From an uncultured Actinomycetota bacterium (GTDB lineage: Bacteria > Actinomycetota > Actinomycetes > Mycobacteriales > SCTD01), in assembly GCA_963844295.1 (NCBI GenBank), contig CAWJNR010000002.1:875816-939815 (forward strand): 64,000 nt of DNA. The letters are read 5' to 3'. The position numbers were made by a program, and so were the translations under genes. Positions 1 through 64,000 of this stretch are shown here, piece after piece; position 1 is the first letter of the stretch; each line of letters begins with the position of its first letter. A model generated the notes under the pieces. The model made no database searches, had not been told where the DNA came from, and saw only the letters and a program-made list of their open reading frames with translations.

Positions 1-266
1 AGACGATGCGGCTGCAGCGGCTCTACCCGCGGTCGGTCGTCAAGCCCGCCGTCGGGACGGTGCTCGTCCCGCGGCCGACGACGGCGCGGATCGGCGGTCA
101 GCCGCTGCGGGACGAGGCGCTGCTCGACTGGGTGCGCGGCCTGCTCGACGCCGTCCTCGGCGACACGGTCGCTCCACAGGCGCAGCCGCGGCACGACAGT
201 GACCTCACACGCCGTGCGGCATCCTGTAGCCGCACCCGCACACCCTCTCGGAAGGACCGCGTCCTC
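1..266 (+). CDS. mfd: Transcription-repair coupling factor Mfd, extreme C-terminus (5' part outside window; 3' boundary unclear)
   Basis: The translation LYPRSVVKPAVGTVLVPRPTTARIGGQPLRDEALLDWVRGLLDAVLG looks like the actinobacterial Mfd C-terminal tail. Its position upstream of mazG and eno matches conserved synteny. There is no in-frame stop before the downstream lipoprotein start at 267. Confidence 0.55.
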
Positions 267-1316
267 GTGACCCCCACCCCCCGTCGGCTGGCCCTCGCGG
301 CCGGCGCCGCCCTCCTGCTGCTCACCGGGTGCGGTGACAACGGCGAGGCCCGCCCCGGCGCGGCGGCAGTGGTCGGTGGCACCAGCATCAGCACCGACGC
401 CCTGCGCAGCGCGGTCGAGCGCGGCCTGGCGGACGAGCGGGCGCAGGCGCAGTTCGGTGCGGACCGCGCGGGCTACCAGCAGCGGACGCTGACCCGTCTG
501 GTCAACGACGAGGTGATCGCTCAGGCGGCCGCCGAGAACGGCATCACCGTCACCGACGGCGAGCTCGGCGCGCTGCGGGCGCTGTACGAGGAGCAGTCCG
601 GCGGCGCGGAGGCACTGGCCGACGAGGCCGCGGCCAGTGGCATCGCACCCGAGGACGTCGACGTGGTCCTGCGCAGCGTCGCGCTGCGTCAGGAGCTGGG
701 CGAGGCCCTCACCGAGGACGCCGAGGTCTCCCAGGAGGAGCTCCGCGCCCGGTACGAGGCCGGCAGCGCGCAGTACGACGCCGTGCGCAGCCGCCACATC
801 CTGCTCGAGGACGAGGCGACGGCGCGCCAGGTGCTCGCCGACGTCACGGCCGACCGCTCGCGGTTCGCGGAGCTGGCCGCGCAGCTCTCCATCGACCCGT
901 CCAACAAGGACGCCGGTGGTGACCTCGGGCTGGCCGGCCGCGGGCAGTACGTCCCCGCGTTCGAGGACGCGGTCTTCGGTGCCGAGGAGGGCGATCTCGT
1001 CCTGGTGCAGACGGAGTTCGGCTGGCACGTCGTCGAGGTGCAGGAGCGCCGGACGACGACGTTCGCCCAGGCCGAGCCCGAGCTGCGACGGGCCGCGCTG
1101 CAGGAGCAGCGGGACCAGCTGGTCGACGAGGAGCTCGCGGAGACCGCCCGGCGGCTGGGCGTGACGGTGAACCCCCGCTTCGGCGCGTGGGACCGGGAGA
1201 CCGCGGCCGTCGTGGCGGCCGAGGGCCCTGACGACGTCGTGTCGCCCGGCCCCGAGGAAGGCACCGGTGGCGAGGCGGAGGCGCCCGCTCCGGCCGAGTC
1301 GCCCGCCGCGCAGTAG
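267..1316 (+). CDS. Lipoprotein peptidyl-prolyl cis-trans isomerase (SurA-N-like plus parvulin/PpiC domain)
   Basis: There is an in-frame GTG at 267 followed by a signal peptide and lipobox (RRLALAAGAALLLLTGCG). The parvulin core is present: RSRHILLEDEATARQVL ... GDLGLAGRGQYVPAFEDAVF ... TEFGWHVVEVQERR. Confidence 0.8.
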   Translation: MTPTPRRLALAAGAALLLLTGCGDNGEARPGAAAVVGGTSISTDALRSAVERGLADERAQAQFGADRAGYQQRTLTRLVNDEVIAQAAAENGITVTDGELGALRALYEEQSGGAEALADEAAASGIAPEDVDVVLRSVALRQELGEALTEDAEVSQEELRARYEAGSAQYDAVRSRHILLEDEATARQVLADVTADRSRFAELAAQLSIDPSNKDAGGDLGLAGRGQYVPAFEDAVFGAEEGDLVLVQTEFGWHVVEVQERRTTTFAQAEPELRRAALQEQRDQLVDEELAETARRLGVTVNPRFGAWDRETAAVVAAEGPDDVVSPGPEEGTGGEAEAPAPAESPAAQ

Positions 1317-1323
1317 GCCGCCG

Positions 1324-2297
1324 GTGACCGGGCGCCTGGTCCTCGTCGTCGTGTCGCCGAGGGTGCCCCCCGGGCTGCTGTCCTGGCCCGCCTGGGAGGC
1401 GCTGCGGTCCGGGGTCGTGCTCACCGGCGCGGACTCGCCGCAGCTGCCGTTCCTGCGCGACGCCGGGATCGAGGTGCAGGTGGTGGAGCCGTCCGCCGAG
1501 GTGCTGCACGACCGGGCAGCGGCGGGGGAGACGGTCGTCTGGCTGACGACGGGCGACGCGGACGCCGAGCTGGTCCGGGCCGTCGGCCTGCGTGCCGTGC
1601 GGTCCGGTGTCGTCCTCGAGCAGGTGCACGGGTCCTACGACCCGCCGGGGGCACGGCTGCTCGACGTCGTAGCCGTGATGGACCGGCTCCGCTCGCCCGG
1701 CGGCTGCCCGTGGGACGCCCAGCAGACCCACGCCTCGCTCATGCCCTACCTGCTCGAGGAGGCCTACGAGGCCTACCAGGCGCTGGAGGACGGCGACCTG
1801 GTCGACCTGCGCGAGGAGCTGGGCGACGTGCTGCTGCAGGTCGCGTTCCACGCCCGGCTGGCGCAGGAGGGCGAGGCGCCGTGGTCCATCGACGACGTCG
1901 CCGGCGACCTCGTCGACAAGCTGGTGCGGCGCCACCCCCATGTCTTCGCGGGGGGTGCGGCCGACGACCTCGAAGGCACCTGGGAGGCGCTCAAGGCCGC
2001 GGAGAAGGGCCGTACCTCCGTCACCGACGGCGTCCCGCTGTCGCAGCCGGCGCTCGCGCTGGCGGCCAAGCTGCAGAAGCGCGCCGGCCGCCTCGGCGCC
2101 CCGGTGCCGGCGTACGACGGGCTCGGCGGGGAGCTGTGGGAGCTCGTCCGACGCTGTCGCGCCGCCGGCCGGGACCCCGAGGTGGAGCTGCGCGGTGTGG
2201 CGCGCGCCTTCCGCGACCGGCTCGCCGAGCTGGAGCGGGTCGTGCTGTCGGAGGGGCGGGAGCCGTCGGTGCTCTCGCCGCAGGAGTGGGAGGCGCT

Positions 2298-2307
<10 letters not shown>
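1324..2307 (+). CDS. mazG: Nucleoside triphosphate pyrophosphohydrolase MazG (actinobacterial long form)
   Basis: Carries the MazG EExxE-type core (CPWDAQQTHASLMPYLLEEAYEAYQALEDGD ... LREELGDVLLQVAFHARLAQE ... KLVRRHPHVF). Its position between mfd and eno fits conserved synteny. Confidence 0.85.
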
Positions 2308-4239
<1,932 letters not shown>

Positions 4240-4245
4240 TCCTCC

Positions 4246-4803
4246 ATGAGCACGCCCCGCCGCCCGACCGCGGGCCGTCGGTCCGCGCGGCCGGGGGCGC
4301 GGCCGGCCCGCACCACCACCCGCGGCTCGACGGCGCGCACCCGCGCAGCGGCGGAGGTCCCGTCCGAGGCACCCGTCGTGGCCGGCCGCCGGGCCAGGCG
4401 GGGCGCTGACGGCCCGCGCCGCAGCCCGCTGACGCCGCGCGCCGCGGTGCTGGCCCTGCTCGTCGTGGGGCTGCTGGTGAGCGCGGCGCTCCCGCTGCGG
4501 GAGTACCTCTCGCAGCGGTCGGAGATCGCGGCCCTGGAGTCCGAGCAGGCCGACGCCCGCACGCGCGTCGCCGAGCTCGAGGCTGAGAAGGAGCGGCTGC
4601 AGGACCCGGCGCACATCGCCGCCGAGGCCCGGCGCCGCCTGCACTTCGTGCTCCCGGGCGAGACGGCGTACGTCGTCCTGGCGCCGGAGGAGACGGCCGT
4701 CGAGGCCGAGGGGGAAGGGCCGGCCGGGGCCGACGCGCCCTGGTACTCGCAGGTCTGGGGCAGCGTCCAGGAGGCCGACCGGCCCTCGCCCGACGCGCCG
4801 TGA
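4246..4803 (+). CDS. Septum formation initiator family protein (FtsB/DivIC-like)
   Basis: Arg-rich N-terminus, a single TM (AVLALLVVGLLVSAAL), then a coiled coil (EIAALESEQADARTRVAELEAEKERLQDPAHIAAEARRRLHFVLPGE). It sits in the conserved position after eno. Confidence 0.8.
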   Translation: MSTPRRPTAGRRSARPGARPARTTTRGSTARTRAAAEVPSEAPVVAGRRARRGADGPRRSPLTPRAAVLALLVVGLLVSAALPLREYLSQRSEIAALESEQADARTRVAELEAEKERLQDPAHIAAEARRRLHFVLPGETAYVVLAPEETAVEAEGEGPAGADAPWYSQVWGSVQEADRPSPDAP

Positions 4804-5327
4804 CCGCACCCGACCCGCGCGACGTCACCGCGGTCGGGCTGCAGCTCGGCCGCACCCCGCGCGCGATGACGGGGGTGGCGCACCGCTGTCCCTGCTCGCT
4901 GCCGGACGTCGTCGAGACCAAGCCGCGGCTGGACGACGGCACGCCCTTCCCGACGCTGTACTACCTGACGTGCCCGCGGCTGGCGTCGGCCATCGGCACG
5001 CTCGAGGCGGACGGGCTCATGAAGGAGCAGACCGCGCGCCTGGCCGAGGACCCCGAGCTGCGGGCGCGCTACGAGGCGGCCGCGGAGGACTACGTCTCGC
5101 GGCGTGACCGGCTCGAGGTCCTGGAGGGCGTACCGGCTCAGGGCGGCATGCCGGTGCGGGTGAAGTGCCTGCACGTGCTCGTCGCGCACAGCCTCGCCGT
5201 CGGCGAGGGCGTGAACCCGTTCGGTGACGAGGCGCTCGAGCGGCTGCCGGAGTGGTGGGCGAAGGGTCCGTGCGTGGACCCGGACGACCCTGACGCGGTG
5301 CCGGGCAAGAGGACGCGCTCGTCGTGA
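4800..5327 (+). CDS. DUF501 domain-containing protein
   Basis: GTGA start/stop overlap with the upstream gene. Contains the typical DUF501 motifs [13 protein letters not shown] ... [13 protein letters not shown], and sits in the conserved position before ppx. Confidence 0.8.
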
Positions 5328-6238
5328 GGGTCGCCGCGATCGACTGCGGGACCAACTCCGTCCGCCTGCTGGTCGCCGACGTCGACGGCGCGGTCAAGGC
5401 CGACGTCCACCGCGAGATGCGTGTCGTCCGCCTCGGCCAAGGGGTCGACCGGACGGGGGAGCTGGCGCCGGAGGCCCTCGAGCGCACGCGCGTCGCGCTG
5501 GTCGACTACGCCGCCACCTGCCGCGATCTCGCGGTCGAGAAGACCCGCATGGTCGCGACGAGCGCGACGCGAGATGCCAGCAACCGGAGCCTGTTCCAGG
5601 CGATGGTGGTCGACGTCCTCGGCGTCGAGCCGGAGGTCATCAGCGGCGACGAGGAGGCCGCGCTGTCCTTCGACGGCGCCACCCGCGGGCTCGACCCGGC
5701 AGAGGGCCCCTTCCTGGTGATGGACATCGGCGGCGGCTCCACCGAGCTGGTGCTCGGGACGACCGCGGTCGAGGCCGCGCGGTCGGTCGACGTCGGTTGC
5801 GTGCGCCTCACCGAGCGCCACCTGGCCGACGACCCGCCGACCCGCGAGCAGGTGCAGGGGGCGACGGCCGACGTCGACGACGCGCTGGTGCTGGTCCGGC
5901 AGGTCGTCCCCGTCGAGCAGGCGCGCACCGCCATCGGCCTGGCCGGGTCCGTGACCACGGTGGCGGCGCTCGCGCTGGAGCTGCCGGCGTACGACGCGAC
6001 CCGCATCCACCTGTCCCGCATACCGGCGGCCGACGTGCGCGCCGTCAGCGACCGGCTGCTCGAGCTGACCCGCGAGCAGCGCGCGGCGCTGCCGGTCATG
6101 CACCCGGGCAGGGTCGACGTCATCGGCGCGGGCGCCCTGGTGCTCGCCGTGCTCGTCGACCGGCTGGGCCTGGACGAGGTCCTCGTGAGCGAGTCCGACA
6201 TCCTCGACGGGATCGCCTGGAGCGTGCCGGCGTCGTGA
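5324..6238 (+). CDS. ppx: Exopolyphosphatase / Ppx-GppA family phosphatase
   Basis: N-terminus is [20 protein letters not shown]. Also ...[14 protein letters not shown] ... [12 protein letters not shown]. This is the ASKHA fold of the Ppx/GppA family. Confidence 0.87.
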
Positions 6239-7020
6239 TCGCCCCCGGCTCCGGCCACCCGCGCGACCGCGCCACCCCCGAGACCCCGGTCGCACGCACC
6301 CCGGCGCAGGTGGCGCGGCTGGCCGCGAGCGCCGGCTCGGTGGACGAGATCGATGCGCGGTCGTCGGTCTGCCGGGCCTGCCCCCGGCTGGTCGCCTGGC
6401 GGGAGGAGGTGGCCGAGGTCAAGCGGGCCTCCTTCGCGACGGAGGAGTACTGGGGACGGCCGGTCACCGGCTGGGGGCCGTCAGACGCGCGGCTGGCCGT
6501 GGTGGGGCTGGCGCCGGCCGCCCACGGCGGGAACCGGACCGGTCGCATCTTCACCGGCGACCGCAGCGGCGACTGGCTGTTCGCCGCCCTCCACCGCGCC
6601 GGGCTCGCGACGCAGCCCACGTCGGTCTCCGCGGACGACGGGCAGTCGCTGGTGGACCTGCGGATCACGCTGCCGGTCCGGTGCGCCCCGCCGGCCAACA
6701 AGCCGACGCCGGCCGAGCGCGACGCCTGCGCGCCCTGGCTGTCGGCCGAGTGGCGGCTGCTCCAGCCCACCGTCCGGGCGGTGGTGGTGCTCGGCGGCTA
6801 CGGGTGGGCGGCGCTGTGGCCGACGCTGCGCGGGGCGGGCGAGGCGGTCCCGTCGCCGCGGCCGACGTTCGCGCACGGAGCAGAGGTCGTGCTGCCGAGC
6901 GGGCTAGCGGTGCTGGGCTGCTTCCACGTGAGCCAGCAGAACACCTTCACCGGACGGCTCACCGAGCCGATGCTCGACGCCGTCCTCGCCCGGGCGAAGG
7001 AGCTCGCCGGCGTCGGCTGA
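6235..7020 (+). CDS. Uracil-DNA glycosylase, family 5 (UdgB-like)
   Basis: GTGA overlap with the ppx stop. Motifs: [39 protein letters not shown]. Confidence 0.8.
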
Positions 7021-7341
7021 TCGGCCGCTCTGGAGGGGCTCCGGGTGTGGGATTCGCCCTCAGGGGGCATCGAGACCGCTGAGGTTCCCGGCCACGCGTG
7101 GTGCGTCGACCCTCTGGAGTGGCGTCTGGATGGGCCGATCGGGTGAATCTCGAGGGGTTCTTGTGACTGTTGTCCCGCAATGCCGGAAAGCGTCGCTAGC
7201 CAATTCTCTTGAGCGCCCTTATGGTCCTCATCACTAGCCCGGATGGAGCATCCGGCAGGGGACCAGGTGGGGGTGACTTCCAATGCGTGGACACAGCTGG
7301 AAGTAGATCCTCACCGCCCGACGAGGGCGTTGACCCAGCCT

Positions 7342-7387
7342 CCAGGGGCTGGGACTGGGTGGTTCAGCACCTAGTCCCAGCCCCTGG
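7342..7387. terminator. Perfect 15-bp stem hairpin (CCAGGGGCTGGGACT / AGTCCCAGCCCCTGG, 16-nt loop) in a convergent spacer
   Basis: The inverted repeat was read directly from the sequence. It lies about 90 nt downstream of the stop of the minus-strand GGDEF-EAL gene, and is followed on the plus strand by ATCCATTTCC. Confidence 0.35.
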
Positions 7388-7474
7388 ATCCATTTCCGAG
7401 CCAAGGAAAGCGGCGCACCGCCCGCCCATCTGCGCGACGCGCGACCACGTCGAAGGCCGCGCGCAGCGTTCGCG

Positions 7475-9919
7475 CTAGAGCCGCGGAGCCAGCTCGCGGC
7501 GACGCAGCCAGGCGGCCACGTCCAGTGCCGCCATCGGCCGCGCGTGCAGGTAGCCCTGCACCTCGTCCACGCCGAGCGCGCGCAGGATCCCCTGCTGGTC
7601 CTCCTGCTCGACCCCCTCGGCGACGACCCGCAGTCCCAGGGTGTGCGCGATGTCGACGACAGCGCGGACGACGGCCCGGTCGGCCGGGTCGTGCGACAGG
7701 CCGTCGACGAAGCCCTTGTCGATCTTCACCTCGTCGACGGGCAGGCCCTTGAGGTAGGTGAGGGACGAGTAGCCCGTCCCGAAGTCGTCCACCGACAGCT
7801 TGACGCCGAGCTCGCGCAGCTCGCCCATGCGGGTGGCCGCCAGCTGCGGGTCGGACACCACGACGCCCTCGGTGAGCTCGAGCGTCAGCAGGTCAGGAGC
7901 GATGCCGACCGAGGTCAGGATCGCGGCCACCTCGGTGACGAAGGCGGGGTCCAGCACCGTGTCGGCGCTGACGTTGACGGCGACACCCACGCGCCCGGCC
8001 CGGCGCTGCCAGCCCTTGCAGGCCGTGAGGCTCTGCCGCAGCACGGTGGCCGTCAGCGGGCCCATGAGCCCGGAGGCCTCGGCCAGCGGGACGAACTCGT
8101 CCGGACCGATGGACCCCAGGGCCGGGTGGGTCCAGCGGGCCAGCGCTTCCACGCCGCTGACCTGGCCGCTGGAGGTCTCCACCTTGGGCTGGTACGCGAC
8201 GCCGATCGCTCCGCTGGCGAGGGCCTCGCGCAGCGCGGTGACGACGGCCAGGCGCCGCTGGCCCTGCACCTCGTAGGCCGGCTCCCAGAGCACCGGGCCG
8301 CCGTGCGCGTGCCGGGCGCTGTACATCGCTGTCTCGGCGCGCCGGATGAGCGTGGCGGCGTCGTCGCCGTGCTCCGGAGCGCGCACGACGCCGACCGACA
8401 GGCGCACGTGCGTGCCCACCGGCCCGATCTGCGCGCTCCCCTCGACCTGGGCCCGGAGCCCGAGGCCGAACATCTCGGCGTCTCCGCCTGCGGCCGAGGA
8501 CGAGATGGCGACGGCGAAGCGGCCGCCGCCGATGCGCCCGACCAGCGCGTGGCTGTTGGAGAGCAGGAGCCGTCGCGTGACCTCGACCAGCAGCTCGTCA
8601 CCCACCTGGTGCCCCAGGGTGTCGTTCACCTCGCGGAACGAGTCCACGGCCACGGCGGCGAGGACGACCCCGTCGGCGTGCGTGAGCAGCAGGTGCTCCA
8701 GGCGCCGCGTCGTCTCGGTCAGGTTCGGCAGACCGGTGAGCGAGTCAGCGGTGGCTGCCCGCTCCAGGTCGGCGTGCAGGCGGCCGCGCTCCAGGGCCGT
8801 CGAGAGCTCCGCGCCCACCGTCTCGAGGACCCGGAGGTCGCCCATCTCGAAGCCGCGGGCGTTGCCCAGGCGCTCCGTCGCCGTGAGGATGCCGACCAGG
8901 CCGCTGCTCGCCATGAGAGGGGTCGCCATGGTGTCCTCGGATCCGCCACGGCGGCGGCTGCGCAGGGCTGAGGTGCCTGTGGAGGCGACCTGCCGGCCCA
9001 GCGGGGGGGCTTCGTCCACGGTCCTGACGGGGTCCTTGCCCTCTGCCACCACCAGGTGGCACCAGCGATCCTGGTCTGGGGCAGCCAGGTCCAGTCGCTC
9101 GGCGTGCAGCAGCAGGCGCACCCGCTCGAGGATCGTCGGAGCGTCGAGGGAGTTGATGGTCAGCGGCCCCAGGTCCTTCACGAACGCGTAGAGCTGCTCG
9201 GTCGCCCGTTGCTGAGCGACGACCTTGCGGTGTGCTCGGTAGCCGAGCGCCAGCCCTCCCGCCAGGGCCAGCATGACCAGGATGGTCGTCGGCTCCTCGC
9301 GCACGGCGTTGATCGCCACGACGGCGAGGCCGGTGAAGAGCAGGCTGACGGGTGCAGTGATGGCGATCGTCCGTGCGGCGCCGCTCAGGGGCGCTGGAAC
9401 GCCGATGGCGCGCCAGATGGCCGTGAGTACCAGCGCACCGAGGATGTCGCCGGCGAGGATCCCGAGGTACAGCGCCAACCACATGGCTGGGCCGCTGTCG
9501 GCGTTCGTCACGAGCCCGACCGCGAACGCGGCTGCGCCGACCTCGAAGCTGGCCGCAGCCAGGTTGAACAGGGCCTTCTGCGGTGGCTGCCGGTCCAGCA
9601 GGGTGTAGATCAGCGCCGCGGACAGTCGCGCTGCAAGGTGGACCATCGGTGCTACGGCCTGGACTCCCAGTGCCAGCGGCAGCTGCACCAGCGTGACGCT
9701 GTTCGACTCGCGCCGGAACTCGAAGTCGAGGGAGTACCGGTGCGCCAGCAGGTACACGACGACGAGGCCGACGAACAGCAGGAGGGTCGGCAGGCCCACG
9801 TCGAAGGCGGCAGGCGCAGCCAGCGCGCACAGCGCGACACCGAGCAGGAGGTAGGCAAGGGAGATGAGGGCCGCGACGCCGGGGCGACCGTGGACCGACT
9901 CCTCCTGGCCTGTGCTCAT
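7475..9919 (-). CDS. Membrane-anchored GAF / degenerate-GGDEF / EAL protein (probable c-di-GMP phosphodiesterase)
   Basis: Starts at MSTGQEESV, residue 134 of the track ORF, in an ATGA overlap with the upstream MFS stop. The N-terminus is multi-TM. The GGDEF site is degenerate (RIGGGRFAV). EAL motifs are intact (VEALARW, DDFGTGYSS, KIDKGFV, AEGVEQ, QGY). Confidence 0.85.
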   Translation of the reverse strand: MSTGQEESVHGRPGVAALISLAYLLLGVALCALAAPAAFDVGLPTLLLFVGLVVVYLLAHRYSLDFEFRRESNSVTLVQLPLALGVQAVAPMVHLAARLSAALIYTLLDRQPPQKALFNLAAASFEVGAAAFAVGLVTNADSGPAMWLALYLGILAGDILGALVLTAIWRAIGVPAPLSGAARTIAITAPVSLLFTGLAVVAINAVREEPTTILVMLALAGGLALGYRAHRKVVAQQRATEQLYAFVKDLGPLTINSLDAPTILERVRLLLHAERLDLAAPDQDRWCHLVVAEGKDPVRTVDEAPPLGRQVASTGTSALRSRRRGGSEDTMATPLMASSGLVGILTATERLGNARGFEMGDLRVLETVGAELSTALERGRLHADLERAATADSLTGLPNLTETTRRLEHLLLTHADGVVLAAVAVDSFREVNDTLGHQVGDELLVEVTRRLLLSNSHALVGRIGGGRFAVAISSSAAGGDAEMFGLGLRAQVEGSAQIGPVGTHVRLSVGVVRAPEHGDDAATLIRRAETAMYSARHAHGGPVLWEPAYEVQGQRRLAVVTALREALASGAIGVAYQPKVETSSGQVSGVEALARWTHPALGSIGPDEFVPLAEASGLMGPLTATVLRQSLTACKGWQRRAGRVGVAVNVSADTVLDPAFVTEVAAILTSVGIAPDLLTLELTEGVVVSDPQLAATRMGELRELGVKLSVDDFGTGYSSLTYLKGLPVDEVKIDKGFVDGLSHDPADRAVVRAVVDIAHTLGLRVVAEGVEQEDQQGILRALGVDEVQGYLHARPMAALDVAAWLRRRELAPRL

Positions 9920-11142
9920 CCCGACACCGATCGGCCCAAGATCACCCTCCCTTGAGTCTTCGCGGGCAACACGGGCGCCAGAAGCAGACACAGGGCGGCA
10001 ACAACTGCTATGGGGACGCGCGAGTCGGTGACCTCGGCGAGCGCTCCGGCGCTGAGCAGCACGACGCCCTGCAGGACCATGAGCAAGGTCCCGGCGACGC
10101 CGAAGGCGCGACCGCGCAGGTGGGGTGGCACGGCTTGCACGTAGGCGGAGTTGGCCACGATCTGCAAGCAGTTCCCGCAGCCGGCCAGCACCCAGAGGAC
10201 GACGATGACCGGCAGGTTGTCGACGAAGGGCGTCGCCAGGAGGGGGACGCAGCTCATGGCGACGAGGAGCGGGAACAGAGGCTCGCGTCGGTGCGACGGC
10301 AGCCGCAGCAGCGCCCACGAGCCGATGAGGAAGCCGGCCGGCACCGCCGCAGTGAGGATCCCCGCGGCCAGCGGCCCGCCACCGCGCTCGTCGGCGATCG
10401 TCACGGCGAGCCCCTCGGCGGCGATGACCGACGCGGCGCTCAGCAGCCCCCAGCTCAGCAGCACCCGCAGCCGGCGGCTGCTCCTGACGAGACGCAGCCC
10501 AGCTGCAGCCTCCTGCAGCGCACCGCCCGGGACTCCGGTCGTCTCGAGGATCCGCTCGCGGACGAAGGCGAGGAGCAGCAGCGCGGACAGGGCGAAGGTC
10601 GCCGCGTCGAGCAGCAGCGCCACCTCGACGCCCAGCAGCGCGACGAGCGCGCCGCCGGCGATGAAGCCGCCCACCTGCCCCGCCTGCCCGACGGCGTTGC
10701 TGAGCGCGTTGGCCACGACGTACGGCTCCCCGTCGAGCACGTCCGCCAGCAGGGCGCTGCGCGCGGCCTCCGCCGGGGGTGACAGCAGTCCCACCACGAT
10801 GAGCACGGCGAAGACCACCCAGAGCGAGAGCCCGGGCACGGCCAGGGCTGCGACCAGCGCCATCCGGGCGACGTCGCAGAGCACCATGATCCGGCGACGC
10901 GGGTAGCGGTCCGGCAGCGCGGACAGCAGCGGTCCTCCGACCAGCCAGGTGAGGTAGGAGCAGGCGTACGTCGCTGAGGCGGCGAACGGCGATCCCGACC
11001 TCTCGAGCACGAGCAGCGCGACGGCGATGCGGGCGACCTGGTCGCCGAGGGTGCTCATGCCGTCGGAGACCAGCAGCGCCCGGAACTCGCGCACGGCGAG
11101 GACCTCGCGGTACGTCACGCGAGCGTCACCGGCCGGAGTCAC
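9916..11142 (-). CDS. MFS transporter
   Basis: Hydrophobic protein with roughly 12 TM segments: VREFRALLVSDGMSTLGDQVARIAVALLVL ... LPDRYPRRRIMVLCD. This looks like an Mfs1/enterobactin-exporter-like family member. Confidence 0.85.
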   Translation of the reverse strand: MTPAGDARVTYREVLAVREFRALLVSDGMSTLGDQVARIAVALLVLERSGSPFAASATYACSYLTWLVGGPLLSALPDRYPRRRIMVLCDVARMALVAALAVPGLSLWVVFAVLIVVGLLSPPAEAARSALLADVLDGEPYVVANALSNAVGQAGQVGGFIAGGALVALLGVEVALLLDAATFALSALLLLAFVRERILETTGVPGGALQEAAAGLRLVRSSRRLRVLLSWGLLSAASVIAAEGLAVTIADERGGGPLAAGILTAAVPAGFLIGSWALLRLPSHRREPLFPLLVAMSCVPLLATPFVDNLPVIVVLWVLAGCGNCLQIVANSAYVQAVPPHLRGRAFGVAGTLLMVLQGVVLLSAGALAEVTDSRVPIAVVAALCLLLAPVLPAKTQGRVILGRSVSG

Positions 11143-11386
11143 GGCTGCAGTGTGTCGGATGAGACGCCTGTCAACCAGCAGGTCCGCAAAGGAAGATGGT
11201 CTTACTTGCCCCGGCGCGTGCCCGGATGGGCGATGTCAAGACCGCCGGTGCACGCTGTGGAAGGTGGGGAAGGCGCGGGTCCGACACCGGATCGGCCTCA
11301 GCATCTTCCACGTGCCGCAGCGAGGTGAGCGCCCTAGCGGCGCCAGTGACGACGTTCTTGGGGCTGCCGTGCCGGGCGCGCGCCAC

Positions 11387-11995
11387 ATGCGCGACCTCCT
11401 GCTCAAGATCGGCCTCGTGGCGTGCGGTGGCAACTACGAGAGCGTTCGTCAGCGGCTGCTCGGGCTGGGTCTGCTGGACGACCGCTTCTGCTCTCGACCC
11501 TCTCGGCGAGCCGGGCGGGACGGCATCACCGACCAGGCGCTGCTCCTCGCCCTGGACGCCAGCTCGTCAAGAGCAGACCTCCTCCGGAGCCTCGGGCTGC
11601 CGACCGACAGTCGGTCGTACGCGTGGCTGAAGCACCGACTCGTCGCGTTGGGCGAGCCCTTCGACACCCTCAACGGACAGGGATGGGCAGCCGGCCGCGT
11701 GAGGGGGCCGAAACGGCCCCTTTCGCAGCTGCTCGTCGAGGGTCGCCTGGTGAGCTCGGTGTTCCTCAAGAAGCGGCTGGTAGCCGAAGGCGTTCTGCCC
11801 TGGCAGTGCGCGCTCTGCTCCTTGACGGAGTGGTCGGGCGAGCCCGTTCCTCTCGAGCTCGACCACGTCAGCGGTGACAGGTACGACAACCGGCTGGAGA
11901 ACCTGCGCTTGCTCTGCCCCAACTGCCATGCGCTGACGCCGACCTACCGGGGCCGCAACATCGGGAAGGGGCGGCTGCTACCTCGCCCGGACTAG
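11387..11995 (+). CDS. HNH endonuclease (start may lie upstream, e.g. GTG near 11312)
   Basis: C-terminal HNH core: CALCSLTEWSGEPVPLELDHVSGDRYDNRLENLRLLCPNCHALT. The N-terminus carries the repeated helix motif typical of these solo actinobacterial HNH proteins (GGNYESVRQRLLGLGL). Confidence 0.75.
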   Translation: MRDLLLKIGLVACGGNYESVRQRLLGLGLLDDRFCSRPSRRAGRDGITDQALLLALDASSSRADLLRSLGLPTDSRSYAWLKHRLVALGEPFDTLNGQGWAAGRVRGPKRPLSQLLVEGRLVSSVFLKKRLVAEGVLPWQCALCSLTEWSGEPVPLELDHVSGDRYDNRLENLRLLCPNCHALTPTYRGRNIGKGRLLPRPD

Positions 11996-12010
11996 GGTCG
12001 GACCGGCAGC

Positions 12011-12095
12011 GCCCGGGTGGTGGAACGGCATACACGGAAGGCTTAAACCCTTCTGCCCGACAGGGATTGCGGGTTCGACTCCCGCTCCGGGCACC
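12011..12095 (+). tRNA. tRNA-Leu, anticodon UAA (class II, long variable arm)
   Basis: Hand-folded. Acceptor GCCCGGG pairs with TCCGGGC. Anticodon stem-loop is GAAGG-CTTAAAC-CCTTC, giving anticodon TAA. Long variable arm is TGCCCGACAGGGATT. T-arm is GCGGG-TTCGACT-CCCGC. Discriminator is A. Confidence 0.85.
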
Positions 12096-12199
12096 TCGCC
12101 CGGCGCCCTGTGGATCCCCGGGCACATCTCGTCGTGCCCGTACGTTGTACTCAGCGCACGGCCCCGCCCGAGGGTCGCGCAGAGGAGAACGACACCCAG

Positions 12200-12992
12200 A
12201 TGCGCAGCATGGAGTCCAACAACCCCGTCTTCGCGCGCAGCGAGCCGCTTGCGCGCAGCCTCTCGCAGGGCGTCGGCTTCCACCCCGCACCGTCCGCGGA
12301 GGACGTCGAGAGCCTCTACCGCACTCCGCAGCGGATGACGATGGACGACGTCGTCGTCAAGACCGGCATCCTGCTGGCGATCGTCGTGGGTGTCGGTGCC
12401 GCCTCGTGGTACCTCGGGGTCGGCATCGGGGTCGCGATGATCGCGGCCCTGGCCGGCTTCGCGCTCGCCATGGTCAACATCTTCAAGAAGAAGGTCAGCC
12501 CGCCGCTGATCATGGCGTACGCGGTGGCGCAGGGCGTGTTCCTCGGGGTCATCAGCGCCAGCTACGAGGGCGCCTACCGCGGCATCGTCGTCCAGGCCAT
12601 CGTCGGCACGGCCGCGGTCTTCGCCGCCGTGCTGTTCGGCTACAAGAGCGGCCGCCTGCGCGCGACCCCGAAGTTCACCAAGGTCGTCACCTTCGGCCTG
12701 GTCGGCATGGTCGCCGTCCTCATGCTCAACCTGCTCGTCGGCGCGTTCACCACGCGGTGACCCGCTCGGCATCAGCGGTGGCAACACCGGCCTGTCGATC
12801 CTGTTCACCCTGGGCCTGATCACCTTCGGTGCGCTGACCTTCGTGCTCGACTTCGACCAGGCCGACCGCATGGTCGCCGCCGGTGTCGCGGAGGAGGAGT
12901 CCTGGCGGGTCGGCTTCGGCCTCGTCGTCGGACTGATCTTCCTCTACCTCAACATCCTGCGGCTGCTCGCCTACCTGCAGAGCAGCGACTAG
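12200..12992 (+). CDS. Bax inhibitor-1/YccA family membrane protein, one frameshift near 12750 as sequenced
   Basis: The N-terminal 190 aa are in track ORF 12110..12760 (MRSMESNNPVFARS ... multi-TM). The C-terminus continues in another frame (RGDPLGISGGNTGLSILFTLGLITFGALTFVLDFDQADRMVAAGV ... LLAYLQSSD-stop). Confidence 0.75.
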
Positions 12993-13072
12993 TCGCACGC
13001 GCTGGTCCAGCGGGCCGTCATCCTCAGGGGTGGCGGCCCGCCGCCGTTCCCGGCGGTCCGTAGCCTGCGGGG

Positions 13073-13447
13073 GTGCCGGACGACCCGCTGGACCTGCTCC
13101 GCCGCGAGAGCCGCTCGCTCGTGCAGCGACTGCGGCTCTGGACGCCGGCGAGGTACGCCGCGGCCGCGCCGCCGCACGGCACCCGCGGCGACCTGGTGCA
13201 CCACCTCGTGCAGTCGCTGGCAGATGCTGCCGCCGACGCCGAGGGAGCGCCCCGGCGTGCCGTGCCGCGGCTGGACACCGACCTCGCGCTGGCCGACCAG
13301 CTCGCGGTGGTGTCCGACGACCTCGTCCGGGCCGGTCCGTCGGCGGAGGTGGCGCGCGAGGCCACCGCGCACGTGCTGCGCCACCGCCGCGACCTGCTCG
13401 GCGAGGACGTCCCACCGGGTCTGGCGGAGGCGCTCGAGATCAGGTAG
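13073..13447 (+). CDS. Hypothetical protein
   Basis: Track ORF with non-repetitive, helical-looking sequence (MPDDPLDLLRRESRSLVQRLRLWTP ... LVHHLVQSLADAAADAEG). I recognise no family. Confidence 0.45.
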   Translation: MPDDPLDLLRRESRSLVQRLRLWTPARYAAAAPPHGTRGDLVHHLVQSLADAAADAEGAPRRAVPRLDTDLALADQLAVVSDDLVRAGPSAEVAREATAHVLRHRRDLLGEDVPPGLAEALEIR

Positions 13448-13457
13448 CGCCCAGCAC

Positions 13458-13490
13458 AGAGGCCGGCCCCCTTGCGGGGAGCCGGCCTCT
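13458..13490. terminator. GC-rich hairpin between convergent genes (AGAGGCCGGCCCC-CTTG-CGGGGAGCCGGCCTCT)
   Basis: The inverted repeat was read directly. It sits between the stop of 13073..13447 (+) and the stop of the thiolase gene (-). Confidence 0.4.
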
Positions 13491-13507
13491 CGTACGAGCA
13501 GGTGCGA

Positions 13508-14734
13508 CTAGCTCAGGCGCTCGACCACCATGGCCATGCCCATGCCGCCGCCGACGCACATGGACTCGACGCCCCACGTCTTGTCGGCCGTCTGCAGGCC
13601 GTTGAGCAGCGTGCCGGTGATGCGCGCGCCGGTGGAGCCGAACGGGTGGCCCAGCGCGATCGCGCCGCCGTTGACGTTGAGCTTGTCGAGCGGGATGCCC
13701 ACCTCCTTGTAGGAGGGGATGACCTGCGCGGCGAAGGCCTCGTTGATCTCGAACAGGTCGATGTCGTCGACGCTCTTGCCGGCCAGTGCCAGCGCCTTCT
13801 TGATCGCCTCGACCGGGCCGAGGCCCATGATCTCCGGAGACAGGCCGGTGACCGAGGTGGAGACGATGCGGGCCAGCGGGGTGAGGCCCAGCTCCTCGGC
13901 CTTCGTGTCGCTCATGACGATGACCGCGGACGCGCCGTCGTTCAGCGGGCAGGCGTTGCCGGCCGTGATGAGGCCGTTCGGACGGAAGACCGGCTTGAGC
14001 CCGGACAGAGCCTCGACCGTGGTGCCGGCGCGCGGGCCGTCGTCGGTGCTGACGACGGTGCCGTCGGGCGTGGTCACCGGGGTGATCTCGCGCTCGAAGA
14101 AGCCGTTGGCGATGGCCTTCTCGGCCAGGTTCTGCGAGCGGGTCGCGAACTCGTCCATCTCCTGGCGGCTGACGCCCTTGATCCGGGCGACGTTCTCGGC
14201 GGTCTCGCCCATGGCGATGTAGACGTCGGGGAGCGTGCCGTCCTGGCGGGGGTCGCTCCAGTCCTCGGCGCCGCCGGCCTGGCGCTCGGCCGTGCGCGCC
14301 TGCGCCTCGGCGAAGACCGGGTTGGTGAGCTCCTGGCCCGGGATCATGTCGCTGTTGCCCTTGACGAAGCGGCTGACCGTCTCGACGCCGGCGGAGATGA
14401 AGACGTCGCCCTCGCCGGCGCGGATCGCGTGCAGCGCCATGCGGGTGGTCTGCAGCGAGGAGGAGCAGTACCGGGTGATCGTCGTGCCGGGCAGGTGGTC
14501 GAAGCCCAGCAGGGTCGCGACGACGCGGCCCATGTTCATGCCCTGCTCGCCGCCGGGCAGGCCGCAGCCGAGCATGAGGTCGTCGATGTCGCGCGGGTCC
14601 AGCGACGGCACCTTGTCGAGCGCGGCCTTGACGATGGTGGCGGCCAGGTCGTCCGGGCGGACGTCCTTGAGGGAGCCCTTGAAGGCGCGGCCGATGGGCG
14701 AGCGGGCGGTCGCGACGATGACGGCTTCGGGCAC
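13508..14734 (-). CDS. fadA: Acetyl-CoA C-acetyltransferase (thiolase)
   Basis: MPEAVIVATARSPIGRAFKGSLKDVRPDDL ... RYCSSSLQT ... NEAFAAQV ... GGAIALGHPFGSTGARI ... CVGGGMGMAMVVERL. These are the thiolase catalytic Cys/His/Cys motifs. Confidence 0.94.
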   Translation of the reverse strand: MPEAVIVATARSPIGRAFKGSLKDVRPDDLAATIVKAALDKVPSLDPRDIDDLMLGCGLPGGEQGMNMGRVVATLLGFDHLPGTTITRYCSSSLQTTRMALHAIRAGEGDVFISAGVETVSRFVKGNSDMIPGQELTNPVFAEAQARTAERQAGGAEDWSDPRQDGTLPDVYIAMGETAENVARIKGVSRQEMDEFATRSQNLAEKAIANGFFEREITPVTTPDGTVVSTDDGPRAGTTVEALSGLKPVFRPNGLITAGNACPLNDGASAVIVMSDTKAEELGLTPLARIVSTSVTGLSPEIMGLGPVEAIKKALALAGKSVDDIDLFEINEAFAAQVIPSYKEVGIPLDKLNVNGGAIALGHPFGSTGARITGTLLNGLQTADKTWGVESMCVGGGMGMAMVVERLS

Positions 14735-14797
14735 GGGAGGCTCCTCGGGGTGGGGACGGGCTTGCCGACGAGCGTACGACCGGTACCGAACGGCGTT

Positions 14798-15825
14798 CTA
14801 GCCGGCTGGGTCGTCCTCGAGCTCGGCGGGGTCGGTGGGTCCCTCGGGGGCTCCGCGACCCACCAGCGGCAGCCGGCGGCGCAGCCGGGCCAGCCGCCCG
14901 CCGCCCGCTCTCGTCCTCCGGCATCGGGTCGACCTCGACGCCGGGCTCGCGGGCGGCGACCCGGGCAGCGAGCTGCACGTCCTGGACGGAGTCGCTGATC
15001 GGCACGCTGACCGGGATGTCGACGCCCAGGCTCTCGAGCAGCGCTCGGCAGCATCGCGTCGACGATCCGGCGGTAGCCGTCGGCCGACGGGTGGAAGCGG
15101 TCGGCGCTCCACAGGTGCGGGTGGGCGTGGAAGTCGTCGGAGAGCAGGTCGCCGAGGGAGACGGCGATACCGCCCGCGTCGACGGTCGCGACGGTCTGCG
15201 CGGCCGCCAGCTTCCGGCTCCACACCGCCGCGACGGTGCGCAGCGGCTGCATGACCGGCTTGACGGACCCCAGGTCAGGGCAGGTGCCGACCACGACCCG
15301 CGCGCCCGAGCGGCGGAGCGTCGCGACCGCGCGGGACAGCTCGCGCGCCGAGGTGGCGATCGGCACGCGGTGCGTGACGTCGTTGGCGCCGATGACGATG
15401 ACCGCGATGTCGACCGGGCGCCGCAGCGCCTTGGCGACCTGCACCTCGAGGTCGGCTGAGCGCGCGCCCACGACGGCCAGCACCTCGAGGTCGACCCGCC
15501 GGTGCAGGTCGCGGGCGATCCCGCCGGCGAGCAGCGCGCCCGGTGTCTGGTCGGCACTGTCGCAGCCCAGGCCCGCTGCAGCGGAGTCGCCCAGCACGAC
15601 CAGGTGGACCGGCTCGTCGCCGCGCTTGCCCCGGCCGTACGACCCGGCGGCCAGCGGGGCCTTCGTCGTCGGCACGCCGATCGTGCGGCGGGCCAGCTTG
15701 GCCTCGGTCGCGAGCACCGCGTAGGTCAGGCCGAGTGCGCCCGCGAAGCCGCCGCCGCCGTACGCCGTCTTGACCGCGACGTAGCGCGCACGCCGACCGG
15801 GCCGCGGAACCGCCGGCGCCCTCAT
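14798..15825 (-). CDS. SGNH/GDSL hydrolase family protein, two frameshifts (about 15050 and 14900) as sequenced
   Basis: VHLVVLGDSAAAGLG (block I GDS), VIVIGANDVTH, DRFHPSADGY (block V). The C-terminus has to be pieced from three frames (ALLESLGVDIPVSVPISD ..., then GRLARLRRRLPLVGRGAPEG ... DDPAG-stop at 14798). Confidence 0.75.
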
Positions 15826-16532
15826 GAGCTCCGCCCGGCGAGGAAGGCGCGCACGGCGGCTTGCGCCCCGGTCGAGACGTGGGGGCCGTGGGTGAAGCCG
15901 GCGACGGAGAAGTCGAGCTCGCCGAGCCGTGCCGCCGAGGTGCGCGACAGCGTGACGTCGGTGCACGCCGAGGCGGGCGACCAGCGCAGCCCGCGCACGT
16001 TGAAGATCGCGTCACCGGTGACGAGCACCCCGCTGGAGGGGTGCAGGAACGAGCAGTGGCCCGGCGTGTGGCCAGGGGTGTGCACGACCACGATCCCGCC
16101 GGCGACCGGCAGCTCGGCGCCGTCCACGAACGTCTCCATCTCGGCCACGGGCGCGAAGCCGGTCGCCCGTCCGGGCACCCGCGCCAGCAGCCGCCCACCG
16201 CGGGTGGACCGGTCGACCGCGGGCATCCGGCCCTCGCGGACGTAGACGGCCTCGCGCTCGTGGGTGTGCACCGGGGCCCCGGTCGCCGCCTGCACCTCGG
16301 CCAGCCCGCCGGCGTGGTCGCCGTGGGCGTGGCTGAGCAGCAGGTGGGTGACGTCGCCGGGCGCCTTGCCGAGCGAGGCGAGCGCGGCGAGCAGCGCCTT
16401 GGGCGCCCGCTTGGTGCCCGCGTCGACCAGGACGAGGGAGCCGTCGGAGCCCGCGACGAGGTAGCTGTTGATGACGTCCGCCGGGGCCGTCGGGATGCGC
16501 CAGACGCCGTCGGCGACCTGCACCGCGGTCAT
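15822..16532 (-). CDS. MBL-fold metallo-hydrolase
   Basis: SHAHGDHAGG is the HxHxDH motif. Also VHTPGHTPGH. ATGA overlap with the downstream SGNH gene. Confidence 0.85.
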   Translation of the reverse strand: MTAVQVADGVWRIPTAPADVINSYLVAGSDGSLVLVDAGTKRAPKALLAALASLGKAPGDVTHLLLSHAHGDHAGGLAEVQAATGAPVHTHEREAVYVREGRMPAVDRSTRGGRLLARVPGRATGFAPVAEMETFVDGAELPVAGGIVVVHTPGHTPGHCSFLHPSSGVLVTGDAIFNVRGLRWSPASACTDVTLSRTSAARLGELDFSVAGFTHGPHVSTGAQAAVRAFLAGRSS

Positions 16533-16693
16533 GGCCGTCCTCCCTCGTCCGGGCTACCGACCGGTAGCCCGCCCCGTCGACCCTAGTCCGGTCACCTGCG
16601 CCGACAGCCGGCCCGGTCGCCGTACGCTGGCCGCTGGGCGGCCTGTGGACGACGGGGTCCCGCGGCGCCCGTCCGACCCGGAGGTCCCGGCCC

Positions 16694-18067
<1,374 letters not shown>

Positions 18068-18095
18068 CCAGCCTCAGCGAGCAGTCAGCCGGGGA

Positions 18096-19053
18096 TCAGC
18101 GGGTCGCCCCCAGGCGGGCGACGACGGCCGTGTGCGGCACGGTCAGCGCGAGCAGCGCCACGAGCAGACCGCCGGTGACGCCGACGACGAGCGCGAGGGC
18201 TGCCGTGCCGACCAGCGCGACCGCGCTCGGCAGCGCGGCCGCGCGGGCGAAGCGGACGAGCCCGGCGCGGCGGTGACCGGTCGGCGTGCGGGTCGAGCGC
18301 GACCAGGCGGGCGGTGTGCCGGACGGCGTGCCAGCCGGCGAACCACGCTGCGAACGCCGCCAGCGGCGGCAGCACCGCCGCGACGGCCACGACGAGCAGG
18401 AGCTCGGCGCCTCGGCGGCGGTCCCGCCTGGCGGTCAGCAGACCGGCGGCCACGAGGACCGCCGTCAGCCCCAGCAGCCCGGCGCGCACGGGGGAGTCGA
18501 GCAGCACGCCGGCCAGGCCGGGGTCGAGCCCGTCGAGCAGCGGGCGGACGTCGGCGGGACGCAGGACCAGCGGGAGCGCCACGACGGCGACGCCCGCCGC
18601 AGCGCCGGCGGTCCACTCCGGGCGGGCGCCGCGCAGGCGCGCCCAGCCGACCTCGCCCTCGGCGAAGTGGGCGGCGGCCAGGGCGAGCAGCACCAGCAGG
18701 GCCGGCAGCGGTGCGAGCAGCGCCACTCCCACCGCGGCGACGGCCGCCAGCGCGTAGCCGACCACGACACGCAGTCGCGGTCGTACCTCTCCCTGCGCCC
18801 AGCCCCAGGCCAGGTGGTCCACGGCGCCGTGCGGCAGGCCGAGCACCGCAGCGGCGACGAGCAGCGCCGGCCCCGCGGCCTGCAGCAGCTCGGGGGCGAC
18901 CAGCCCCGCGACCAGGGCGGTGAGCAGCACCCCGGTCGACAGCCGGGACGCGCCCCGCAGCAGCGGGTCCGGTGCGGTCGGTGCGGCGCCGGGAGGGGCG
19001 CTCGCGAGCAGGGTCACGCGGTGATCGTGCTCCTCGAACCAGGACAGCACCAC
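18096..19053 (-). CDS. blh: Brp/Blh family beta-carotene 15,15'-dioxygenase (retinal synthesis), one frameshift near 18290 as sequenced
   Basis: Multi-TM protein with the conserved His set: LGLPHGAVDH, AAAHFAEGE, GWHAVRH. After a frame change, the hydrophobic tail is GHRRAGLVRFARAAALPSAVALVGTAALALVVGV ... LTVPHTAVVARLGATR-stop. It is divergent from the opsin gene. Confidence 0.8.
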
Positions 19054-19244
19054 CCGAAAAGCGGTTCAGACCTTGTTCGAGTTGCGCGATCGGCCGTGCA
19101 CCCCCACCGTCTGACTCGCCCCGCCCCTGGTCCACCGGCCACTCCGGCCACCGGACCTCGCTCCGGAGCCGGACGCCCGACCGGGCGTCCGCCGCGTCGT
19201 GCCCGGTCGGCCCTGCGCCGGCCCACCTCCAGGAGGACTGCGCC

Positions 19245-20114
19245 GTGATCGTCGCCCAGGGGATCCAGATCCCCGAGCTCTCGTCAGGTCAGTACGAGAC
19301 CGTCTACAACCTGTTCTCTCTCGCCATCGCCAGCCTGTTCTTCACCGGGCTCTACCTGGTGCTCTCGCAGAAGCGGGTGCTGCCGCGCTACCGCAACGCG
19401 CTGATCGTCAGCGCCACGGTCTGCTTCATCGCGACCTACCACTACGTACGGATCTTCGACAACTTCAAGGAGTCCTACGTCACCGAGGCGCAGGGCGGCC
19501 AGGGCGTCTACACGCTCACCAACATCCCGTTCAACGAGGGCTACCGGTACGTCGACTGGTTCCTCACCGTGCCGCTGCTGCTCGTCGAGACCATCGCCGT
19601 GCTGGCGCTGGCCCGCGCGGTCGCCAAGCCGCTGCTGACCAAGCTCGTCATCGCCTCGGCGCTCATGATCGCGCTCGGCTACCCCGGTGAGATCACGACC
19701 GACACCGGCCCGCGCCTGCTCTGGGGCACGCTCTCGACGATCCCGTTCATCTACCTGCTCTACGTGCTGTTCGTCGAGATCAACAAGTCCCTCGACCGGC
19801 AGCCGCCGGAGGTCCGCAGCACCGTCGGCAAGCTCCGGATCATGCTGGTCGGTCTGTGGGGCGTCTACCCGATCGCCTACCTCATGCCGGTCCTCGGCTT
19901 CGACGGCCCGGACGCCTTCGTGCTCCGGCAGGCCGGCTACTCGATCGCGGACATCCTCGCCAAGGCCGCGTTCGGCCTGGTCATCTACAAGATCGCCCGG
20001 ATCAAGTCCGTCGTGGACGACCCGGCGTTCGACGACGAGGACGACTCGATCAGCGGCCTCGAGGCCGAGCCGGTGCCCGGTCAGCGCGGTCGCGCCGCCG
20101 CGACGACGGCCTGA
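19245..20114 (+). CDS. Microbial rhodopsin, xanthorhodopsin/actinorhodopsin-like, DTE-motif light-driven proton pump
   Basis: GTG start is preceded by AGGAGG. Seven TM segments. Helix C is RYVDWFLTVPLLLVE (D104, T108, E115). YHY gives His66. Helix G is YSIADILAKAAFG (D236, Schiff-base K240). LMIALGYPGE and WGTLSTIPF closely parallel Salinibacter xanthorhodopsin, from memory. Confidence 0.92.
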   Translation: MIVAQGIQIPELSSGQYETVYNLFSLAIASLFFTGLYLVLSQKRVLPRYRNALIVSATVCFIATYHYVRIFDNFKESYVTEAQGGQGVYTLTNIPFNEGYRYVDWFLTVPLLLVETIAVLALARAVAKPLLTKLVIASALMIALGYPGEITTDTGPRLLWGTLSTIPFIYLLYVLFVEINKSLDRQPPEVRSTVGKLRIMLVGLWGVYPIAYLMPVLGFDGPDAFVLRQAGYSIADILAKAAFGLVIYKIARIKSVVDDPAFDDEDDSISGLEAEPVPGQRGRAAATTA

Positions 20115-20212
20115 TCCGTCCCTGAGCGCCCGCACCGCCGCCACGTCCCCCGTGGCGGCGGTGCGGGCCCGGGCTCCTACCACCTCGCGCTCGTCACCGG
20201 AGAGGTCCCGCC

Positions 20213-21014
20213 GTGGACTACTGGGTGTTCGACCTGATCTTCCTCGTCCTGCCCGCCGCGCTGCTGCTGCGCGGCCTGCGCCCGCCGCGCGCGCTGCTCG
20301 TCGCCACCGCCGCCCTCGCCGGCGTCGCCCTGCTCTGGACCGCGCCGTGGGACGAGCACCTCGTCCGCACCGGCGTCTGGTCGTACGGCCCCGACCGCGT
20401 CCTCGCCACGATCGGCAGCGTGCCGGCGGAGGAGTACGCCTTCGTCGTCCTGCTCGTCGTCCTGGTCGCCGCGTGGGGGCTGCGCACGGGGCGGCTGCCG
20501 GCGCTGCCCGTCGCGCCCCGCGGCAGCCGGACCTCCGGGGCGCTCGGCTGGCTGGCCGTCGCGCTGGCCGGCGCGGCCGCCGTCGCCGTCGGCGGGCCAG
20601 CTGCGCTACCTCGGGCTGCTCCTGGTCTGGGTCGCCCCGCCGCTCGCGCTCCAGCGGGCGGTCGCCGGCGACCTGCTCCGGCCGCGGCTGGCCGACCGGG
20701 CGCTGCTCGCGCTGCCGGTGGCGCTGTGGCTGTGCGCGGCCGACCGGCTGGCGCTGGCCGACGGCATCTGGTCGATCGCGCCATCCAGCAGCACCGGGAT
20801 CCTCGTGCTCGGCCTCCCGCTCGAGGAGGGGCTGTTCTTCCTGCTCACCACCTGGCTGGTCGCCGACGGCCTGGTGCTGGCCACCGACCGCGCCGCCCTC
20901 GCCCGGGCCCGCGCGCTGGTCAGGCGGCCCGCGCGGTCCGCTCGCGCCACCAGGCGACCGTCAGCTCCCACGTCCCTTCCAGCGGCGTCGGCTCGACCCC
21001 GAACGCCTGCGTGA
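20213..21014 (+). CDS. Lycopene cyclase domain-containing protein (fused CrtYc/CrtYd type), frameshift near 20600; 3' end uncertain
   Basis: First half: MDYWVFDLIFLVL ... TAPWDEHLVRTGVWSYG ... GSVPAEEYAFVVL. Second half, in another frame: QLRYLGLLLVWVAPPLALQ ... LADGIWSI ... GLPLEEGLFFLLTTWLV. The tail overlaps the convergent gene and looks non-native. Confidence 0.7.
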
Positions 21015-21861
21015 AGGCGCTGCTGTCCAGCACGTAGGGCGCGGTGAACGAGTGCCGCATCTCCTCGAGCTCTCGCACGAGCGGCACGGCGACGCCCACC
21101 GCCCGCAGAAGCGCGTGCGGCACCGACGCGACCGGCACGGGCGGGACGCCCGCCGCGCGGCACAGGCCGTGGACGGCCTCCCGCACGCTCACGGCGGGCG
21201 CGGTCGGGACGTGCCAGGCCCGTCCCCACGCCCGCTCCTCGCTGCCCAGGACGGCGAGCGCTGCGCCGACGTCGAGGACCGACGTCCAGCTGTGGGGCAC
21301 GTCGACGGGCGGGATGACCCGCACCCCGCGCCCGGCCAGCACGCGCGGCACCACCCGCGCGGCCAGGTGCCCGCCGTCCAGGACGCCGGGGCCGACGAAG
21401 TCCGAGCCGCGCGCCTCCACCACGCGCAGGTCACCGGCCTCGTGCCGGGCCAGCGCGTCCTCCCACATCTGCTTCCGCACGCGGCCCTTCGCGCCGGTCG
21501 GCGTCAGCGGCAGGTCTTCGGTGATCGGTCCGGTCACCCGGCCGTAGGCGTACAGGTTGCCCATGGTCACGAGCACCGCGCCGCTGCCCTCGGCGGCGGT
21601 CAGCAGCGCCCTCGCCACCGGCGGCCAGTCCTGCTCCCAGCGGGTGTACGCCGGGTTGGCGCAGTTGTAGAGCGCGGCCGCACCGCGGGCCGCCGACGTG
21701 AGGGCGGCCGCATCCGCGGCGTCGAGTGCGTGGTGCTCCACCTGACCGGAAGAGGTCCCGCCCGAGCGCGAGAGCACCCGGACGTCGTGGCCCACGGCGA
21801 CGAGCCGCTCGGTCAGCGCCGTGCCGACAGGTCCCTTGCCGAGGACGACGTGCAGGCTCAT
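20920..21861 (-). CDS. NAD(P)-dependent epimerase/dehydratase family oxidoreductase
   Basis: Starts at MSLHVVLGKGPVGTALTERLVAVGHDVRVLSRS (Rossmann GxGxxG-like). It is divergent from the TetR gene. Confidence 0.75.
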   Translation of the reverse strand: MSLHVVLGKGPVGTALTERLVAVGHDVRVLSRSGGTSSGQVEHHALDAADAAALTSAARGAAALYNCANPAYTRWEQDWPPVARALLTAAEGSGAVLVTMGNLYAYGRVTGPITEDLPLTPTGAKGRVRKQMWEDALARHEAGDLRVVEARGSDFVGPGVLDGGHLAARVVPRVLAGRGVRVIPPVDVPHSWTSVLDVGAALAVLGSEERAWGRAWHVPTAPAVSVREAVHGLCRAAGVPPVPVASVPHALLRAVGVAVPLVRELEEMRHSFTAPYVLDSSAFTQAFGVEPTPLEGTWELTVAWWRERTARAA

Positions 21862-21880
21862 GGTGCCTCCTGATATCAGC

Positions 21881-21947
21881 GAGAGCGGTGCTCTCGTCTG
21901 CGAGCACTGTGCACGCCGCAGGAGGTCGCTGTCAAGAGCACTGCTCT
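21881..21947. promoter_or_regulatory. Two related palindromes in the divergent epimerase/TetR promoter region (candidate TetR operators)
   Basis: GAGAGC-GGT-GCTCTC at about 21881-21895 and AGAGCA-C-TGCTCT at about 21935-21947. Both share the AGAGC...GCTCT core. They lie in the 121-bp spacer between the two divergent starts. Confidence 0.4.
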
Positions 21948-21982
21948 CGACAGCGATCAGCGCTCTCCCTACACTGCGCGCC

Positions 21983-22681
21983 ATGGTCCTGTCCGCCCGT
22001 GCCCGGGCCCGCGCCGAGGTCGAGCGCGACATCAAGGCGGTCGCCGCCCGCCACCTGGCCGAGGCCGGTGCCGCCTCGCTGTCGCTGCGGGCCGTCGCCC
22101 GCGAGCTGGGGATGGCGTCGTCGGCGCTCTACCGCTACTACCCGAGCCGTGACGCGCTGCTGACCGCGCTGATCGTCGACGCCTACGACGCGATCGGGAG
22201 CGCCGCCGAGCAGGCCGACGACCCGGGGGTCGAGCCGGGGGCGCGCTGGGCCGGTGTCTGCAGGGCGGTGCGGACGTGGGCCAAGGCCCACCCGCACGAG
22301 TGGGCGCTCGTCCACGGGACGCCGGTGCCCGGCTACGCCGCCCCGCAGGACACGATCGCGGCCGCCACGCGCCTGGCCCGCGTCATGGCCACGATCGTCG
22401 TGGCGGCGGTGGACGACGGGTCCCTGCGACTCCCCCGCCGACCCCTGCCGGGCCCGCGCCTGGTCACCGACGCCGTGCTGGAGGTGGTCGAACGGGAGCC
22501 CGGGCCGCCGTACGACGACCTGCTCGAGCGCTCGGTGGTCCTGCTCGCCGGCCTGGTGGGGACGGTGTCGTACGAGCTGTTCGGCCACACCCGTGGCACC
22601 TTCACCGACGACGACGCGTGGTTCGACATCGCCATGGCCGTCCTCGCCGAGGGCGTGGGGCTGGACCTGCCGCTGGGCTGA
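21983..22681 (+). CDS. TetR/AcrR family transcriptional regulator
   Basis: HTH region: AARHLAEAGAASLSLRAVARELGMASSALYRYYPSRDALLTALIVDAY. Confidence 0.85.
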   Translation: MVLSARARARAEVERDIKAVAARHLAEAGAASLSLRAVARELGMASSALYRYYPSRDALLTALIVDAYDAIGSAAEQADDPGVEPGARWAGVCRAVRTWAKAHPHEWALVHGTPVPGYAAPQDTIAAATRLARVMATIVVAAVDDGSLRLPRRPLPGPRLVTDAVLEVVEREPGPPYDDLLERSVVLLAGLVGTVSYELFGHTRGTFTDDDAWFDIAMAVLAEGVGLDLPLG

Positions 22682-22703
22682 CCAGCGCCGTAACGTGCTG
22701 GGC

Positions 22704-23954
22704 ATGGACGACCGCGAGCAGACCGCCGCCCACATCGCCGCCGCCGGCAGCGCCGACTTCGGCTCCGAGGTGCACGGCGACACGACGGCCGACCGCTGGG
22801 CCGGCGGCGGCTACGGCTTCGAGACCCTCGCGATCCACGCCGGTCAGGACCCCGACCCGACGACGGGCGCCGTCGTCGTGCCGATCTACCAGACCTCCAC
22901 CTACGTGCAGTCCGAGGTCGGCCAGCACAAGGGGTACGAGTACAGCCGCAGCGGCAACCCGACCCGCACCGCGCTGGAGACCTGCCTGGCGGCCCTCGAG
23001 GGGGGCCGCACCGGGCTGGCCTTCGCCAGCGGACTGGCCGCCGAGGACTGCCTGCTCCGCACGGTCACGAAGCCGGGCGGGCACGTCGTCATCCCCGACG
23101 ACGCGTACGGCGGCACGTACCGGCTGTTCGCGCAGGTCCTGCAGCGCTGGGGGGTCGCGCACACGCCGGTCTCGCTGGCCGACCTCGACGCCGTGCGCGC
23201 GGCGGTGCGGCCGGAGACGAGCCTGATCTGGTGCGAGACGCCGACCAACCCCCTGCTCGGCATCGCCGACATCGCCGGGCTGGCGGGGATCGCGCACGAC
23301 GCCGGTGCGCGGCTGGCCGTCGACAACACCTTCGCGAGCCCGTACCTGCAGCAGCCGCTCGCCCTCGGCGCGGACGTCGTCGTGCACTCGACGACGAAGT
23401 ACCTCGGCGGCCACTCCGACGTCGTCGGCGGCGCGCTCGTCGTCTCCGACCCGGCGCTGGGCGAGGAGCTCGCCTACCACCAGAACGCGATGGGCGGCGT
23501 CCCCGGCGCCTTCGACTCCTGGCTGGTGCTGCGCGGCGCCAAGACGCTCGGCGTGCGGATGGACCGGCACTGCGCCAACGCGGCCGCGGTCGTCGAGCTG
23601 CTGCTCGCCTCGCCGCAGGTGGCGCAGGTCCTCTACCCCGGGCTGCCCGACCACCCCGGCCACGACGTCGCCGCGAAGCAGATGAGCGGCTTCGGCGGCA
23701 TGGTCAGCTTCCGCCTCGCCGGCGGTGAGCAGGCCGCGCTGGACGTCTGCCGGTCGACGACCGTCTTCACCCTGGGCGAGTCGCTCGGCGGCGTCGAGTC
23801 GCTCATCGAGCACCCCGGCCGGATGACCCACGCCAGCGTCGCCGGCTCGCAGCTCGAGGTGCCGGACGACCTGGTGCGGCTGTCGGTCGGCATCGAGACG
23901 GCCGGCGACCTGCTGGCCGACCTCGAGCGGGCGCTCGGCAGCCTGTCCGCTTGA
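22704..23954 (+). CDS. metB: Cystathionine gamma-synthase/lyase (Cys/Met metabolism PLP enzyme)
   Basis: GFETLAIHAGQDPDP ... YEYSRSGNPTR ... VVHSTTKYLGGHSDVVGG (PLP lysine) ... ESLGGVESLIEHP. Confidence 0.9.
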   Translation: MDDREQTAAHIAAAGSADFGSEVHGDTTADRWAGGGYGFETLAIHAGQDPDPTTGAVVVPIYQTSTYVQSEVGQHKGYEYSRSGNPTRTALETCLAALEGGRTGLAFASGLAAEDCLLRTVTKPGGHVVIPDDAYGGTYRLFAQVLQRWGVAHTPVSLADLDAVRAAVRPETSLIWCETPTNPLLGIADIAGLAGIAHDAGARLAVDNTFASPYLQQPLALGADVVVHSTTKYLGGHSDVVGGALVVSDPALGEELAYHQNAMGGVPGAFDSWLVLRGAKTLGVRMDRHCANAAAVVELLLASPQVAQVLYPGLPDHPGHDVAAKQMSGFGGMVSFRLAGGEQAALDVCRSTTVFTLGESLGGVESLIEHPGRMTHASVAGSQLEVPDDLVRLSVGIETAGDLLADLERALGSLSA

Positions 23955-23985
23955 CCCGGGTCGTGCGGCGACCCACCCTTCCCCG

Positions 23986-24969
23986 ATGAGGCGTCCGCCC
24001 GGCCACCGGTCCCCGGCCCGCCCGACCGCGTGGGCGCTCGGGCTGGTGCTGCTGGGAAGCGCCTGCTCGGCGGCACCGGAGCCGCGAGCTGCTGCCGGGC
24101 CGGCCCCGGCGGCGCGGGGTGAGGTCCGCGAGGCACTCCGCGAACCCGTGCCGGTCGCCCCGAGCCCGACGCCCGCGCCGCCGCCGGCGCCGAACGCCGC
24201 CACCCCCGACCTCGACGTCAGCAGCGTGCTCGGCCCGCCGCCCGGCCCGCAGGTCGACGCGCAGCCGGAGCGCACGGCCGCGCCCGCCGACCGGTGGGCG
24301 CTGCTGGTCGGCGTGCAGGACTACCGGCCGCCGACGGTCGACACGATCGGCAGCGCGCAGGACGTCCGCTTCATCGCCGACGCCCTCGTCGCGAGCGGCT
24401 GGCGGGCCGACCAGATCCGGGTGCTGACCGACGAGCAGGTCACCGGTCGTGCGCTCCGCGAGGGGCTGGCCTGGCTGGCGGAGCGCAGCCGGCCGGGGAC
24501 CTTCGCGCTGTTCCACTACTCCGGCCACGTCAAGCAGCACGGCGGGCAGAGCGAGTCGCTGTGGCCCGTCGACCGCGACTTCGTCCGCGACCGCGAGGTG
24601 ACGGCCGCGCTCTCCGCCGCCGCGGGCAAGCTCTGGGTCGACATCGCCGGCTGCGAGGCGGCCAGCTTCCTGGACGGGCTGCCGAGCGAGCGGGTGCTGT
24701 TCACCGGCTCGTCGACGGCCGTCGAGAAGTCCTACGAGTACCCGCCCTGGGGCATGTCGGTCTGGACCGGGCTGCTGTTCGACCTCGGGCTGCAGCAGGG
24801 GCAGGCGGACGCCGACGGCGACGGGCGCACCACCGTCGGCGAGGCGCTGCGCTGGTCGACCTACTACGCGCAGGCCATCACCCTGGGGCAGGAGCCGTAC
24901 GGCCGGCAGACCCCGCAGATGGCCGGCGACCAAGTGCTCGGCTGGACCCTGGCGGACCCGCCGGCCTGA
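23986..24969 (+). CDS. Secreted/lipoprotein caspase-family (peptidase C14-like) protein
   Basis: Signal peptide plus Cys (AWALGLVLLGSACS). Pro/Ala-rich linker. Caspase-like His-Cys dyad context: RWALLVGVQDY ... FALFHYSGHV ... LWVDIAGCEAASF. Confidence 0.72.
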   Translation: MRRPPGHRSPARPTAWALGLVLLGSACSAAPEPRAAAGPAPAARGEVREALREPVPVAPSPTPAPPPAPNAATPDLDVSSVLGPPPGPQVDAQPERTAAPADRWALLVGVQDYRPPTVDTIGSAQDVRFIADALVASGWRADQIRVLTDEQVTGRALREGLAWLAERSRPGTFALFHYSGHVKQHGGQSESLWPVDRDFVRDREVTAALSAAAGKLWVDIAGCEAASFLDGLPSERVLFTGSSTAVEKSYEYPPWGMSVWTGLLFDLGLQQGQADADGDGRTTVGEALRWSTYYAQAITLGQEPYGRQTPQMAGDQVLGWTLADPPA

Positions 24970-24972
24970 GGC

Positions 24973-25429
24973 CTACGCGCCCGGCTTGACGACCATGAGG
25001 ACGACGATCGCGGTCCAGGCGAGCAGCACCAGGCCCGAACCGGCGGCGATGCGCCCTACCTGGTCGGTGGCGCTGCCGCCGCCCTCGATCGCCTTGGCCG
25101 CCGACAGCTGCGCCGGGACGACCAGCGCGAGCGTGAGCACCAGCGCCACGAACCACAGGGCGTACGACGCCGAGACCCAGAGCTGGCCCATCTCCCACTG
25201 CCCGCCGACGTCGCCGAGGCCGACCATCGCCGTGCCGAGCAGCACCGTGAGCAGCGTCGCCAGCGTGTAGAGGCGGGTGGTGCGGCTGGCGTCGCGCAGC
25301 GCCTGGGCGTGGCCGGCCCTGGCCGCGCGCACCGACGTCATCGCCGGCGATGGCCGCCGGCCCGACCAGGAACGCGACCGTGAGCAGGTGCAGGACGAGC
25401 ACGACGGCGTAGGTCCCGGAGTAGGTCAT
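24973..25429 (-). CDS. Small integral membrane protein (DUF2269-like, tentative), frameshift near 25340
   Basis: The N-terminus MTYSGTYAVVLVLHLLTVAFLVGPAAIAG (track ORF 24878..25429) continues in the frame of ORF 24973..25341 (TSVRAARAGHAQALRDASRTTRLYTLATLLTVLLG ... VVLMVVKPGA). Four predicted TM segments. Confidence 0.55.
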
Positions 25430-25473
25430 GGACGGACCGTAGCGACTCCAGCGCGCTGCGGCCCTCTACGTCG

Positions 25474-25521
25474 TTGCGTCCGCCCCCCGGACGCGCGCCG
25501 CGCTCGTGCTGCAGGACGCAA
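25474..25521. repeat. Hairpin repeat copy R6 (TTGCGTCC ... GCAGGACGCAA)
   Basis: gTTGCGTCCgccccccggacgcgcgccgcgctcgtgctGCAGGACGCAAg. It has the same terminal arms as the five copies at 55.7-57.1 kb. It is intergenic, between the membrane-protein start and the VWA stop. Confidence 0.5.
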
Positions 25522-25529
25522 GGGCAGGG

Positions 25530-27484
25530 TCAGCGGGCGCGGCGGCGGCCGCGGCGGGCGCGCAGGTAGTCGCTGACGACGTACTCACCGAGCCGCTCGG
25601 GGTCGGGGAGAACACCCGGCCGCCGTTGCGGGCCGCGAGCGTCTCGACGAAGTCGACCAGCCGCGGCTCGTCGTCGAGCATGAAGACGTTGATGGTCGCG
25701 CCGCGGCGGGTGACCCGCTCGACCTCGGCCAGCGTCAGCTCGAGCGTCTCCGGCAGCGGCGGCCAGCAGAACTCCGCGTAGCCGCTGCGGGTGAGGTGGG
25801 CGGTCGGCTCGCCGTCCGTGACGACCAGCACGACCGGTTCGCCGTCCGGGTGCTTGGCGAGGTGCCGCCCGGCCAGCACGAGCGCGTGCTGCAGGTTGGT
25901 GCCCTGCACGCGCTGTGCGTCGAGGCCAGCCAGCTCCTCGGGCTTGAGCACCTGCGCGTAGTCGCTGAAGCCGATGATCTCGATCGCGTCCTGCGGGTAC
26001 TTCGTCGTCACCAGCGAGTGCAGCGCGAGCGCCGTCGACTTGGCCGTGCCCCACGTGCCGCGCAGCTCCATCGAGAACGACAGGTCGACCAGCAGCGCGA
26101 CGGTCGCGCTCGTGCGCCGCTCGGTCTCGACGACCTCGAAGTCCTCGACGTGCAGGCGCACCGGACCGGCCCCCGACCTCAGCACCGCGTTGCGCACCGT
26201 GCGGACCACGTCCAGAGGCTGCTCGTCGCCGAACTCCCACGGCCGCGAGGCGCCGGTGCGCTCGCCCGCCGCGCCGGCGTCCTGCACGTCGTGGCCGCCC
26301 CGGCCACCTGCCTCGAGCTTGGCGAAGACCTTGCGCAGCGCGGTCGCCCCGACCCGGCGCACGGCCCTCGGCGACAGCTCGAGCCGGCCGCGGGCGTCGC
26401 GGACGAGGTAGCCCTGCTCCATCAGCTCGCGCTCGATCCGGCGCAGGGCCGCCACGTCGTCGACCGCCCCGCGACCGAGCGCGCGCTGCACCGCCGCCTC
26501 GTCGACGTCGTCGAGCGAGGCGCCCGGGTAGTCCTGCGACAGCGCGGCTTCCAGGTCGTCGAGGTCGGCCAGCTCCTCGAGCGCCGTCGTGGCGTCGCCC
26601 ATCCCCATGCCCTGCTCGCCGCGCATCTTCTCCCGGCCGCCCCACGGCAGGTCAGGACGGGCGTTGCGCAGGCTGTCGCCGAGCTGCGCCATCTGCGCCT
26701 GCAGGTCGAGGTCCATCGCGCCCTGCATGAGCTCGCCGAGCTCCTGGCGCTGCTGCGGGGTGAGCGAGTCCATCAGCCGCTGCTGCGCGGCCGCGCGCCG
26801 GGCGAGGTCGTCGACGAGCTCCTCCAGCGTCTCCGGCTGCGACGGGAAGAACTCCCCGTGCTTGCCCATGAAGTCGTCGAACTGCTCCTGCGTGTGCTCT
26901 CCGCGTGCGTCGGCCTCGAGCATCGCGTTGAGGTCGGCGAGCATGTCCTTCACCGCCTGCATCGCCTCGGGCGAGGCGTTCTCGAGCGCGTCCTTCATCC
27001 CCTTGAACTGGCTGTCGAGGACCTCCCGCCGCAGCAGGTCGTCGATCGCCTCGTACGCCGCCCGGGCCTCGTCGCTGCGCCACGCGTAGGGCTTGAGCGC
27101 CTGCACGGCCCGCGCGGTGTCGGTCGGCAGGGTGTCGAGCTCCAGCTCGCGCATGCGGGCGTCGTCCGACGGGTCGGGGAACAGCTCCTGCCGCTCGGCC
27201 TCCAGCGCCTGCTCGAGCAGGTCGCGCACCTCCTGCAGCGTGCCGTCGAGCTGCCCCTTCTGGCGGGCCTGCCGCTGCCGCTTCGCGACCTGGCGGCGCA
27301 GGTCGTCCAGCCCGCGCAGACCGTCCGCGCCGCGGCGCAGGAGGTCGCGCAGCGCCTGCCGGGCGCTCGCGCCGTCGAGCACCGCCTCGCCGATCTCGTC
27401 GAGCGCGGCGGCGACGTCGTACGGCGGCTCGAGCGGGTCGCGGCCGCCCGACCACGACCCGTAGCGGTAGGCGGCGCTGCTCAT
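25530..27484 (-). CDS. VWA domain-containing protein (BchD/CoxE-like partner of the upstream AAA ATPase), C-terminal frameshift near 25610
   Basis: Starts at MSSAAYRYGSWSGGRDPLEPPYD, in an ATGA overlap with the upstream small ORF. Long acidic coiled-coil region. VWA MIDAS context is ATVALLVDLSFSM ... VLVVTDGEPTAH. The true tail is in another frame ([24 protein letters not shown]-stop at 25530). Confidence 0.8.
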
Positions 27485-27780
27485 CGCCGGCCGGCCCGAG
27501 CGTTCAGGGAGCGGCAGCCGGCCTGGATCGCGAAAGCCACGGCCAGCACGACGATCGCGGCGCCGGGGGGCAGCCACTGACCGGAGAGCAGCTTGACCGG
27601 GACCAGCGCGAGGGCCACTGCGAGCGCCGCCTGCAGCAGCGTCGCCAGCACCACCTGCGGCGTGCCGCGCAGGGCGAACTCGTACAGGAACGGCAGGCGC
27701 GACAGCCGGGTCGACCGGGCCCGCTCGGCCCGGCGGGCGGCCTTGTCCAGGCCAGCCCGGTCGGCGCCGGCCTCAGCCAC
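27481..27780 (-). CDS. Small membrane protein (2 TM), unknown function
   Basis: Track ORF MAEAGADRAGLDKAARRAERARSTRLSRLPFLYEFALRGTPQVVLATLLQAALAVALALVPVKLL ... IVVLAVAFAIQAG. Its start overlaps the upstream stop by 8 nt, and its stop overlaps the VWA start (ATGA). Confidence 0.55.
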   Translation of the reverse strand: MAEAGADRAGLDKAARRAERARSTRLSRLPFLYEFALRGTPQVVLATLLQAALAVALALVPVKLLSGQWLPPGAAIVVLAVAFAIQAGCRSLNARAGRR

Positions 27781-28045
27781 GACCGGCCTCCTTCTCCTCC
27801 AGGTAGGCCTGCATCGCCAGCCGCCGCTGCAGCCGGTTCGCCGCCAGCACCGGCGCCATCAGCGGACGGACTCCCAGGAGGACCACGAGCAGCATGGCCG
27901 GCAGGAGCAGCCACGGCGGCGCCTCGAGCGCGGTGATCGTGTAGCCGAGCACGAAGAACGCGCCGAGCGTCAGGACCGCCGTCAGCAGGACCCGCCGCCG
28001 CAGGGCGAACGAGTCCGGGGTGCCGGGGTGGAGGTCGTCGCTCAC
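27773..28045 (-). CDS. Small membrane protein (2 TM), unknown function
   Basis: GTG start lies 1 nt after the AAA stop. VSDDLHPGTPDSFALRRRVLLTAVLTLGAFFVLGYTITALEAPPWLLLPAMLLVVLLGVRPL ... Confidence 0.55.
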   Translation of the reverse strand: MSDDLHPGTPDSFALRRRVLLTAVLTLGAFFVLGYTITALEAPPWLLLPAMLLVVLLGVRPLMAPVLAANRLQRRLAMQAYLEEKEAGRG

Positions 28046-28046
28046 G

Positions 28047-29462
28047 TCAGCCGCCGTAGACCGTCCGGCCGGCGACCTCGTCCTTGGCCAGCCGGCGGTT
28101 GAGGTGCAGCCCCTCCAGCGCGAGCTCGAGAGCCGCCGCGGCGAGGCCGGGCGACTCCTCCTCGACGCCGAGGCGGGACAGGATCGCGGCCAGGCCCGGC
28201 ACGGGGCCCAGGCCGGCGAGCAGGTCGGCGGCCGGGACGAGGTCACCGGTCTCGACGGTCGCGCCCTCGTCGAACCGCCCCTGCAGCCCGCTCAGGTCGA
28301 CGCCGGCCAGGTGCGCGCGGAAGACGTCGGCCGTCGCCTTGCGCAGCAGGTGGGCGAGGACCTCGAGCTCGCGGCCCTCCTCGGCCGACTCGAACTCCAC
28401 CTTGCCGCGGGCGGCGGGCACGACCGACGGCAGGTCGCACACCCGCGCGACCGCCTGCGCCTCACCCGTGACCGCGGCGCGTCGTACGGCCGAGGCGGCC
28501 ACCGTCTCGGCGCCGGCGACGGCGAAGCGGGCACTGACGCCGGAGCGCTGGTCGACCTGGGGCGACTCGCGCACGAGGCGGGTCCAGCGGGCGATGACCT
28601 CGATCAGGTGCTCGGGCACGACGACAGTCGTGCCGGGCCACTGCAGCTGCGCCTCCTGCGAGATCAGCGCCACCTCGTGCGACAGGTCGAGCGGGTAGTG
28701 GGTGCGCACCTCGGCCCCGAAGCGGTCCTTGAGCGGGGTGATGATGCGGCCGCGGTTGGTGTAGTCCTCGGGGTTGGCGGAGGCGACGAGCAGCAGGTCC
28801 AGCGGCAGCCGCAGCGTGTAGCCGCGGACCTGGATGTCGCGCTCCTCCAGGACGTTCAGCAGCGCGACCTGGATCCGCTCGGCCAGGTCGGGCAGCTCGT
28901 TGACGCTGAAGATCCCGCGGTTCGTGCGCGGGACCAGGCCGTAGTGGACGGTCTCCGGGTCGCCCAGCGTCCGACCCTCCGCGACCTTGATCGGGTCGAC
29001 GTCGCCGATGAGGTCGCCGACCGAGGTGTCCGGCGTCGCGAGCTTCTCGCCGTACCGGTCGCTGCGGTGCTTCCACGTCACCGGCGTCGCGTCGCCGTGC
29101 TCGGCGACGACCCGCTTGCCCTCCGGGCTGATCGGCGCGTACGGGTGCTCGTTGAGCTCGGAGCCGACCAGCACCGGCGTCCACTCGTCGAGCAGGCCGA
29201 CCAGCGTGCGGATCAGCCGCGTCTTGCCCTGCCCCCGCTCGCCGAGCAGCACCAGGTCGTGGCCGGCCAGCAGGGCCCGCTCGACCTGCGGCAGCACCGT
29301 GTCGTCGAAGCCGAGGATCCCGGGGAAGGCGGACTGGCCCGCCGCCAGCCGGACCAGCAGGTTGTCGCGCACCTCGACCTTGACCGGCTTGAGGACGTGA
29401 CCGCTCGCGCGCAGCTCGCCGAGGGTCGTGTCAGCAGGGGCGGGGGGCACCGGGCTCGTCAC
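28047..29462 (-). CDS. AAA+ ATPase, Mg-chelatase ChlI / sigma-54-interaction-domain-like
   Basis: Walker A is LLGERGQGKTRL. Walker B/sensor context is GIFSVNELPDLAERIQVALLNVLEERDIQVRGY ... LLLVASANPEDYTNRGRIITPLKDRF. Confidence 0.88.
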   Translation of the reverse strand: MTSPVPPAPADTTLGELRASGHVLKPVKVEVRDNLLVRLAAGQSAFPGILGFDDTVLPQVERALLAGHDLVLLGERGQGKTRLIRTLVGLLDEWTPVLVGSELNEHPYAPISPEGKRVVAEHGDATPVTWKHRSDRYGEKLATPDTSVGDLIGDVDPIKVAEGRTLGDPETVHYGLVPRTNRGIFSVNELPDLAERIQVALLNVLEERDIQVRGYTLRLPLDLLLVASANPEDYTNRGRIITPLKDRFGAEVRTHYPLDLSHEVALISQEAQLQWPGTTVVVPEHLIEVIARWTRLVRESPQVDQRSGVSARFAVAGAETVAASAVRRAAVTGEAQAVARVCDLPSVVPAARGKVEFESAEEGRELEVLAHLLRKATADVFRAHLAGVDLSGLQGRFDEGATVETGDLVPAADLLAGLGPVPGLAAILSRLGVEEESPGLAAAALELALEGLHLNRRLAKDEVAGRTVYGG

Positions 29463-29566
29463 CTCCCGACCGTACGTCCGCCGCGCCCGTCCGGCACCCC
29501 GCCCTGCACCCGGTCCGTCACCCGGAGGTGGCGGGCGGGACGGGCCGGACCTGGGACACTGCCGGC

Positions 29567-30731
29567 GTGGCGCGCTTCGGGGACGGACTGGCGGTGGGCA
29601 GCGACCTGCTCGCCGCGGCCGAGGCGGCGACCGCCGACGCGCTGGCCCCGCTCGGCGGCCGGGTGCCGGACCTGCTGTGCGTGTTCGTCAGCGGCGCCGA
29701 CCCCGACGCCTGCACCGCCGCGCTCGAGCGGGCGGCCGCATCGGGCCCGGCGGCGGGCGGTCCTGGGCTGCAGCGCCGGCGGCGTCCTCGGCGGCGCGAC
29801 CGGCGTGGAGGGGCGGCCGGCGGTCAGCGTCTTCGCCGCGGTGCTGCCGGGGGTGCGGCTGCGCAGCTTCCACCTCGAGGTGATGCGGGCCGAGGCGGGG
29901 GCCGCGGTCGTCGGCATGCCCGAGCTCGACGGCGGCGACGTCGCCGTGCTGCTCACCGACCCGTACAGCTTCCCGGTCGACGGCTTCCTCGCCCAGGCCA
30001 ACACGGCGCTGCCCGGACTGCCGGTCGTCGGTGGGGTCGCGGCGGGCTCGCGCGGCGCCGGCTCGACCCGGCTCCTCGTCGACGGTCGCGTGGTCGACCG
30101 CGGCGCGGTCGGGCTGATGGTGCAGGGAGCCGGCCTGCGCACGCTCGTCAGCCAGGGCTGCCGTGCCGTCGGGCCGGCGATGACGGTCACCGCCGCCTCC
30201 GGCAACGTCCTGCGGGGTCTCGCGGGAGTGCCTGCCCTGCAGCGGCTCGAGCAGCTGCTCCGCGAGCTCCCGCCGGGCGAGCAGGCGCTGGCCAGCACCG
30301 GCCTGCAGATCGGTCTGGCCGTCGACGAGTACGCCGAGGAGCACGACTACCTCGTCCGGCCGATCCTCGGCGTGGAGCGCGAGACGCAGGGCGTCGTCGT
30401 CGGCGACCTCGTCGAGGTCGGCAGCACCGTGCGCCTGCAGGTCCGCGACGCCGACGCGGCCGACGCCGACCTGCGCCGCGTGCTGGCCGGCTACCGCCGC
30501 GACACGCTGGACGCGCCGGCCGGGGGAGCGCTGCTGTTCTCCTGCAACGGCCGGGGCGCCCACCTGTTCGGCACCGCGCACGGCGGCGCCGACCACGACC
30601 CGGCCCTCGTGCGCCGGGAGCTCGCGGCGCAGGGCGTGGCCGGCTTCTTCGCCGGCGGCGAGCTCGGTCCGGTGGCCGGCCGCAACTCCCTGCACGGCTT
30701 CACCGCCGCCCTGCTCGCCTTCCCCGGCTGA
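29567..30731 (+). CDS. FIST N/C domain-containing sensor protein, frameshift near 29750
   Basis: The N-terminus VARFGDGLAVGSDLLAAAEAATADALAPLGGRVPDLLCVFVSG (frame of ORF 29528) continues in the frame of ORF 28020..30731 (AVLGCSAGGVLGG ... ALLFSCNGRGAHLFG ... VAGFFAGGELGP). Confidence 0.75.
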
Positions 30732-30767
30732 CCGTCGGGGGAGGGTCGCGGTGCCAGACTGCGCGGC

Positions 30768-31976
30768 GTGACGCTGCCGATGGGACTCGAGGACGTGCGT
30801 GCCGCGCGGGTGCTCCTGGAGGGCATCTCCCGCGAGACACCGGTCCAGGGGCTGCGCGGGCTCTCGGAGCAGGTCGGCGGCCGCGTGGTCCTCAAGTGCG
30901 AGAACCTCCAGCGCACAGGGTCTTTCAAGATCCGTGGGGCGTACGTGCGGATCGCTCGCCTGACCGACGAGCAGCGGGCCATCGGCGTCGTCGCCGCCAG
31001 CGCCGGCAACCACGCGCAGGGCGTCGCGCTGGCCGCCTCGCTGCTCGGCTGCAGCTCGACCGTCTTCATGCCCGAGGCCGCGCCGCTGCCCAAGGTCGCC
31101 GCGACGCGGGCGTACGGCGCCCACGTGCGCCACGCCGGGCACACCGTCGACGAGGCGCTGGTCGCGGCCAAGGCGTTCGCCGAGGAGACCGGCGCGACGC
31201 TCATCCACCCGTTCGACCACGCGGACGTCGTGGCGGGGCAGGGGACGGTCGGGCTCGAGCTGCTGGAGCAGTGCCCCGACGTGAAGACCGTCGTGGTGTG
31301 CACCGGCGGCGGCGGGCTGGTGGCCGGGATCGCCCTGGCCGTCAAGGGGATCCGACCCGACGTGCGCATCGTCGCCGCGCAGGCCGCGGGCGCCGACACC
31401 TTCCGGCCGTCCTTGGCCGCGGGCCGGCCGGTCCCGCTCGCGACGATGACGACGATGGCCGACGGCATCGCGGTCGGCTGCCCGGGCGAGCTGCCCTTCG
31501 CGCTGGTGCGCGAGCTCGTCGACGACGTCGTCGTCGTGGACGAGGAGGCCATCTCCCGCGCGCTGCTGCTCGCGCTCGAGCGGGCCAAGCTCGTCGTCGA
31601 GCCGGCCGGCGCCGCGGCGCTGGCGGCCGTGATGGAGCACCCGACGGACTTCGAGCCGCCGGTGGTGGTCGTGCTGTCCGGCGGCAACGTCGACCCGCTG
31701 CTGCTCACGAAGGTGGTCCGGCACGGGCTGGTCGCCGCCGGCCGCTTCCTGTCGCTGGAGGTCGCGATCCCGGACCGGCCCGGGGCCCTGGCCCGGCTGC
31801 TGTCGGTGCTCGGCGACACCGGCGCGAACGTCCTCGACGTCGAGCACTCGCGCACCGGCGCCGGCCTGCACGTCGACGAGGTGGCCGTCGGTCTGCAGCT
31901 CGAGACCCGCGGGCGCGAGCACGGCGACGAGGTGCTCGACGCCCTGGCCGCCGCGTCGTACGTGGTCACCTTCTGA
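30768..31976 (+). CDS. ilvA: Threonine ammonia-lyase (threonine dehydratase), short form with C-terminal ACT-like domain
   Basis: LKCENLQRTGSFKIRGAY (PLP lysine), ASAGNHAQGVA, GGGGLVAGIA. Confidence 0.92.
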   Translation: MTLPMGLEDVRAARVLLEGISRETPVQGLRGLSEQVGGRVVLKCENLQRTGSFKIRGAYVRIARLTDEQRAIGVVAASAGNHAQGVALAASLLGCSSTVFMPEAAPLPKVAATRAYGAHVRHAGHTVDEALVAAKAFAEETGATLIHPFDHADVVAGQGTVGLELLEQCPDVKTVVVCTGGGGLVAGIALAVKGIRPDVRIVAAQAAGADTFRPSLAAGRPVPLATMTTMADGIAVGCPGELPFALVRELVDDVVVVDEEAISRALLLALERAKLVVEPAGAAALAAVMEHPTDFEPPVVVVLSGGNVDPLLLTKVVRHGLVAAGRFLSLEVAIPDRPGALARLLSVLGDTGANVLDVEHSRTGAGLHVDEVAVGLQLETRGREHGDEVLDALAAASYVVTF

Positions 31977-32356
31977 GCCGCGGCAGGGCCGCCGACGTCA
32001 CGGCCTACCTCGCGATCGGCGGACTCAGCGTCGCCGTCGACGTCGGCCTGCTGGTGCTGCTCGTCGAGGTCGTCGACGTCCCGCTCGCGCCGGCCACCGC
32101 GACGGCCTTCCTCACCAGCGTGGGAGTGAACTTCGGCCTCAACCGGCTCCTCGCGGGCGGCACCGGACTGCTCGGGCCGCAGGCCGTGCGGTACGCCCTG
32201 CTGCTGGGGGCGAACCTGCTGCTCACCGTGGTGGTGGTCAGCGGCGCCGGGGCCGTCGGGGTGCCGTACGCCCTGGCCAAGGGCGCCTTCGTGCTCGCCT
32301 CGACGGCCTGGAACTACGTGCTCTACCGGCGCTGGGTCTTCGCTGCTGCCGGTTGA
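31973..32356 (+). CDS. GtrA family membrane protein (start codon not resolved)
   Basis: YLAIGGLSVAVDVGLLVLLVEV ... ATAFLTSVGVNFGLNRLL ... STAWNYVLYRRWVF. It lies in frame at the end of track ORF 29528..32356. I found no canonical start close after the ilvA stop. Confidence 0.6.
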   Translation: MSRGRAADVTAYLAIGGLSVAVDVGLLVLLVEVVDVPLAPATATAFLTSVGVNFGLNRLLAGGTGLLGPQAVRYALLLGANLLLTVVVVSGAGAVGVPYALAKGAFVLASTAWNYVLYRRWVFAAAG

Positions 32357-32371
32357 GGCGCCGCCGGTACG

Positions 32372-33115
32372 GTGGCGGCCATGCCTCTGCCGTCCCGGGT
32401 GCTCGTCGTGATCCCGGCCTACAACGAGGAGACCACCCTCGCCGGGGTGGTGGCGGAGGTGCGCGGCGCGCTCCCGGCAGCAGAGGTCCTGGTCGTCGAC
32501 GACTGCTCGACCGACCGGACCCGCGCGGTGGCGCTGACGACGGGGGCGCAGGTGCTCACCCTGCCGATCAACCTCGGCGTCGGCGGGGCGATGCGGGCCG
32601 GGTTCCGCTATGCGCTGCGCTACGGGCACGACGCCGTGCTGCAGGTCGACGGCGACGGCCAGCACGACCCGCAGGACGCACCGCGCCTGCTCGCCGCGCT
32701 CGGCGACGCCGACCTCGTCATCGGGGCGCGCTTCGCCGGCACCGGCGACTACGACGTGCGCGGACCGCGGCGGTGGGCGATGCGGCTGCTGGCCCGGACG
32801 CTGTCGCGGGTGACCGGCGCGCAGCTGACGGACGCCACCTCGGGGTTCCGCGCCTCCAACGCCCGGACGGTCGAGCTGTTCGCGCGGCACTACCCCGCCG
32901 AGTACCTCGGCGACACCGTCGAGACCCTCGTCATCGTCGCCCGCGCGGGCCTGCGCGTCGCGCAGGTGCCGGTGACCATGCGCGACCGCGCCGGGGGCCA
33001 GCCCAGCCAGTCGCCGCTGCGCGCCGGGGTCTACCTGGTGCGCGTCTGCCTCGCACTGGGGCTGGGCCGGCTGCGCCGCTACGACGCCGTGCCGGACCCG
33101 CGGATCGCGGCATGA
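32372..33115 (+). CDS. Family 2 glycosyltransferase (polyprenol-phosphate sugar transferase-like)
   Basis: VLVVIPAYNEETTL ... VVDDCSTDRT ... VLQVDGDGQHDP ... TDATSGFRA. Confidence 0.88.
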   Translation: MAAMPLPSRVLVVIPAYNEETTLAGVVAEVRGALPAAEVLVVDDCSTDRTRAVALTTGAQVLTLPINLGVGGAMRAGFRYALRYGHDAVLQVDGDGQHDPQDAPRLLAALGDADLVIGARFAGTGDYDVRGPRRWAMRLLARTLSRVTGAQLTDATSGFRASNARTVELFARHYPAEYLGDTVETLVIVARAGLRVAQVPVTMRDRAGGQPSQSPLRAGVYLVRVCLALGLGRLRRYDAVPDPRIAA

Positions 33116-33458
33116 CCGACGTCAAGGTCGTCGGTCTGCTCGGCGGCGTCCTGATCCTCGGCGTGATGGTCGAGCTGCTGCGCCGCCGCCAGCTCAAGGA
33201 GAAGTACGCCGTGCTGTGGCTGGGCGTGGCGCTGTCGGTCGCCGTGCTCGCGGCGGCGCCCGGCCTGCTGGACGCCGTCGCCGGGCGGCTGTCGGTGGCC
33301 GACCCGGTCAACCTCCTGCTGTTCGTCGGGATGCTGGTGCTGCTCTCGGTCTGCGTCCACCTGTCGTGGGAGTGCAGCCGGCTGGAGGACGAGACGCGCT
33401 CGCTCGCCGAGGAGGTCGCGCTGCTGCGCAACCAGGTGGAGCAGCGCGAGCCCCCCGC

Positions 33459-33462
<4 letters not shown>
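33112..33462 (+). CDS. DUF2304 domain-containing membrane protein
   Basis: ATGA overlap with the GT2 stop. MTDVKVVGLLGGVLILGVMVELLRRRQLKEKYAVLWL ..., followed by a C-terminal coiled coil. Confidence 0.7.
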
Positions 33463-36551
<3,089 letters not shown>

Positions 36552-36597
36552 GGCAGTGCCTCACAGGAAGGTCGGGGGTGGTGCAGGTCCTCCGACT

Positions 36598-37041
36598 CTA
36601 CGGGGCAGGTGTGACCGAGGTGACAGGCTCCTCCAGCCGGCAGCCGGCCGTCTCGCCGGTGACCGCGCGTGCGGTGGTGGCCAGCTCGTGCTCGCGCCGC
36701 ACCACGCGCTCCGGGTCGCCAGGGCCCGCGAGCATGACCACCTCGCGGCCCACCTCGGCCCCGTCCTCCCCGCGCGAGCGCAGCAGGCACCAGACCGGCG
36801 AGCCGGCGGGCTTGACCACCTCGACGTCGATGACGACCGCGCTGTCCGAGACGACCTGGAAGTCGATCACCCGCGCAACGCCCCGGTCCACGCCGAAGCG
36901 GGAGAACAGCGCGAACGCGATCGCGGCCAGCGCCCCCGCGAACAGCAGCCCCAGCACGACCGCCGTGACCCGTCCGCCGAGGCGGCCGGGCTCGTCGTAG
37001 CGCCCCGGCGGGCGCCGGCGTGCGGTCGTGGGGGAGGTCAC
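36598..37041 (-). CDS. DUF4307 domain-containing membrane protein
   Basis: Starts at VTSPTTARRRPPGRYDE. Single TM (VTAVVLGLLFAGALAAIAFALF), then a beta-rich domain. It sits in the conserved position between greA and mca. Confidence 0.65.
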   Translation of the reverse strand: MTSPTTARRRPPGRYDEPGRLGGRVTAVVLGLLFAGALAAIAFALFSRFGVDRGVARVIDFQVVSDSAVVIDVEVVKPAGSPVWCLLRSRGEDGAEVGREVVMLAGPGDPERVVRREHELATTARAVTGETAGCRLEEPVTSVTPAP

Positions 37042-37129
37042 GGGACTCCTGCGGCAGAGGTCGGTGTTGTGGGTCGCAGACAGCCTGCGGGACGATCGTC
37101 CCCGAGGTCGAACCAGGAGGCACCCCAGC

Positions 37130-38017
37130 GTGGTCCAGAGCGACGAGCAGCTGCGGCTGATGTGCGTGCACGCGCACCCCGACGACGAGTCGAGCAAGGG
37201 CGCCGCGACGATGGCGCGGTACGCCCGCGAGGGCGTGGACGTCCTGGTCGTCACGCTGACCGACGGATCGCGCGGCTCGGTGCTCAACCCGGCGATGGAC
37301 CGCCCCGAGATCCAGGCCGACATCACCGCGGTCCGCGCGGCCGAGATGGACCGCGCCCGCGAGATCCTCGGCGTGCGCCAGGTCTTCCTGGGCTTCGTCG
37401 ACTCGGGCCTGCCCGAGGGCGACCCGCTCCCGCCGCTGCCGGACGGCTGCTTCGCCGTCGGCGACCTCGACGAGCAGGTCGAGGCGCTGGTGCGCGTCGT
37501 GCGCGAGCAGCGCCCGCACGTCATGACGACCTACGACGAGAACGGCGGCTACCCGCACCCGGACCACATCCGGTGCCACGAGGTGTCGGTCGCGGCCTTC
37601 GAGGCCGCCGGCGACCCCGAGCGCTTCCGCGATGCGGGCGCCCCCTGGCAGCCGCTGAAGCTGTACTACAACCTCACCTTCCACAAGAGCCGCCTCGAGA
37701 AGCTGCACCAGGCGATGCTCGCCGCGAAGATGGACTCCCCGTACGCCGAGTGGCTCGTCAACTGGGAGGACAAGCCCGGTGACGCCGAGCGGCTGACGAC
37801 CTCGGTGCCGTGCTCGGAGTGGTTCCCGGTGCGCGACGCAGCGCTCATCGCGCACGCCACGCAGGTCGACCCGACCGGCCGCTGGTTCGCCTGCCCGGTC
37901 GAGCTGCAGCAGGAGACCTGGCCGTACGAGGACTTCCAGCTGGCCCGCTCGCTGGTCGACACCGAGCTGCCCGAGGACGACCTGTTCGCCGGCGTGCAGG
38001 CGAGGGTCAGCCCGTGA
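37130..38017 (+). CDS. mca: Mycothiol S-conjugate amidase (LmbE/MshB family)
   Basis: LRLMCVHAHPDDES ... TYDENGGYPHPDHIRCHEVS. The long C-terminus (KLYYNLTFHK ... WFACPVE) favours Mca over MshB. Confidence 0.85.
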   Translation: MVQSDEQLRLMCVHAHPDDESSKGAATMARYAREGVDVLVVTLTDGSRGSVLNPAMDRPEIQADITAVRAAEMDRAREILGVRQVFLGFVDSGLPEGDPLPPLPDGCFAVGDLDEQVEALVRVVREQRPHVMTTYDENGGYPHPDHIRCHEVSVAAFEAAGDPERFRDAGAPWQPLKLYYNLTFHKSRLEKLHQAMLAAKMDSPYAEWLVNWEDKPGDAERLTTSVPCSEWFPVRDAALIAHATQVDPTGRWFACPVELQQETWPYEDFQLARSLVDTELPEDDLFAGVQARVSP

Positions 38018-38226
38018 CCGGCCTGCTGCTGCTCGCGGTCGAGGAGGAGGACATCGGCACCGGCCCGATCGGCCTGCTCATCGTCCTGCTCATGCTGGTC
38101 GTGACCTTCTTCCTCATCAGGAACATGAGCGGGCGGCTCAAGCGGCTGCCGCGCGAGTTCCCGGACGAGCGCACGCCCGAGCAGCGCGCGAAGGACGAGC
38201 TGGAGAAGGACGACCCGAAGGCCTGA
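38014..38226 (+). CDS. Small membrane protein (1 TM), conserved downstream of mca
   Basis: GTGA overlap with the mca stop. VTGLLLLAVEEEDIGTGPIGLLIVLLMLVVTFFLIRNMSGRLKRLPREF ... Confidence 0.55.
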   Translation: MTGLLLLAVEEEDIGTGPIGLLIVLLMLVVTFFLIRNMSGRLKRLPREFPDERTPEQRAKDELEKDDPKA

Positions 38227-38251
38227 CCGCCCTCACCCGTCGCGCCGGCGC

Positions 38252-38722
38252 TCACTCGTCGTGCTTGCCGGAGCGGCCCTTCTTGATCTGCGCGCGCTGG
38301 CGCTTGCCCTCCAGCCGCCGCTCCTTCGACCCGCGGGTCGGCTTGGTCGCCCGGCGCGAGGGCGGTGGCGGTGCCACCGCCTCGCGCAGCAGCTGGGCCA
38401 GGCGCTGCTCGGCCGCCTCGCGGTTCTGCAGCTGGCTGCGGTGCTCGCTGGCCGCCACGGTGAGCACGCCGTCCACGAGCCGGCCTGCCAGCCGGTCCAG
38501 CGCCCGCACCCGCAGGTGCTCGTCGAGCACCCCGGAGCGGGCGACGTCGAACGACAGCTCTGCGCGGCTGTCCGTGGTGTTGACGCCCTGCCCCCCGGGA
38601 CCCGACGACCGGGAGAAGCGCCAGGTGAGCTCGGCCTCGGGCACGACGAGGCGCGACGTCACCTGCAGCGGTCCGGGCACCCGAGCAGTGTGTCCGGCGA
38701 CGCAACCTTGCCTCACGGCCAC
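38252..38722 (-). CDS. arfB: Alternative ribosome-rescue factor ArfB (peptidyl-tRNA hydrolase, GGQ domain); start may be the GTG at about 38680
   Basis: ELTWRFSRSSGPGGQGVNTTDSRAEL ... SEHRSQLQNREAA, followed by a basic C-terminal tail (KPTRGSKERRLEGKRQRAQIKKGRS). Confidence 0.85.
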   Translation of the reverse strand: MAVRQGCVAGHTARVPGPLQVTSRLVVPEAELTWRFSRSSGPGGQGVNTTDSRAELSFDVARSGVLDEHLRVRALDRLAGRLVDGVLTVAASEHRSQLQNREAAEQRLAQLLREAVAPPPPSRRATKPTRGSKERRLEGKRQRAQIKKGRSGKHDE

Positions 38723-38935
38723 GGTCCCCCTACCTGGTCGCAGGCGGTCCGTGCCTGCCCCGTCAGTTTCGTCACGGAACGGTCACGAAGGGCGTTTCAC
38801 CCCTCTGGGCCAGGCAAGACAGGCCCTGACCGGATCGCTCCGGAGCACCGGCGAGCGCCGCAGCGCAGTCCGCAGCGGCCCGCCCGCAGACGCCAGGAAC
38901 GCCCCCGAGCACGACCACGACCCAGAGGAGATCTC

Positions 38936-39766
38936 ATGATCGACACCAACAGCCTCGGCCGCCTGACCGGCAAGAGCGTCATCGGCCCTGACGGCGAGAG
39001 CATCGGCAAGGTCGCGGACGTCTACGAGTCCACCGACGGCAGCGGCGGCACCTTCGCCACCGTCAACACCGGCATGTTCGGCGGCGGCTCGAGCTTCTTC
39101 CCGCTCGACGCGGCGGAGCTGCGCGGCGACGAGGTCGTCGTGCCGTACACGAAGTCCTTCATCAAGGACGCGCCGCGCGTCGAGAACGACGAGGAGCTCA
39201 CCGCTCCCGAGGAGCAGCGCCTGTTCGAGTACTACGCGGCCGGCGGCCAGCAGCGCACCGGCGTGGCGACGGGCACCACCACCGACCGCACGGACGAGCA
39301 CGGCACCGTCGGCCATGACACCAGTGGCCCGACCACGGACGACGCCATGACCCGCTCCGAGGAGCGGCTCGAGGTCGGCACGGCGAAGCAGGAGATCGGC
39401 CGCGCCCGGCTCCGCAAGCGTGTGATCACCGAGACCGAGACGCGCACCGTGCCGGTCAGCCACGAAGAGGTCCGTGTCGAGCGCGAGCCGATCACCGACG
39501 CCAACCGCGGCAACGCCTACGACGGCCCGGCCATCTCCGAGGAGGAGCACGAGGTCGTGCTCAACGCCGAGAAGCCGGTCGTCGCCAAGGAGGCCGTCCC
39601 GGTCGAGCGCGTCCGCCTCGACAAGGAGACCGTGACCGACCAGGTCCAGGTCACCGAGGACGTCCGCAAGGAGCAGATCGACGTCGAGGGCGCCGACGAC
39701 GTCTACCCGGCCGGCACGGACCAGACCCGTACCCGCACCGAGATGGACGTCGAGCCGCGCAAGTAG
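38936..39766 (+). CDS. PRC-barrel plus DUF2382 (YsnF/AvaK) domain stress-associated protein
   Basis: ATG preceded by AGAGGAG. PRC-barrel part: LTGKSVIGPDGESIGKVADVY ... FFPLDAAELRGDEVVVPYTK. DUF2382 part: [29 protein letters not shown] ... EEVRVEREP ... EEEHEVVLNAEKPVVAKEAVPVERVRL. Confidence 0.8.
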   Translation: MIDTNSLGRLTGKSVIGPDGESIGKVADVYESTDGSGGTFATVNTGMFGGGSSFFPLDAAELRGDEVVVPYTKSFIKDAPRVENDEELTAPEEQRLFEYYAAGGQQRTGVATGTTTDRTDEHGTVGHDTSGPTTDDAMTRSEERLEVGTAKQEIGRARLRKRVITETETRTVPVSHEEVRVEREPITDANRGNAYDGPAISEEEHEVVLNAEKPVVAKEAVPVERVRLDKETVTDQVQVTEDVRKEQIDVEGADDVYPAGTDQTRTRTEMDVEPRK

Positions 39767-39846
39767 CTCGGCCCACCCCCTGACGACCGCCGCCTCCGCC
39801 CCCCGGGCAGGGGCGGCGTCGTCGTCCCCCACACCTTGGAGCCCTC

Positions 39847-40266
39847 ATGGCCCAGCACACGACAGACCAGGACCCGCCCGAGATCATCCTGTCCGAGGAG
39901 CGGCTCGAGGTGGGCATCGAGACCGAGCAGGTGGGCGTCGCGCGCGTCCGCAAGAGCTCGCACCTCGAGACGGTCCAGGAGCGGGTCGAGCGAGGGGTGG
40001 AGCACGCCGACACCGAGCGGGTGCCGGTGGACGACGCCGCCGCCGACAGCGGCGAGGTCGAGACGCTCCCGGACGGGAGCCTGTCGATCCCGGTCTTCGA
40101 GGAGGAGATCGTCGTGACCAAGCGGCTCGTCGTGCGGGAGCGCGTCGTGGTCCGCAAGCACACCGTCTACGAGGAGCACGTCGTCACGGCCGACCTGCGC
40201 CGCGAGCGGCTCGAGGTCGAGGCCGAGGGCGACGTGGTCGTCACCGACGAGGGAGGCCGCGCATGA
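39847..40266 (+). CDS. DUF2382 (YsnF/AvaK) domain-containing protein
   Basis: [23 protein letters not shown] ... [25 protein letters not shown] ... [13 protein letters not shown]. Confidence 0.75.
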
Positions 40267-40385
40267 CGACGCCCGACGGACGCACCCCGGACGCACCGGA
40301 CGTCGACCAGCCCGACGGCGGGGCCGGCACGGACGAGGGACGCACCCCCGCCGCGCCGGACCAGGCCGAGGGCGACGACGACTGA
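40263..40385 (+). CDS. Possible 40-aa acidic/Pro-rich peptide (not in track; speculative)
   Basis: ATGA overlap with the upstream stop. Hand translation: [40 protein letters not shown]-stop. The strong terminator hairpin follows immediately. Confidence 0.3.
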
Positions 40386-40423
40386 GCAGCGGCGCCCGCC
40401 CCGACCGGGGCGGGCGCCGCTGC
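40386..40423 (+). terminator. Strong GC hairpin (17-bp perfect stem, GACC loop)
   Basis: GCAGCGGCGCCCGCCCC-GACC-GGGGCGGGCGCCGCTGC, directly after the DUF2382 gene pair. There is no U-tract. Confidence 0.6.
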
Positions 40424-40456
40424 GTCCGGCTCCGACCTGCGGGGCACCATGGCCGC

Positions 40457-42422
<1,966 letters not shown>

Positions 42423-42555
42423 GCCCTCCATGATCGTGGGAAGCCCGAGCCCGTACCAGCCCCGCAACGGTCTGAGGCCTCCCACGATCAAGGCATCACG
42501 GGAGCGAGACCCCGGGGCCCCAGGTCTTGCACTGACGCTCCTGCACGTGCAACGG

Positions 42556-42570
42556 TGTAATCCTGTAATC
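42556..42570 (+). promoter_or_regulatory. Tandem TGTAATC TGTAATC (-10-like) elements upstream of 42586 gene
   Basis: The sequence ggTGTAATCcTGTAATCaaccAGGAGGgcaccATG was read directly. A CTGCAC/TTGCAC -35-like hexamer lies 17-25 nt upstream. This is a locally AT-richer stretch. Confidence 0.3.
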
Positions 42571-42585
42571 AACCAGGAGGGCACC

Positions 42586-43104
42586 ATGGTCGAGGACGAG
42601 GAGCAGGGCGTGGCCGGCTGGTTCGCCGGACGGCTGCCGGACGGCTGGTTCGAGGGGGCTCCGCAGGTCGAGGTCGACCGCGACGAGATCCTCGTGGTCG
42701 GGACGCTTCCCGCGCCGACGGCGGACGGCGACGCCGTCGCCACGGCCGAGGCGGAGGCCGGGCGCATCGCGCGCTTCCGGGAGGACACCCGCGAGGAGCG
42801 GATCCGGATCGCGCGCGAGGCGGAGCACCGCTACGGCCGCAAGGTGGCGTGGGGGGCGCAGGCCGGCGGCACCCGGCAGGTGTTCACGACGCTGTCCGTG
42901 CCGGTGATGACCCGGCTGCGCCAGCCGGAGCGGCAGGTGCTCGACACGCTGGTCGACAGCGGCGTCGCGCGCAGCCGGTCGGAGGCGCTGGCGTGGTGCG
43001 TCAAGCTCGTCGGCAGCAACGCCGAGCAGTGGCTGGGCGAGCTGCGCGGGGCGATGGAGGCCGTCCAGCGGGTGCGGGCGCAGGGGCCGACGAGCAGCAG
43101 CTAG
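42586..43104 (+). CDS. Conserved hypothetical protein with possible C-terminal ribbon-helix-helix-like segment
   Basis: ATG with AGGAGG 6 nt upstream. MVEDEEQGVAGWFAGRLPDGWFEGAPQVEVDRDEILVVG ... LDTLVDSGVARSRSEALAWCVKLV. Confidence 0.6.
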   Translation: MVEDEEQGVAGWFAGRLPDGWFEGAPQVEVDRDEILVVGTLPAPTADGDAVATAEAEAGRIARFREDTREERIRIAREAEHRYGRKVAWGAQAGGTRQVFTTLSVPVMTRLRQPERQVLDTLVDSGVARSRSEALAWCVKLVGSNAEQWLGELRGAMEAVQRVRAQGPTSSS

Positions 43105-43796
43105 GCGGGCGTCGCGCCGTACGTCGCGAAGGACACGGCGATGTAGTGCGTCACGAAGGCCAGCAGCGTGAAGGCGTGGAAGACCTCGTGGAAGCCGAAC
43201 CAGCGCGGTGACGGGTCGGGCCGCTTCAACGCGTAGACGACGGCGCCGAGGCTGTAGAACAGCCCGCCGACGAGCAGCAGGACCACGACCCGCCAGCCGC
43301 CGGCGTCGTGCAGCTGCGGGAGCACGCCGAGAGCCACCCAGCCCAGCGCGAGGTAGATGCCGACGAACAGCCAGCGGGCGGGTCGGCGCACCGCGTTGCG
43401 CAGCACGACCCCGGCCAGGGCGCCGCCCCACACGACCCCGAACACCACCCAGCGGGTCGTGCCGTCGAGCAGCAGCAGCGCGAACGGCGTGTAGGTCCCG
43501 GCGATGAGGATGAAGATCATCGAGTGGTCGAGGCGCTTCATGAGCTCCCGCGACCGGCCGGACCAGGGACCGCGGTGGTAGGCCGCTGACGTCCCGAAGA
43601 GCAGGGCGACGCTGAGCGCGTAGACGAGGGCCGCGGCCCGGGCCCGGCCGCCCTCGGCCAGGCACACCAGAGCGGTCCCGGTGACGAGCGAGACGGCGAA
43701 CGCCGCCTGGTGGAGGACGCCGCGGAGCCGCGGCTTGAGCGCCTCGGCCAGGTCGTGCGCGCGGTGCTCCAAGGCGCTTGCGACGGTGTCCTGCAC
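43101..43796 (-). CDS. Hemolysin III / PAQR family channel protein
   Basis: [13 protein letters not shown] ... [17 protein letters not shown] ... [19 protein letters not shown]. Confidence 0.85.
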
Positions 43797-43936
43797 GTGT
43801 CTCCTGCGTGTCGCCCGGGTGCGGGATCTCACAGGGTCGCGTCCGGACCCCCCGGGTAGCATCCCCCTACTCGTCCGGACAGGAAACTCGTGCACTCTCG
43901 GGCCCTGTCGCGGAGCACCTCGACGGAGAGGCAGAC

Positions 43937-45763
<1,827 letters not shown>

Positions 45764-45779
45764 CCCCACGTCGTACGAC

Positions 45780-45813
45780 GAGCGCCCCGCCGGTCCTGAC
45801 CGGCGGGGCGCTC
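45780..45813 (+). terminator. Hairpin terminator after pckG (14-bp stem, 6-nt loop)
   Basis: GAGCGCCCCGCCGG-TCCTGA-CCGGCGGGGCGCTC, 17 nt after the pckG stop. Confidence 0.6.
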
Positions 45814-45898
45814 GTGCGTACGGCCGGCCTGTCGGTGTGAGGGGCCGGCAGGCGGATACTGTTCGGCTCGGGGTCGGAGCACGGGGACGGAGCTGGCG

Positions 45899-46672
45899 TT
45901 GGGCCTGCGGGATCTCGCCTACGAGGTGTACGAGCGACGGCTCGCGCGCTCGCTGGTGCGCAGTGGTGCGGCGGTGCCCCGGCACGTCGGCGTCATCGTC
46001 GACGGCAACCGGCGCTGGGCCAAGGAGCTCGGCATCACCGACCCCAACCAGGGCCACAGGGCCGGGGCGCGCAAGATCGTCGACCTGCTCGGGTGGTGCG
46101 ACCAGGCCGGTGTCGAGGTCGTCACGCTGTGGCTGCTGTCCACCGACAACCTCAGCCGACCGGAGGCCGAGCTCGCGCCGCTGCTGCGCATCATCGAGGG
46201 CGTCGTCACCGACCTCGCCGGCCCCGGTCGCAACTGGACGCTGCGCATCGTCGGCGCGCTCGACCTGCTGCCGGCCGAGACCGCCCGCGTCCTGAAGGAG
46301 GCGGCGGCCGGCACCGAGGGCCGCCCCGGCGCCGAGGTGAACATCGCCGTCGGCTACGGCGGCCGGCGCGAGATCGCCGACGCCGTCCGCTCCTTGCTGC
46401 ACGCCCACGCCGCCGCGGGCCGGTCGCTCGAGGAGGTCGCCGACCTGCTCGACGTCGAGCACATCTCCGAGCACATGTACACGCGCGGCCAGCCCGACCC
46501 CGACCTGGTGATCCGCACCAGCGGCGAGCAGCGGCTGTCCGGCTTCCTGCTCTGGCAGAGCGCGCACAGCGAGTTCTGGTTCTGCGAGGCCTACTGGCCG
46601 GACTTCCGCCGGGTGGACTTCCTGCGTGCGCTGCGCGCGTACGCCGCCCGGCAGCGCCGCTTCGGCACGTGA
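45899..46672 (+). CDS. Isoprenyl transferase (cis-/Z-prenyl diphosphate synthase, UppS family)
   Basis: HVGVIVDGNRRWA ... VTLWLLSTDNLSR ... IRTSGEQRLSGFLLWQSAHSEFWF. Confidence 0.9.
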   Translation: MGLRDLAYEVYERRLARSLVRSGAAVPRHVGVIVDGNRRWAKELGITDPNQGHRAGARKIVDLLGWCDQAGVEVVTLWLLSTDNLSRPEAELAPLLRIIEGVVTDLAGPGRNWTLRIVGALDLLPAETARVLKEAAAGTEGRPGAEVNIAVGYGGRREIADAVRSLLHAHAAAGRSLEEVADLLDVEHISEHMYTRGQPDPDLVIRTSGEQRLSGFLLWQSAHSEFWFCEAYWPDFRRVDFLRALRAYAARQRRFGT

Positions 46673-47863
46673 CGGACGACCTCCCGGGGTCCTACGTCCG
46701 GCTCGGCCTGGCCTTCGACCGCCTGGCCCGCGGCTTCGTCGACGCCTGGACCGGTCCTGCCGAGGTCCGCGCCGCCGTCGAGAGCGGGCCGGCGCCGACT
46801 CCTGCCGGGCTCGCCGCCCGGGCCCGGGAGCTGCTCGCCGAGCTGCCGTCGGCCGGGCTCGCGCCGGAGCGGGAGGCGTTCCTCGCCGGTCAGCTCACCG
46901 GGCTCGAGATGAGCGGGCGGGTCCTGGCCGGTGAGCCGGTGCCGTTCGTGTCCTGCGTGCGGGCGTGGTTCCAGGTGGACCCGGCCCCGGCCGACCCCTC
47001 GACGTACGACGCGGCGCACCGGGCGCTCGACGATCTGCTGCCGGGGGACGGCCCGCTGCTGGACCGCTACGCCGCCTACCGCGACCGGGCGTGCGTCCCG
47101 CCGGAGCGGCTGCCCGAGGCGGTGCGCGCCTGGTCCTCGCTGCTGCGCGAGCGGACCCGTCTGGCCTTCCCGCTGCCGGAGGAGGAGGCCGTCGCGTACG
47201 AGGTCGTCACCGGGCAGCCGTGGGCCGGCTTCAACTACTACGAGGGGCGCTTCCGCAGCAGCGTCGCGATCAACGCCGACCTGCCGGTCGGGCTCGGTGC
47301 GCTGCCGGGGCTGGTCGCGCACGAGAGCTACCCCGGCCACCACACCGAGCGGTGCCGCAAGCAGGCGCGGCTGTCGGCGCTGCCCGAGCTCGACCTGTGG
47401 CTGGTGAACACCCCCGAGAACGTCCTGGCGGAGGGGCTCGCCGATCTCGGGCTGACCGGCCTCGGGCTCGACGACTGGGGACCGGTCGCCACCGAGCTGT
47501 ACGCCGACCTCGGCATCGCCTACGACGGCGAGCGCGGGCAGCAGATCGCCTGCGCCGCAGCTGCACTCGGGTCCGTTCGCCAGGACGCTGCGCTGCTGCT
47601 CCACGACCGGGGGCGGTCGCTGGAGGAGGTCGAGGCGTACCTCACCCGGTGGGCGCTGCTGTCCCCCGACCGCGCCCGCAAGACGCTGGCCTTCCTCACC
47701 GACCCGCTGTGGCGCGCGTACATCACGACGTACGTCGAGGGCGAGCGGCTGCTGCGGGCGTGGCTCGGCGGCGGGCGAGGCCGGGCCGCGCTTCGGCCGG
47801 CTGCTCGACGAGCAGCTGACGCCGGCAGGCCTGCGCGCCGACCTCGCCGCCGCCTCCTGCTGA
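46669..47863 (+). CDS. DUF885-like putative metallopeptidase-fold protein, C-terminal frameshift near 47775
   Basis: GTGA overlap with the upstream stop. [12 protein letters not shown] is the HExxPGHH motif. The last roughly 30 aa are in another frame ([24 protein letters not shown] ... stop at 47863). Confidence 0.62.
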
Positions 47864-48059
47864 CCCCCCGACTGTTCACCCGGTGGTCGCCGCGTGTCGC
47901 GCGCCCACGCGGTCGGGTGCGTCCTACCTTCCTGCGCAGCGGCCGGCAGACCGTCAGCCGCTCGGGAGGCCCGATGCGCGCAGGTGCATGCGAAGGGGCC
48001 GGCGCCCGGCCCCGTGGCCCGGCCCCGGTCGAAGCAGCACGGCGCGCTGGGAGCTCACT

Positions 48060-49352
48060 GTGAAGACAGCAGCGAAGACCTTCGTCCTCGACACCTCCGT
48101 CCTGCTCTCCGACCCGGGTGCCCTGGCCCGCTTCGCCGAGCACGAGGTCGTCCTCCCGCTCGTCGTCGTCAGCGAGCTGGAGGGCAAGCGCGACCACCCG
48201 GAGCTGGGCTGGTTCGCCCGGCAGGCGCTGCGGCTGCTGGACGACCTGCGCATCGAGCACGGCCGGCTCGACCGGCCGCTGCCGATGGGCGGCGGGACGC
48301 TGCGGGTCGAGCTGAACCACGTCGACACCTCGACCCTGCCGGCAGGCATCCGCGGGGAGGACGGCGACAGCCGGATCCTCGCCGTGGCAGCCAATCTCGC
48401 CGCTGAGGGCGCCGACGTCGTGCTGGTCTCCAAGGACCTGCCGCTGCGCGTCAAGGCGGCCTCGATCGGCCTGACCGCCCAGGAGTACCGCGCCGAGCTC
48501 GCCGTCTCCAGCGGCTGGACCGGGATGGCCGAGCTCGAGATCGCCGGGAGCGACCTCGACCTGCTCTACGCCGACGGCCGGCTCGAGCTCGACGAGGCGC
48601 GCGAGCTGCCGACGCACACCGGTCTGGTGCTGCTGTCCGAGCGCGGCAGCGGTCTCGGCCGCGTCGCGCCCGACAAGAGCGTGCGGCTGGTCCGCGGCGA
48701 CCGGGACGCCTTCGGGGTGCACGGGCGCTCCGCCGAGCAGCGCGTCGCGATCGACCTGCTGCTCGACCCGGAGGTCGGCATCGTCTCCCTCGGCGGGCGC
48801 GCCGGCACCGGCAAGTCGGCGCTCGCGCTGTGCGCCGGGCTGGAGTCGGTGCTCGAGCGGCGCGCGCACAAGAAGGTCGTCGTCTTCCGGCCGCTCTACG
48901 CCGTCGGCGGCCAGGACCTGGGCTACCTGCCCGGCGACAGCGCCGAGAAGATGGGCCCCTGGGCGCAGGCGGTCTTCGACACCCTCGGCGCGCTCGTCGA
49001 GCCGACCGTCGTCGAGGAGGTCATGGCGCGCGGCATGCTCGAGGTGCTGCCGCTCACCCACATCCGCGGGCGCTCGCTGCACGACGCGTTCGTCATCGTC
49101 GACGAGGCGCAGTCGCTCGAGCGCGGCGTGCTGCTCACCGTGCTGTCCCGCCTCGGCCAGGGCTCGCGGGTGGTGCTCACGCACGACGTCGCCCAGCGCG
49201 ACAACCTGCGCGTCGGCCGGCACGACGGCGTCGCCGCGGTCATCGAGACGCTCAAGGGCCACCCGCTGTTCGCGCACATCACGCTCACCCGGTCCGAGCG
49301 CTCCCCGATCGCCGCGCTCGTCACCGAGATGCTCGAGGACCTGCCCCTGTAG
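48060..49352 (+). CDS. phoH2: PhoH2: PIN-domain RNase fused to PhoH-like ATPase
   Basis: PIN domain: [13 protein letters not shown] ... [10 protein letters not shown] ... DSRILAVA. PhoH domain: [15 protein letters not shown] (Walker A) ... [10 protein letters not shown] ... [13 protein letters not shown]. Confidence 0.88.
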
Positions 49353-49382
49353 CGCTCTGGGAGCCCACCCTCGCACCCGGGC

Positions 49383-49447
49383 CGACGATCTTCGACCTCT
49401 GGCCCCCTCCTGCGGCGTGTCGACGGGCCACGAGTCGAAGATCGTCG
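49383..49447. repeat. 14-bp perfect inverted repeat with 37-nt loop between convergent genes (possible bidirectional terminator)
   Basis: CGACGATCTTCGAC ... GTCGAAGATCGTCG, read directly. The arms are unusually AT-containing for this genome. Confidence 0.45.
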
Positions 49448-49504
49448 CCCGTACGGGGCGGGGCTGGGCTCGGCCGTGCGGGGCGGGGCGGTGGGGGGCG
49501 CGGG

Positions 49505-50674
49505 TCAGTCGGACTCGGGGAGGCGGCCGCCGGGCGGGAGGTCGGTCGAGACGACCTGCTCCTCGCCGACGAGCGCGACGTCGCCCTCGCCGCCGACCGT
49601 GACGCCCGCGGTCACCTCGCTGCCGCGGTCGATGACGGCCTTGACCACCCGCGCCCCGGCGCGCACCACGACGCCCTCGAGCAGGACGCTGTCCACGACC
49701 TCGGCGCCCTCGTCGACCACGACGCCCGCGGACAGCACGGAGCGGCGGACGGTCCCCGCGACGGTGCTGCCGGGGGACAGCAGCGAGTCCTCGACGACCG
49801 CACCGCGACGGACCAGCGCCGGGCCGTGGACGCCGGCCCGGGTGAGCAGCGGCCAGGCCGCGTCGCTCGGGTCGTACGCCGGCTCGTCGACGAGCAGGTC
49901 CTGGTGCGCCGACCAGTACGCCTCGACGGTCCCGAGATCGCGCCAGTAGCCGTCGAACCGGTGCTCGCGCGCCTCGCCCTGCGTCACGAGCTGGGGGAGC
50001 ACCTCGTCGCCGAGGTCGCCCAGGTCGTCGGTCTCCGCGGCCAGCTCGTCGAGCAGGTCGACCAGCACGCCCGGGTCGAAGACGAGGACCTCGTTGGCGA
50101 TGAGGTCGCTCTTGGGCTCGTCCGGCTTGTACTCGTAGTCGACGACGCGCCCGTCCTCGACGAGCACGACCCCGTACCGGCCGGCGTCGTCGGGCTCGAC
50201 CCTCGTCGTCACCATCGTCACGGAGGCGCCGGAGTCCAGGTGCTCGCGGACGACCACCTCGTAGTCGAGCGCGTAGACGGCGTCCGCGGACAGCACCACC
50301 AGGACCTGCGGGTCGAAGCCGCGGATCAGGTCGGTCTGCCGCCACAGCGCGTCGGCGGTGCCGGTGTGCCACCCGTCCTTGGGGTCGTCGTCACCGCCCT
50401 TGCGCGGGTGCAGGTAGAGCAGCCCGCCGGCGGTGCGGTCGAGGTCCCAGGGCCGACCGTTGCTCAGGTGCTCCTGCAGCGAGAAGGGGTGCGTCTGCTC
50501 GAGCAGCCAGACGTCGGACAGCCCCGAGTGCAGGACGTTGGACAGCACGACGTCGACGAGGCGGTAGCGCCCGGCGTACGGCACGGCCGGCTTGGCCCGC
50601 CGGTCGGTGAGCGCCTCGAGCCGACCGCCCTCCCCGCCCGCGAGCACGACGACGAGGACCCGCGGCTGCACCAT
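49505..50674 (-). CDS. Glucose-1-phosphate adenylyltransferase family (GlgC-like) sugar-phosphate nucleotidyltransferase
   Basis: [44 protein letters not shown] ... [14 protein letters not shown], plus a C-terminal left-handed beta-helix region. Confidence 0.8.
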
Positions 50675-50743
50675 GGCGCCGACTGTTCCCCACGTCGCCG
50701 CGACCACGCCCGCCGGGGGGTGGGCCGCTCGGGCGTACGGGGC

Positions 50744-52149
50744 CTACAGCCCCGGGCGGGTCATCGACAGCACGTCGAGCGCCTCGTCGAGCTGCTGCCT
50801 CGGTGAGGTCGCCCTTCTCGACGTAGCCGCCCTCGACGACGACCTGGCGGATCGTCTTCTTCTCCTTCAGCGCCTGCTTGGCGACCTTGGCCGCGCTCTC
50901 GTAGCCGATGTACTTGTTGAGCGGCGTGACGATCGACGGCGAGGACTCGGCGAGCTCGCGGCAGCGCTCCTCGTCGGCGACGATCCCGTCGACGGTGCGG
51001 TCGGCGAGCAGGCGGGAGATGTTGGCCAGCAGGCGGATCGACTCGAGCAGGTTGCGGGCCATCACCGGCAGCATGACGTTGAGCTCGAAGTTGCCGGCGG
51101 CGCCGGCGAAGGCGATGGCGGCGTCGTTGCCGATGACCTGCGCGCAGACCATGTGGGTCGCCTCGGGGATGACCGGGTTCACCTTGCCCGGCATGATCGA
51201 CGACCCGGGCTGCAGGTCGGGCAGCTGGATCTCGCCGAGCCCCGCGCGCGGGCCGGAGCCCATCCAGCGGATGTCGTTGCAGATCTTGTGCAGGCCGACC
51301 GCGATCGTGCGCAGCTGGCCGGAGGCCTCGACGAGCCCGTCGCGGGCGCCCTGCGCCTCGAAGTGGTCGCGCGCCTCGGTGAGCGGCAGGCCGGTGGCGG
51401 AGGCGACCTCGGCGATGACGGCCGCGCTGAAGCCGGGCGGGGTGTTGATGCCGGTGCCGACCGCCGTGCCGCCCAGCGGGAGCTCGGCCAGCCGGGGGAG
51501 GGAGGCCTGCAGGCGCTCGACGCCGTACCGCACCTGGGCGGCGTAGCCGCCGAACTCCTGCCCGAGCGTGACCGGGGTGGCGTCCATGAGGTGGGTGCGG
51601 CCGGACTTCACGACCGTCGCGAGCTCGTCGCGCTTGCGCTCCAGCGAGGCGGCCAGGTGCTCCAGCGCCGGTACGAGGTCGTTCACCACGGCGCTCGTCG
51701 CGGCGATGTGGATGCTGCTCGGGAAGACGTCGTTGGAGGACTGCGAGGCGTTGACGTGGTCGTTGGGGTGGACCGGGCTGCCGAGCTTCTCGGTGGCCAG
51801 GGTGGCGAGCACCTCGTTGGTGTTCATGTTCGACGAGGTGCCGGAGCCGGTCTGGAAGACGTCGACCGGGAAGTGGGCGTCCCAGCGCCCGTCGGCGACC
51901 TCGGCGGCGGCCTCCTGGATCGCCTGCGGCCATCTCCGGCTGCAGGACGCCGAGGTCGGCGTTGACCTTCGCGGCCGCCGCCTTGATGCGGGCGAGCGCC
52001 TCGATGTGGGCCCGCTCGAGCGGCTGGCCGCTGACCGGGAAGTTCTCCACCGCCCGCTGGGTCTGGCTGCGGTACTTCGCGTCCTTCGGGACCCGCACCT
52101 CGCCCATCGTGTCGTGCTCGATCCGCCACTCCTGCGTCTGGTCAGCCAT
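50744..52149 (-). CDS. fumC: Class II fumarate hydratase, two frameshifts (about 51930 and 50795) as sequenced
   Basis: N-terminus [26 protein letters not shown] in one frame. Core in ORF 50391..52208: [27 protein letters not shown] (SS loop). Tail [16 protein letters not shown]-stop in a third frame. Confidence 0.9.
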
Positions 52150-52186
52150 GGGGGCATCCTGCCAACCCGCCTGAGAGGGTGAGCGG

Positions 52187-53272
52187 GTGGCCACCCGGCA
52201 GAGCGCACGAGCGGCCGTACGACGGCGCGCGACGGCCTCGGCAGCGCGGGTGCGGACCGGCTCCTGGTCGGTCCTGCAGTGCGCGGTCGGCGCCGCCTCG
52301 GCGTGGGCGCTGGCCACCGGGCTGCTCGGCCACGACCGGCCGTTCTTCGCCTGCGTCGCCGTCGTCGTCTGCCTGGGGGTGCGCGCGGCGCAGCGGCTGC
52401 GGCGGGTGGCCGAGCTGGCTGTCGGCGTCACGATCGGCGTGGCCGTCGGCGACGCCCTGGTCGGCGTCATCGGCACCGGCGCCTGGCAGATCGGGCTGGT
52501 GGTCGCCATCGCGCTGGTGCTGGCGCTCGCCCTCGACGGCGGGACGCTCGTGACCGCCCAGGCCGGGCTGCAGGCGGTCTTCGTCGTCGCGCTGCCCCGG
52601 GTGGAGGGCGGCGACATCGAGCGCTGGCAGGACGCGATGGTCGGCGGCGCCACCGCCCTGGCCGTGGCCGCGCTGCTCCCCGCCGCGCCCTGGGGACCGG
52701 CGCACCGGGCCGCGAGGGTGGCGATCCGCGAGCTGGCCGCGGTGCTGCGCGACACGGCCGCGGCGCTGCGCGAGCAGGACACCGCGAGCGCGGCCTTCGC
52801 GCTGGCGCGCGCCCGGGCGACCTCGCCCGCGCTGACGGCCTGGGGCGAGGCCCTGCTGACGGGTCGCGACATCACGCGGCTGTCCCCGCTGCGCAGGGAC
52901 ACCGGCGGCGTGTGGGAGGCGCAGTCGCGCACCGCCGCGGGCGTGGACCGGGCGACCCGCAACGTCCGGGTGCTGGTGCGCAGGGTGCTGTTCGCGCTGG
53001 GCGAGGGGGATCCGCTGCCCCCGGCGCTGCCGACGCTGCTGGAGCAGCTGGCCGCCGCGGTGGACCTGCTCGCCGACGACGTGGCGCAGGAGCAGACCCG
53101 GGCGCTGCGGGCGCTGACCGACCTGGCCGCGGTGCTCGACCCGGCGGTGCTGCACGGCGGGCTGTCCAGCTCCGTGGCGGTCGGGCAGCTGCGGGCGGCC
53201 GTCGTCGACCTGCTCGAGGCGGTCGGCGTGGCGCCCGACCGGGCGCGGGCGGCGCTGCCGCGCAGCGGCTGA
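52187..53272 (+). CDS. FUSC / aromatic acid exporter family membrane protein
   Basis: N-terminal TM bundle ([39 protein letters not shown] ...), then a helical cytoplasmic domain. Confidence 0.68.
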
Positions 53273-53427
53273 CCCGGGACGTACTCGGACAGACCGGCAC
53301 GGCTGGTCGCCCCGGCTTGACCGCGAGCGGTGTGACGTGTCCAACATCCGGGTCTCGCTCCGGTCGGGTGACCGGGGCGTGACGGACCGCCCCCCGCGGA
53401 CCGTCGGGTCGACGACGAGGAGCAAGG

Positions 53428-55683
53428 GTGCGGATCGCACGCAGGACGACAGCAGGGGCGGTGGTGGTGCTCGCGGCGCTGCTGGCGCCGATGAGCACGG
53501 CGTCGGCTCAGGAGGTCCCGGCCGGGACCTACGTCGCCGACGCGGAGAGCGCTCAGTTCGAGGCCTCGACGGGCTTCGAGACGGCCGAGCGCCTGTGGGG
53601 CGTGGAGAACGGCGCGGAGTACCGGATCGAGGTGCCGGCCGACTGGAACGGCGAGCTCGTCACGTACTCGCACGGGTTCGTCTCGCCGCTGATCACGGAG
53701 CTGGACGCGCCGCTCCCGCCGCTGCGGGACCTGTTCCTCTCGCAGGGCTTCGCGTGGGCGTCCTCGAGCTACAGCGCCAACGGCTACGTGATCAACGAGG
53801 GCATCGCCGGCACCATGGACCTGCTGGAGATCTTCGAGCGCGAGGTCGCGCCCCTGGAGGAGCAGGTCTACGCGACCGGCGTGTCCATGGGCGGACACAT
53901 CGTCGGAGCCATGATCGAGCAGTTCCCGGACACCTTCGACGGTGCGCTGCCCGTGTGCGGCGTCATGGGCGACGAGGAGCTGTACGACTACTTCCTCGGT
54001 CACGCGGCTGTGGCGCAGACGCTGGCCGGGCTGGAGGACGTGCCGATCCCGGCGCCGGCCGACTACCTGTCCGCCGTCGTCCCGCAGATCAGGACCGCTC
54101 TCGGCTACGGCCCCGGCGTCTCCCTCACCGACGCCGGCCAGCAGCTCTCGGCCGTGACCGAGGACCTCACCGGTGGCGAGCGGCCGTTGTTCGACGAGGC
54201 CTTCGAGTTCTGGAGCGACACCGCGGCGATCGGGCAGCTGCCCTTCCTGCTGGGCGTCTACGGCGGTGCGCTGACCGGTGGCCCGGCGACGGCCGCGTCC
54301 CCGTTCGCCACCAACGTCGACCAGACCTACCAGCTCGACGACCGGGCGGCGCTCACGCCGACCGAGGAGGCGCTCAACGACGCCGTCCCCCGCCAGGCGC
54401 AGACCCAGCCGGCGCCGTTCCCCGCCATCGAGGGCACCCTCGGCACCGCCACCAAGGTGCTGACGATGCACACGATCGGCGACCTGTTCGTGCCGTTCTC
54501 GATGCAGCAGGTCTACCTCCAGGAGGCCATCGAGCAGGGCTCGGACGACCGCCTGGTGCAGCGCGCCATCCGCGACGTCGGCCACTGCGCCTTCTCCGCC
54601 GAGGAGTTCGTCACCGGCTTCGTCGACCTCGTCACGTGGGTGAAGGGCGGCCCGAAGCCGGCCGGCGACGACATCCTCGACCCGGCTGTCGTGGCGGACC
54701 AGGACTTCGGCTGCACCTTCACGACCGGCACCACGGCCACGCGCGGGCTCGTCCCCCCGTGCGGGGCGCTGGAGCGGATCGCCGGCATCGACCGGATCCG
54801 CACCGCCGTCGCGCTGGTCGACGAGACGTACGACTCCGCGCCGACCGTCGTCCTGGCCCGGGCGGACGTCTACGCCGACGCGCTCGCCGCTGCGCCGCTG
54901 GCCGGGCGCTTCGACGCGCCCGTGCTGCTCACCGCGCCGGACGCCCTGCCCGGCTCCGTCGCACGGCAGCTCGAGGTGCTCGGCACGACGAACGTCATCG
55001 TCATGGGCGGTCCGGCCGCCGTGTCCGATGCCGTCCTCGCGACGCTGACCGGCATGGGCGTCGAGTCCCGCCGCGTCGCCGGGGCCGACCGCTACGCCAC
55101 GGCGGCCGCGGCGGCGGAGCAGCTCGGCGGCGACAGCGCCTTCGTCGTCCTCGGGACCTCCACCGACCCGCTGCGCGGCTGGCCGGACGCCGTGTCGGTG
55201 GCGGCGCTGGCCGCCTACCAGGAGCGGCCGGTCCTGCTGGTCGAGCAGGACGCGGTGCCGGCCGTGACCGCGGCTGCGGTGCGAGAGCTGGACATCGTGA
55301 CGATCGTCGGCGGTCCCGCGGCGGTGTCCGCTGACGTGGCCACCGACCTGGCGGCCCTCGGGGTCGAGGTCTCCCGCGTCGCGGGCCAGACCCGCTACGG
55401 CACGTCGGCCGCGATCAGCGAGCTCGCGCTCGGCGCCGGGATGACGCTCGACACGGCCTACCTCGCGACCGGCCGCGGCTTCGCCGACGCGCTGGTGGCC
55501 GGCCCGGCCGCGGCGAGCACCGGCAGCCTGCTGCTGCTGGTCGACGAGGACCCGGCGACGGTCGAGCCGACCGTCGCGCTGCTCCGCGACCGTGCCGCGC
55601 AGGTCGGCGAGCTGGTCGTCGTCGGTGGCACGAGCGCGGTGTCCGCCGCGGTCGCCGCCGCGGTCCAGGGCCTCGTCGAGTAG
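53428..55683 (+). CDS. Secreted alpha/beta-hydrolase fused to three C-terminal CWB2 (cell-wall-binding repeat 2) modules
   Basis: Signal peptide: [19 protein letters not shown]. Nucleophile elbow: GVSMGGH. C-terminal Asp/His context: HTIGDLFVP ... RDVGHCAF. There are three roughly 100-aa repeats, each starting (D/T)R(I/Y)xTA. Repeat 1: [16 protein letters not shown]. Repeat 2: [15 protein letters not shown]. Repeat 3: [15 protein letters not shown]. Confidence 0.8.
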
Positions 55684-55697
55684 CCGCCCGCTCGTAC

Positions 55698-55737
55698 GCC
55701 GCAGGCCCGTCCCCCGTCCCGGGGCCGGGCCTGCGGC
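55698..55737 (+). terminator. Hairpin terminator after hydrolase gene (12-bp stem)
   Basis: GCCGCAGGCCCG ... CGGGCCTGCGGC, starting 15 nt after the stop. Confidence 0.55.
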
Positions 55738-55750
55738 ACGTCCCGGCCCC

Positions 55751-55800
55751 TTGCGTCCTGCAGCGCACGCACCACGGCTGTCCGCCTCGTAGGACGCGAA
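55751..55800. repeat. Hairpin repeat copy R1
   Basis: cTTGCGTCCTGCagcgcacgcaccacggctgtccgcctcGTAGGACGCGAAg (left arm perfect, right arm imperfect). Confidence 0.6.
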
Positions 55801-55851
55801 GGCCCAGCGCTGGCCGGCCGTTCTTCCACGGAGTCACCCGCGTGCCGCTGC

Positions 55852-55900
55852 TTGCGTCCTGCACCAGCGGCGGCGAAGGCATCCGCCGCGCAGGACGTCC
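55852..55900. repeat. Hairpin repeat copy R2
   Basis: TTGCGTCCTGCaccagcggcggcgaaggcatccgccgcGCAGGACGTCC. Confidence 0.6.
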
Positions 55901-55947
55901 GATGCGGGGTGCGACGGGTGGATGGCTGCCGGCCCGGCGGCTGACGC

Positions 55948-55998
55948 TCGCGTCCTGCGCGGGAGAGTCCCGGATCTGTCCCCTGTGCAGGACGTCCG
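55948..55998. repeat. Hairpin repeat copy R3
   Basis: TCGCGTCCTGCgcgggagagtcccggatctgtcccctgtGCAGGACGTCCG. It shares the GCAGGACGTCCG right arm with R2. Confidence 0.55.
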
Positions 55999-56043
55999 GA
56001 GCGTCCACAGGGTGCGGTCGACCGCTTCCGCCGCGCCGCCGTC

Positions 56044-57000
56044 GTGCGCTCGGATCGGGCCATGCCTCCGAAGTCCGACCTCCGCCTGGCCCGAGCCCGG
56101 GCGCTGCGCCTCGCCGCTGGACAGGACCTGGTCCTCAGCCGCCGCCAGCTGTACGCGGCTGGCGTCCCGCGCTGGGCCGTGCGGCACGAGCTGCGGGTGG
56201 GCCGGTGGCAGCGCACCGGCCGGCAGACGGTCGTCGTGCACAACGGTCCGCTCACGGTCGCTGCCCAGCGGTGGGTCGCGGTGCTCGAGTGCGGTCCGCG
56301 GGCGGCGCTCGACGGAGTCTCCAGCTTGCAGGCGGGCGGCCTCGCGCACCTGACCGACGTGGTGGTCCACGTGATCGTCCCCAAGGGCTCCCGCAAGCCG
56401 CGACTGCGAGGTGTGCGGATCCACGAGAGCCGGCGCTGGCGGGAGGAGGACGTCGTCGACGAGGGCATCCGTCGCACGCGCGCGGCGGTCGCGGCGGTGC
56501 ACGCCGCGCTGTGGGCGGTCACGGACCGGCAGGCCCAGCTGTTCGTGGTGCTCGCCGTGCAGCAGGGGCGGACGACCGTCCAGCAGGTGCACGAGGTCCT
56601 CACGACCGTCCGGCGGCACGGCCGCCGCCGGCTGCTGCACGCGCTCCTCCTCGACCTCGCGGGGGGCGTGCGCAGCCTGGGTGAGCTCGACGTCGCGCGC
56701 GCCATGCGCAGCCGCGGCCTGCCGGAGCCGCTCCGGCAGGCGGTCCGCCGCCGCGCCTCGGGCAGCCACTACCTCGACGCGGAGTTCCCGGAGCACCAGG
56801 TCGTCCTCGAGGTCGACGGAGCGCAGCACGACGAGCTCGACCACCGGCTCAGCGACCTGCTGCGGGACGTCGCCGCCTCCTGCGAGGGCAGCACCACCGT
56901 CCGCATCCCGCTCGTGGCCTGGCGGTTGGACGAGGGCGCGGTGCTGGACGCCCTCGAGCTGCTGTTCGCCTCCCGTGGCTGGCTCCGGCCGGCCGCCTGA
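56044..57000 (+). CDS. DUF559 domain-containing protein (Vsr/restriction-endonuclease-like fold)
   Basis: LSRRQLYAAGVPRWAVRHELRVGRWQR ... C-terminal nuclease-fold part YLDAEFPEHQVVLEVDGAQHD ... TVRIPL. The start could instead be the ATG at 56062. Confidence 0.78.
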   Translation: MRSDRAMPPKSDLRLARARALRLAAGQDLVLSRRQLYAAGVPRWAVRHELRVGRWQRTGRQTVVVHNGPLTVAAQRWVAVLECGPRAALDGVSSLQAGGLAHLTDVVVHVIVPKGSRKPRLRGVRIHESRRWREEDVVDEGIRRTRAAVAAVHAALWAVTDRQAQLFVVLAVQQGRTTVQQVHEVLTTVRRHGRRRLLHALLLDLAGGVRSLGELDVARAMRSRGLPEPLRQAVRRRASGSHYLDAEFPEHQVVLEVDGAQHDELDHRLSDLLRDVAASCEGSTTVRIPLVAWRLDEGAVLDALELLFASRGWLRPAA

Positions 57001-57004
57001 CCTC

Positions 57005-57054
57005 GTACGTCCTGCTGCGTCTGCAGGGGACGTGTCCGCCCTGCAGGACGCAAG
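57005..57054. repeat. Hairpin repeat copy R4 (inverted orientation relative to R1)
   Basis: GTACGTCCTGCtgcgtctgcaggggacgtgtccgcccTGCAGGACGCAAG. The right end CTGCAGGACGCAAG is the exact reverse complement of the R1 left end CTTGCGTCCTGCAG. Confidence 0.6.
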
Positions 57055-57089
57055 CGCGAGGCGGGCCCTACGACCGGGCGACTCACCCC

Positions 57090-57139
57090 TTGCGTCCTGC
57101 TGCGGCCGCAGGGGAGGTGTCCGGGCAGCAGGACGCAAC
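57090..57139. repeat. Hairpin repeat copy R5 (perfect 14-bp arms)
   Basis: TTGCGTCCTGCTGCggccgcaggggaggtgtccgggGCAGCAGGACGCAA. The loop shares GCAGGGGA(C/G)GTGTCCG with R4. Confidence 0.65.
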
Positions 57140-57167
57140 GGAGACCCGGCGCCGGCGCCGCCCCGGG

Positions 57168-57921
57168 CTAGAGGTCGAGGTCGGCGACGAGGGGGGCGTG
57201 GTCGGAGGCGCCCTTGCCCTTGCGGGCCTCGCGGTCGACCCAGGCGTCGCGCACCGGCACCGCGGGCGTCGCCAGCAGGTAGTCGATGCGCATGCCGAGG
57301 TTCTTGTGCATCATGCCGGCGCGGTAGTCCCAGTAGGTGAACGGCACGTCGCCCTTGCCGGGCCGCGCCTCGACGTCCACGAGCCCCCAGTCGAGCAGCT
57401 CCTGCACAGCAGCGCGCTCGGCCGGCGTGACGTGGGTGGAGCCGGTGAACACGCCGATGTCCCACACGTCGCGGTCGTGCAGCGCCACGTTGAGGTCGCC
57501 CATGACGACCAGCGGCTGCTCCGGCGAGAAGCCGTCGAGCCGCTCCCGCAGCGCGCGGAACCACGCCAGCTTGTAGTCGTAGTGCGGGTCGTCGAGCGCG
57601 CGGCCGTTCGGGACGTAGACCGAGGTGACGTGCAGCGGCCCGCACTGCGCGGACGTCAGCCTCGGCTCCGGGTGACCCTCGATGCTCCAGCGACACGTCG
57701 GACAGCCCCACCCGCGAGAGCACGGCGGTCCCGTTCCAGCGGCCGTCGCCCGAGTGCGCGACCTCGTACCCGAGCGCCTGGAGCGGGAGGTACGGGAAGG
57801 CGCCGTCGGCGCACTTGGTCTCCTGCAGCGCGACGACGTCCGGCGCGACCTCCTCCAGCCAGGGCAGCAGCCGGGGGAGGCGCGCGCCGACGCTGTTGAC
57901 GTTCCAGGTCGCGATCCGCAC
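57168..57921 (-). CDS. xthA: Exodeoxyribonuclease III (AP endonuclease), one frameshift near 57690 as sequenced
   Basis: MRIATWNVNSVGARLPRLLPWLEEVAPDVVALQETK. After the frame change: WSIEGHPEPRL ... VYVPNG ... VVMGDLNVALHDRDVW ... WDYRAG ... RIDYLL ... SDHAPLVADLDL. Confidence 0.87.
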
Positions 57922-57923
57922 GG

Positions 57924-58939
57924 TCAGCGGCTGTGGTGCTCGAAGTCGACGGAGGCGTACGCGCGCAGCTTGGTCAGGCGGTGCTGGGAGGTGACGCGGC
58001 GGATCGTGCCGGACTTCGAGCGCATGACCAGCGACTCGGTGGTCGCGCCGCCGCCGCGGTAGCGGACGCCGCGCACGAGCTCGCCGTCGGTGATGCCGGT
58101 CGCGACGAAGAAGACGTTGTCGCTGCGCACCAGGTCGTCGGTGCGACAGGACCGCGTCGAGGTCGAGGCCCGGCGGCAGCGGCGTTGGTGAACTCGCTCT
58201 TCTTCTGCGGCCACAGCTTGGCCTGGATCGTGCCGCCGAGGCACTTCACGGCGCAGGCGGTGATGATCCCCTCAGGGGTGCCGCCGATGCCGAGCAGCAG
58301 GTCGACGCCGGTGCCCTCGGAGCAGGCCATGACCGCGCCGGCGACGTCGCCGTCGGAGATGAACTTGATGCGGGCGCCGGCCTCGCGGACCTCGCGGACG
58401 AGGTCCTCGTGGCGGGGGCGGTCCAGGATGCAGACGGTGACGTCCTGCGCCGAGCCGCCCTTGGCCTTCGCGACGGCCTGGACGTTGTGCCGGGCGGGCG
58501 CGGTGATGTCGACGACGTCGGCCGCCTCGGCCCCGGTGACCAGCTTCTCCATGTAGAAGACCGAGCTGGGGTCGTACATCGTGCCGCGCTCGGCGACGGC
58601 CATGACGGCGATGGCGTTCGGCATGCCCTTGGCCATCAGCGTGGTGCCGTCGATGGGGTCGACGGCGACGTCGCACTCGGGGCCCTCGCCGCAGCCGACC
58701 TCCTCGCCGTTGAAGAGCATCGGCGCCTCGTCCTTCTCGCCCTCGCCGATGACGACGACGCCGCGCATCGAGACCGTGCTGATGAGCGAGCGCATCGCGT
58801 CGACGGCCGCGCCGTCGCCGCCGAGCTTGTCGCCGCGGCCGACCCAGCGGCCGGCGGCCATGGCGGCGGCCTCGGTCACCCGCACCAGCTCCATCGCGAG
58901 GTTGCGGTCGGGGGCCTCGGGCGTGTGCGGGGAGCTCAT
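57924..58939 (-). CDS. glpX: Class II fructose-1,6-bisphosphatase GlpX, two closely spaced frameshifts near 58140-58180 as sequenced
   Basis: [25 protein letters not shown] ... [13 protein letters not shown] ... [10 protein letters not shown] ... [23 protein letters not shown]. The C-terminus is in another frame: [26 protein letters not shown] ... SKSGTIR. Confidence 0.9.
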
Positions 58940-59001
58940 GCGCCGGACCCTATCGGGGCGTTGCGCCCAGGGTGCGGGCCCGCGGTGGCAGAGTGGGCGC
59001 G

Positions 59002-59615
59002 GTGCGCCGCGACTACGACCCTGCCGAGCTCGGCGCGCGCCGTCTACCCGCTGCTCAACAGCGTCGTCGTCCCGCGGCCGATCGCCTGGGTGTCCACCCG
59101 CTCCGCCGACGGGCGTCGACAACCTCGCGCCGCACTCGTTCTTCACCATCTCCTCGGTGCAGCCGCCGGTCGTGCAGTTCACCTCCGTCGGCGCCAAGGA
59201 CTCGCTGCGCAACGCGCAGGCGACCGGGGAGTTCGTCGTCAGCACCTGCCCGCGAGGAGCTGATCGAGCAGGTCAACCTCACCGGCACGGACTTCCCGGC
59301 CGACGTGAGCGAGTTCGACGCCGTCGGCCTCGAGCGCGAGCCGAGCCGCCTCGTCGCGCCGCCGCGGGTCGCGGAGTCGCCGGTCGCGCTGGAGTGCCGC
59401 CTGGTCGGGACGAAGGACTTCGGCGGCGACTCGACGGTCGTCTTCGGCGAGGTGGTCTGGATCGCCGTCGACGAGCGGGTGCTCCGGGACGACCGGCCCG
59501 CGATCGACCTGCTCGAGCCGGTCGCCCGGCTCGGCGCCGACCGAGTGGAGCGACGATCGGCCGCATCAGCGAGCGCCGGCGCGTGCCCTGGGCCGAGCTG
59601 CAGGCGGGCCGTTGA
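59002..59615 (+). pseudogene. Flavin reductase family protein (FMN-binding split barrel), about 4 frameshifts as sequenced
   Basis: Segments lie in alternating frames. In order: [13 protein letters not shown]; [25 protein letters not shown]; [26 protein letters not shown]; [16 protein letters not shown] ... SPVALECRLVG ... VVFGEVVWIAV; and IGRISERRRVPW. Confidence 0.75.
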
Positions 59616-60243
59616 CCTCCACCCAGACGGGCGCCCCGCTCGCGGGTCGCCGGCCGCGCCGCCACCACGCGCTCGTCGCTGCTGGCCTCGGCCCGCGCGG
59701 TCTTCACCGCGTCCGGCTTCGCGGAGGCCTCCATCGCCGAGGTCGTGGCGCGGTGCGGGCGCCAGCGTCGGCAGCCTCTACCACCACTTCGGCGGCAAGG
59801 CCGAGCTCTACCTGGCGCTGTTCGAGGACTACCAGCAGCGCCAGGAGGCGCGCGCCGCCGCGGCCGTGCGGGCGGCGCGCGCCGCGGCGAGGCCGACCCG
59901 GTGGCGCTGTTCGTCGCCGGCTCGCGGGCCTACCTCGACGGCTGCTGGGCCGAGCGCGACCTCGCCCGGCTGTTCCTGGCCGGCGGCGGGCCGCCCGGCT
60001 TCGAGCTCGTCGCCCGGCGGCGCTACCGCGAGTGGACCCGGCGCAACGCGACGCTGCTGGCGTCCGGGCCCGACGACGCCGAGCCGTGGGGCGACGCGCT
60101 CGTGCTGGTGCTGACGACCGTGGTGAGCGAGGCCGGCCACGAGGTCGCGGTGTGCGAGGACGAGGACGTCCGCCGGCCGCCTGGCCGGCGACGTGCTGGA
60201 GCTGATCAGCCGGATCGGACGCCCCGGAGGGCAGAGCGCATGA
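59612..60243 (+). pseudogene. TetR/AcrR family regulator, about 4 frameshifts as sequenced
   Basis: The HTH region is split between frames (RSSLLASARAVFTASGFAEASIAEVVARCG, then ASVGSLYHHFGGKAELYLALFEDY). The ligand domain follows (ADPVALFVAGSRAYLDGCWAERDLARLFL ...). The tail is LAGDVLELISRIG. Confidence 0.7.
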
Positions 60244-60845
60244 ACCTGTTCGAGGACGAGCCCGAGCGCAGCGTCCGCGAGCGGCGCCGACTGGGAGCAC
60301 CACCGCCGCGCACCGCAGTCCCCAGAGCGGACCGCCGCAGGACGAGGTCGGCGTGCTGGCGCTGTCGTCGTTCCTGCTGGCCCGCAGCCAGGAGGTCGTC
60401 GTCGCCGTCCGCGGGGTCACGGCCTACTCCGACGGGCTGCACCTCGAGGTGGTCGTGCTGTTCGCCGACGAGCAGCGCGGTCGAGGACCTCGCCTACGTC
60501 GATGCACGACTTCAGCCGCAGCCCCGGGCGCTTCCGCTTCGGCTGCATCGGCAGCCGACGGCCGCCCGGCCACCAGCGGGCACCCGCGACGCCCGGCGGT
60601 CGAGGCCGGCGGGGAGGGTGAGCCGCGGCTGGTGCTGCTGCGCTCGACCACGTCGGCCCTGACCTGGACCGGCCACTACTGGCTGCACCCGCTGCCGCCG
60701 CCCGGTCCGCTGGTGCTCGGCTGCCGCTGGCCCGACCGGGGCATCCCCGAGACCCTCGTCGAGGTCGACACGGCGCCGCTGCTCGAGGCCGCCGCCGGCT
60801 CCGACCGCGGTCTGGGGCGAGCCCACGGGCGTGCTCAAGCCGTGA
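60240..60845 (+). pseudogene. Hypothetical protein (uncharacterised actinobacterial family), about 4 frameshifts as sequenced
   Basis: MNLFEDEPERSVRERRRLG, then GVLALSSFLLARSQEVVVAVRGVTAYSDGLHLEVVVLFADEQRG. A middle segment is in another frame (HDFSRSPGRFRFG). Then EPRLVLLRSTTSALTWTGHYWLHPLPPPGPLVLGCRWPDRGIPETLVEVD. Confidence 0.5.
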
Positions 60846-62005
60846 CGAGCGCGCACGACGACCTGCTCGAGCGGCGCGCCGACTACCCGGTGCTCGCCGA
60901 CGAAGACCTACCTGGCCAGCCACACCCTCGGGGCGATGCACCGCGCGCACCCCCGAGCGGCTGGCGGAGTTCGCCGCAGCTGTGGGCCGAGCAGGGCGTC
61001 GTCGCGTGGGAGACCTGGGCGCCGACGGTCGAGCGCGTGGCGGACCTCGTCGGCTCGCTGGTCGGCGCGCCCCCCGGCACGACGGTGATGCGGCAGAACG
61101 TCGCCGACCTGCTCGGCGACCTGGTCGACCTGCTTCGACTGGCACGGCCCGCGCAACCGCGTCGTGACCAGCGCGCTGGAGTGGCCGGGCAGCCTGCACA
61201 CCTGGTCGCAGATCGGACGCCTCGGCGGCGAGGCGGTCGTCGTCCCGGGGGAGCCGGACGGCATCTGCTTCGACGTGCAGCGGATGGTCGACGCGATCGA
61301 CGAGCGCACCCTGCTGGTCGAGTGCAGCCACGTGCTCTTCCGCACCTCGACCGTCGTCGACCTGGCGCCGGTCGTCGAGAAGGCCCACGCCGTCGGCGCT
61401 CTCGTCGTCGTCGACGGCTACCAGGCAGCCGGCACGCTGCCGGTCGACGTCGTCGCCCTCGGCGTCGACGTCTACCTCGGCGGCTCGGTGAAGTACCTCT
61501 CCGGCGGCCCCGGCAACGGCTGGATGCACGTCAGCCCCGACGTCGTGCGACCGGCTCGAGCCGGTGACGCCGGGCTGGTTCGGCCAGGCGTCGCCGTTCG
61601 CGTTCGACCCCGAGATCGCCTACGCCACCGGCATCCGCCGCTTCGCCGGGGGCACTCCTGGCGTCCCGGCCGCGTACGCCGCCGAGCCCGCGTACGCCGC
61701 CCTCGCCGACATCGGCATGACCGCGGGTCCGCGAGCGCTCGCAGTCGATGACGCAGCCGCTGCTGGAGGCGGCGCTCGAGCGCGGCTTCACCGTCCGGTC
61801 GCCGCACGACCCGGCGCAGCGCGGCGGGCACGTCACCATCGACCCGGGCGACGCCGACCGCGTGCACGACGAGCTGATCGCCCGCGGGATCGTCGTCGAC
61901 CACCGGCCGGGCGTCGGCATCCGCGTCTCGCCGCACTTCTACAACACCCTCGACGAGGCGCTGGGCGTCCTCGACGCGATGGCTGAGGTGCTGGCGGCGC
62001 GCTGA
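60842..62005 (+). pseudogene. kynU: Kynureninase-like class V PLP-dependent enzyme, about 6 frameshifts as sequenced
   Basis: First pieces: ADYPVLADE / TYLASHTLGAMH / ERLAEFAA / WAEQGVVAWETW ... / VVTSALEWPGSLHTW. These continue to FRTSTVVDL ... DVYLGGSVKYLSGGPGNGWMHV (PLP Lys context). Later pieces: LEPVTPGWFGQASPFAF ... GIRRFAGGTP / MTQPLLEAALERGFTVRSP ... GGHVTI ... IRVSPHFYNT. Confidence 0.7.
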
Positions 62006-62022
62006 GCAGCGACACTGGAGGG

Positions 62023-62581
62023 GTGAGCACGCAGGTCGCCGAGCCGGAGACGCCCAGGAAGAAGCGCGGCCGCGAGACGGCCGCCGACATGGTGCGGTCG
62101 CTCGGGCTCGTCGTGCTGGTGATCGTGCCGGTGTGGTTCTTCGCCAAGGCGCCGGCCAGCGACGAGGCCGACATCCGCGTGGTCGACCCGACGGGGCCGA
62201 TCGCCGCGTTCGCGACCGACGTGCCGCAGGCCCCGGTGCCGCAGGGCCTGCCGGAGCAGTGGCGGGCGACGTCGGCGACCTACGCCGGCGGCGACCGCAC
62301 CCTGCGGGTCGGCTGCGTCACGCCCGAGGAGCAGTACGCGGAGTACGCCGCGTCGACCGGCGCCGCGCCAGGAGTTCGTCGAGGCGGCCGTGGGCGAGGG
62401 CGCGGAACCCGCGGAACCGGTCACGGTGGACGGCGTCGACTGGGAGCAGCGCGTCGAGGCCGACGGCTCCCGCTCGTTCATCTCGTCGTACGGCCCGGTC
62501 ACCGTCGTGGTCGGGACGACCCGCGCGACCGCGGGCCTCGAGGAGCTACGCGTCCTGCTGGGCAGCCTGGCCGTCGGCTAG
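62023..62581 (+). CDS. DUF4245 domain-containing protein, one frameshift near 62360
   Basis: N-terminal basic region plus TM (GRETAADMVRSLGLVVLVIVPVWFF). Then LPEQWRATSA ... EEQYAEYAAS. The C-terminus is in the frame of ORF 62390..62581 (VTVDGVDWEQRV ... TVVVGT). It sits in the conserved position near glpX. Confidence 0.65.
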
Positions 62582-62770
62582 GACCGCGTCGAGGCGGGCC
62601 TTCGCCCCGTCGAGCCAGGACTGGCAGACACCGGCGAGCTGCTCGCCGCGCTCCCACAGGGCCAGCGACTGCTCGAGCGTGACCCCGCCCTGCTCGAGCT
62701 GTCGGACGACCTCGGCCAGCTCGTCGCGCGCCTGCTCGTACGTCGGTCGGGCGCTGGGAGACTCGCTCAT
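62546..62770 (-). CDS. xseB: Exodeoxyribonuclease VII small subunit
   Basis: PTYEQARDELAEVVRQLEQGGVTLEQSLALWERGEQLAGVCQSWLDGAKARLD. Confidence 0.87.
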   Translation of the reverse strand: MSESPSARPTYEQARDELAEVVRQLEQGGVTLEQSLALWERGEQLAGVCQSWLDGAKARLDAVLADGQAAQQDA

Positions 62771-63273
62771 GTGACGAACCTACGGCGCGCGCACCCCGGC
62801 GACGCCGCGGAGCTCACCCGGCTCCGCGGGCTCATGGTGGCGGCGATGGGCGGCGACCCGGCCGTGCCCGGCTGGGCGGCGGCCTGCGAGGCCGCCTTCG
62901 CCCGGCGGCTGGCCGAGCCGGACCGCTTCGCCGCCTGGCTGGTGGAGGTGGACGGCCGCGGCGGTCTCGAGCGGCGTCGGCTGGCTCGAGGAGCACCTGC
63001 CCGCGCCCGGCACGCCCGACGGCCGGCGCGGGCACGTCGCGTCGATGTCGACCGAGCCGGCGCACCAGCGGGCCGGGCACGCCCGGGCGGTGCTCACCGC
63101 GCTGATGGGCTGGTTCGCCTCGCTCGAGGTGCCGCGGGTCGACCTGCGGCGCCACCGAGCCGGGCCGGCCGCTGTACGAGGACCTGGGCTTCCGGGTGCT
63201 CGGTGGCGCGACGATGGCGTGGACGGCAGCGGGCACGCCCGGGCCGGGGCTGGGGTTCGCCACTCCGCCGTGA
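62771..63273 (+). pseudogene. GNAT family N-acetyltransferase, 2-3 frameshifts as sequenced
   Basis: [25 protein letters not shown] ... [11 protein letters not shown]. Then [17 protein letters not shown] ... [29 protein letters not shown]. Then [20 protein letters not shown]. Together these form the acetyl-CoA-binding Q/RxxGxA-type core. Confidence 0.7.
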
Positions 63274-63274
63274 G

Positions 63275-64000
63275 CTACTCGGCGGTGACGAACAGGACGC
63301 CGGCGGCCAGGCGGACCTGCAGGTCGGTCCCGGGCTCGACGGCGTCGGCATCGCGCACGACCGCGCCGTCCTCGTCCTGCACGACGGCGTAGCCGCGGTC
63401 CAGCGTCGCCTGCGGGCTCAGCGCCAGGACACGGGCGCGTACGTGCTCGAGGTCGTCGGCGGCCCGGTGCAGCGCGGCAGAGGTGCAGCGGCGGCTGCGG
63501 GCCAGCAGCGACTGGAGGTCCTCGCGCCGCCGGTCGACGAGCACGTGCGGGTCGGCGAGCACGGGGCGGCTGCGCAGGGCCGCGACGCGGGCGGACTCGC
63601 GTGGCGACCAGGTGCGTGACGACGCGGCGGGCGCGGTCGCGGGCCTGGCGCACCCGCTGCGCCTCCTCGCGGACGTCGGGCACGACGCGCTTGCCGGCGT
63701 CGGTCGGGGTGGAGCAGCGGACGTCGGCGACGAGGTCGACCAGCGGGCTGTCGGGCTCGTGCCCGATCGCGCTCACGACCGGCGTGCGGCAGCGCGCGAC
63801 GGCTCGGCACAGCGCCTCGTCGCTGAACGGCAGCAGGTCCTCGACGCTCCCGCCGCCGCGCGCGAGCACGATGACGTCGACCTCGGGGGCCGCGTCGAGC
63901 GACTGCAGCGCGCCGATGACCTGCTCGACGGCGAGGTGGCCCTGGACCGCGACCTCGCGCACGTCGAAGCGCACCGCCGGCCAGCGCCGCTGGGCGTTCT
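63275..64000 (-). CDS. xseA: Exodeoxyribonuclease VII large subunit, 3' portion (5' end outside window), frameshift near 63600
   Basis: [62 protein letters not shown]. After the frame change: [25 protein letters not shown] ... [15 protein letters not shown]. Confidence 0.87.

Follow-up and report, generated by a model that had tools for sequence, protein, structure and literature searches.

Gloeobacter rhodopsin (6NWD) and psXR (9WFA), both cyanobacterial xanthorhodopsins, pump H+ outward and bind a carotenoid as antenna (PMC12779958), and xanthorhodopsin of Salinibacter ruber (XR; 3DDL) represents the same family. The actinorhodopsin systems of freshwater acI/Luna actinobacteria consist of actR, crtYc, crtYd and blh, with crtEIB located elsewhere; at least one genome (AAA044-D11) has the four genes side by side, transcription of actR far exceeds that of the pathway genes, and the cyclase carries a PxE(E/D) motif (10.1101/367102). 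ActR has a glycine at the XR-156 position and dual chromophores (PMC8113403). Metagenomic surveys of cold desert soils, including Antarctic ones, report energy-converting rhodopsins in dominant Actinobacteriota orders (10.1101/2020.08.06.239558); the passages considered here describe no locus structure, cbs–metB address or leader.

Here we analyse a rhodopsin gene cluster in a 64-kb stretch of DNA (the window) from an uncultured actinobacterium of the Frankiales/Mycobacteriales, with ~74% GC. The interval between cbs and metB comprises, in this order, blh on the minus strand, the opsin gene, a fused two-domain lycopene cyclase gene and an epimerase/TetR pair, and all these genes were found at the positions given in a preliminary description of the same DNA:

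16694–18067, plus strand: cbs (cystathionine beta-synthase), left flank; TIGR01137 at 644 bits, PALP and CBS domains
18096–19053, minus strand: blh (Brp/Blh beta-carotene 15,15'-dioxygenase), frameshifted in the assembly; TIGR03753 and PF15461 once corrected; start codon uncertain
19245–20114, plus strand: opsin, 289 aa, intact; GTG start; PF01036 at 6e-39
20213–21014, plus strand: crtY, fused CrtYc/CrtYd-type lycopene beta-cyclase, frameshifted; 266 aa after correction
20920–21861, minus strand: NAD-dependent epimerase/dehydratase-family gene; PF01370 at 2e-10
21983–22681, plus strand: TetR-family regulator, divergent from the epimerase gene; TetR_N and TetR_C_33
22704–23954, plus strand: metB (cystathionine gamma-synthase), right flank; PRK07811 at 648 bits

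The cluster follows the same pathway logic as the actinorhodopsin systems; it differs from them in the fusion of the two cyclase halves into one gene, in the placement of its opsin in a terrestrial Frankiales-like subclade (the more distant opsin groups are about 55–65% identical), and in its set position on the chromosome, between cbs and metB. It is a common and already known type, with an opsin of the ordinary actinobacterial xanthorhodopsin-like kind: there are 6,588 opsin homologues below 1e-30, the best 120 of these 6,588 are all 78–100% identical, and the nearest relatives are MAGs of Frankiales, Frankiaceae and Mycobacteriales. An ordinary actinobacterial XR-like photosystem, with its working, its history and its assembly errors read together as proposed below, is in our opinion a likely account of the locus.

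The opsin

The preliminary description recognized an intact microbial rhodopsin of 289 aa, an assignment borne out by the Pfam match, and an independent short-read contig (L001) encodes an identical protein. The key residues are H66, R101, D104, T108, L112, E115, G161, D236 and K240. In an alignment with bacteriorhodopsin (BR; reference sequence verified against PDB 1o0a), D104/T108/E115 correspond to D85/T89/D96, D236 and K240 to D212 and K216, and the tuning residue L112 to L93, while H66 aligns with XR H62. The DTE motif, the histidine, D236 with the Schiff-base lysine and the leucine at the spectral-tuning position, all previously proposed, do fall on BR/XR functional positions. The antenna glycine is a different matter. 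A glycine is indeed present at the XR G156 site, where a carotenoid-antenna fenestration is expected (PMC12779958, PMC8113403), but it is not the glycine of LGYPGE named before, since XR G156 aligns with G161 (in LLWGT, the counterpart of BR W138); G145 and G148 of LGYPGE align with BR G122 and G125.

The best matches among solved structures are Gloeobacter rhodopsin (GR; 6nwd, 3e-80), psXR (9wfa, 2e-79), 9hfk (6e-77) and XR (3ddl, 1e-64), and full-length similarity to GR, psXR, 9hfk, XR and TR lies in the 60% range. GR and psXR align with the opsin almost end to end, with near-identical motifs in helices C, E, F and G, and share with it the DTE motif, the histidine of the His-Asp pair, the leucine at the tuning site and the glycine at XR-156. 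In contrast to both, the opsin has an acidic C-terminal tail of ~30 aa, and its host, an actinobacterium, has no chlorophyll photosystems. Residues H62, D96, E107, G156 and K240 of S. ruber XR have counterparts in the opsin; however, the identity is lower, XR M208/M211 are replaced by L213/V216 as in GR, and salinixanthin is not expected in the window host.

The opsin is thus of the xanthorhodopsin/Gloeobacter-rhodopsin type and, judging from its residues, a predicted outward proton pump. It would bind all-trans-retinal at K240 and pump protons outward in green light, with D104, paired with H66, as the putative proton acceptor, E115 as the cytoplasmic donor and L112 as the tuning residue. G161 may leave open a fenestration for the ring of an antenna carotenoid; the colour and the use of an antenna are both predictions. 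That the opsin instead serves as a sensor or moves another ion seems extremely improbable: nothing specific speaks in favour of it, the DTE motif and the His-Asp pair are those of the XR, GR and PR pumps, no transducer gene adjoins the opsin, and all of its nearest characterised relatives pump H+ outward, with NaR and ClR matching some 50 orders of magnitude worse.

Retinal-making genes and frameshifts in the window

The genes for Blh and for a fused lycopene cyclase had been assigned to the right families, but it had been overlooked that neither is an intact open reading frame. In the blh frame as written (18085–19053), the final ~65 codons are out of frame, owing to one surplus base at about 18271–18278 relative to L003, L005, L006 and L089; the gene is continuous in these four relatives and in L004. 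PF15461 covers only profile positions 1–199 of 267 in the uncorrected sequence, compared with 1–264 after removal of one base, when TIGR03753 reaches 138 bits (cutoff 95). A surplus G or C in GGCGGGCCAG (20591–20600) likewise places the two domains of crtY in different frames, and the frame as written (20213–21037) yields a match to one domain only, under the Pfam cutoff; crtY is a single intact frame in seven other loci (L002, L003, L004, L085, L086, L088 and L090). The corrected protein matches TIGR03462 in two stretches at 110 bits (cutoff 39) and contains PAEE at residue 71 and PLEE at residue 202, i.e. PxEE in both cyclase domains (for the PxE(E/D) criterion, see 10.1101/367102). We accept the two genes as blh and crtY because the corrected proteins pass the NCBIfam cutoffs and PxEE occurs in both domains. 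The 3' end of crtY overlaps that of the epimerase gene by ~95 nt.

The fused cyclase would convert lycopene to beta-carotene, which Blh would cleave into two retinals; the lycopene would be supplied by crtEBI elsewhere in the genome. As noted before, the window lacks crtE, crtB and crtI: a Pfam scan of the 50 largest coding-like frame segments elsewhere in the 64 kb turned up none of their families. Given this absence, the module would depend on lycopene from the host, and calling it self-contained is not warranted.

At least 13 one-base frameshifts were verified in the window, including those in blh and crtY; the others are as follows:

12758: BaxI
25342: DUF2269 gene
25608: VWA gene
40.8–42.0 kb: DUF255 gene, five frameshifts
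51927: fumC
57682: xth
58179: glpX

The frameshifted fragments each retain conserved protein sequence and a GC3 above 0.9. Because such lesions are many across the window and neither site is disrupted in short-read relatives (five for the blh site, five for the crtY site), those in blh and crtY are very probably assembly errors, as far as assembled sequences allow one to judge. Their density, two in 1.76 kb against 0.36–0.55 expected, is somewhat over the window average (P of two or more about 0.05–0.1 under a uniform rate).

Should blh and crtY be real pseudogenes instead, the photosystem would be decaying and the opsin would be a remnant or would rely on scavenging retinal or beta-carotene from neighbours. 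This would agree with the fact that, in the 4.6-kb interval, both blh and crtY, and they alone, are shifted by +1 against all the relatives examined, and with the occurrence of opsins without an adjacent blh (L086, L088, L091, L094, L095); the title of one paper (PMC7734400) reports a functional rhodopsin in actinobacteria without a known retinal gene. We nevertheless consider decay unlikely, as the same type of single-base frameshift affects fumC, glpX, xth, BaxI, the VWA gene and, five times, the DUF255 gene. Moreover, GC3 stays at 0.93–1.00 in each half of blh and crtY, which are also conserved at the family level and have no stops or other lesions, and the crtY lesion falls where G and C homopolymers meet (GGG/CC), a typical setting for length miscalls.

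History of the cbs–metB junction

Direct adjacency of cbs and metB, found in many actinobacteria, is the ancestral state, and a close relative (L008, cbs 93% identical) has the direct junction without an insert. The claim of an insertion holds to this extent; however, the junction is occupied across the whole clade. The opsin–crtY pair sits there in relatives with cbs identities of 71–98%, the module occupies it in L005, L006, L018, L086–88 and L091–96, and the complete five-gene layout recurs in L092/L093, loci whose opsins are only 84% identical. On the cbs tree, a single old gain is the most parsimonious history, and the absence from L008 is best read as a putative loss. Within this clade the opsin–crtY pair has long been established at the junction, to which blh and the epimerase/TetR pair are added variably; from time to time the module has been lost.

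The acquisition of the module as a recent lateral island, which the preliminary description had suggested, is very unlikely. Apart from L008 and the adjacency in many actinobacteria, it could draw on the occurrence of the blh–opsin–crtY triad in unrelated contexts (L004 and L085) and on an opsin tree that departs in part from the cbs tree (the L086 opsin is 82% identical, its cbs only 71%). Yet GC3 is host-like in every interval gene measured, the epimerase figure, which was read out of frame, being left out: values for opsin, blh and crtY are 0.93–1.00 (0.97), equal to those of the flanking host genes. No tRNA, integrase, IS or flanking repeat was found, and the stops of cbs and blh are only 28 nt apart. 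Together with the breadth of occupancy and the parsimony argument, this speaks for long residence at the junction. In the neighbour-joining (NJ) tree of opsins, the window clade groups more closely with L004 and L085, whose triads lie in other contexts (84% identity), than with L088 (80%, cbs 91%), which hints at possible lateral exchange or cassette replacement; the crtY identities disagree with this signal.

The divergent epimerase/TetR pair, both members of which were confirmed by Pfam on opposite strands, is a separate variable piece, missing from L003 and L090. The epimerase gene is present in L002, L092, L093 and L107, absent from L003, L090, L086 and L088, and occurs together with the TetR gene across loci; it is a variable passenger without an evident link to the photosystem.

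Expression signals of the opsin gene

The opsin gene is preceded by a putative promoter and a leader, both conserved in a clade-specific manner, and followed at its 3' end by a terminator-like hairpin:

19076–19110, plus strand: conserved promoter-like element of the opsin (presumed promoter)
19170–19223, plus strand: two hairpins in the predicted ~135-nt leader (RNAalifold, covariation)
19231–19236, plus strand: Shine-Dalgarno AGGAGG, 8 nt before the GTG, read off the sequence
20128–20168, plus strand: perfect 18-bp GC hairpin right after the opsin stop codon (folding); no U-tract

The promoter-like element consists of an invariant TTCGAGTTGC (19076–19085) that contains a −35-like TTGCGC (19082–19087) and, after a spacer of 17 nt, a −10-like CACCGT (19105–19110). 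The motif is exact in 12/12 closer-clade loci examined, lies 133–169 nt 5' of the opsin start in the 11 loci measured, and is kept with or without blh and in any genome context; 1.5 Mb of loci contain only three hits besides these. More distant opsins have variants with one or two mismatches upstream.

The leader hairpins are CGGACGCCC-GACC-GGGCGUCCG (19170–19191) and GGUCGGCC..GCCGGCC (19205–19223). Across 16 leaders, RNAalifold and pair counts gave 91.5% of cells paired, six pairs with compensatory changes (1/500 shuffles) and a covariation score of 0.288, compared with at most 0.143 in slid controls. The total folding energy was no better than that of shuffles, i.e. without thermodynamic excess, and the leader has no match in Rfam; a covariance model detects it solely in the clade whose opsins share ~75% identity or more.

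A consensus terminator scan, which required a T-run, found nothing, and long hairpins of unrelated sequence occupy the post-opsin position in L002, L003, L004, L085, L086 and L090. The hairpin may be terminator-like or stabilise the mRNA. With its own putative promoter, the ~135-nt leader and a strong hairpin after the stop, the opsin would probably be transcribed mostly alone and above the level of crtY.

Gene content and setting of the cbs–metB interval

The window has a GC content of 74.2%, and Pfam scans of the surroundings of the cbs–metB interval identified a conserved actinobacterial core block comprising eno, ppx, thiolase, cbs, metB, greA, PIG-L deacetylase, pckG, fumC and glpX genes, so that the housekeeping setting given in the preliminary description is correct. 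Five genes are found between cbs and metB: blh, the opsin gene, a lycopene-cyclase-domain gene (crtY), an epimerase-family gene and a TetR gene.

Features of the cbs–metB interval and its flanks (positions in the window)
16694-18067; cbs (TIGR01137, 644 bits)
minus strand; Brp/Blh dioxygenase gene (blh)
19245-20114; opsin gene, 289 amino acids, GTG start, preceded by AGGAGG at 19231-19236
20920-21861; minus strand; epimerase-family gene
21983-22681; TetR gene
22704-23954; metB (PRK07811, 648 bits)

The crtY and epimerase genes are convergent and share about 95 nt at their 3′ ends (20920-21014); a similar overlap of about 118 nt occurs in L002 (one of the loci from relatives' genomes and metagenomes, designated here by L-numbers), and the crtY tail is shorter in loci without the epimerase gene. 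The divergent epimerase–TetR spacer (21862-21982) contains palindromes of the GAGAGC..GCTCTC type, which could be TetR operators.

The opsin contains the seven-helix Bac_rhodopsin domain PF01036 (6.4e-39, residues 22-250). Its best matches among proteins of solved structure are Gloeobacter rhodopsin (6nwd, 3e-80), psXR (9wfa, 2e-79) and 9hfk (6e-77; a literature search found no paper on PDB 9HFK), followed by xanthorhodopsin (3ddl, 1e-64), 5azd (2e-64), which we take to be thermophilic rhodopsin, and Kin4B8 (4e-60). This xanthorhodopsin-clade set thus scores between 1e-60 and 1e-80, whereas all other matches are at 1e-30 or worse, with chloride and sodium pumps, proteorhodopsin and bacteriorhodopsin (BR) falling between 1e-17 and 1e-30. 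Aligned to BR (reference sequence identical to PDB 1o0a), R101, D104, T108 and E115 of the opsin correspond to BR R82, D85, T89 and D96, giving a DTE motif at BR positions 85, 89 and 96; L112 corresponds to L93, the green/blue tuning site, W205 and Y208 to W182 and Y185, and the helix G aspartate and Schiff-base lysine, D236 and K240, to D212 and K216. H66 aligns with H62 of xanthorhodopsin (XR), the histidine that pairs with the acceptor aspartate. D104, T108, E115, H66, D236, K240 and L112 thus all correspond to the appropriate BR or XR positions, and the protein is predicted to be a type-1 microbial rhodopsin functioning as an outward proton pump of the XR clade.

The proposal that a glycine would open a carotenoid-antenna site can stand, but the residue had been misplaced. 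The two glycines of LGYPGE (G145 and G148) correspond to BR G122 and G125, and are thus glycines in BR as well; it is G161, in LLWGT, that aligns with XR G156 and BR W138. A glycine at position 156 of SrXR, which opens the fenestration, has served as a criterion (PMC12779958) that was also used on an actinorhodopsin (PMC8113403). By virtue of G161, the opsin would be an antenna-type (fenestrated) xanthorhodopsin.

Homologues of the opsin are numerous (6,588 proteins below 1e-30; an identical protein is encoded in sequencing run ERR9903758), and the best 120 of these are 78-100% identical to it; the few named proteins among these 120 come mostly from Frankiales or Frankiaceae metagenome-assembled genomes (MAGs). 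A report on Antarctic desert soils (10.1101/2020.08.06.239558) describes rhodopsins in their dominant Actinobacteriota, and the same pathway logic is known from freshwater actinobacteria, where a contiguous actR-crtYc-crtYd-blh arrangement has been described (10.1101/367102). The locus adds a further genome-anchored, putative case of rhodopsin-based phototrophy among uncultured actinobacteria of high GC content from soil or cold desert, and its particulars are modest: a fused cyclase, a fixed address between cbs and metB with modular accessory genes, and a conserved leader.

Interrupted reading frames of the retinal genes

Both genes expected to supply retinal are interrupted in the given sequence. 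Three-frame translation and GC3 hidden-Markov segmentation place a frame change near 18275 in blh, where alignments with L003, L005, L006 and L089 reveal one extra base at about 18271-18278; uncorrected, the match to PF15461 stops at profile position 199 of 267 (positions 1-199). Removal of one base yields a Blh protein of 318 amino acids that scores 138 bits against TIGR03753 (cutoff 95; profile positions 3-259 of 260) and covers positions 1-264 of the 267 in PF15461. Its residues H75, H129, H242 and H246, which may be the counterparts of the iron ligands of the characterised enzyme, belong to conserved motifs encoded upstream of the frameshift. In crtY, the same two methods locate a frame change near 20590 that leaves the two domains in two frames, and comparison with L002, L003, L004, L089 and L090 points to a single additional G or C within GGCGGGCCAG (20591-20600). 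Only one domain of the uncorrected open reading frame (ORF) is matched, below the cutoff, whereas the corrected product, a fused cyclase of 266 amino acids, reaches 110 bits against TIGR03462 in two stretches (cutoff 39); the crtY genes of relatives are single ORFs of 245-327 amino acids. Each half of the corrected protein carries one catalytic-type motif (PAEE at residue 71, PLEE at residue 202), in agreement with the PxE(E/D) motif used as a criterion for cyclase halves (10.1101/367102). The gene is accordingly annotated as a putative lycopene beta-cyclase of the heterodimer type (CrtYc/CrtYd) in fused form. The family assignments of the preliminary description, a Blh dioxygenase and a fused lycopene-cyclase-domain gene, hold after one-base corrections, but neither gene is an intact reading frame as given.

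The interruptions have to be judged against the window as a whole, in which we verified at least 13 one-base frameshifts in 64 kb, these two included, some of them in genes of central metabolism.

Frameshifts in other genes of the window
12758; BaxI_1 gene, with profile positions 2-160 and 168-232 in different frames
25342; DUF2269 gene, by comparison with L002
25608; VWA gene, by comparison with L002
40840-42037; five frameshifts in a DUF255/thioredoxin-domain gene, every piece of which is still conserved protein
51927; fumC
57682; exonuclease III-family gene (xth)
58179; glpX

In addition, partial matches to Flavin_Reduct, Aminotran_5 and DUF4245 domains occur on short frames at 59-63.6 kb. 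All frameshifted fragments retain a GC3 above 0.9 and show no further damage. The window's proteins are found on a 2.05-Mb contig, which suggests a long-read assembly, apparently one that was left unpolished. No relative compared at the blh and crtY sites is frameshifted at either; their sequences stem from assemblies other than this one, several of which were clearly built from short reads. Two events in 1.76 kb are slightly above the uniform expectation of 0.36-0.55, but frameshifts are visibly clustered elsewhere in the window too. It is thus very probable that the frameshifts in blh and crtY are assembly errors rather than marks of real pseudogenes. Since similar frameshifts affect fumC, glpX, xth and the BaxI, VWA and DUF2269 genes, and five of them the DUF255 gene, we reject pseudogenisation as the main biological reading and consider it improbable. 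That the strain truly has no functional blh and crtY and scavenges retinal seems less likely to us than even the tentative idea, discussed below, of a cis-regulatory unit accompanying the opsin. Taken at face value, two seemingly broken retinal genes would have made a case for an opsin without retinal synthesis; a noisy assembly explains them best. The most useful outcome of our analysis is a warning: with an assembly this rich in frameshifts, claims on gene content from this genome need polishing of the sequence first.

Further frame switches indicated by the GC3 hidden-Markov model at 14894/15042, 29728, 50798 and 53456 were left uncounted, as they could not be confirmed as frameshifts. The first pair concerns a GDSL-lipase gene, in which the coding-like signal switches frame twice (14894-15042) before the thiolase gene without encountering stop codons; comparison of this region with relatives makes no clear frameshift evident. 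The sole RNA gene of the window, a tRNA-Leu (anticodon TAA, 12011-12095), closely precedes the BaxI_1 gene and is spanned by the stop-free stretch that was taken as the ORF of that gene.

History of the cbs–metB junction

To place the interval in its evolutionary context, species-representative genomes were scanned with cbs and the genes downstream were mapped. Directly adjacent cbs and metB genes were found in Klenkia, Blastococcus, Modestobacter, many MAGs, the close relative L008 (cbs 93% identical), L012 and L013. An opsin and a cyclase gene occupy the junction in L005 and L006 (cbs 98%), L088 (91%), L018 (85%) and L086/L087 (71%), and likewise in the metagenomic loci L091 and L094-L096. 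The junction is thus conserved and polymorphic for the presence of the insert, and the comparison bears out part of the view of the locus as a laterally acquired island: the genes are an insertion relative to an order retained in many genera and in L008, but the insert is shared with relatives whose cbs is 71-98% identical.

Recent arrival of the insert was rejected. The GC3 values of the opsin (0.97), blh (0.93) and crtY (0.99-1.00) genes compare with 0.92-0.99 in host genes and reveal no atypical base composition; that the opsin gene is lower in overall GC is due to codon positions 1 and 2, i.e. to amino-acid composition. No meaningful repeats flank the interval, no tRNA target is present at it (the window's only tRNA is at 12011), neither integrase nor transposase domains turned up in scans of the interval and of the larger coding segments of the window, and the insert is present at the junction clade-wide. 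The stop codons of cbs and blh are 28 nt apart. In a neighbour-joining (NJ) tree of cbs, L008 falls within a group of carriers, and a loss is the most plausible explanation of its empty junction. Compared with the ancestral gene order of actinobacteria, we read the interval as an old, clade-wide and modular insertion, not as a recent island.

The modularity is apparent from the gene complement of the relatives. The full order MBL-cbs-blh-opsin-crtY-epimerase-TetR-metB is found again in L092/L093, with an opsin of only 84% identity; in L003 and L090 the order is blh-opsin-crtY-metB, the epimerase/TetR pair being absent; and L086/L087, L088, L091, L094, L095/L096 and L018 have the opsin and crtY genes at the junction with no blh at the locus. 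The triad blh-opsin-crtY is also found in unrelated contexts in L004 and L085. Within the clade, the opsin–cyclase pair thus has a fixed address between cbs and metB, while blh and the epimerase/TetR pair are gained and lost as modules. In small NJ trees of the opsin, L004 and L085 are nearer neighbours of the window clade than L088 is, whereas crtY disagrees and follows cbs, and the opsin of L086 is 82% identical at a cbs identity of 71%; the opsin trees may hint at some lateral exchange. The module had also been called self-contained, a term we would not keep, because Pfam scans of the larger coding segments of the 64-kb window found no families of the crtE, crtB or crtI type.

Several variants of the arrangement were encountered in passing. 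A small membrane-protein gene takes the place of blh in L018; blh is downstream of the opsin gene on the same strand in L100, L105-L109, L114, L121, L129 and L130; and the epimerase/TetR pair is gained or lost independently of the opsin module.

Conserved sequences flanking the opsin gene

An invariant TTCGAGTTGC begins at 19076, within the blh–opsin spacer, and is present in every closer-clade opsin locus examined, regardless of blh or genome context, and is located 133-169 nt before the start codon where measured. Only three other exact matches occur in 1.5 Mb of loci, equal to the chance expectation. Variants with one or two mismatches, such as TTCAACTTGC and TACGAGTTGC, precede the opsins of more distant actinobacteria by 71-130 nt. 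With 17 nt between them, TTGCGC and CACCGT resemble a pair of −35 and −10 elements, the position of which implies a leader of about 135 nt. Scans of 18950-20300 with sigma-70 and terminator consensus found no match, so the promoter and terminator calls rest on conservation rather than on consensus. The motif (19076-19110) was seen at the same position in L001-L005, L018, L085-L089 and L091-L099.

Two hairpins in the leader (19170-19191 and 19205-19223) remain paired across the aligned leaders, in part through compensatory changes: pairing is kept in 91.5% of cells, six pairs are changed on both sides (equalled by 1 in 500 shuffles), and the covariation score is 0.288, compared with at most 0.143 in slid controls. 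These figures suggest modest covariation. A riboswitch-like structured leader was considered and rejected, as the folding energy of the whole leader is no better than that of shuffles (z from −1.2 to +1.4), Rfam holds no matching family, and only the two local hairpins covary, modestly. A covariance model of the leader matches only the clade with at least about 75% opsin identity. A helix sequestering the Shine–Dalgarno sequence, predicted by alifold from 10 sequences, vanished with 17.

An 18-bp perfect GC hairpin directly follows the opsin stop codon (20128-20168), and hairpins of unrelated sequence occupy the same place in the opsin–crtY spacer of L002, L003, L004, L085, L086 and L090. It is conceivable, though we regard it as rather doubtful, that a cis-regulatory unit of its own, not described before, accompanies the opsin whatever its address. 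The unit would be made up of the invariant −35-region motif TTCGAGTTGC, the leader of conserved length (about 135 nt) with its two covarying hairpins, and the positionally conserved 3′ hairpin. If true, this would suggest that rhodopsin expression in terrestrial actinobacteria is under the control of a specific regulator or sigma factor, which might respond, for example, to light or energy state. The putative conserved promoter and the leader provide a small lead for studies of actinobacterial rhodopsin regulation.

The hairpin at 20128-20168 is probably a terminator or attenuator without a U-tract, or an mRNA stabiliser, and its location after the stop codon fits an opsin gene transcribed mainly on its own. 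Such predicted separate transcription matches the situation reported for acI actinobacteria, in which transcription of actR far exceeds that of the pathway genes (10.1101/367102).

What the first reader, a model, noticed from the sequence alone, without database searches (positions are those of the whole stretch)
25530..29462. Translationally coupled AAA ATPase / two micro-membrane proteins / VWA operon
Four minus-strand genes are chained by start-stop overlaps:
- AAA stop, 1 nt, then the GTG of a 90-aa 2-TM protein.
- An 8-nt overlap into a 99-aa 2-TM protein.
- An ATGA overlap into a roughly 650-aa protein with a long acidic coiled coil and a C-terminal VWA/MIDAS domain.

The ATPase is ChlI/BchI-like and the VWA partner is BchD/CoxE-like. 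That makes this a split chelatase-like or MoxR-VWA-like machine. Two dedicated small membrane subunits wedged between the ATPase and its VWA partner are not part of the textbook ChlI/ChlD or MoxR/VWA pairs. They suggest a membrane-tethered AAA-VWA remodelling or insertion complex of unknown substrate.
Basis: partly seen in the sequence, partly recalled or inferred. Interest (0 to 1): 0.58.

Follow-up and report, generated by a model that had tools for sequence, protein, structure and literature searches.

The report
Clade-specific membrane mini-genes in AAA–VWA operon
Two real but very narrowly distributed small membrane-protein genes have been slotted, with start-stop overlaps, between the ATPase and VWA genes of a widespread, uncharacterised actinobacterial gene pair (the Rv0958/Rv0959 type), which in most relatives are directly joined.

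Summary
On the minus strand, AAA (28047-29462), S1 (90 aa), S2 (99 aa) and VWA are chained by TGA+1 nt+GTG, an 8-nt overlap and an ATGA overlap. The VWA gene only ends at 25530 if one C missing from a C5 run at about 25608 is restored. FIST and DUF2269 next door are also frameshifted, so assembly error is likely.

S1 and S2 are genuine genes. They have conserved motifs, pN/pS of 0.25-0.35 in close pairs (similar to AAA and VWA), two predicted TM helices each and arginine-rich cytoplasmic ends. They are not homologous to each other and match no Pfam family.

They are not a general feature of the system. In 79 of 79 testable species genomes AAA and VWA are adjacent, and in 36 of 78 they lie within 5 nt or overlap. 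Only 4 of 80 carry one small gene, and none carries both. All bearers form one narrow Frankiales-like clade. S1 has only 26 relatives among 1.84 billion representatives. S2 is always found at this exact junction (16 of 16 metagenome loci).

The ATPase is remotely ChlI/BchI-like. The VWA partner belongs to the Rv0959/Mb0984 family, whose function is unknown. The membrane-adaptor role is plausible but untested.

The parts
28047..29462 (-). ChlI/BchI-like AAA+ ATPase (Rv0958 type). The longest ORF is 471 aa. The probable start is GTG at 29450 (467 aa). Walker A is GERGQGKT at 74-81. Walker B reads VNE (N188-E189) instead of VDE.
27773..28045 (-). S1: 90-aa protein with two predicted TM helices. 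Conserved motifs are ALRRRVLL and VRPLMAPV..RLRRRLA. The GTG start lies 1 nt after the AAA stop.
27481..27780 (-). S2: 99-aa protein with two predicted TM helices. Conserved motifs are RLSRLPFLY and LNARAGR. It has an 8-nt overlap with S1, and a GGAGAAGGAGG Shine-Dalgarno-like run lies inside the S1 3' end.
25530..27484 (-). VWA/MIDAS protein of the Rv0959/Mb0984 family. It has an acidic helical N-terminal 430 aa and a VWA_2 domain at 462-559. It is 651 aa if one C is restored at about 25608. As read, the ORF runs to 25466 (672 aa).
25604..25612 (-). Single-base deletion in a C run (C5 in relatives, C4 here) that frameshifts the last 24 codons of the VWA gene.
24973..25429 (-). DUF2269 integral membrane protein gene about 100 nt downstream of VWA on the same strand. 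It is frameshifted near 25345 relative to intact orthologues and may be a fifth operon member.
29528..30731 (+). FIST_N/FIST_C sensory-domain gene, transcribed divergently from AAA. It is frameshifted near 29754 relative to intact orthologues.

Best explanation
The core is an ancient, directly coupled two-gene module found across Actinomycetes. It pairs a ChlI/BchI-like AAA+ ATPase with an acidic helical VWA/MIDAS protein, of the Rv0958/Rv0959 type. By analogy with other AAA+-VWA couples, it most likely acts as an ATP-driven chaperone plus peptide- or metal-binding co-chaperone. Its client is unknown.

In one narrow Frankiales-like clade, two unrelated orphan genes were inserted one after the other at the AAA|VWA junction, S1 first and then S2. 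Each time the start-stop coupling was preserved, so all four proteins are made from one mRNA in linked amounts.

Each small protein is predicted to be a helical hairpin with N and C termini in the cytoplasm and conserved arginine-rich cytoplasmic segments. I infer that they dock on the strongly acidic N-terminal helical region of the VWA protein, or on the ATPase, and hold or regulate the machine at the membrane. The DUF2269 membrane protein encoded just downstream may lie alongside.

Shown: the gene architecture, the conserved coupling, purifying selection, the clade restriction and the order of gain and loss.
Inferred: the topology, the physical interaction, the membrane recruitment and the biochemical role.

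The confidence of 0.5 is for the whole statement. That S1 and S2 are real, clade-restricted, co-translated accessory genes I put at about 0.9. That they physically tether or regulate the AAA/VWA machine at the membrane I put at about 0.4.
For: - Junctions are read directly and conserved in relatives.
- The S1 and S2 families have invariant motifs.
- Close-pair pN/pS is 0.25 (S1) and 0.35 (S2), against 0.26 (AAA) and 0.23 (VWA).
- GC3 is at least 0.92 for S2 and the flanking genes.
- S2 lies between AAA and VWA in 16 of 16 metagenome loci found through S2 itself.
- S1 has only 26 representatives among 1.84 billion, nearly all small proteins.
- All bearers are monophyletic on an AAA tree. S1-only loci are basal, S1+S2 loci are derived, and S2-only arose twice.
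- Each protein has two TM peaks, uncharged short loops and net positive termini. VWA residues 1-430 have pI 4.6.
- AAA-VWA adjacency holds in 79 of 79 loci, and in 36 of 78 the genes lie within 5 nt or overlap.
- The closest solved structures are ChlI/BchI. The VWA_2 domain and MIDAS motif are present. Relatives hit the Rv0959/Mb0984 Pfam families.
- A DUF2269 membrane gene follows VWA in 26 of 83 loci, 10 nt after it in L097.
- The general AAA+-vWA chaperone/co-chaperone logic is described in PMC7159879.
Against:
- The monomer AlphaFold models were too poor to use (pLDDT 53.6 and 46.6).
- Most of the family works without S1 or S2. Either one can be lost (L001, L088, L091, L094 and L097 lack S1; L002, L003 and L005 lack S2), so neither is essential to the machine.
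- The same junction has accepted unrelated genes in other lineages, which suggests it may simply be a permissive insertion site.
- Across subclades S1 evolves fast (pN/pS 0.78 over all pairs, although synonymous sites are near saturation).
- The tree is neighbour-joining without support values.
Confidence: 0.5

Rival explanations
1. S1 and S2 are real small membrane proteins but functionally unrelated passengers. The tightly coupled AAA|VWA junction is a permissive, well-expressed site, and young orphan genes have lodged there without becoming subunits of the machine.
For: - They are absent from 76 of 80 surveyed species genomes.
- Each can be lost.
- Unrelated genes were inserted at the same junction in other lineages: a secreted protein of about 250 aa in 5 Nonomuraea/Microtetraspora loci and an SRPBCC protein in Terrabacter.
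- There is no family or homology link to any known AAA/VWA accessory protein.
Against: - They occur only at this junction, in every locus found through S2 itself.
- The overlap geometry is maintained over deep divergence.
- Purifying selection is as strong as on the flanking genes in close pairs.
- Their basic cytoplasmic tails complement the acidic partner.
Confidence: 0.3
2. The four genes encode a true metal chelatase: a ChlI/ChlD- or CobS/CobT-like motor that inserts Mg or Co into a tetrapyrrole, with S1 and S2 as membrane anchors.
For: - ChlI/BchI are the best PDB matches.
- There are weak NCBIfam hits to BchD/ChlD, BchI/ChlI and a putative cobaltochelatase.
- Databases name the ATPase 'magnesium chelatase subunit I'.
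- A transposon insertion 49 bp upstream of the M. marinum gene listed as the Rv0958 orthologue turned up in a B12-resistance screen.
Against: - Scores are 30-39 bits against cut-offs of 467-779.
- The VWA partner lacks the AAA-like N-domain of ChlD/BchD.
- No ChlH/CobN-sized gene is among the conserved neighbours in 80 loci.
- Conserved neighbours are FIST, ilvA, ROK and DUF2269, not tetrapyrrole genes.
- The B12 screen hit was not followed up by its authors.
Confidence: 0.1
3. The small ORFs are artefacts: chance open frames in 75% GC DNA that fill a long intergenic spacer.
For: - Stop codons are rare in GC-rich DNA.
- The window has at least three frameshift errors nearby.
- Neither ORF has a Pfam family.
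Against: - There are 56 and 50 protein clusters with invariant motifs and no frame-breaking indels.
- Close-pair pN/pS is 0.25-0.35.
- Start-stop overlaps are conserved.
- Independent pipelines call them as genes.
Confidence: 0.03

Closest known systems
Mycobacterium tuberculosis Rv0958 / Rv0959 (M. bovis Mb0984 for the VWA partner; M. smegmatis MSMEG_5512; M. marinum MMAR_4541)
   Same: - Close relatives of the window's VWA protein (L097, L098) hit Pfam Mb0984_helical, Rv0959_3rd and VWA_2.
- The ATPase carries the same database names ('magnesium chelatase', sigma-54 interaction domain) and a similar size (1,392 bp for MMAR_4541).
- The function is unknown in the literature searched.
   Different: Orthology of the ATPase to Rv0958 was not tested with sequence here. 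From memory, Rv0958 and Rv0959 are directly adjacent with no small genes between them, as in most genomes surveyed. The window's clade adds S1 and S2.
Mg-chelatase ChlI/BchI with ChlD/BchD
   Same: It is a helix-2-insert-type AAA+ ATPase with the best PDB similarity to ChlI/BchI (E 8e-12). Its partner has a C-terminal VWA/MIDAS domain preceded by an acidic region.
   Different: Scores fall far below the equivalog cut-offs. The partner has a helical N-terminus instead of an AAA-like domain. There is no ChlH/CobN neighbour. Walker B reads VNE rather than VDE, and this is invariant in the family.
MoxR-VWA chaperone/co-chaperone couples (RavA-ViaA, CbbQ-CbbO, NorQ-NorD, CoxD-CoxE)
   Same: These are adjacent, co-transcribed AAA+ and VWA genes. 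The general ATP-driven remodelling or insertion logic is described in PMC7159879.
   Different: The ATPase is not a MoxR. AAA_3 scores 20.7 bits against a 27-bit cut-off, bpMoxR scores 16 against 27, and no MoxR structure appears among the PDB hits. No CoxE-type VWA family hit appeared.
Bat/aerotolerance-type operons and Rv1479-Rv1481 (MoxR, DUF58, membrane-anchored VWA)
   Same: This is a precedent for AAA+-VWA systems that operate at the membrane. The VWA domain's weak best PDB matches are BatB-like proteins (E 0.06).
   Different: In those systems the VWA protein carries its own TM helices (from memory). Here the VWA protein is soluble, and any anchoring would come from separate orphan 2-TM proteins.

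Membership tests
AAA+-VWA two-gene couple (generic) | An AAA+ ATPase gene is immediately followed by a VWA-domain gene on the same strand, and this is conserved across taxa. | tested here: met
   79 of 79 testable loci across Frankiales-like, Geodermatophilaceae, Streptosporangiales, Micromonosporales, Pseudonocardiales, Nocardioidaceae and others.
VWA/MIDAS domain | The Pfam VWA family scores above its cut-off and a DxSxS metal-site motif is present. | tested here: met
   VWA_2 scores 30 bits against a 27-bit cut-off and hits 25 of 25 relatives. DLSFS is at residue 467, with D467, S469 and S471 invariant.
Rv0959/Mb0984 family (VWA partner) | Pfam Mb0984_helical (PF27532) and Rv0959_3rd (PF27098) domains lie N-terminal to the VWA domain. 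| tested here: met
   Precomputed Pfam hits on 650-aa orthologues in L097 and L098, which are 85-90% class relatives of the window protein. These models are not in the local Pfam copy, so the window protein itself was not scored.
Mg-chelatase subunit I (BchI/ChlI) | The score reaches the TIGR02030 equivalog cut-off. | tested here: not met
   33.9 bits against 466.95. PDB similarity to ChlI/BchI is remote (E 8e-12) and limited to the ATPase core.
Mg-chelatase subunit D (BchD/ChlD) or cobaltochelatase CobT-like | There is an N-terminal AAA-like domain plus a C-terminal VWA domain, and the score reaches the TIGR02031 or TIGR02442 cut-off. | tested here: not met
   The VWA protein has only a 34-bit hit to the VWA part of TIGR02442 (cut-off 779) and no AAA family on its N-terminus.
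Chelatase system | A large porphyrin-binding ChlH/CobN subunit gene is associated with the pair. | tested here: not met
   No such family is among the 16 most frequent neighbour clusters within +/-8 kb in 80 loci. The rest of each genome was not searched.
MoxR AAA+ (AAA_3) | PF07726 scores at or above its gathering cut-off. | tested here: not met
   20.7 bits against 27. bpMoxR scores 16 against 27.
Sigma-54 activator (bEBP) | A GAFTGA loop and a C-terminal DNA-binding HTH are present. | tested here: not met
   The Sigma54_activat hit covers only profile positions 85-143 of 168. No GAFTGA occurs in the 471-aa sequence (direct reading). No HTH family was hit.
Known anti-phage defence systems | A PADLOC model matches any of the four proteins. 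| tested here: not met
   There is only a 28-residue Walker-A-region hit for the ATPase, and nothing for S1, S2 or VWA.
MscS-type mechanosensitive channel (a name some sources give S1) | There is a significant, full-length match to an MscS family. | tested here: not met
   MscS_TM gives only sub-threshold hits (best E 1.4e-4 in 16 of 26 members, none for the window protein). I read this as hydrophobic composition.

The most novel reading that the evidence does not exclude
S1 and S2 are two independently born, non-homologous orphan micro-proteins that converged on the same job: a 2-TM hairpin with arginine-rich cytoplasmic tails that recruits an otherwise soluble Rv0958/Rv0959-type AAA+/VWA remodeller to the membrane. 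S2 later made S1 dispensable in some lineages. If so, this would be a naturally replicated example of new adaptor subunits being added to, and exchanged on, an old molecular machine. It would also give a handle on the unknown client of the Rv0958/Rv0959 system.
Probability: 0.2. Interest if true: 0.55.

Novelty: new variant of a known kind. Interest (0 to 1): 0.36.

Why it matters
The Rv0958/Rv0959-type AAA+/VWA pair is conserved across Actinomycetes, probably including M. tuberculosis, yet has no assigned function. One clade has bolted two dedicated membrane hairpins onto it. Many lineages place a DUF2269 membrane protein just downstream, and other lineages inserted a secreted protein at the same junction. 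Together these observations point weakly towards an envelope- or membrane-related client and suggest concrete pull-down and localisation experiments. The locus is also a clean small case study of how orphan genes enter a translationally coupled operon without breaking the coupling. The feature is confined to a handful of uncultured soil lineages, so its general importance is modest.

Tried and rejected
The VWA protein as a single sequence gave pLDDT 46.6. Both were too poor for fold searches, so none were run. Only the all-helical tendency of VWA residues 24-356 was noted.
- Profile-profile comparison of S1 against S2 found no homology (probability 2.8%), so a tandem-duplication origin was rejected.
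- S1 and S2 HMMs were searched against the AAA|VWA spacers of other lineages and against the whole window in six frames. No remnants or extra copies were found. The origin stays unknown.
- The 66-aa ORF in the L004 spacer has no TM helix and no HMM match.
- The Pfam MscS_TM and holin hints for S1 were judged to be compositional.
- PADLOC found no defence system.
- Rfam found nothing in the region.
- Promoter and terminator consensus scans found 0 sites. These scans are uninformative at 75% GC.
- A PDB sequence search with the VWA protein found nothing significant.
- All-pairs pN/pS is inflated by saturation at GC3 of about 95%, so close pairs were used instead.
- The literature on Rv0958/Rv0959 and their orthologues contains only screen listings.
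Full report
**1. What is in the sequence**

The window is 75% GC. On the minus strand, one search lists an AAA ORF at 28047-29462 (471 aa) and a 99-aa ORF at 27481-27780. It also lists a long ORF at 25466-27577 that contains the VWA protein.

- The AAA stop TGA is followed by one base and then GTG, which starts a 90-aa ORF (S1, 28045->27773).
- GTGGCTGA forms an 8-nt overlap into the 99-aa ORF (S2, 27780->27481).
- ATGA forms the overlap into the VWA gene at 27484.

A GGAGAAGGAGG run sits 8-18 nt upstream of the S2 start, inside the S1 coding sequence.

The AAA gene more probably starts at the GTG at 29450, 11 nt after GGGAGG. This matches the 100%-identical 467-aa database protein P0001, which comes from a 2.05-Mb contig.

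**2.

As read, the VWA ORF runs to 25466 and ends in about 45 residues of low-complexity sequence. Close relatives end ...[31 protein letters not shown].

The window encodes exactly that tail in another frame, ending at 25530. It differs from relatives by one C missing from a C5 run at about 25608. With that base restored the protein is 651 aa, the same length as in L085.

Two neighbouring genes are also frameshifted relative to intact orthologues. DUF2269 is broken near 25345, and the FIST gene near 29754. Three indels in three of six adjacent genes, each leaving the downstream frame perfectly conserved, point to assembly error rather than decay. This cannot be settled without the reads.

**3. 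Are S1 and S2 real genes?**

Yes, on four grounds.
- Word-index searches found 56 protein clusters for S1 and 50 for S2, all 85-108 aa.
- Alignments show invariant soluble motifs. For S1 these are L15, R17-R18-V19-L20, R60-P61, M63, P65, R71 and R74. For S2 they include R25-L26, R28-L29-P30, L32-Y33 and N93, A96-G97-R98.
- Among closely related pairs with unsaturated synonymous sites, pN/pS is 0.25 for S1 and 0.35 for S2. The same loci give 0.26 for AAA and 0.23 for VWA. All-pairs values are higher (0.78 and 0.56), but synonymous sites are near saturation at this GC3.
- Independent pipelines call both as genes, including in the window's own genome.

Each protein has two hydrophobic peaks, a short uncharged connecting loop (EAPPW in S1, SGQWLPP in S2) and net positive termini. 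By the positive-inside rule this predicts a hairpin with both N and C termini in the cytoplasm.

S1 and S2 are not homologous to each other (hhalign probability 2.8%). Neither matches a Pfam, NCBIfam or PADLOC family. The 'mechanosensitive channel' and 'fatty acid desaturase' names in some sources rest on sub-threshold hydrophobic matches.

**4. How general is the arrangement?**

A scan of one genome per species found at least 593 relatives of the ATPase. The best 80 loci were kept. They span Frankiales-like MAGs, Geodermatophilaceae, Acidothermus, Streptosporangiales, Micromonosporales, Pseudonocardiales, Nocardioidaceae, Terrabacter and Nanopelagicales.

The VWA gene follows the AAA gene on the same strand in 79 of 79 testable loci; L037 ends at the contig edge. 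In 65 of 78 loci the gap is 100 nt or less. In 36 of 78 the stop and start are within 5 nt or overlap. Direct AAA->VWA coupling is therefore the ancestral and usual state.

Only four loci have a small TM gene in the gap: L002, L003 and L005 have S1 only, and L001 has S2 only. None has both.

Other long gaps hold unrelated genes:
- A secreted protein of about 250 aa with no Pfam family, in five Nonomuraea/Microtetraspora loci.
- An SRPBCC (Polyketide_cyc2) protein in Terrabacter.
- A 66-aa non-TM ORF in L004.

**5. Distribution of S1 and S2 seen from their own side**

A profile of S1 searched against 1.84 billion representative proteins found only 26 hits at E <= 0.001, nearly all small proteins.

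A metagenome scan seeded with S2 motifs returned 16 loci. In all 16, S2 lies between AAA and VWA. Thirteen have AAA-S1-S2-VWA and three have AAA-S2-VWA.

Two longer contigs with independent gene calls show the same picture:
- L098 reads AAA(470)-S1(88)-S2(95)-VWA(650).
- L097, from a 4.16-Mb contig, reads AAA(468)-S2(97)-VWA(650)-DUF2269(151).

The overlap geometry is conserved even where S1 is only 42-45% identical:
- S1->S2 is -8 in 13 of 14 loci in my set, and -4 in L098.
- S2->VWA is -4 in every testable locus.
- AAA->S1 ranges from -4 to +2, mostly +1 or -4.

**6. Order of events**

On a neighbour-joining tree of the ATPase, all S-bearing loci form one clade. S1-only loci (L002, L005, L003) branch first. 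S1+S2 loci (L087, L089, L085 and the window) are nested within. S2-only loci appear twice (L001; L088/L091/L094).

The most parsimonious reading is one gain of S1, then one gain of S2, then two losses of S1. The tree has no support values, so this is provisional.

No trace of either gene was found in the spacers of outgroups or elsewhere in the window. Their origin is unknown. A de novo origin is possible but was not tested.

**7. What the big proteins are**

*The ATPase.* It hits Mg_chelatase, AAA_5 and Sigma54_activat weakly, and MoxR families below their cut-offs. NCBIfam chelatase equivalogs score 30-39 bits against cut-offs of 467-779.

With a diverse family profile, the best solved structures are ChlI/BchI (E 8e-12 and 3e-11), followed by archaeal LonB. 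No MoxR protein appears. The Walker A motif is intact. The Walker B position reads VNE rather than VDE, and this is invariant across the family. There is no GAFTGA loop or HTH, so it is not a sigma-54 activator.

*The partner.* It has a generic VWA_2 domain with a DxSxS MIDAS motif. Its N-terminal 430 residues are strongly acidic (pI 4.6) and come out helical even in a poor model. A HemN_C-like winged-helix signal appears in 8 of 25 relatives.

Precomputed Pfam hits on its orthologues name the family outright: Mb0984_helical and Rv0959_3rd. So this is the M. tuberculosis Rv0959 family.

*The link to Rv0958.* The adjacent ATPase carries the same database labels and size as Rv0958, MSMEG_5512 and MMAR_4541. 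I did not align those sequences directly.

*The literature.* Papers searched contain only screen listings:
- A transposon insertion upstream of MMAR_4541 in a B12-resistance screen, not followed up.
- No DNA association for MSMEG_5512.
- An Rv0959 hit in a host-QTL table.

No paper found assigns a function to the pair.

**8. Context**

The pair sits in a conserved core-genome block that includes ilvA, greA, cystathionine enzymes and ROK. Two neighbours recur:
- A divergently transcribed FIST sensory-domain gene, in 34 of 80 loci.
- A DUF2269 integral membrane protein gene downstream on the same strand, in 26 of 83 loci. It lies 10 nt after VWA in L097 and about 100 nt after it in the window.

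No Rfam element, consensus promoter or consensus terminator was found in the region.

**9. Interpretation**

But the small genes are an accessory of one narrow lineage, not a defining part of the system.

I commit to the following reading. The Rv0958/Rv0959-type pair is an ATP-driven remodelling couple with an unknown client. The mechanism is inferred by analogy with other AAA+-VWA couples (PMC7159879). In this clade, S1 and S2 are co-translated membrane hairpins. Their conserved Arg-rich cytoplasmic segments dock on the acidic partner and localise or regulate it at the membrane.

The genetic architecture, conservation and selection are shown. The docking and the function are inferred.

The main rival is that S1 and S2 are passengers at a permissive junction. 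That view is supported by their dispensability and by unrelated insertions at the same site. It is weakened by their exclusive occurrence at this junction and by the conserved coupling. A true chelatase role is unlikely on membership tests. Spurious ORFs are effectively excluded.

**10. Verdict**

This is a real, tidy, lineage-specific elaboration of a known kind of system. It is of moderate interest for operon and orphan-gene evolution, and it offers a small clue that the uncharacterised Rv0958/Rv0959 machine may have membrane-related business. It is not a new class of machine.

Noticed in passing
window 25604-25612 (minus strand): One C is missing from a C5 homopolymer relative to four relatives. 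This frameshifts the last 24 codons of the VWA gene, and the correct tail is intact in the other frame, ending at 25530.
   Followed up: yes
window 24973-25429 (minus strand), break near 25345: The DUF2269 membrane-protein gene is split across two frames. The N-terminal MTYSGTYAVVLVLHLLTVAFLVGPAAIA is in one frame and the rest in another, whereas orthologues in L087, L091 and L094 are intact. A DUF2269 gene follows the VWA gene on the same strand in 26 of 83 loci, so it may be an operon member.
   Followed up: partly
window 29528-30731 (plus strand), break near 29754: The FIST_N/FIST_C sensory-domain gene is frameshifted relative to intact 387-414-aa orthologues. A FIST gene is divergently adjacent to the ATPase in 34 of 80 loci, which may indicate a regulatory link.
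   Followed up: partly
L024, L042, L063, L067, L069 (about 9400-10500 in each); L039 9457-9885: There are independent insertions at the same AAA|VWA junction in other lineages. Nonomuraea and Microtetraspora carry a Cys-containing protein of about 250 aa with a signal peptide and no Pfam family. Terrabacter carries an SRPBCC/Polyketide_cyc2 protein.
   Followed up: partly
window 28896-28904 (AAA residues 187-189): The Walker B motif of the ATPase reads V-N-E instead of the usual V-D-E. The Asn is invariant in two family alignments down to 68% identity. The consequence for Mg-ATP binding or hydrolysis is unknown.
   Followed up: no
window 23986-24969 (plus strand): A Peptidase_C14 (caspase-domain) protein with an N-terminal hydrophobic, lipoprotein-like leader lies convergent to the operon. 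The same neighbour is present in L097. PADLOC's generic caspase model hits it, but no defence system is evident.
   Followed up: no
L006 and L037: Contigs labelled 'Candidatus Melainabacteria' and 'Bifidobacterium breve' MAGs carry this actinomycete-type ATPase at 78% and 68% identity. L006 also has the VWA partner and a high-GC context, which suggests mis-binned contigs.
   Followed up: no
L004 3910-4110: A 193-nt AAA|VWA spacer holds a 66-aa Arg/Glu-rich ORF with no TM helix, whose start overlaps the AAA stop. It shows no detectable relation to S1 or S2.
   Followed up: partly
window 12011-12093 (plus strand): This tRNA gene is the only Rfam match in the whole window.
   Followed up: no
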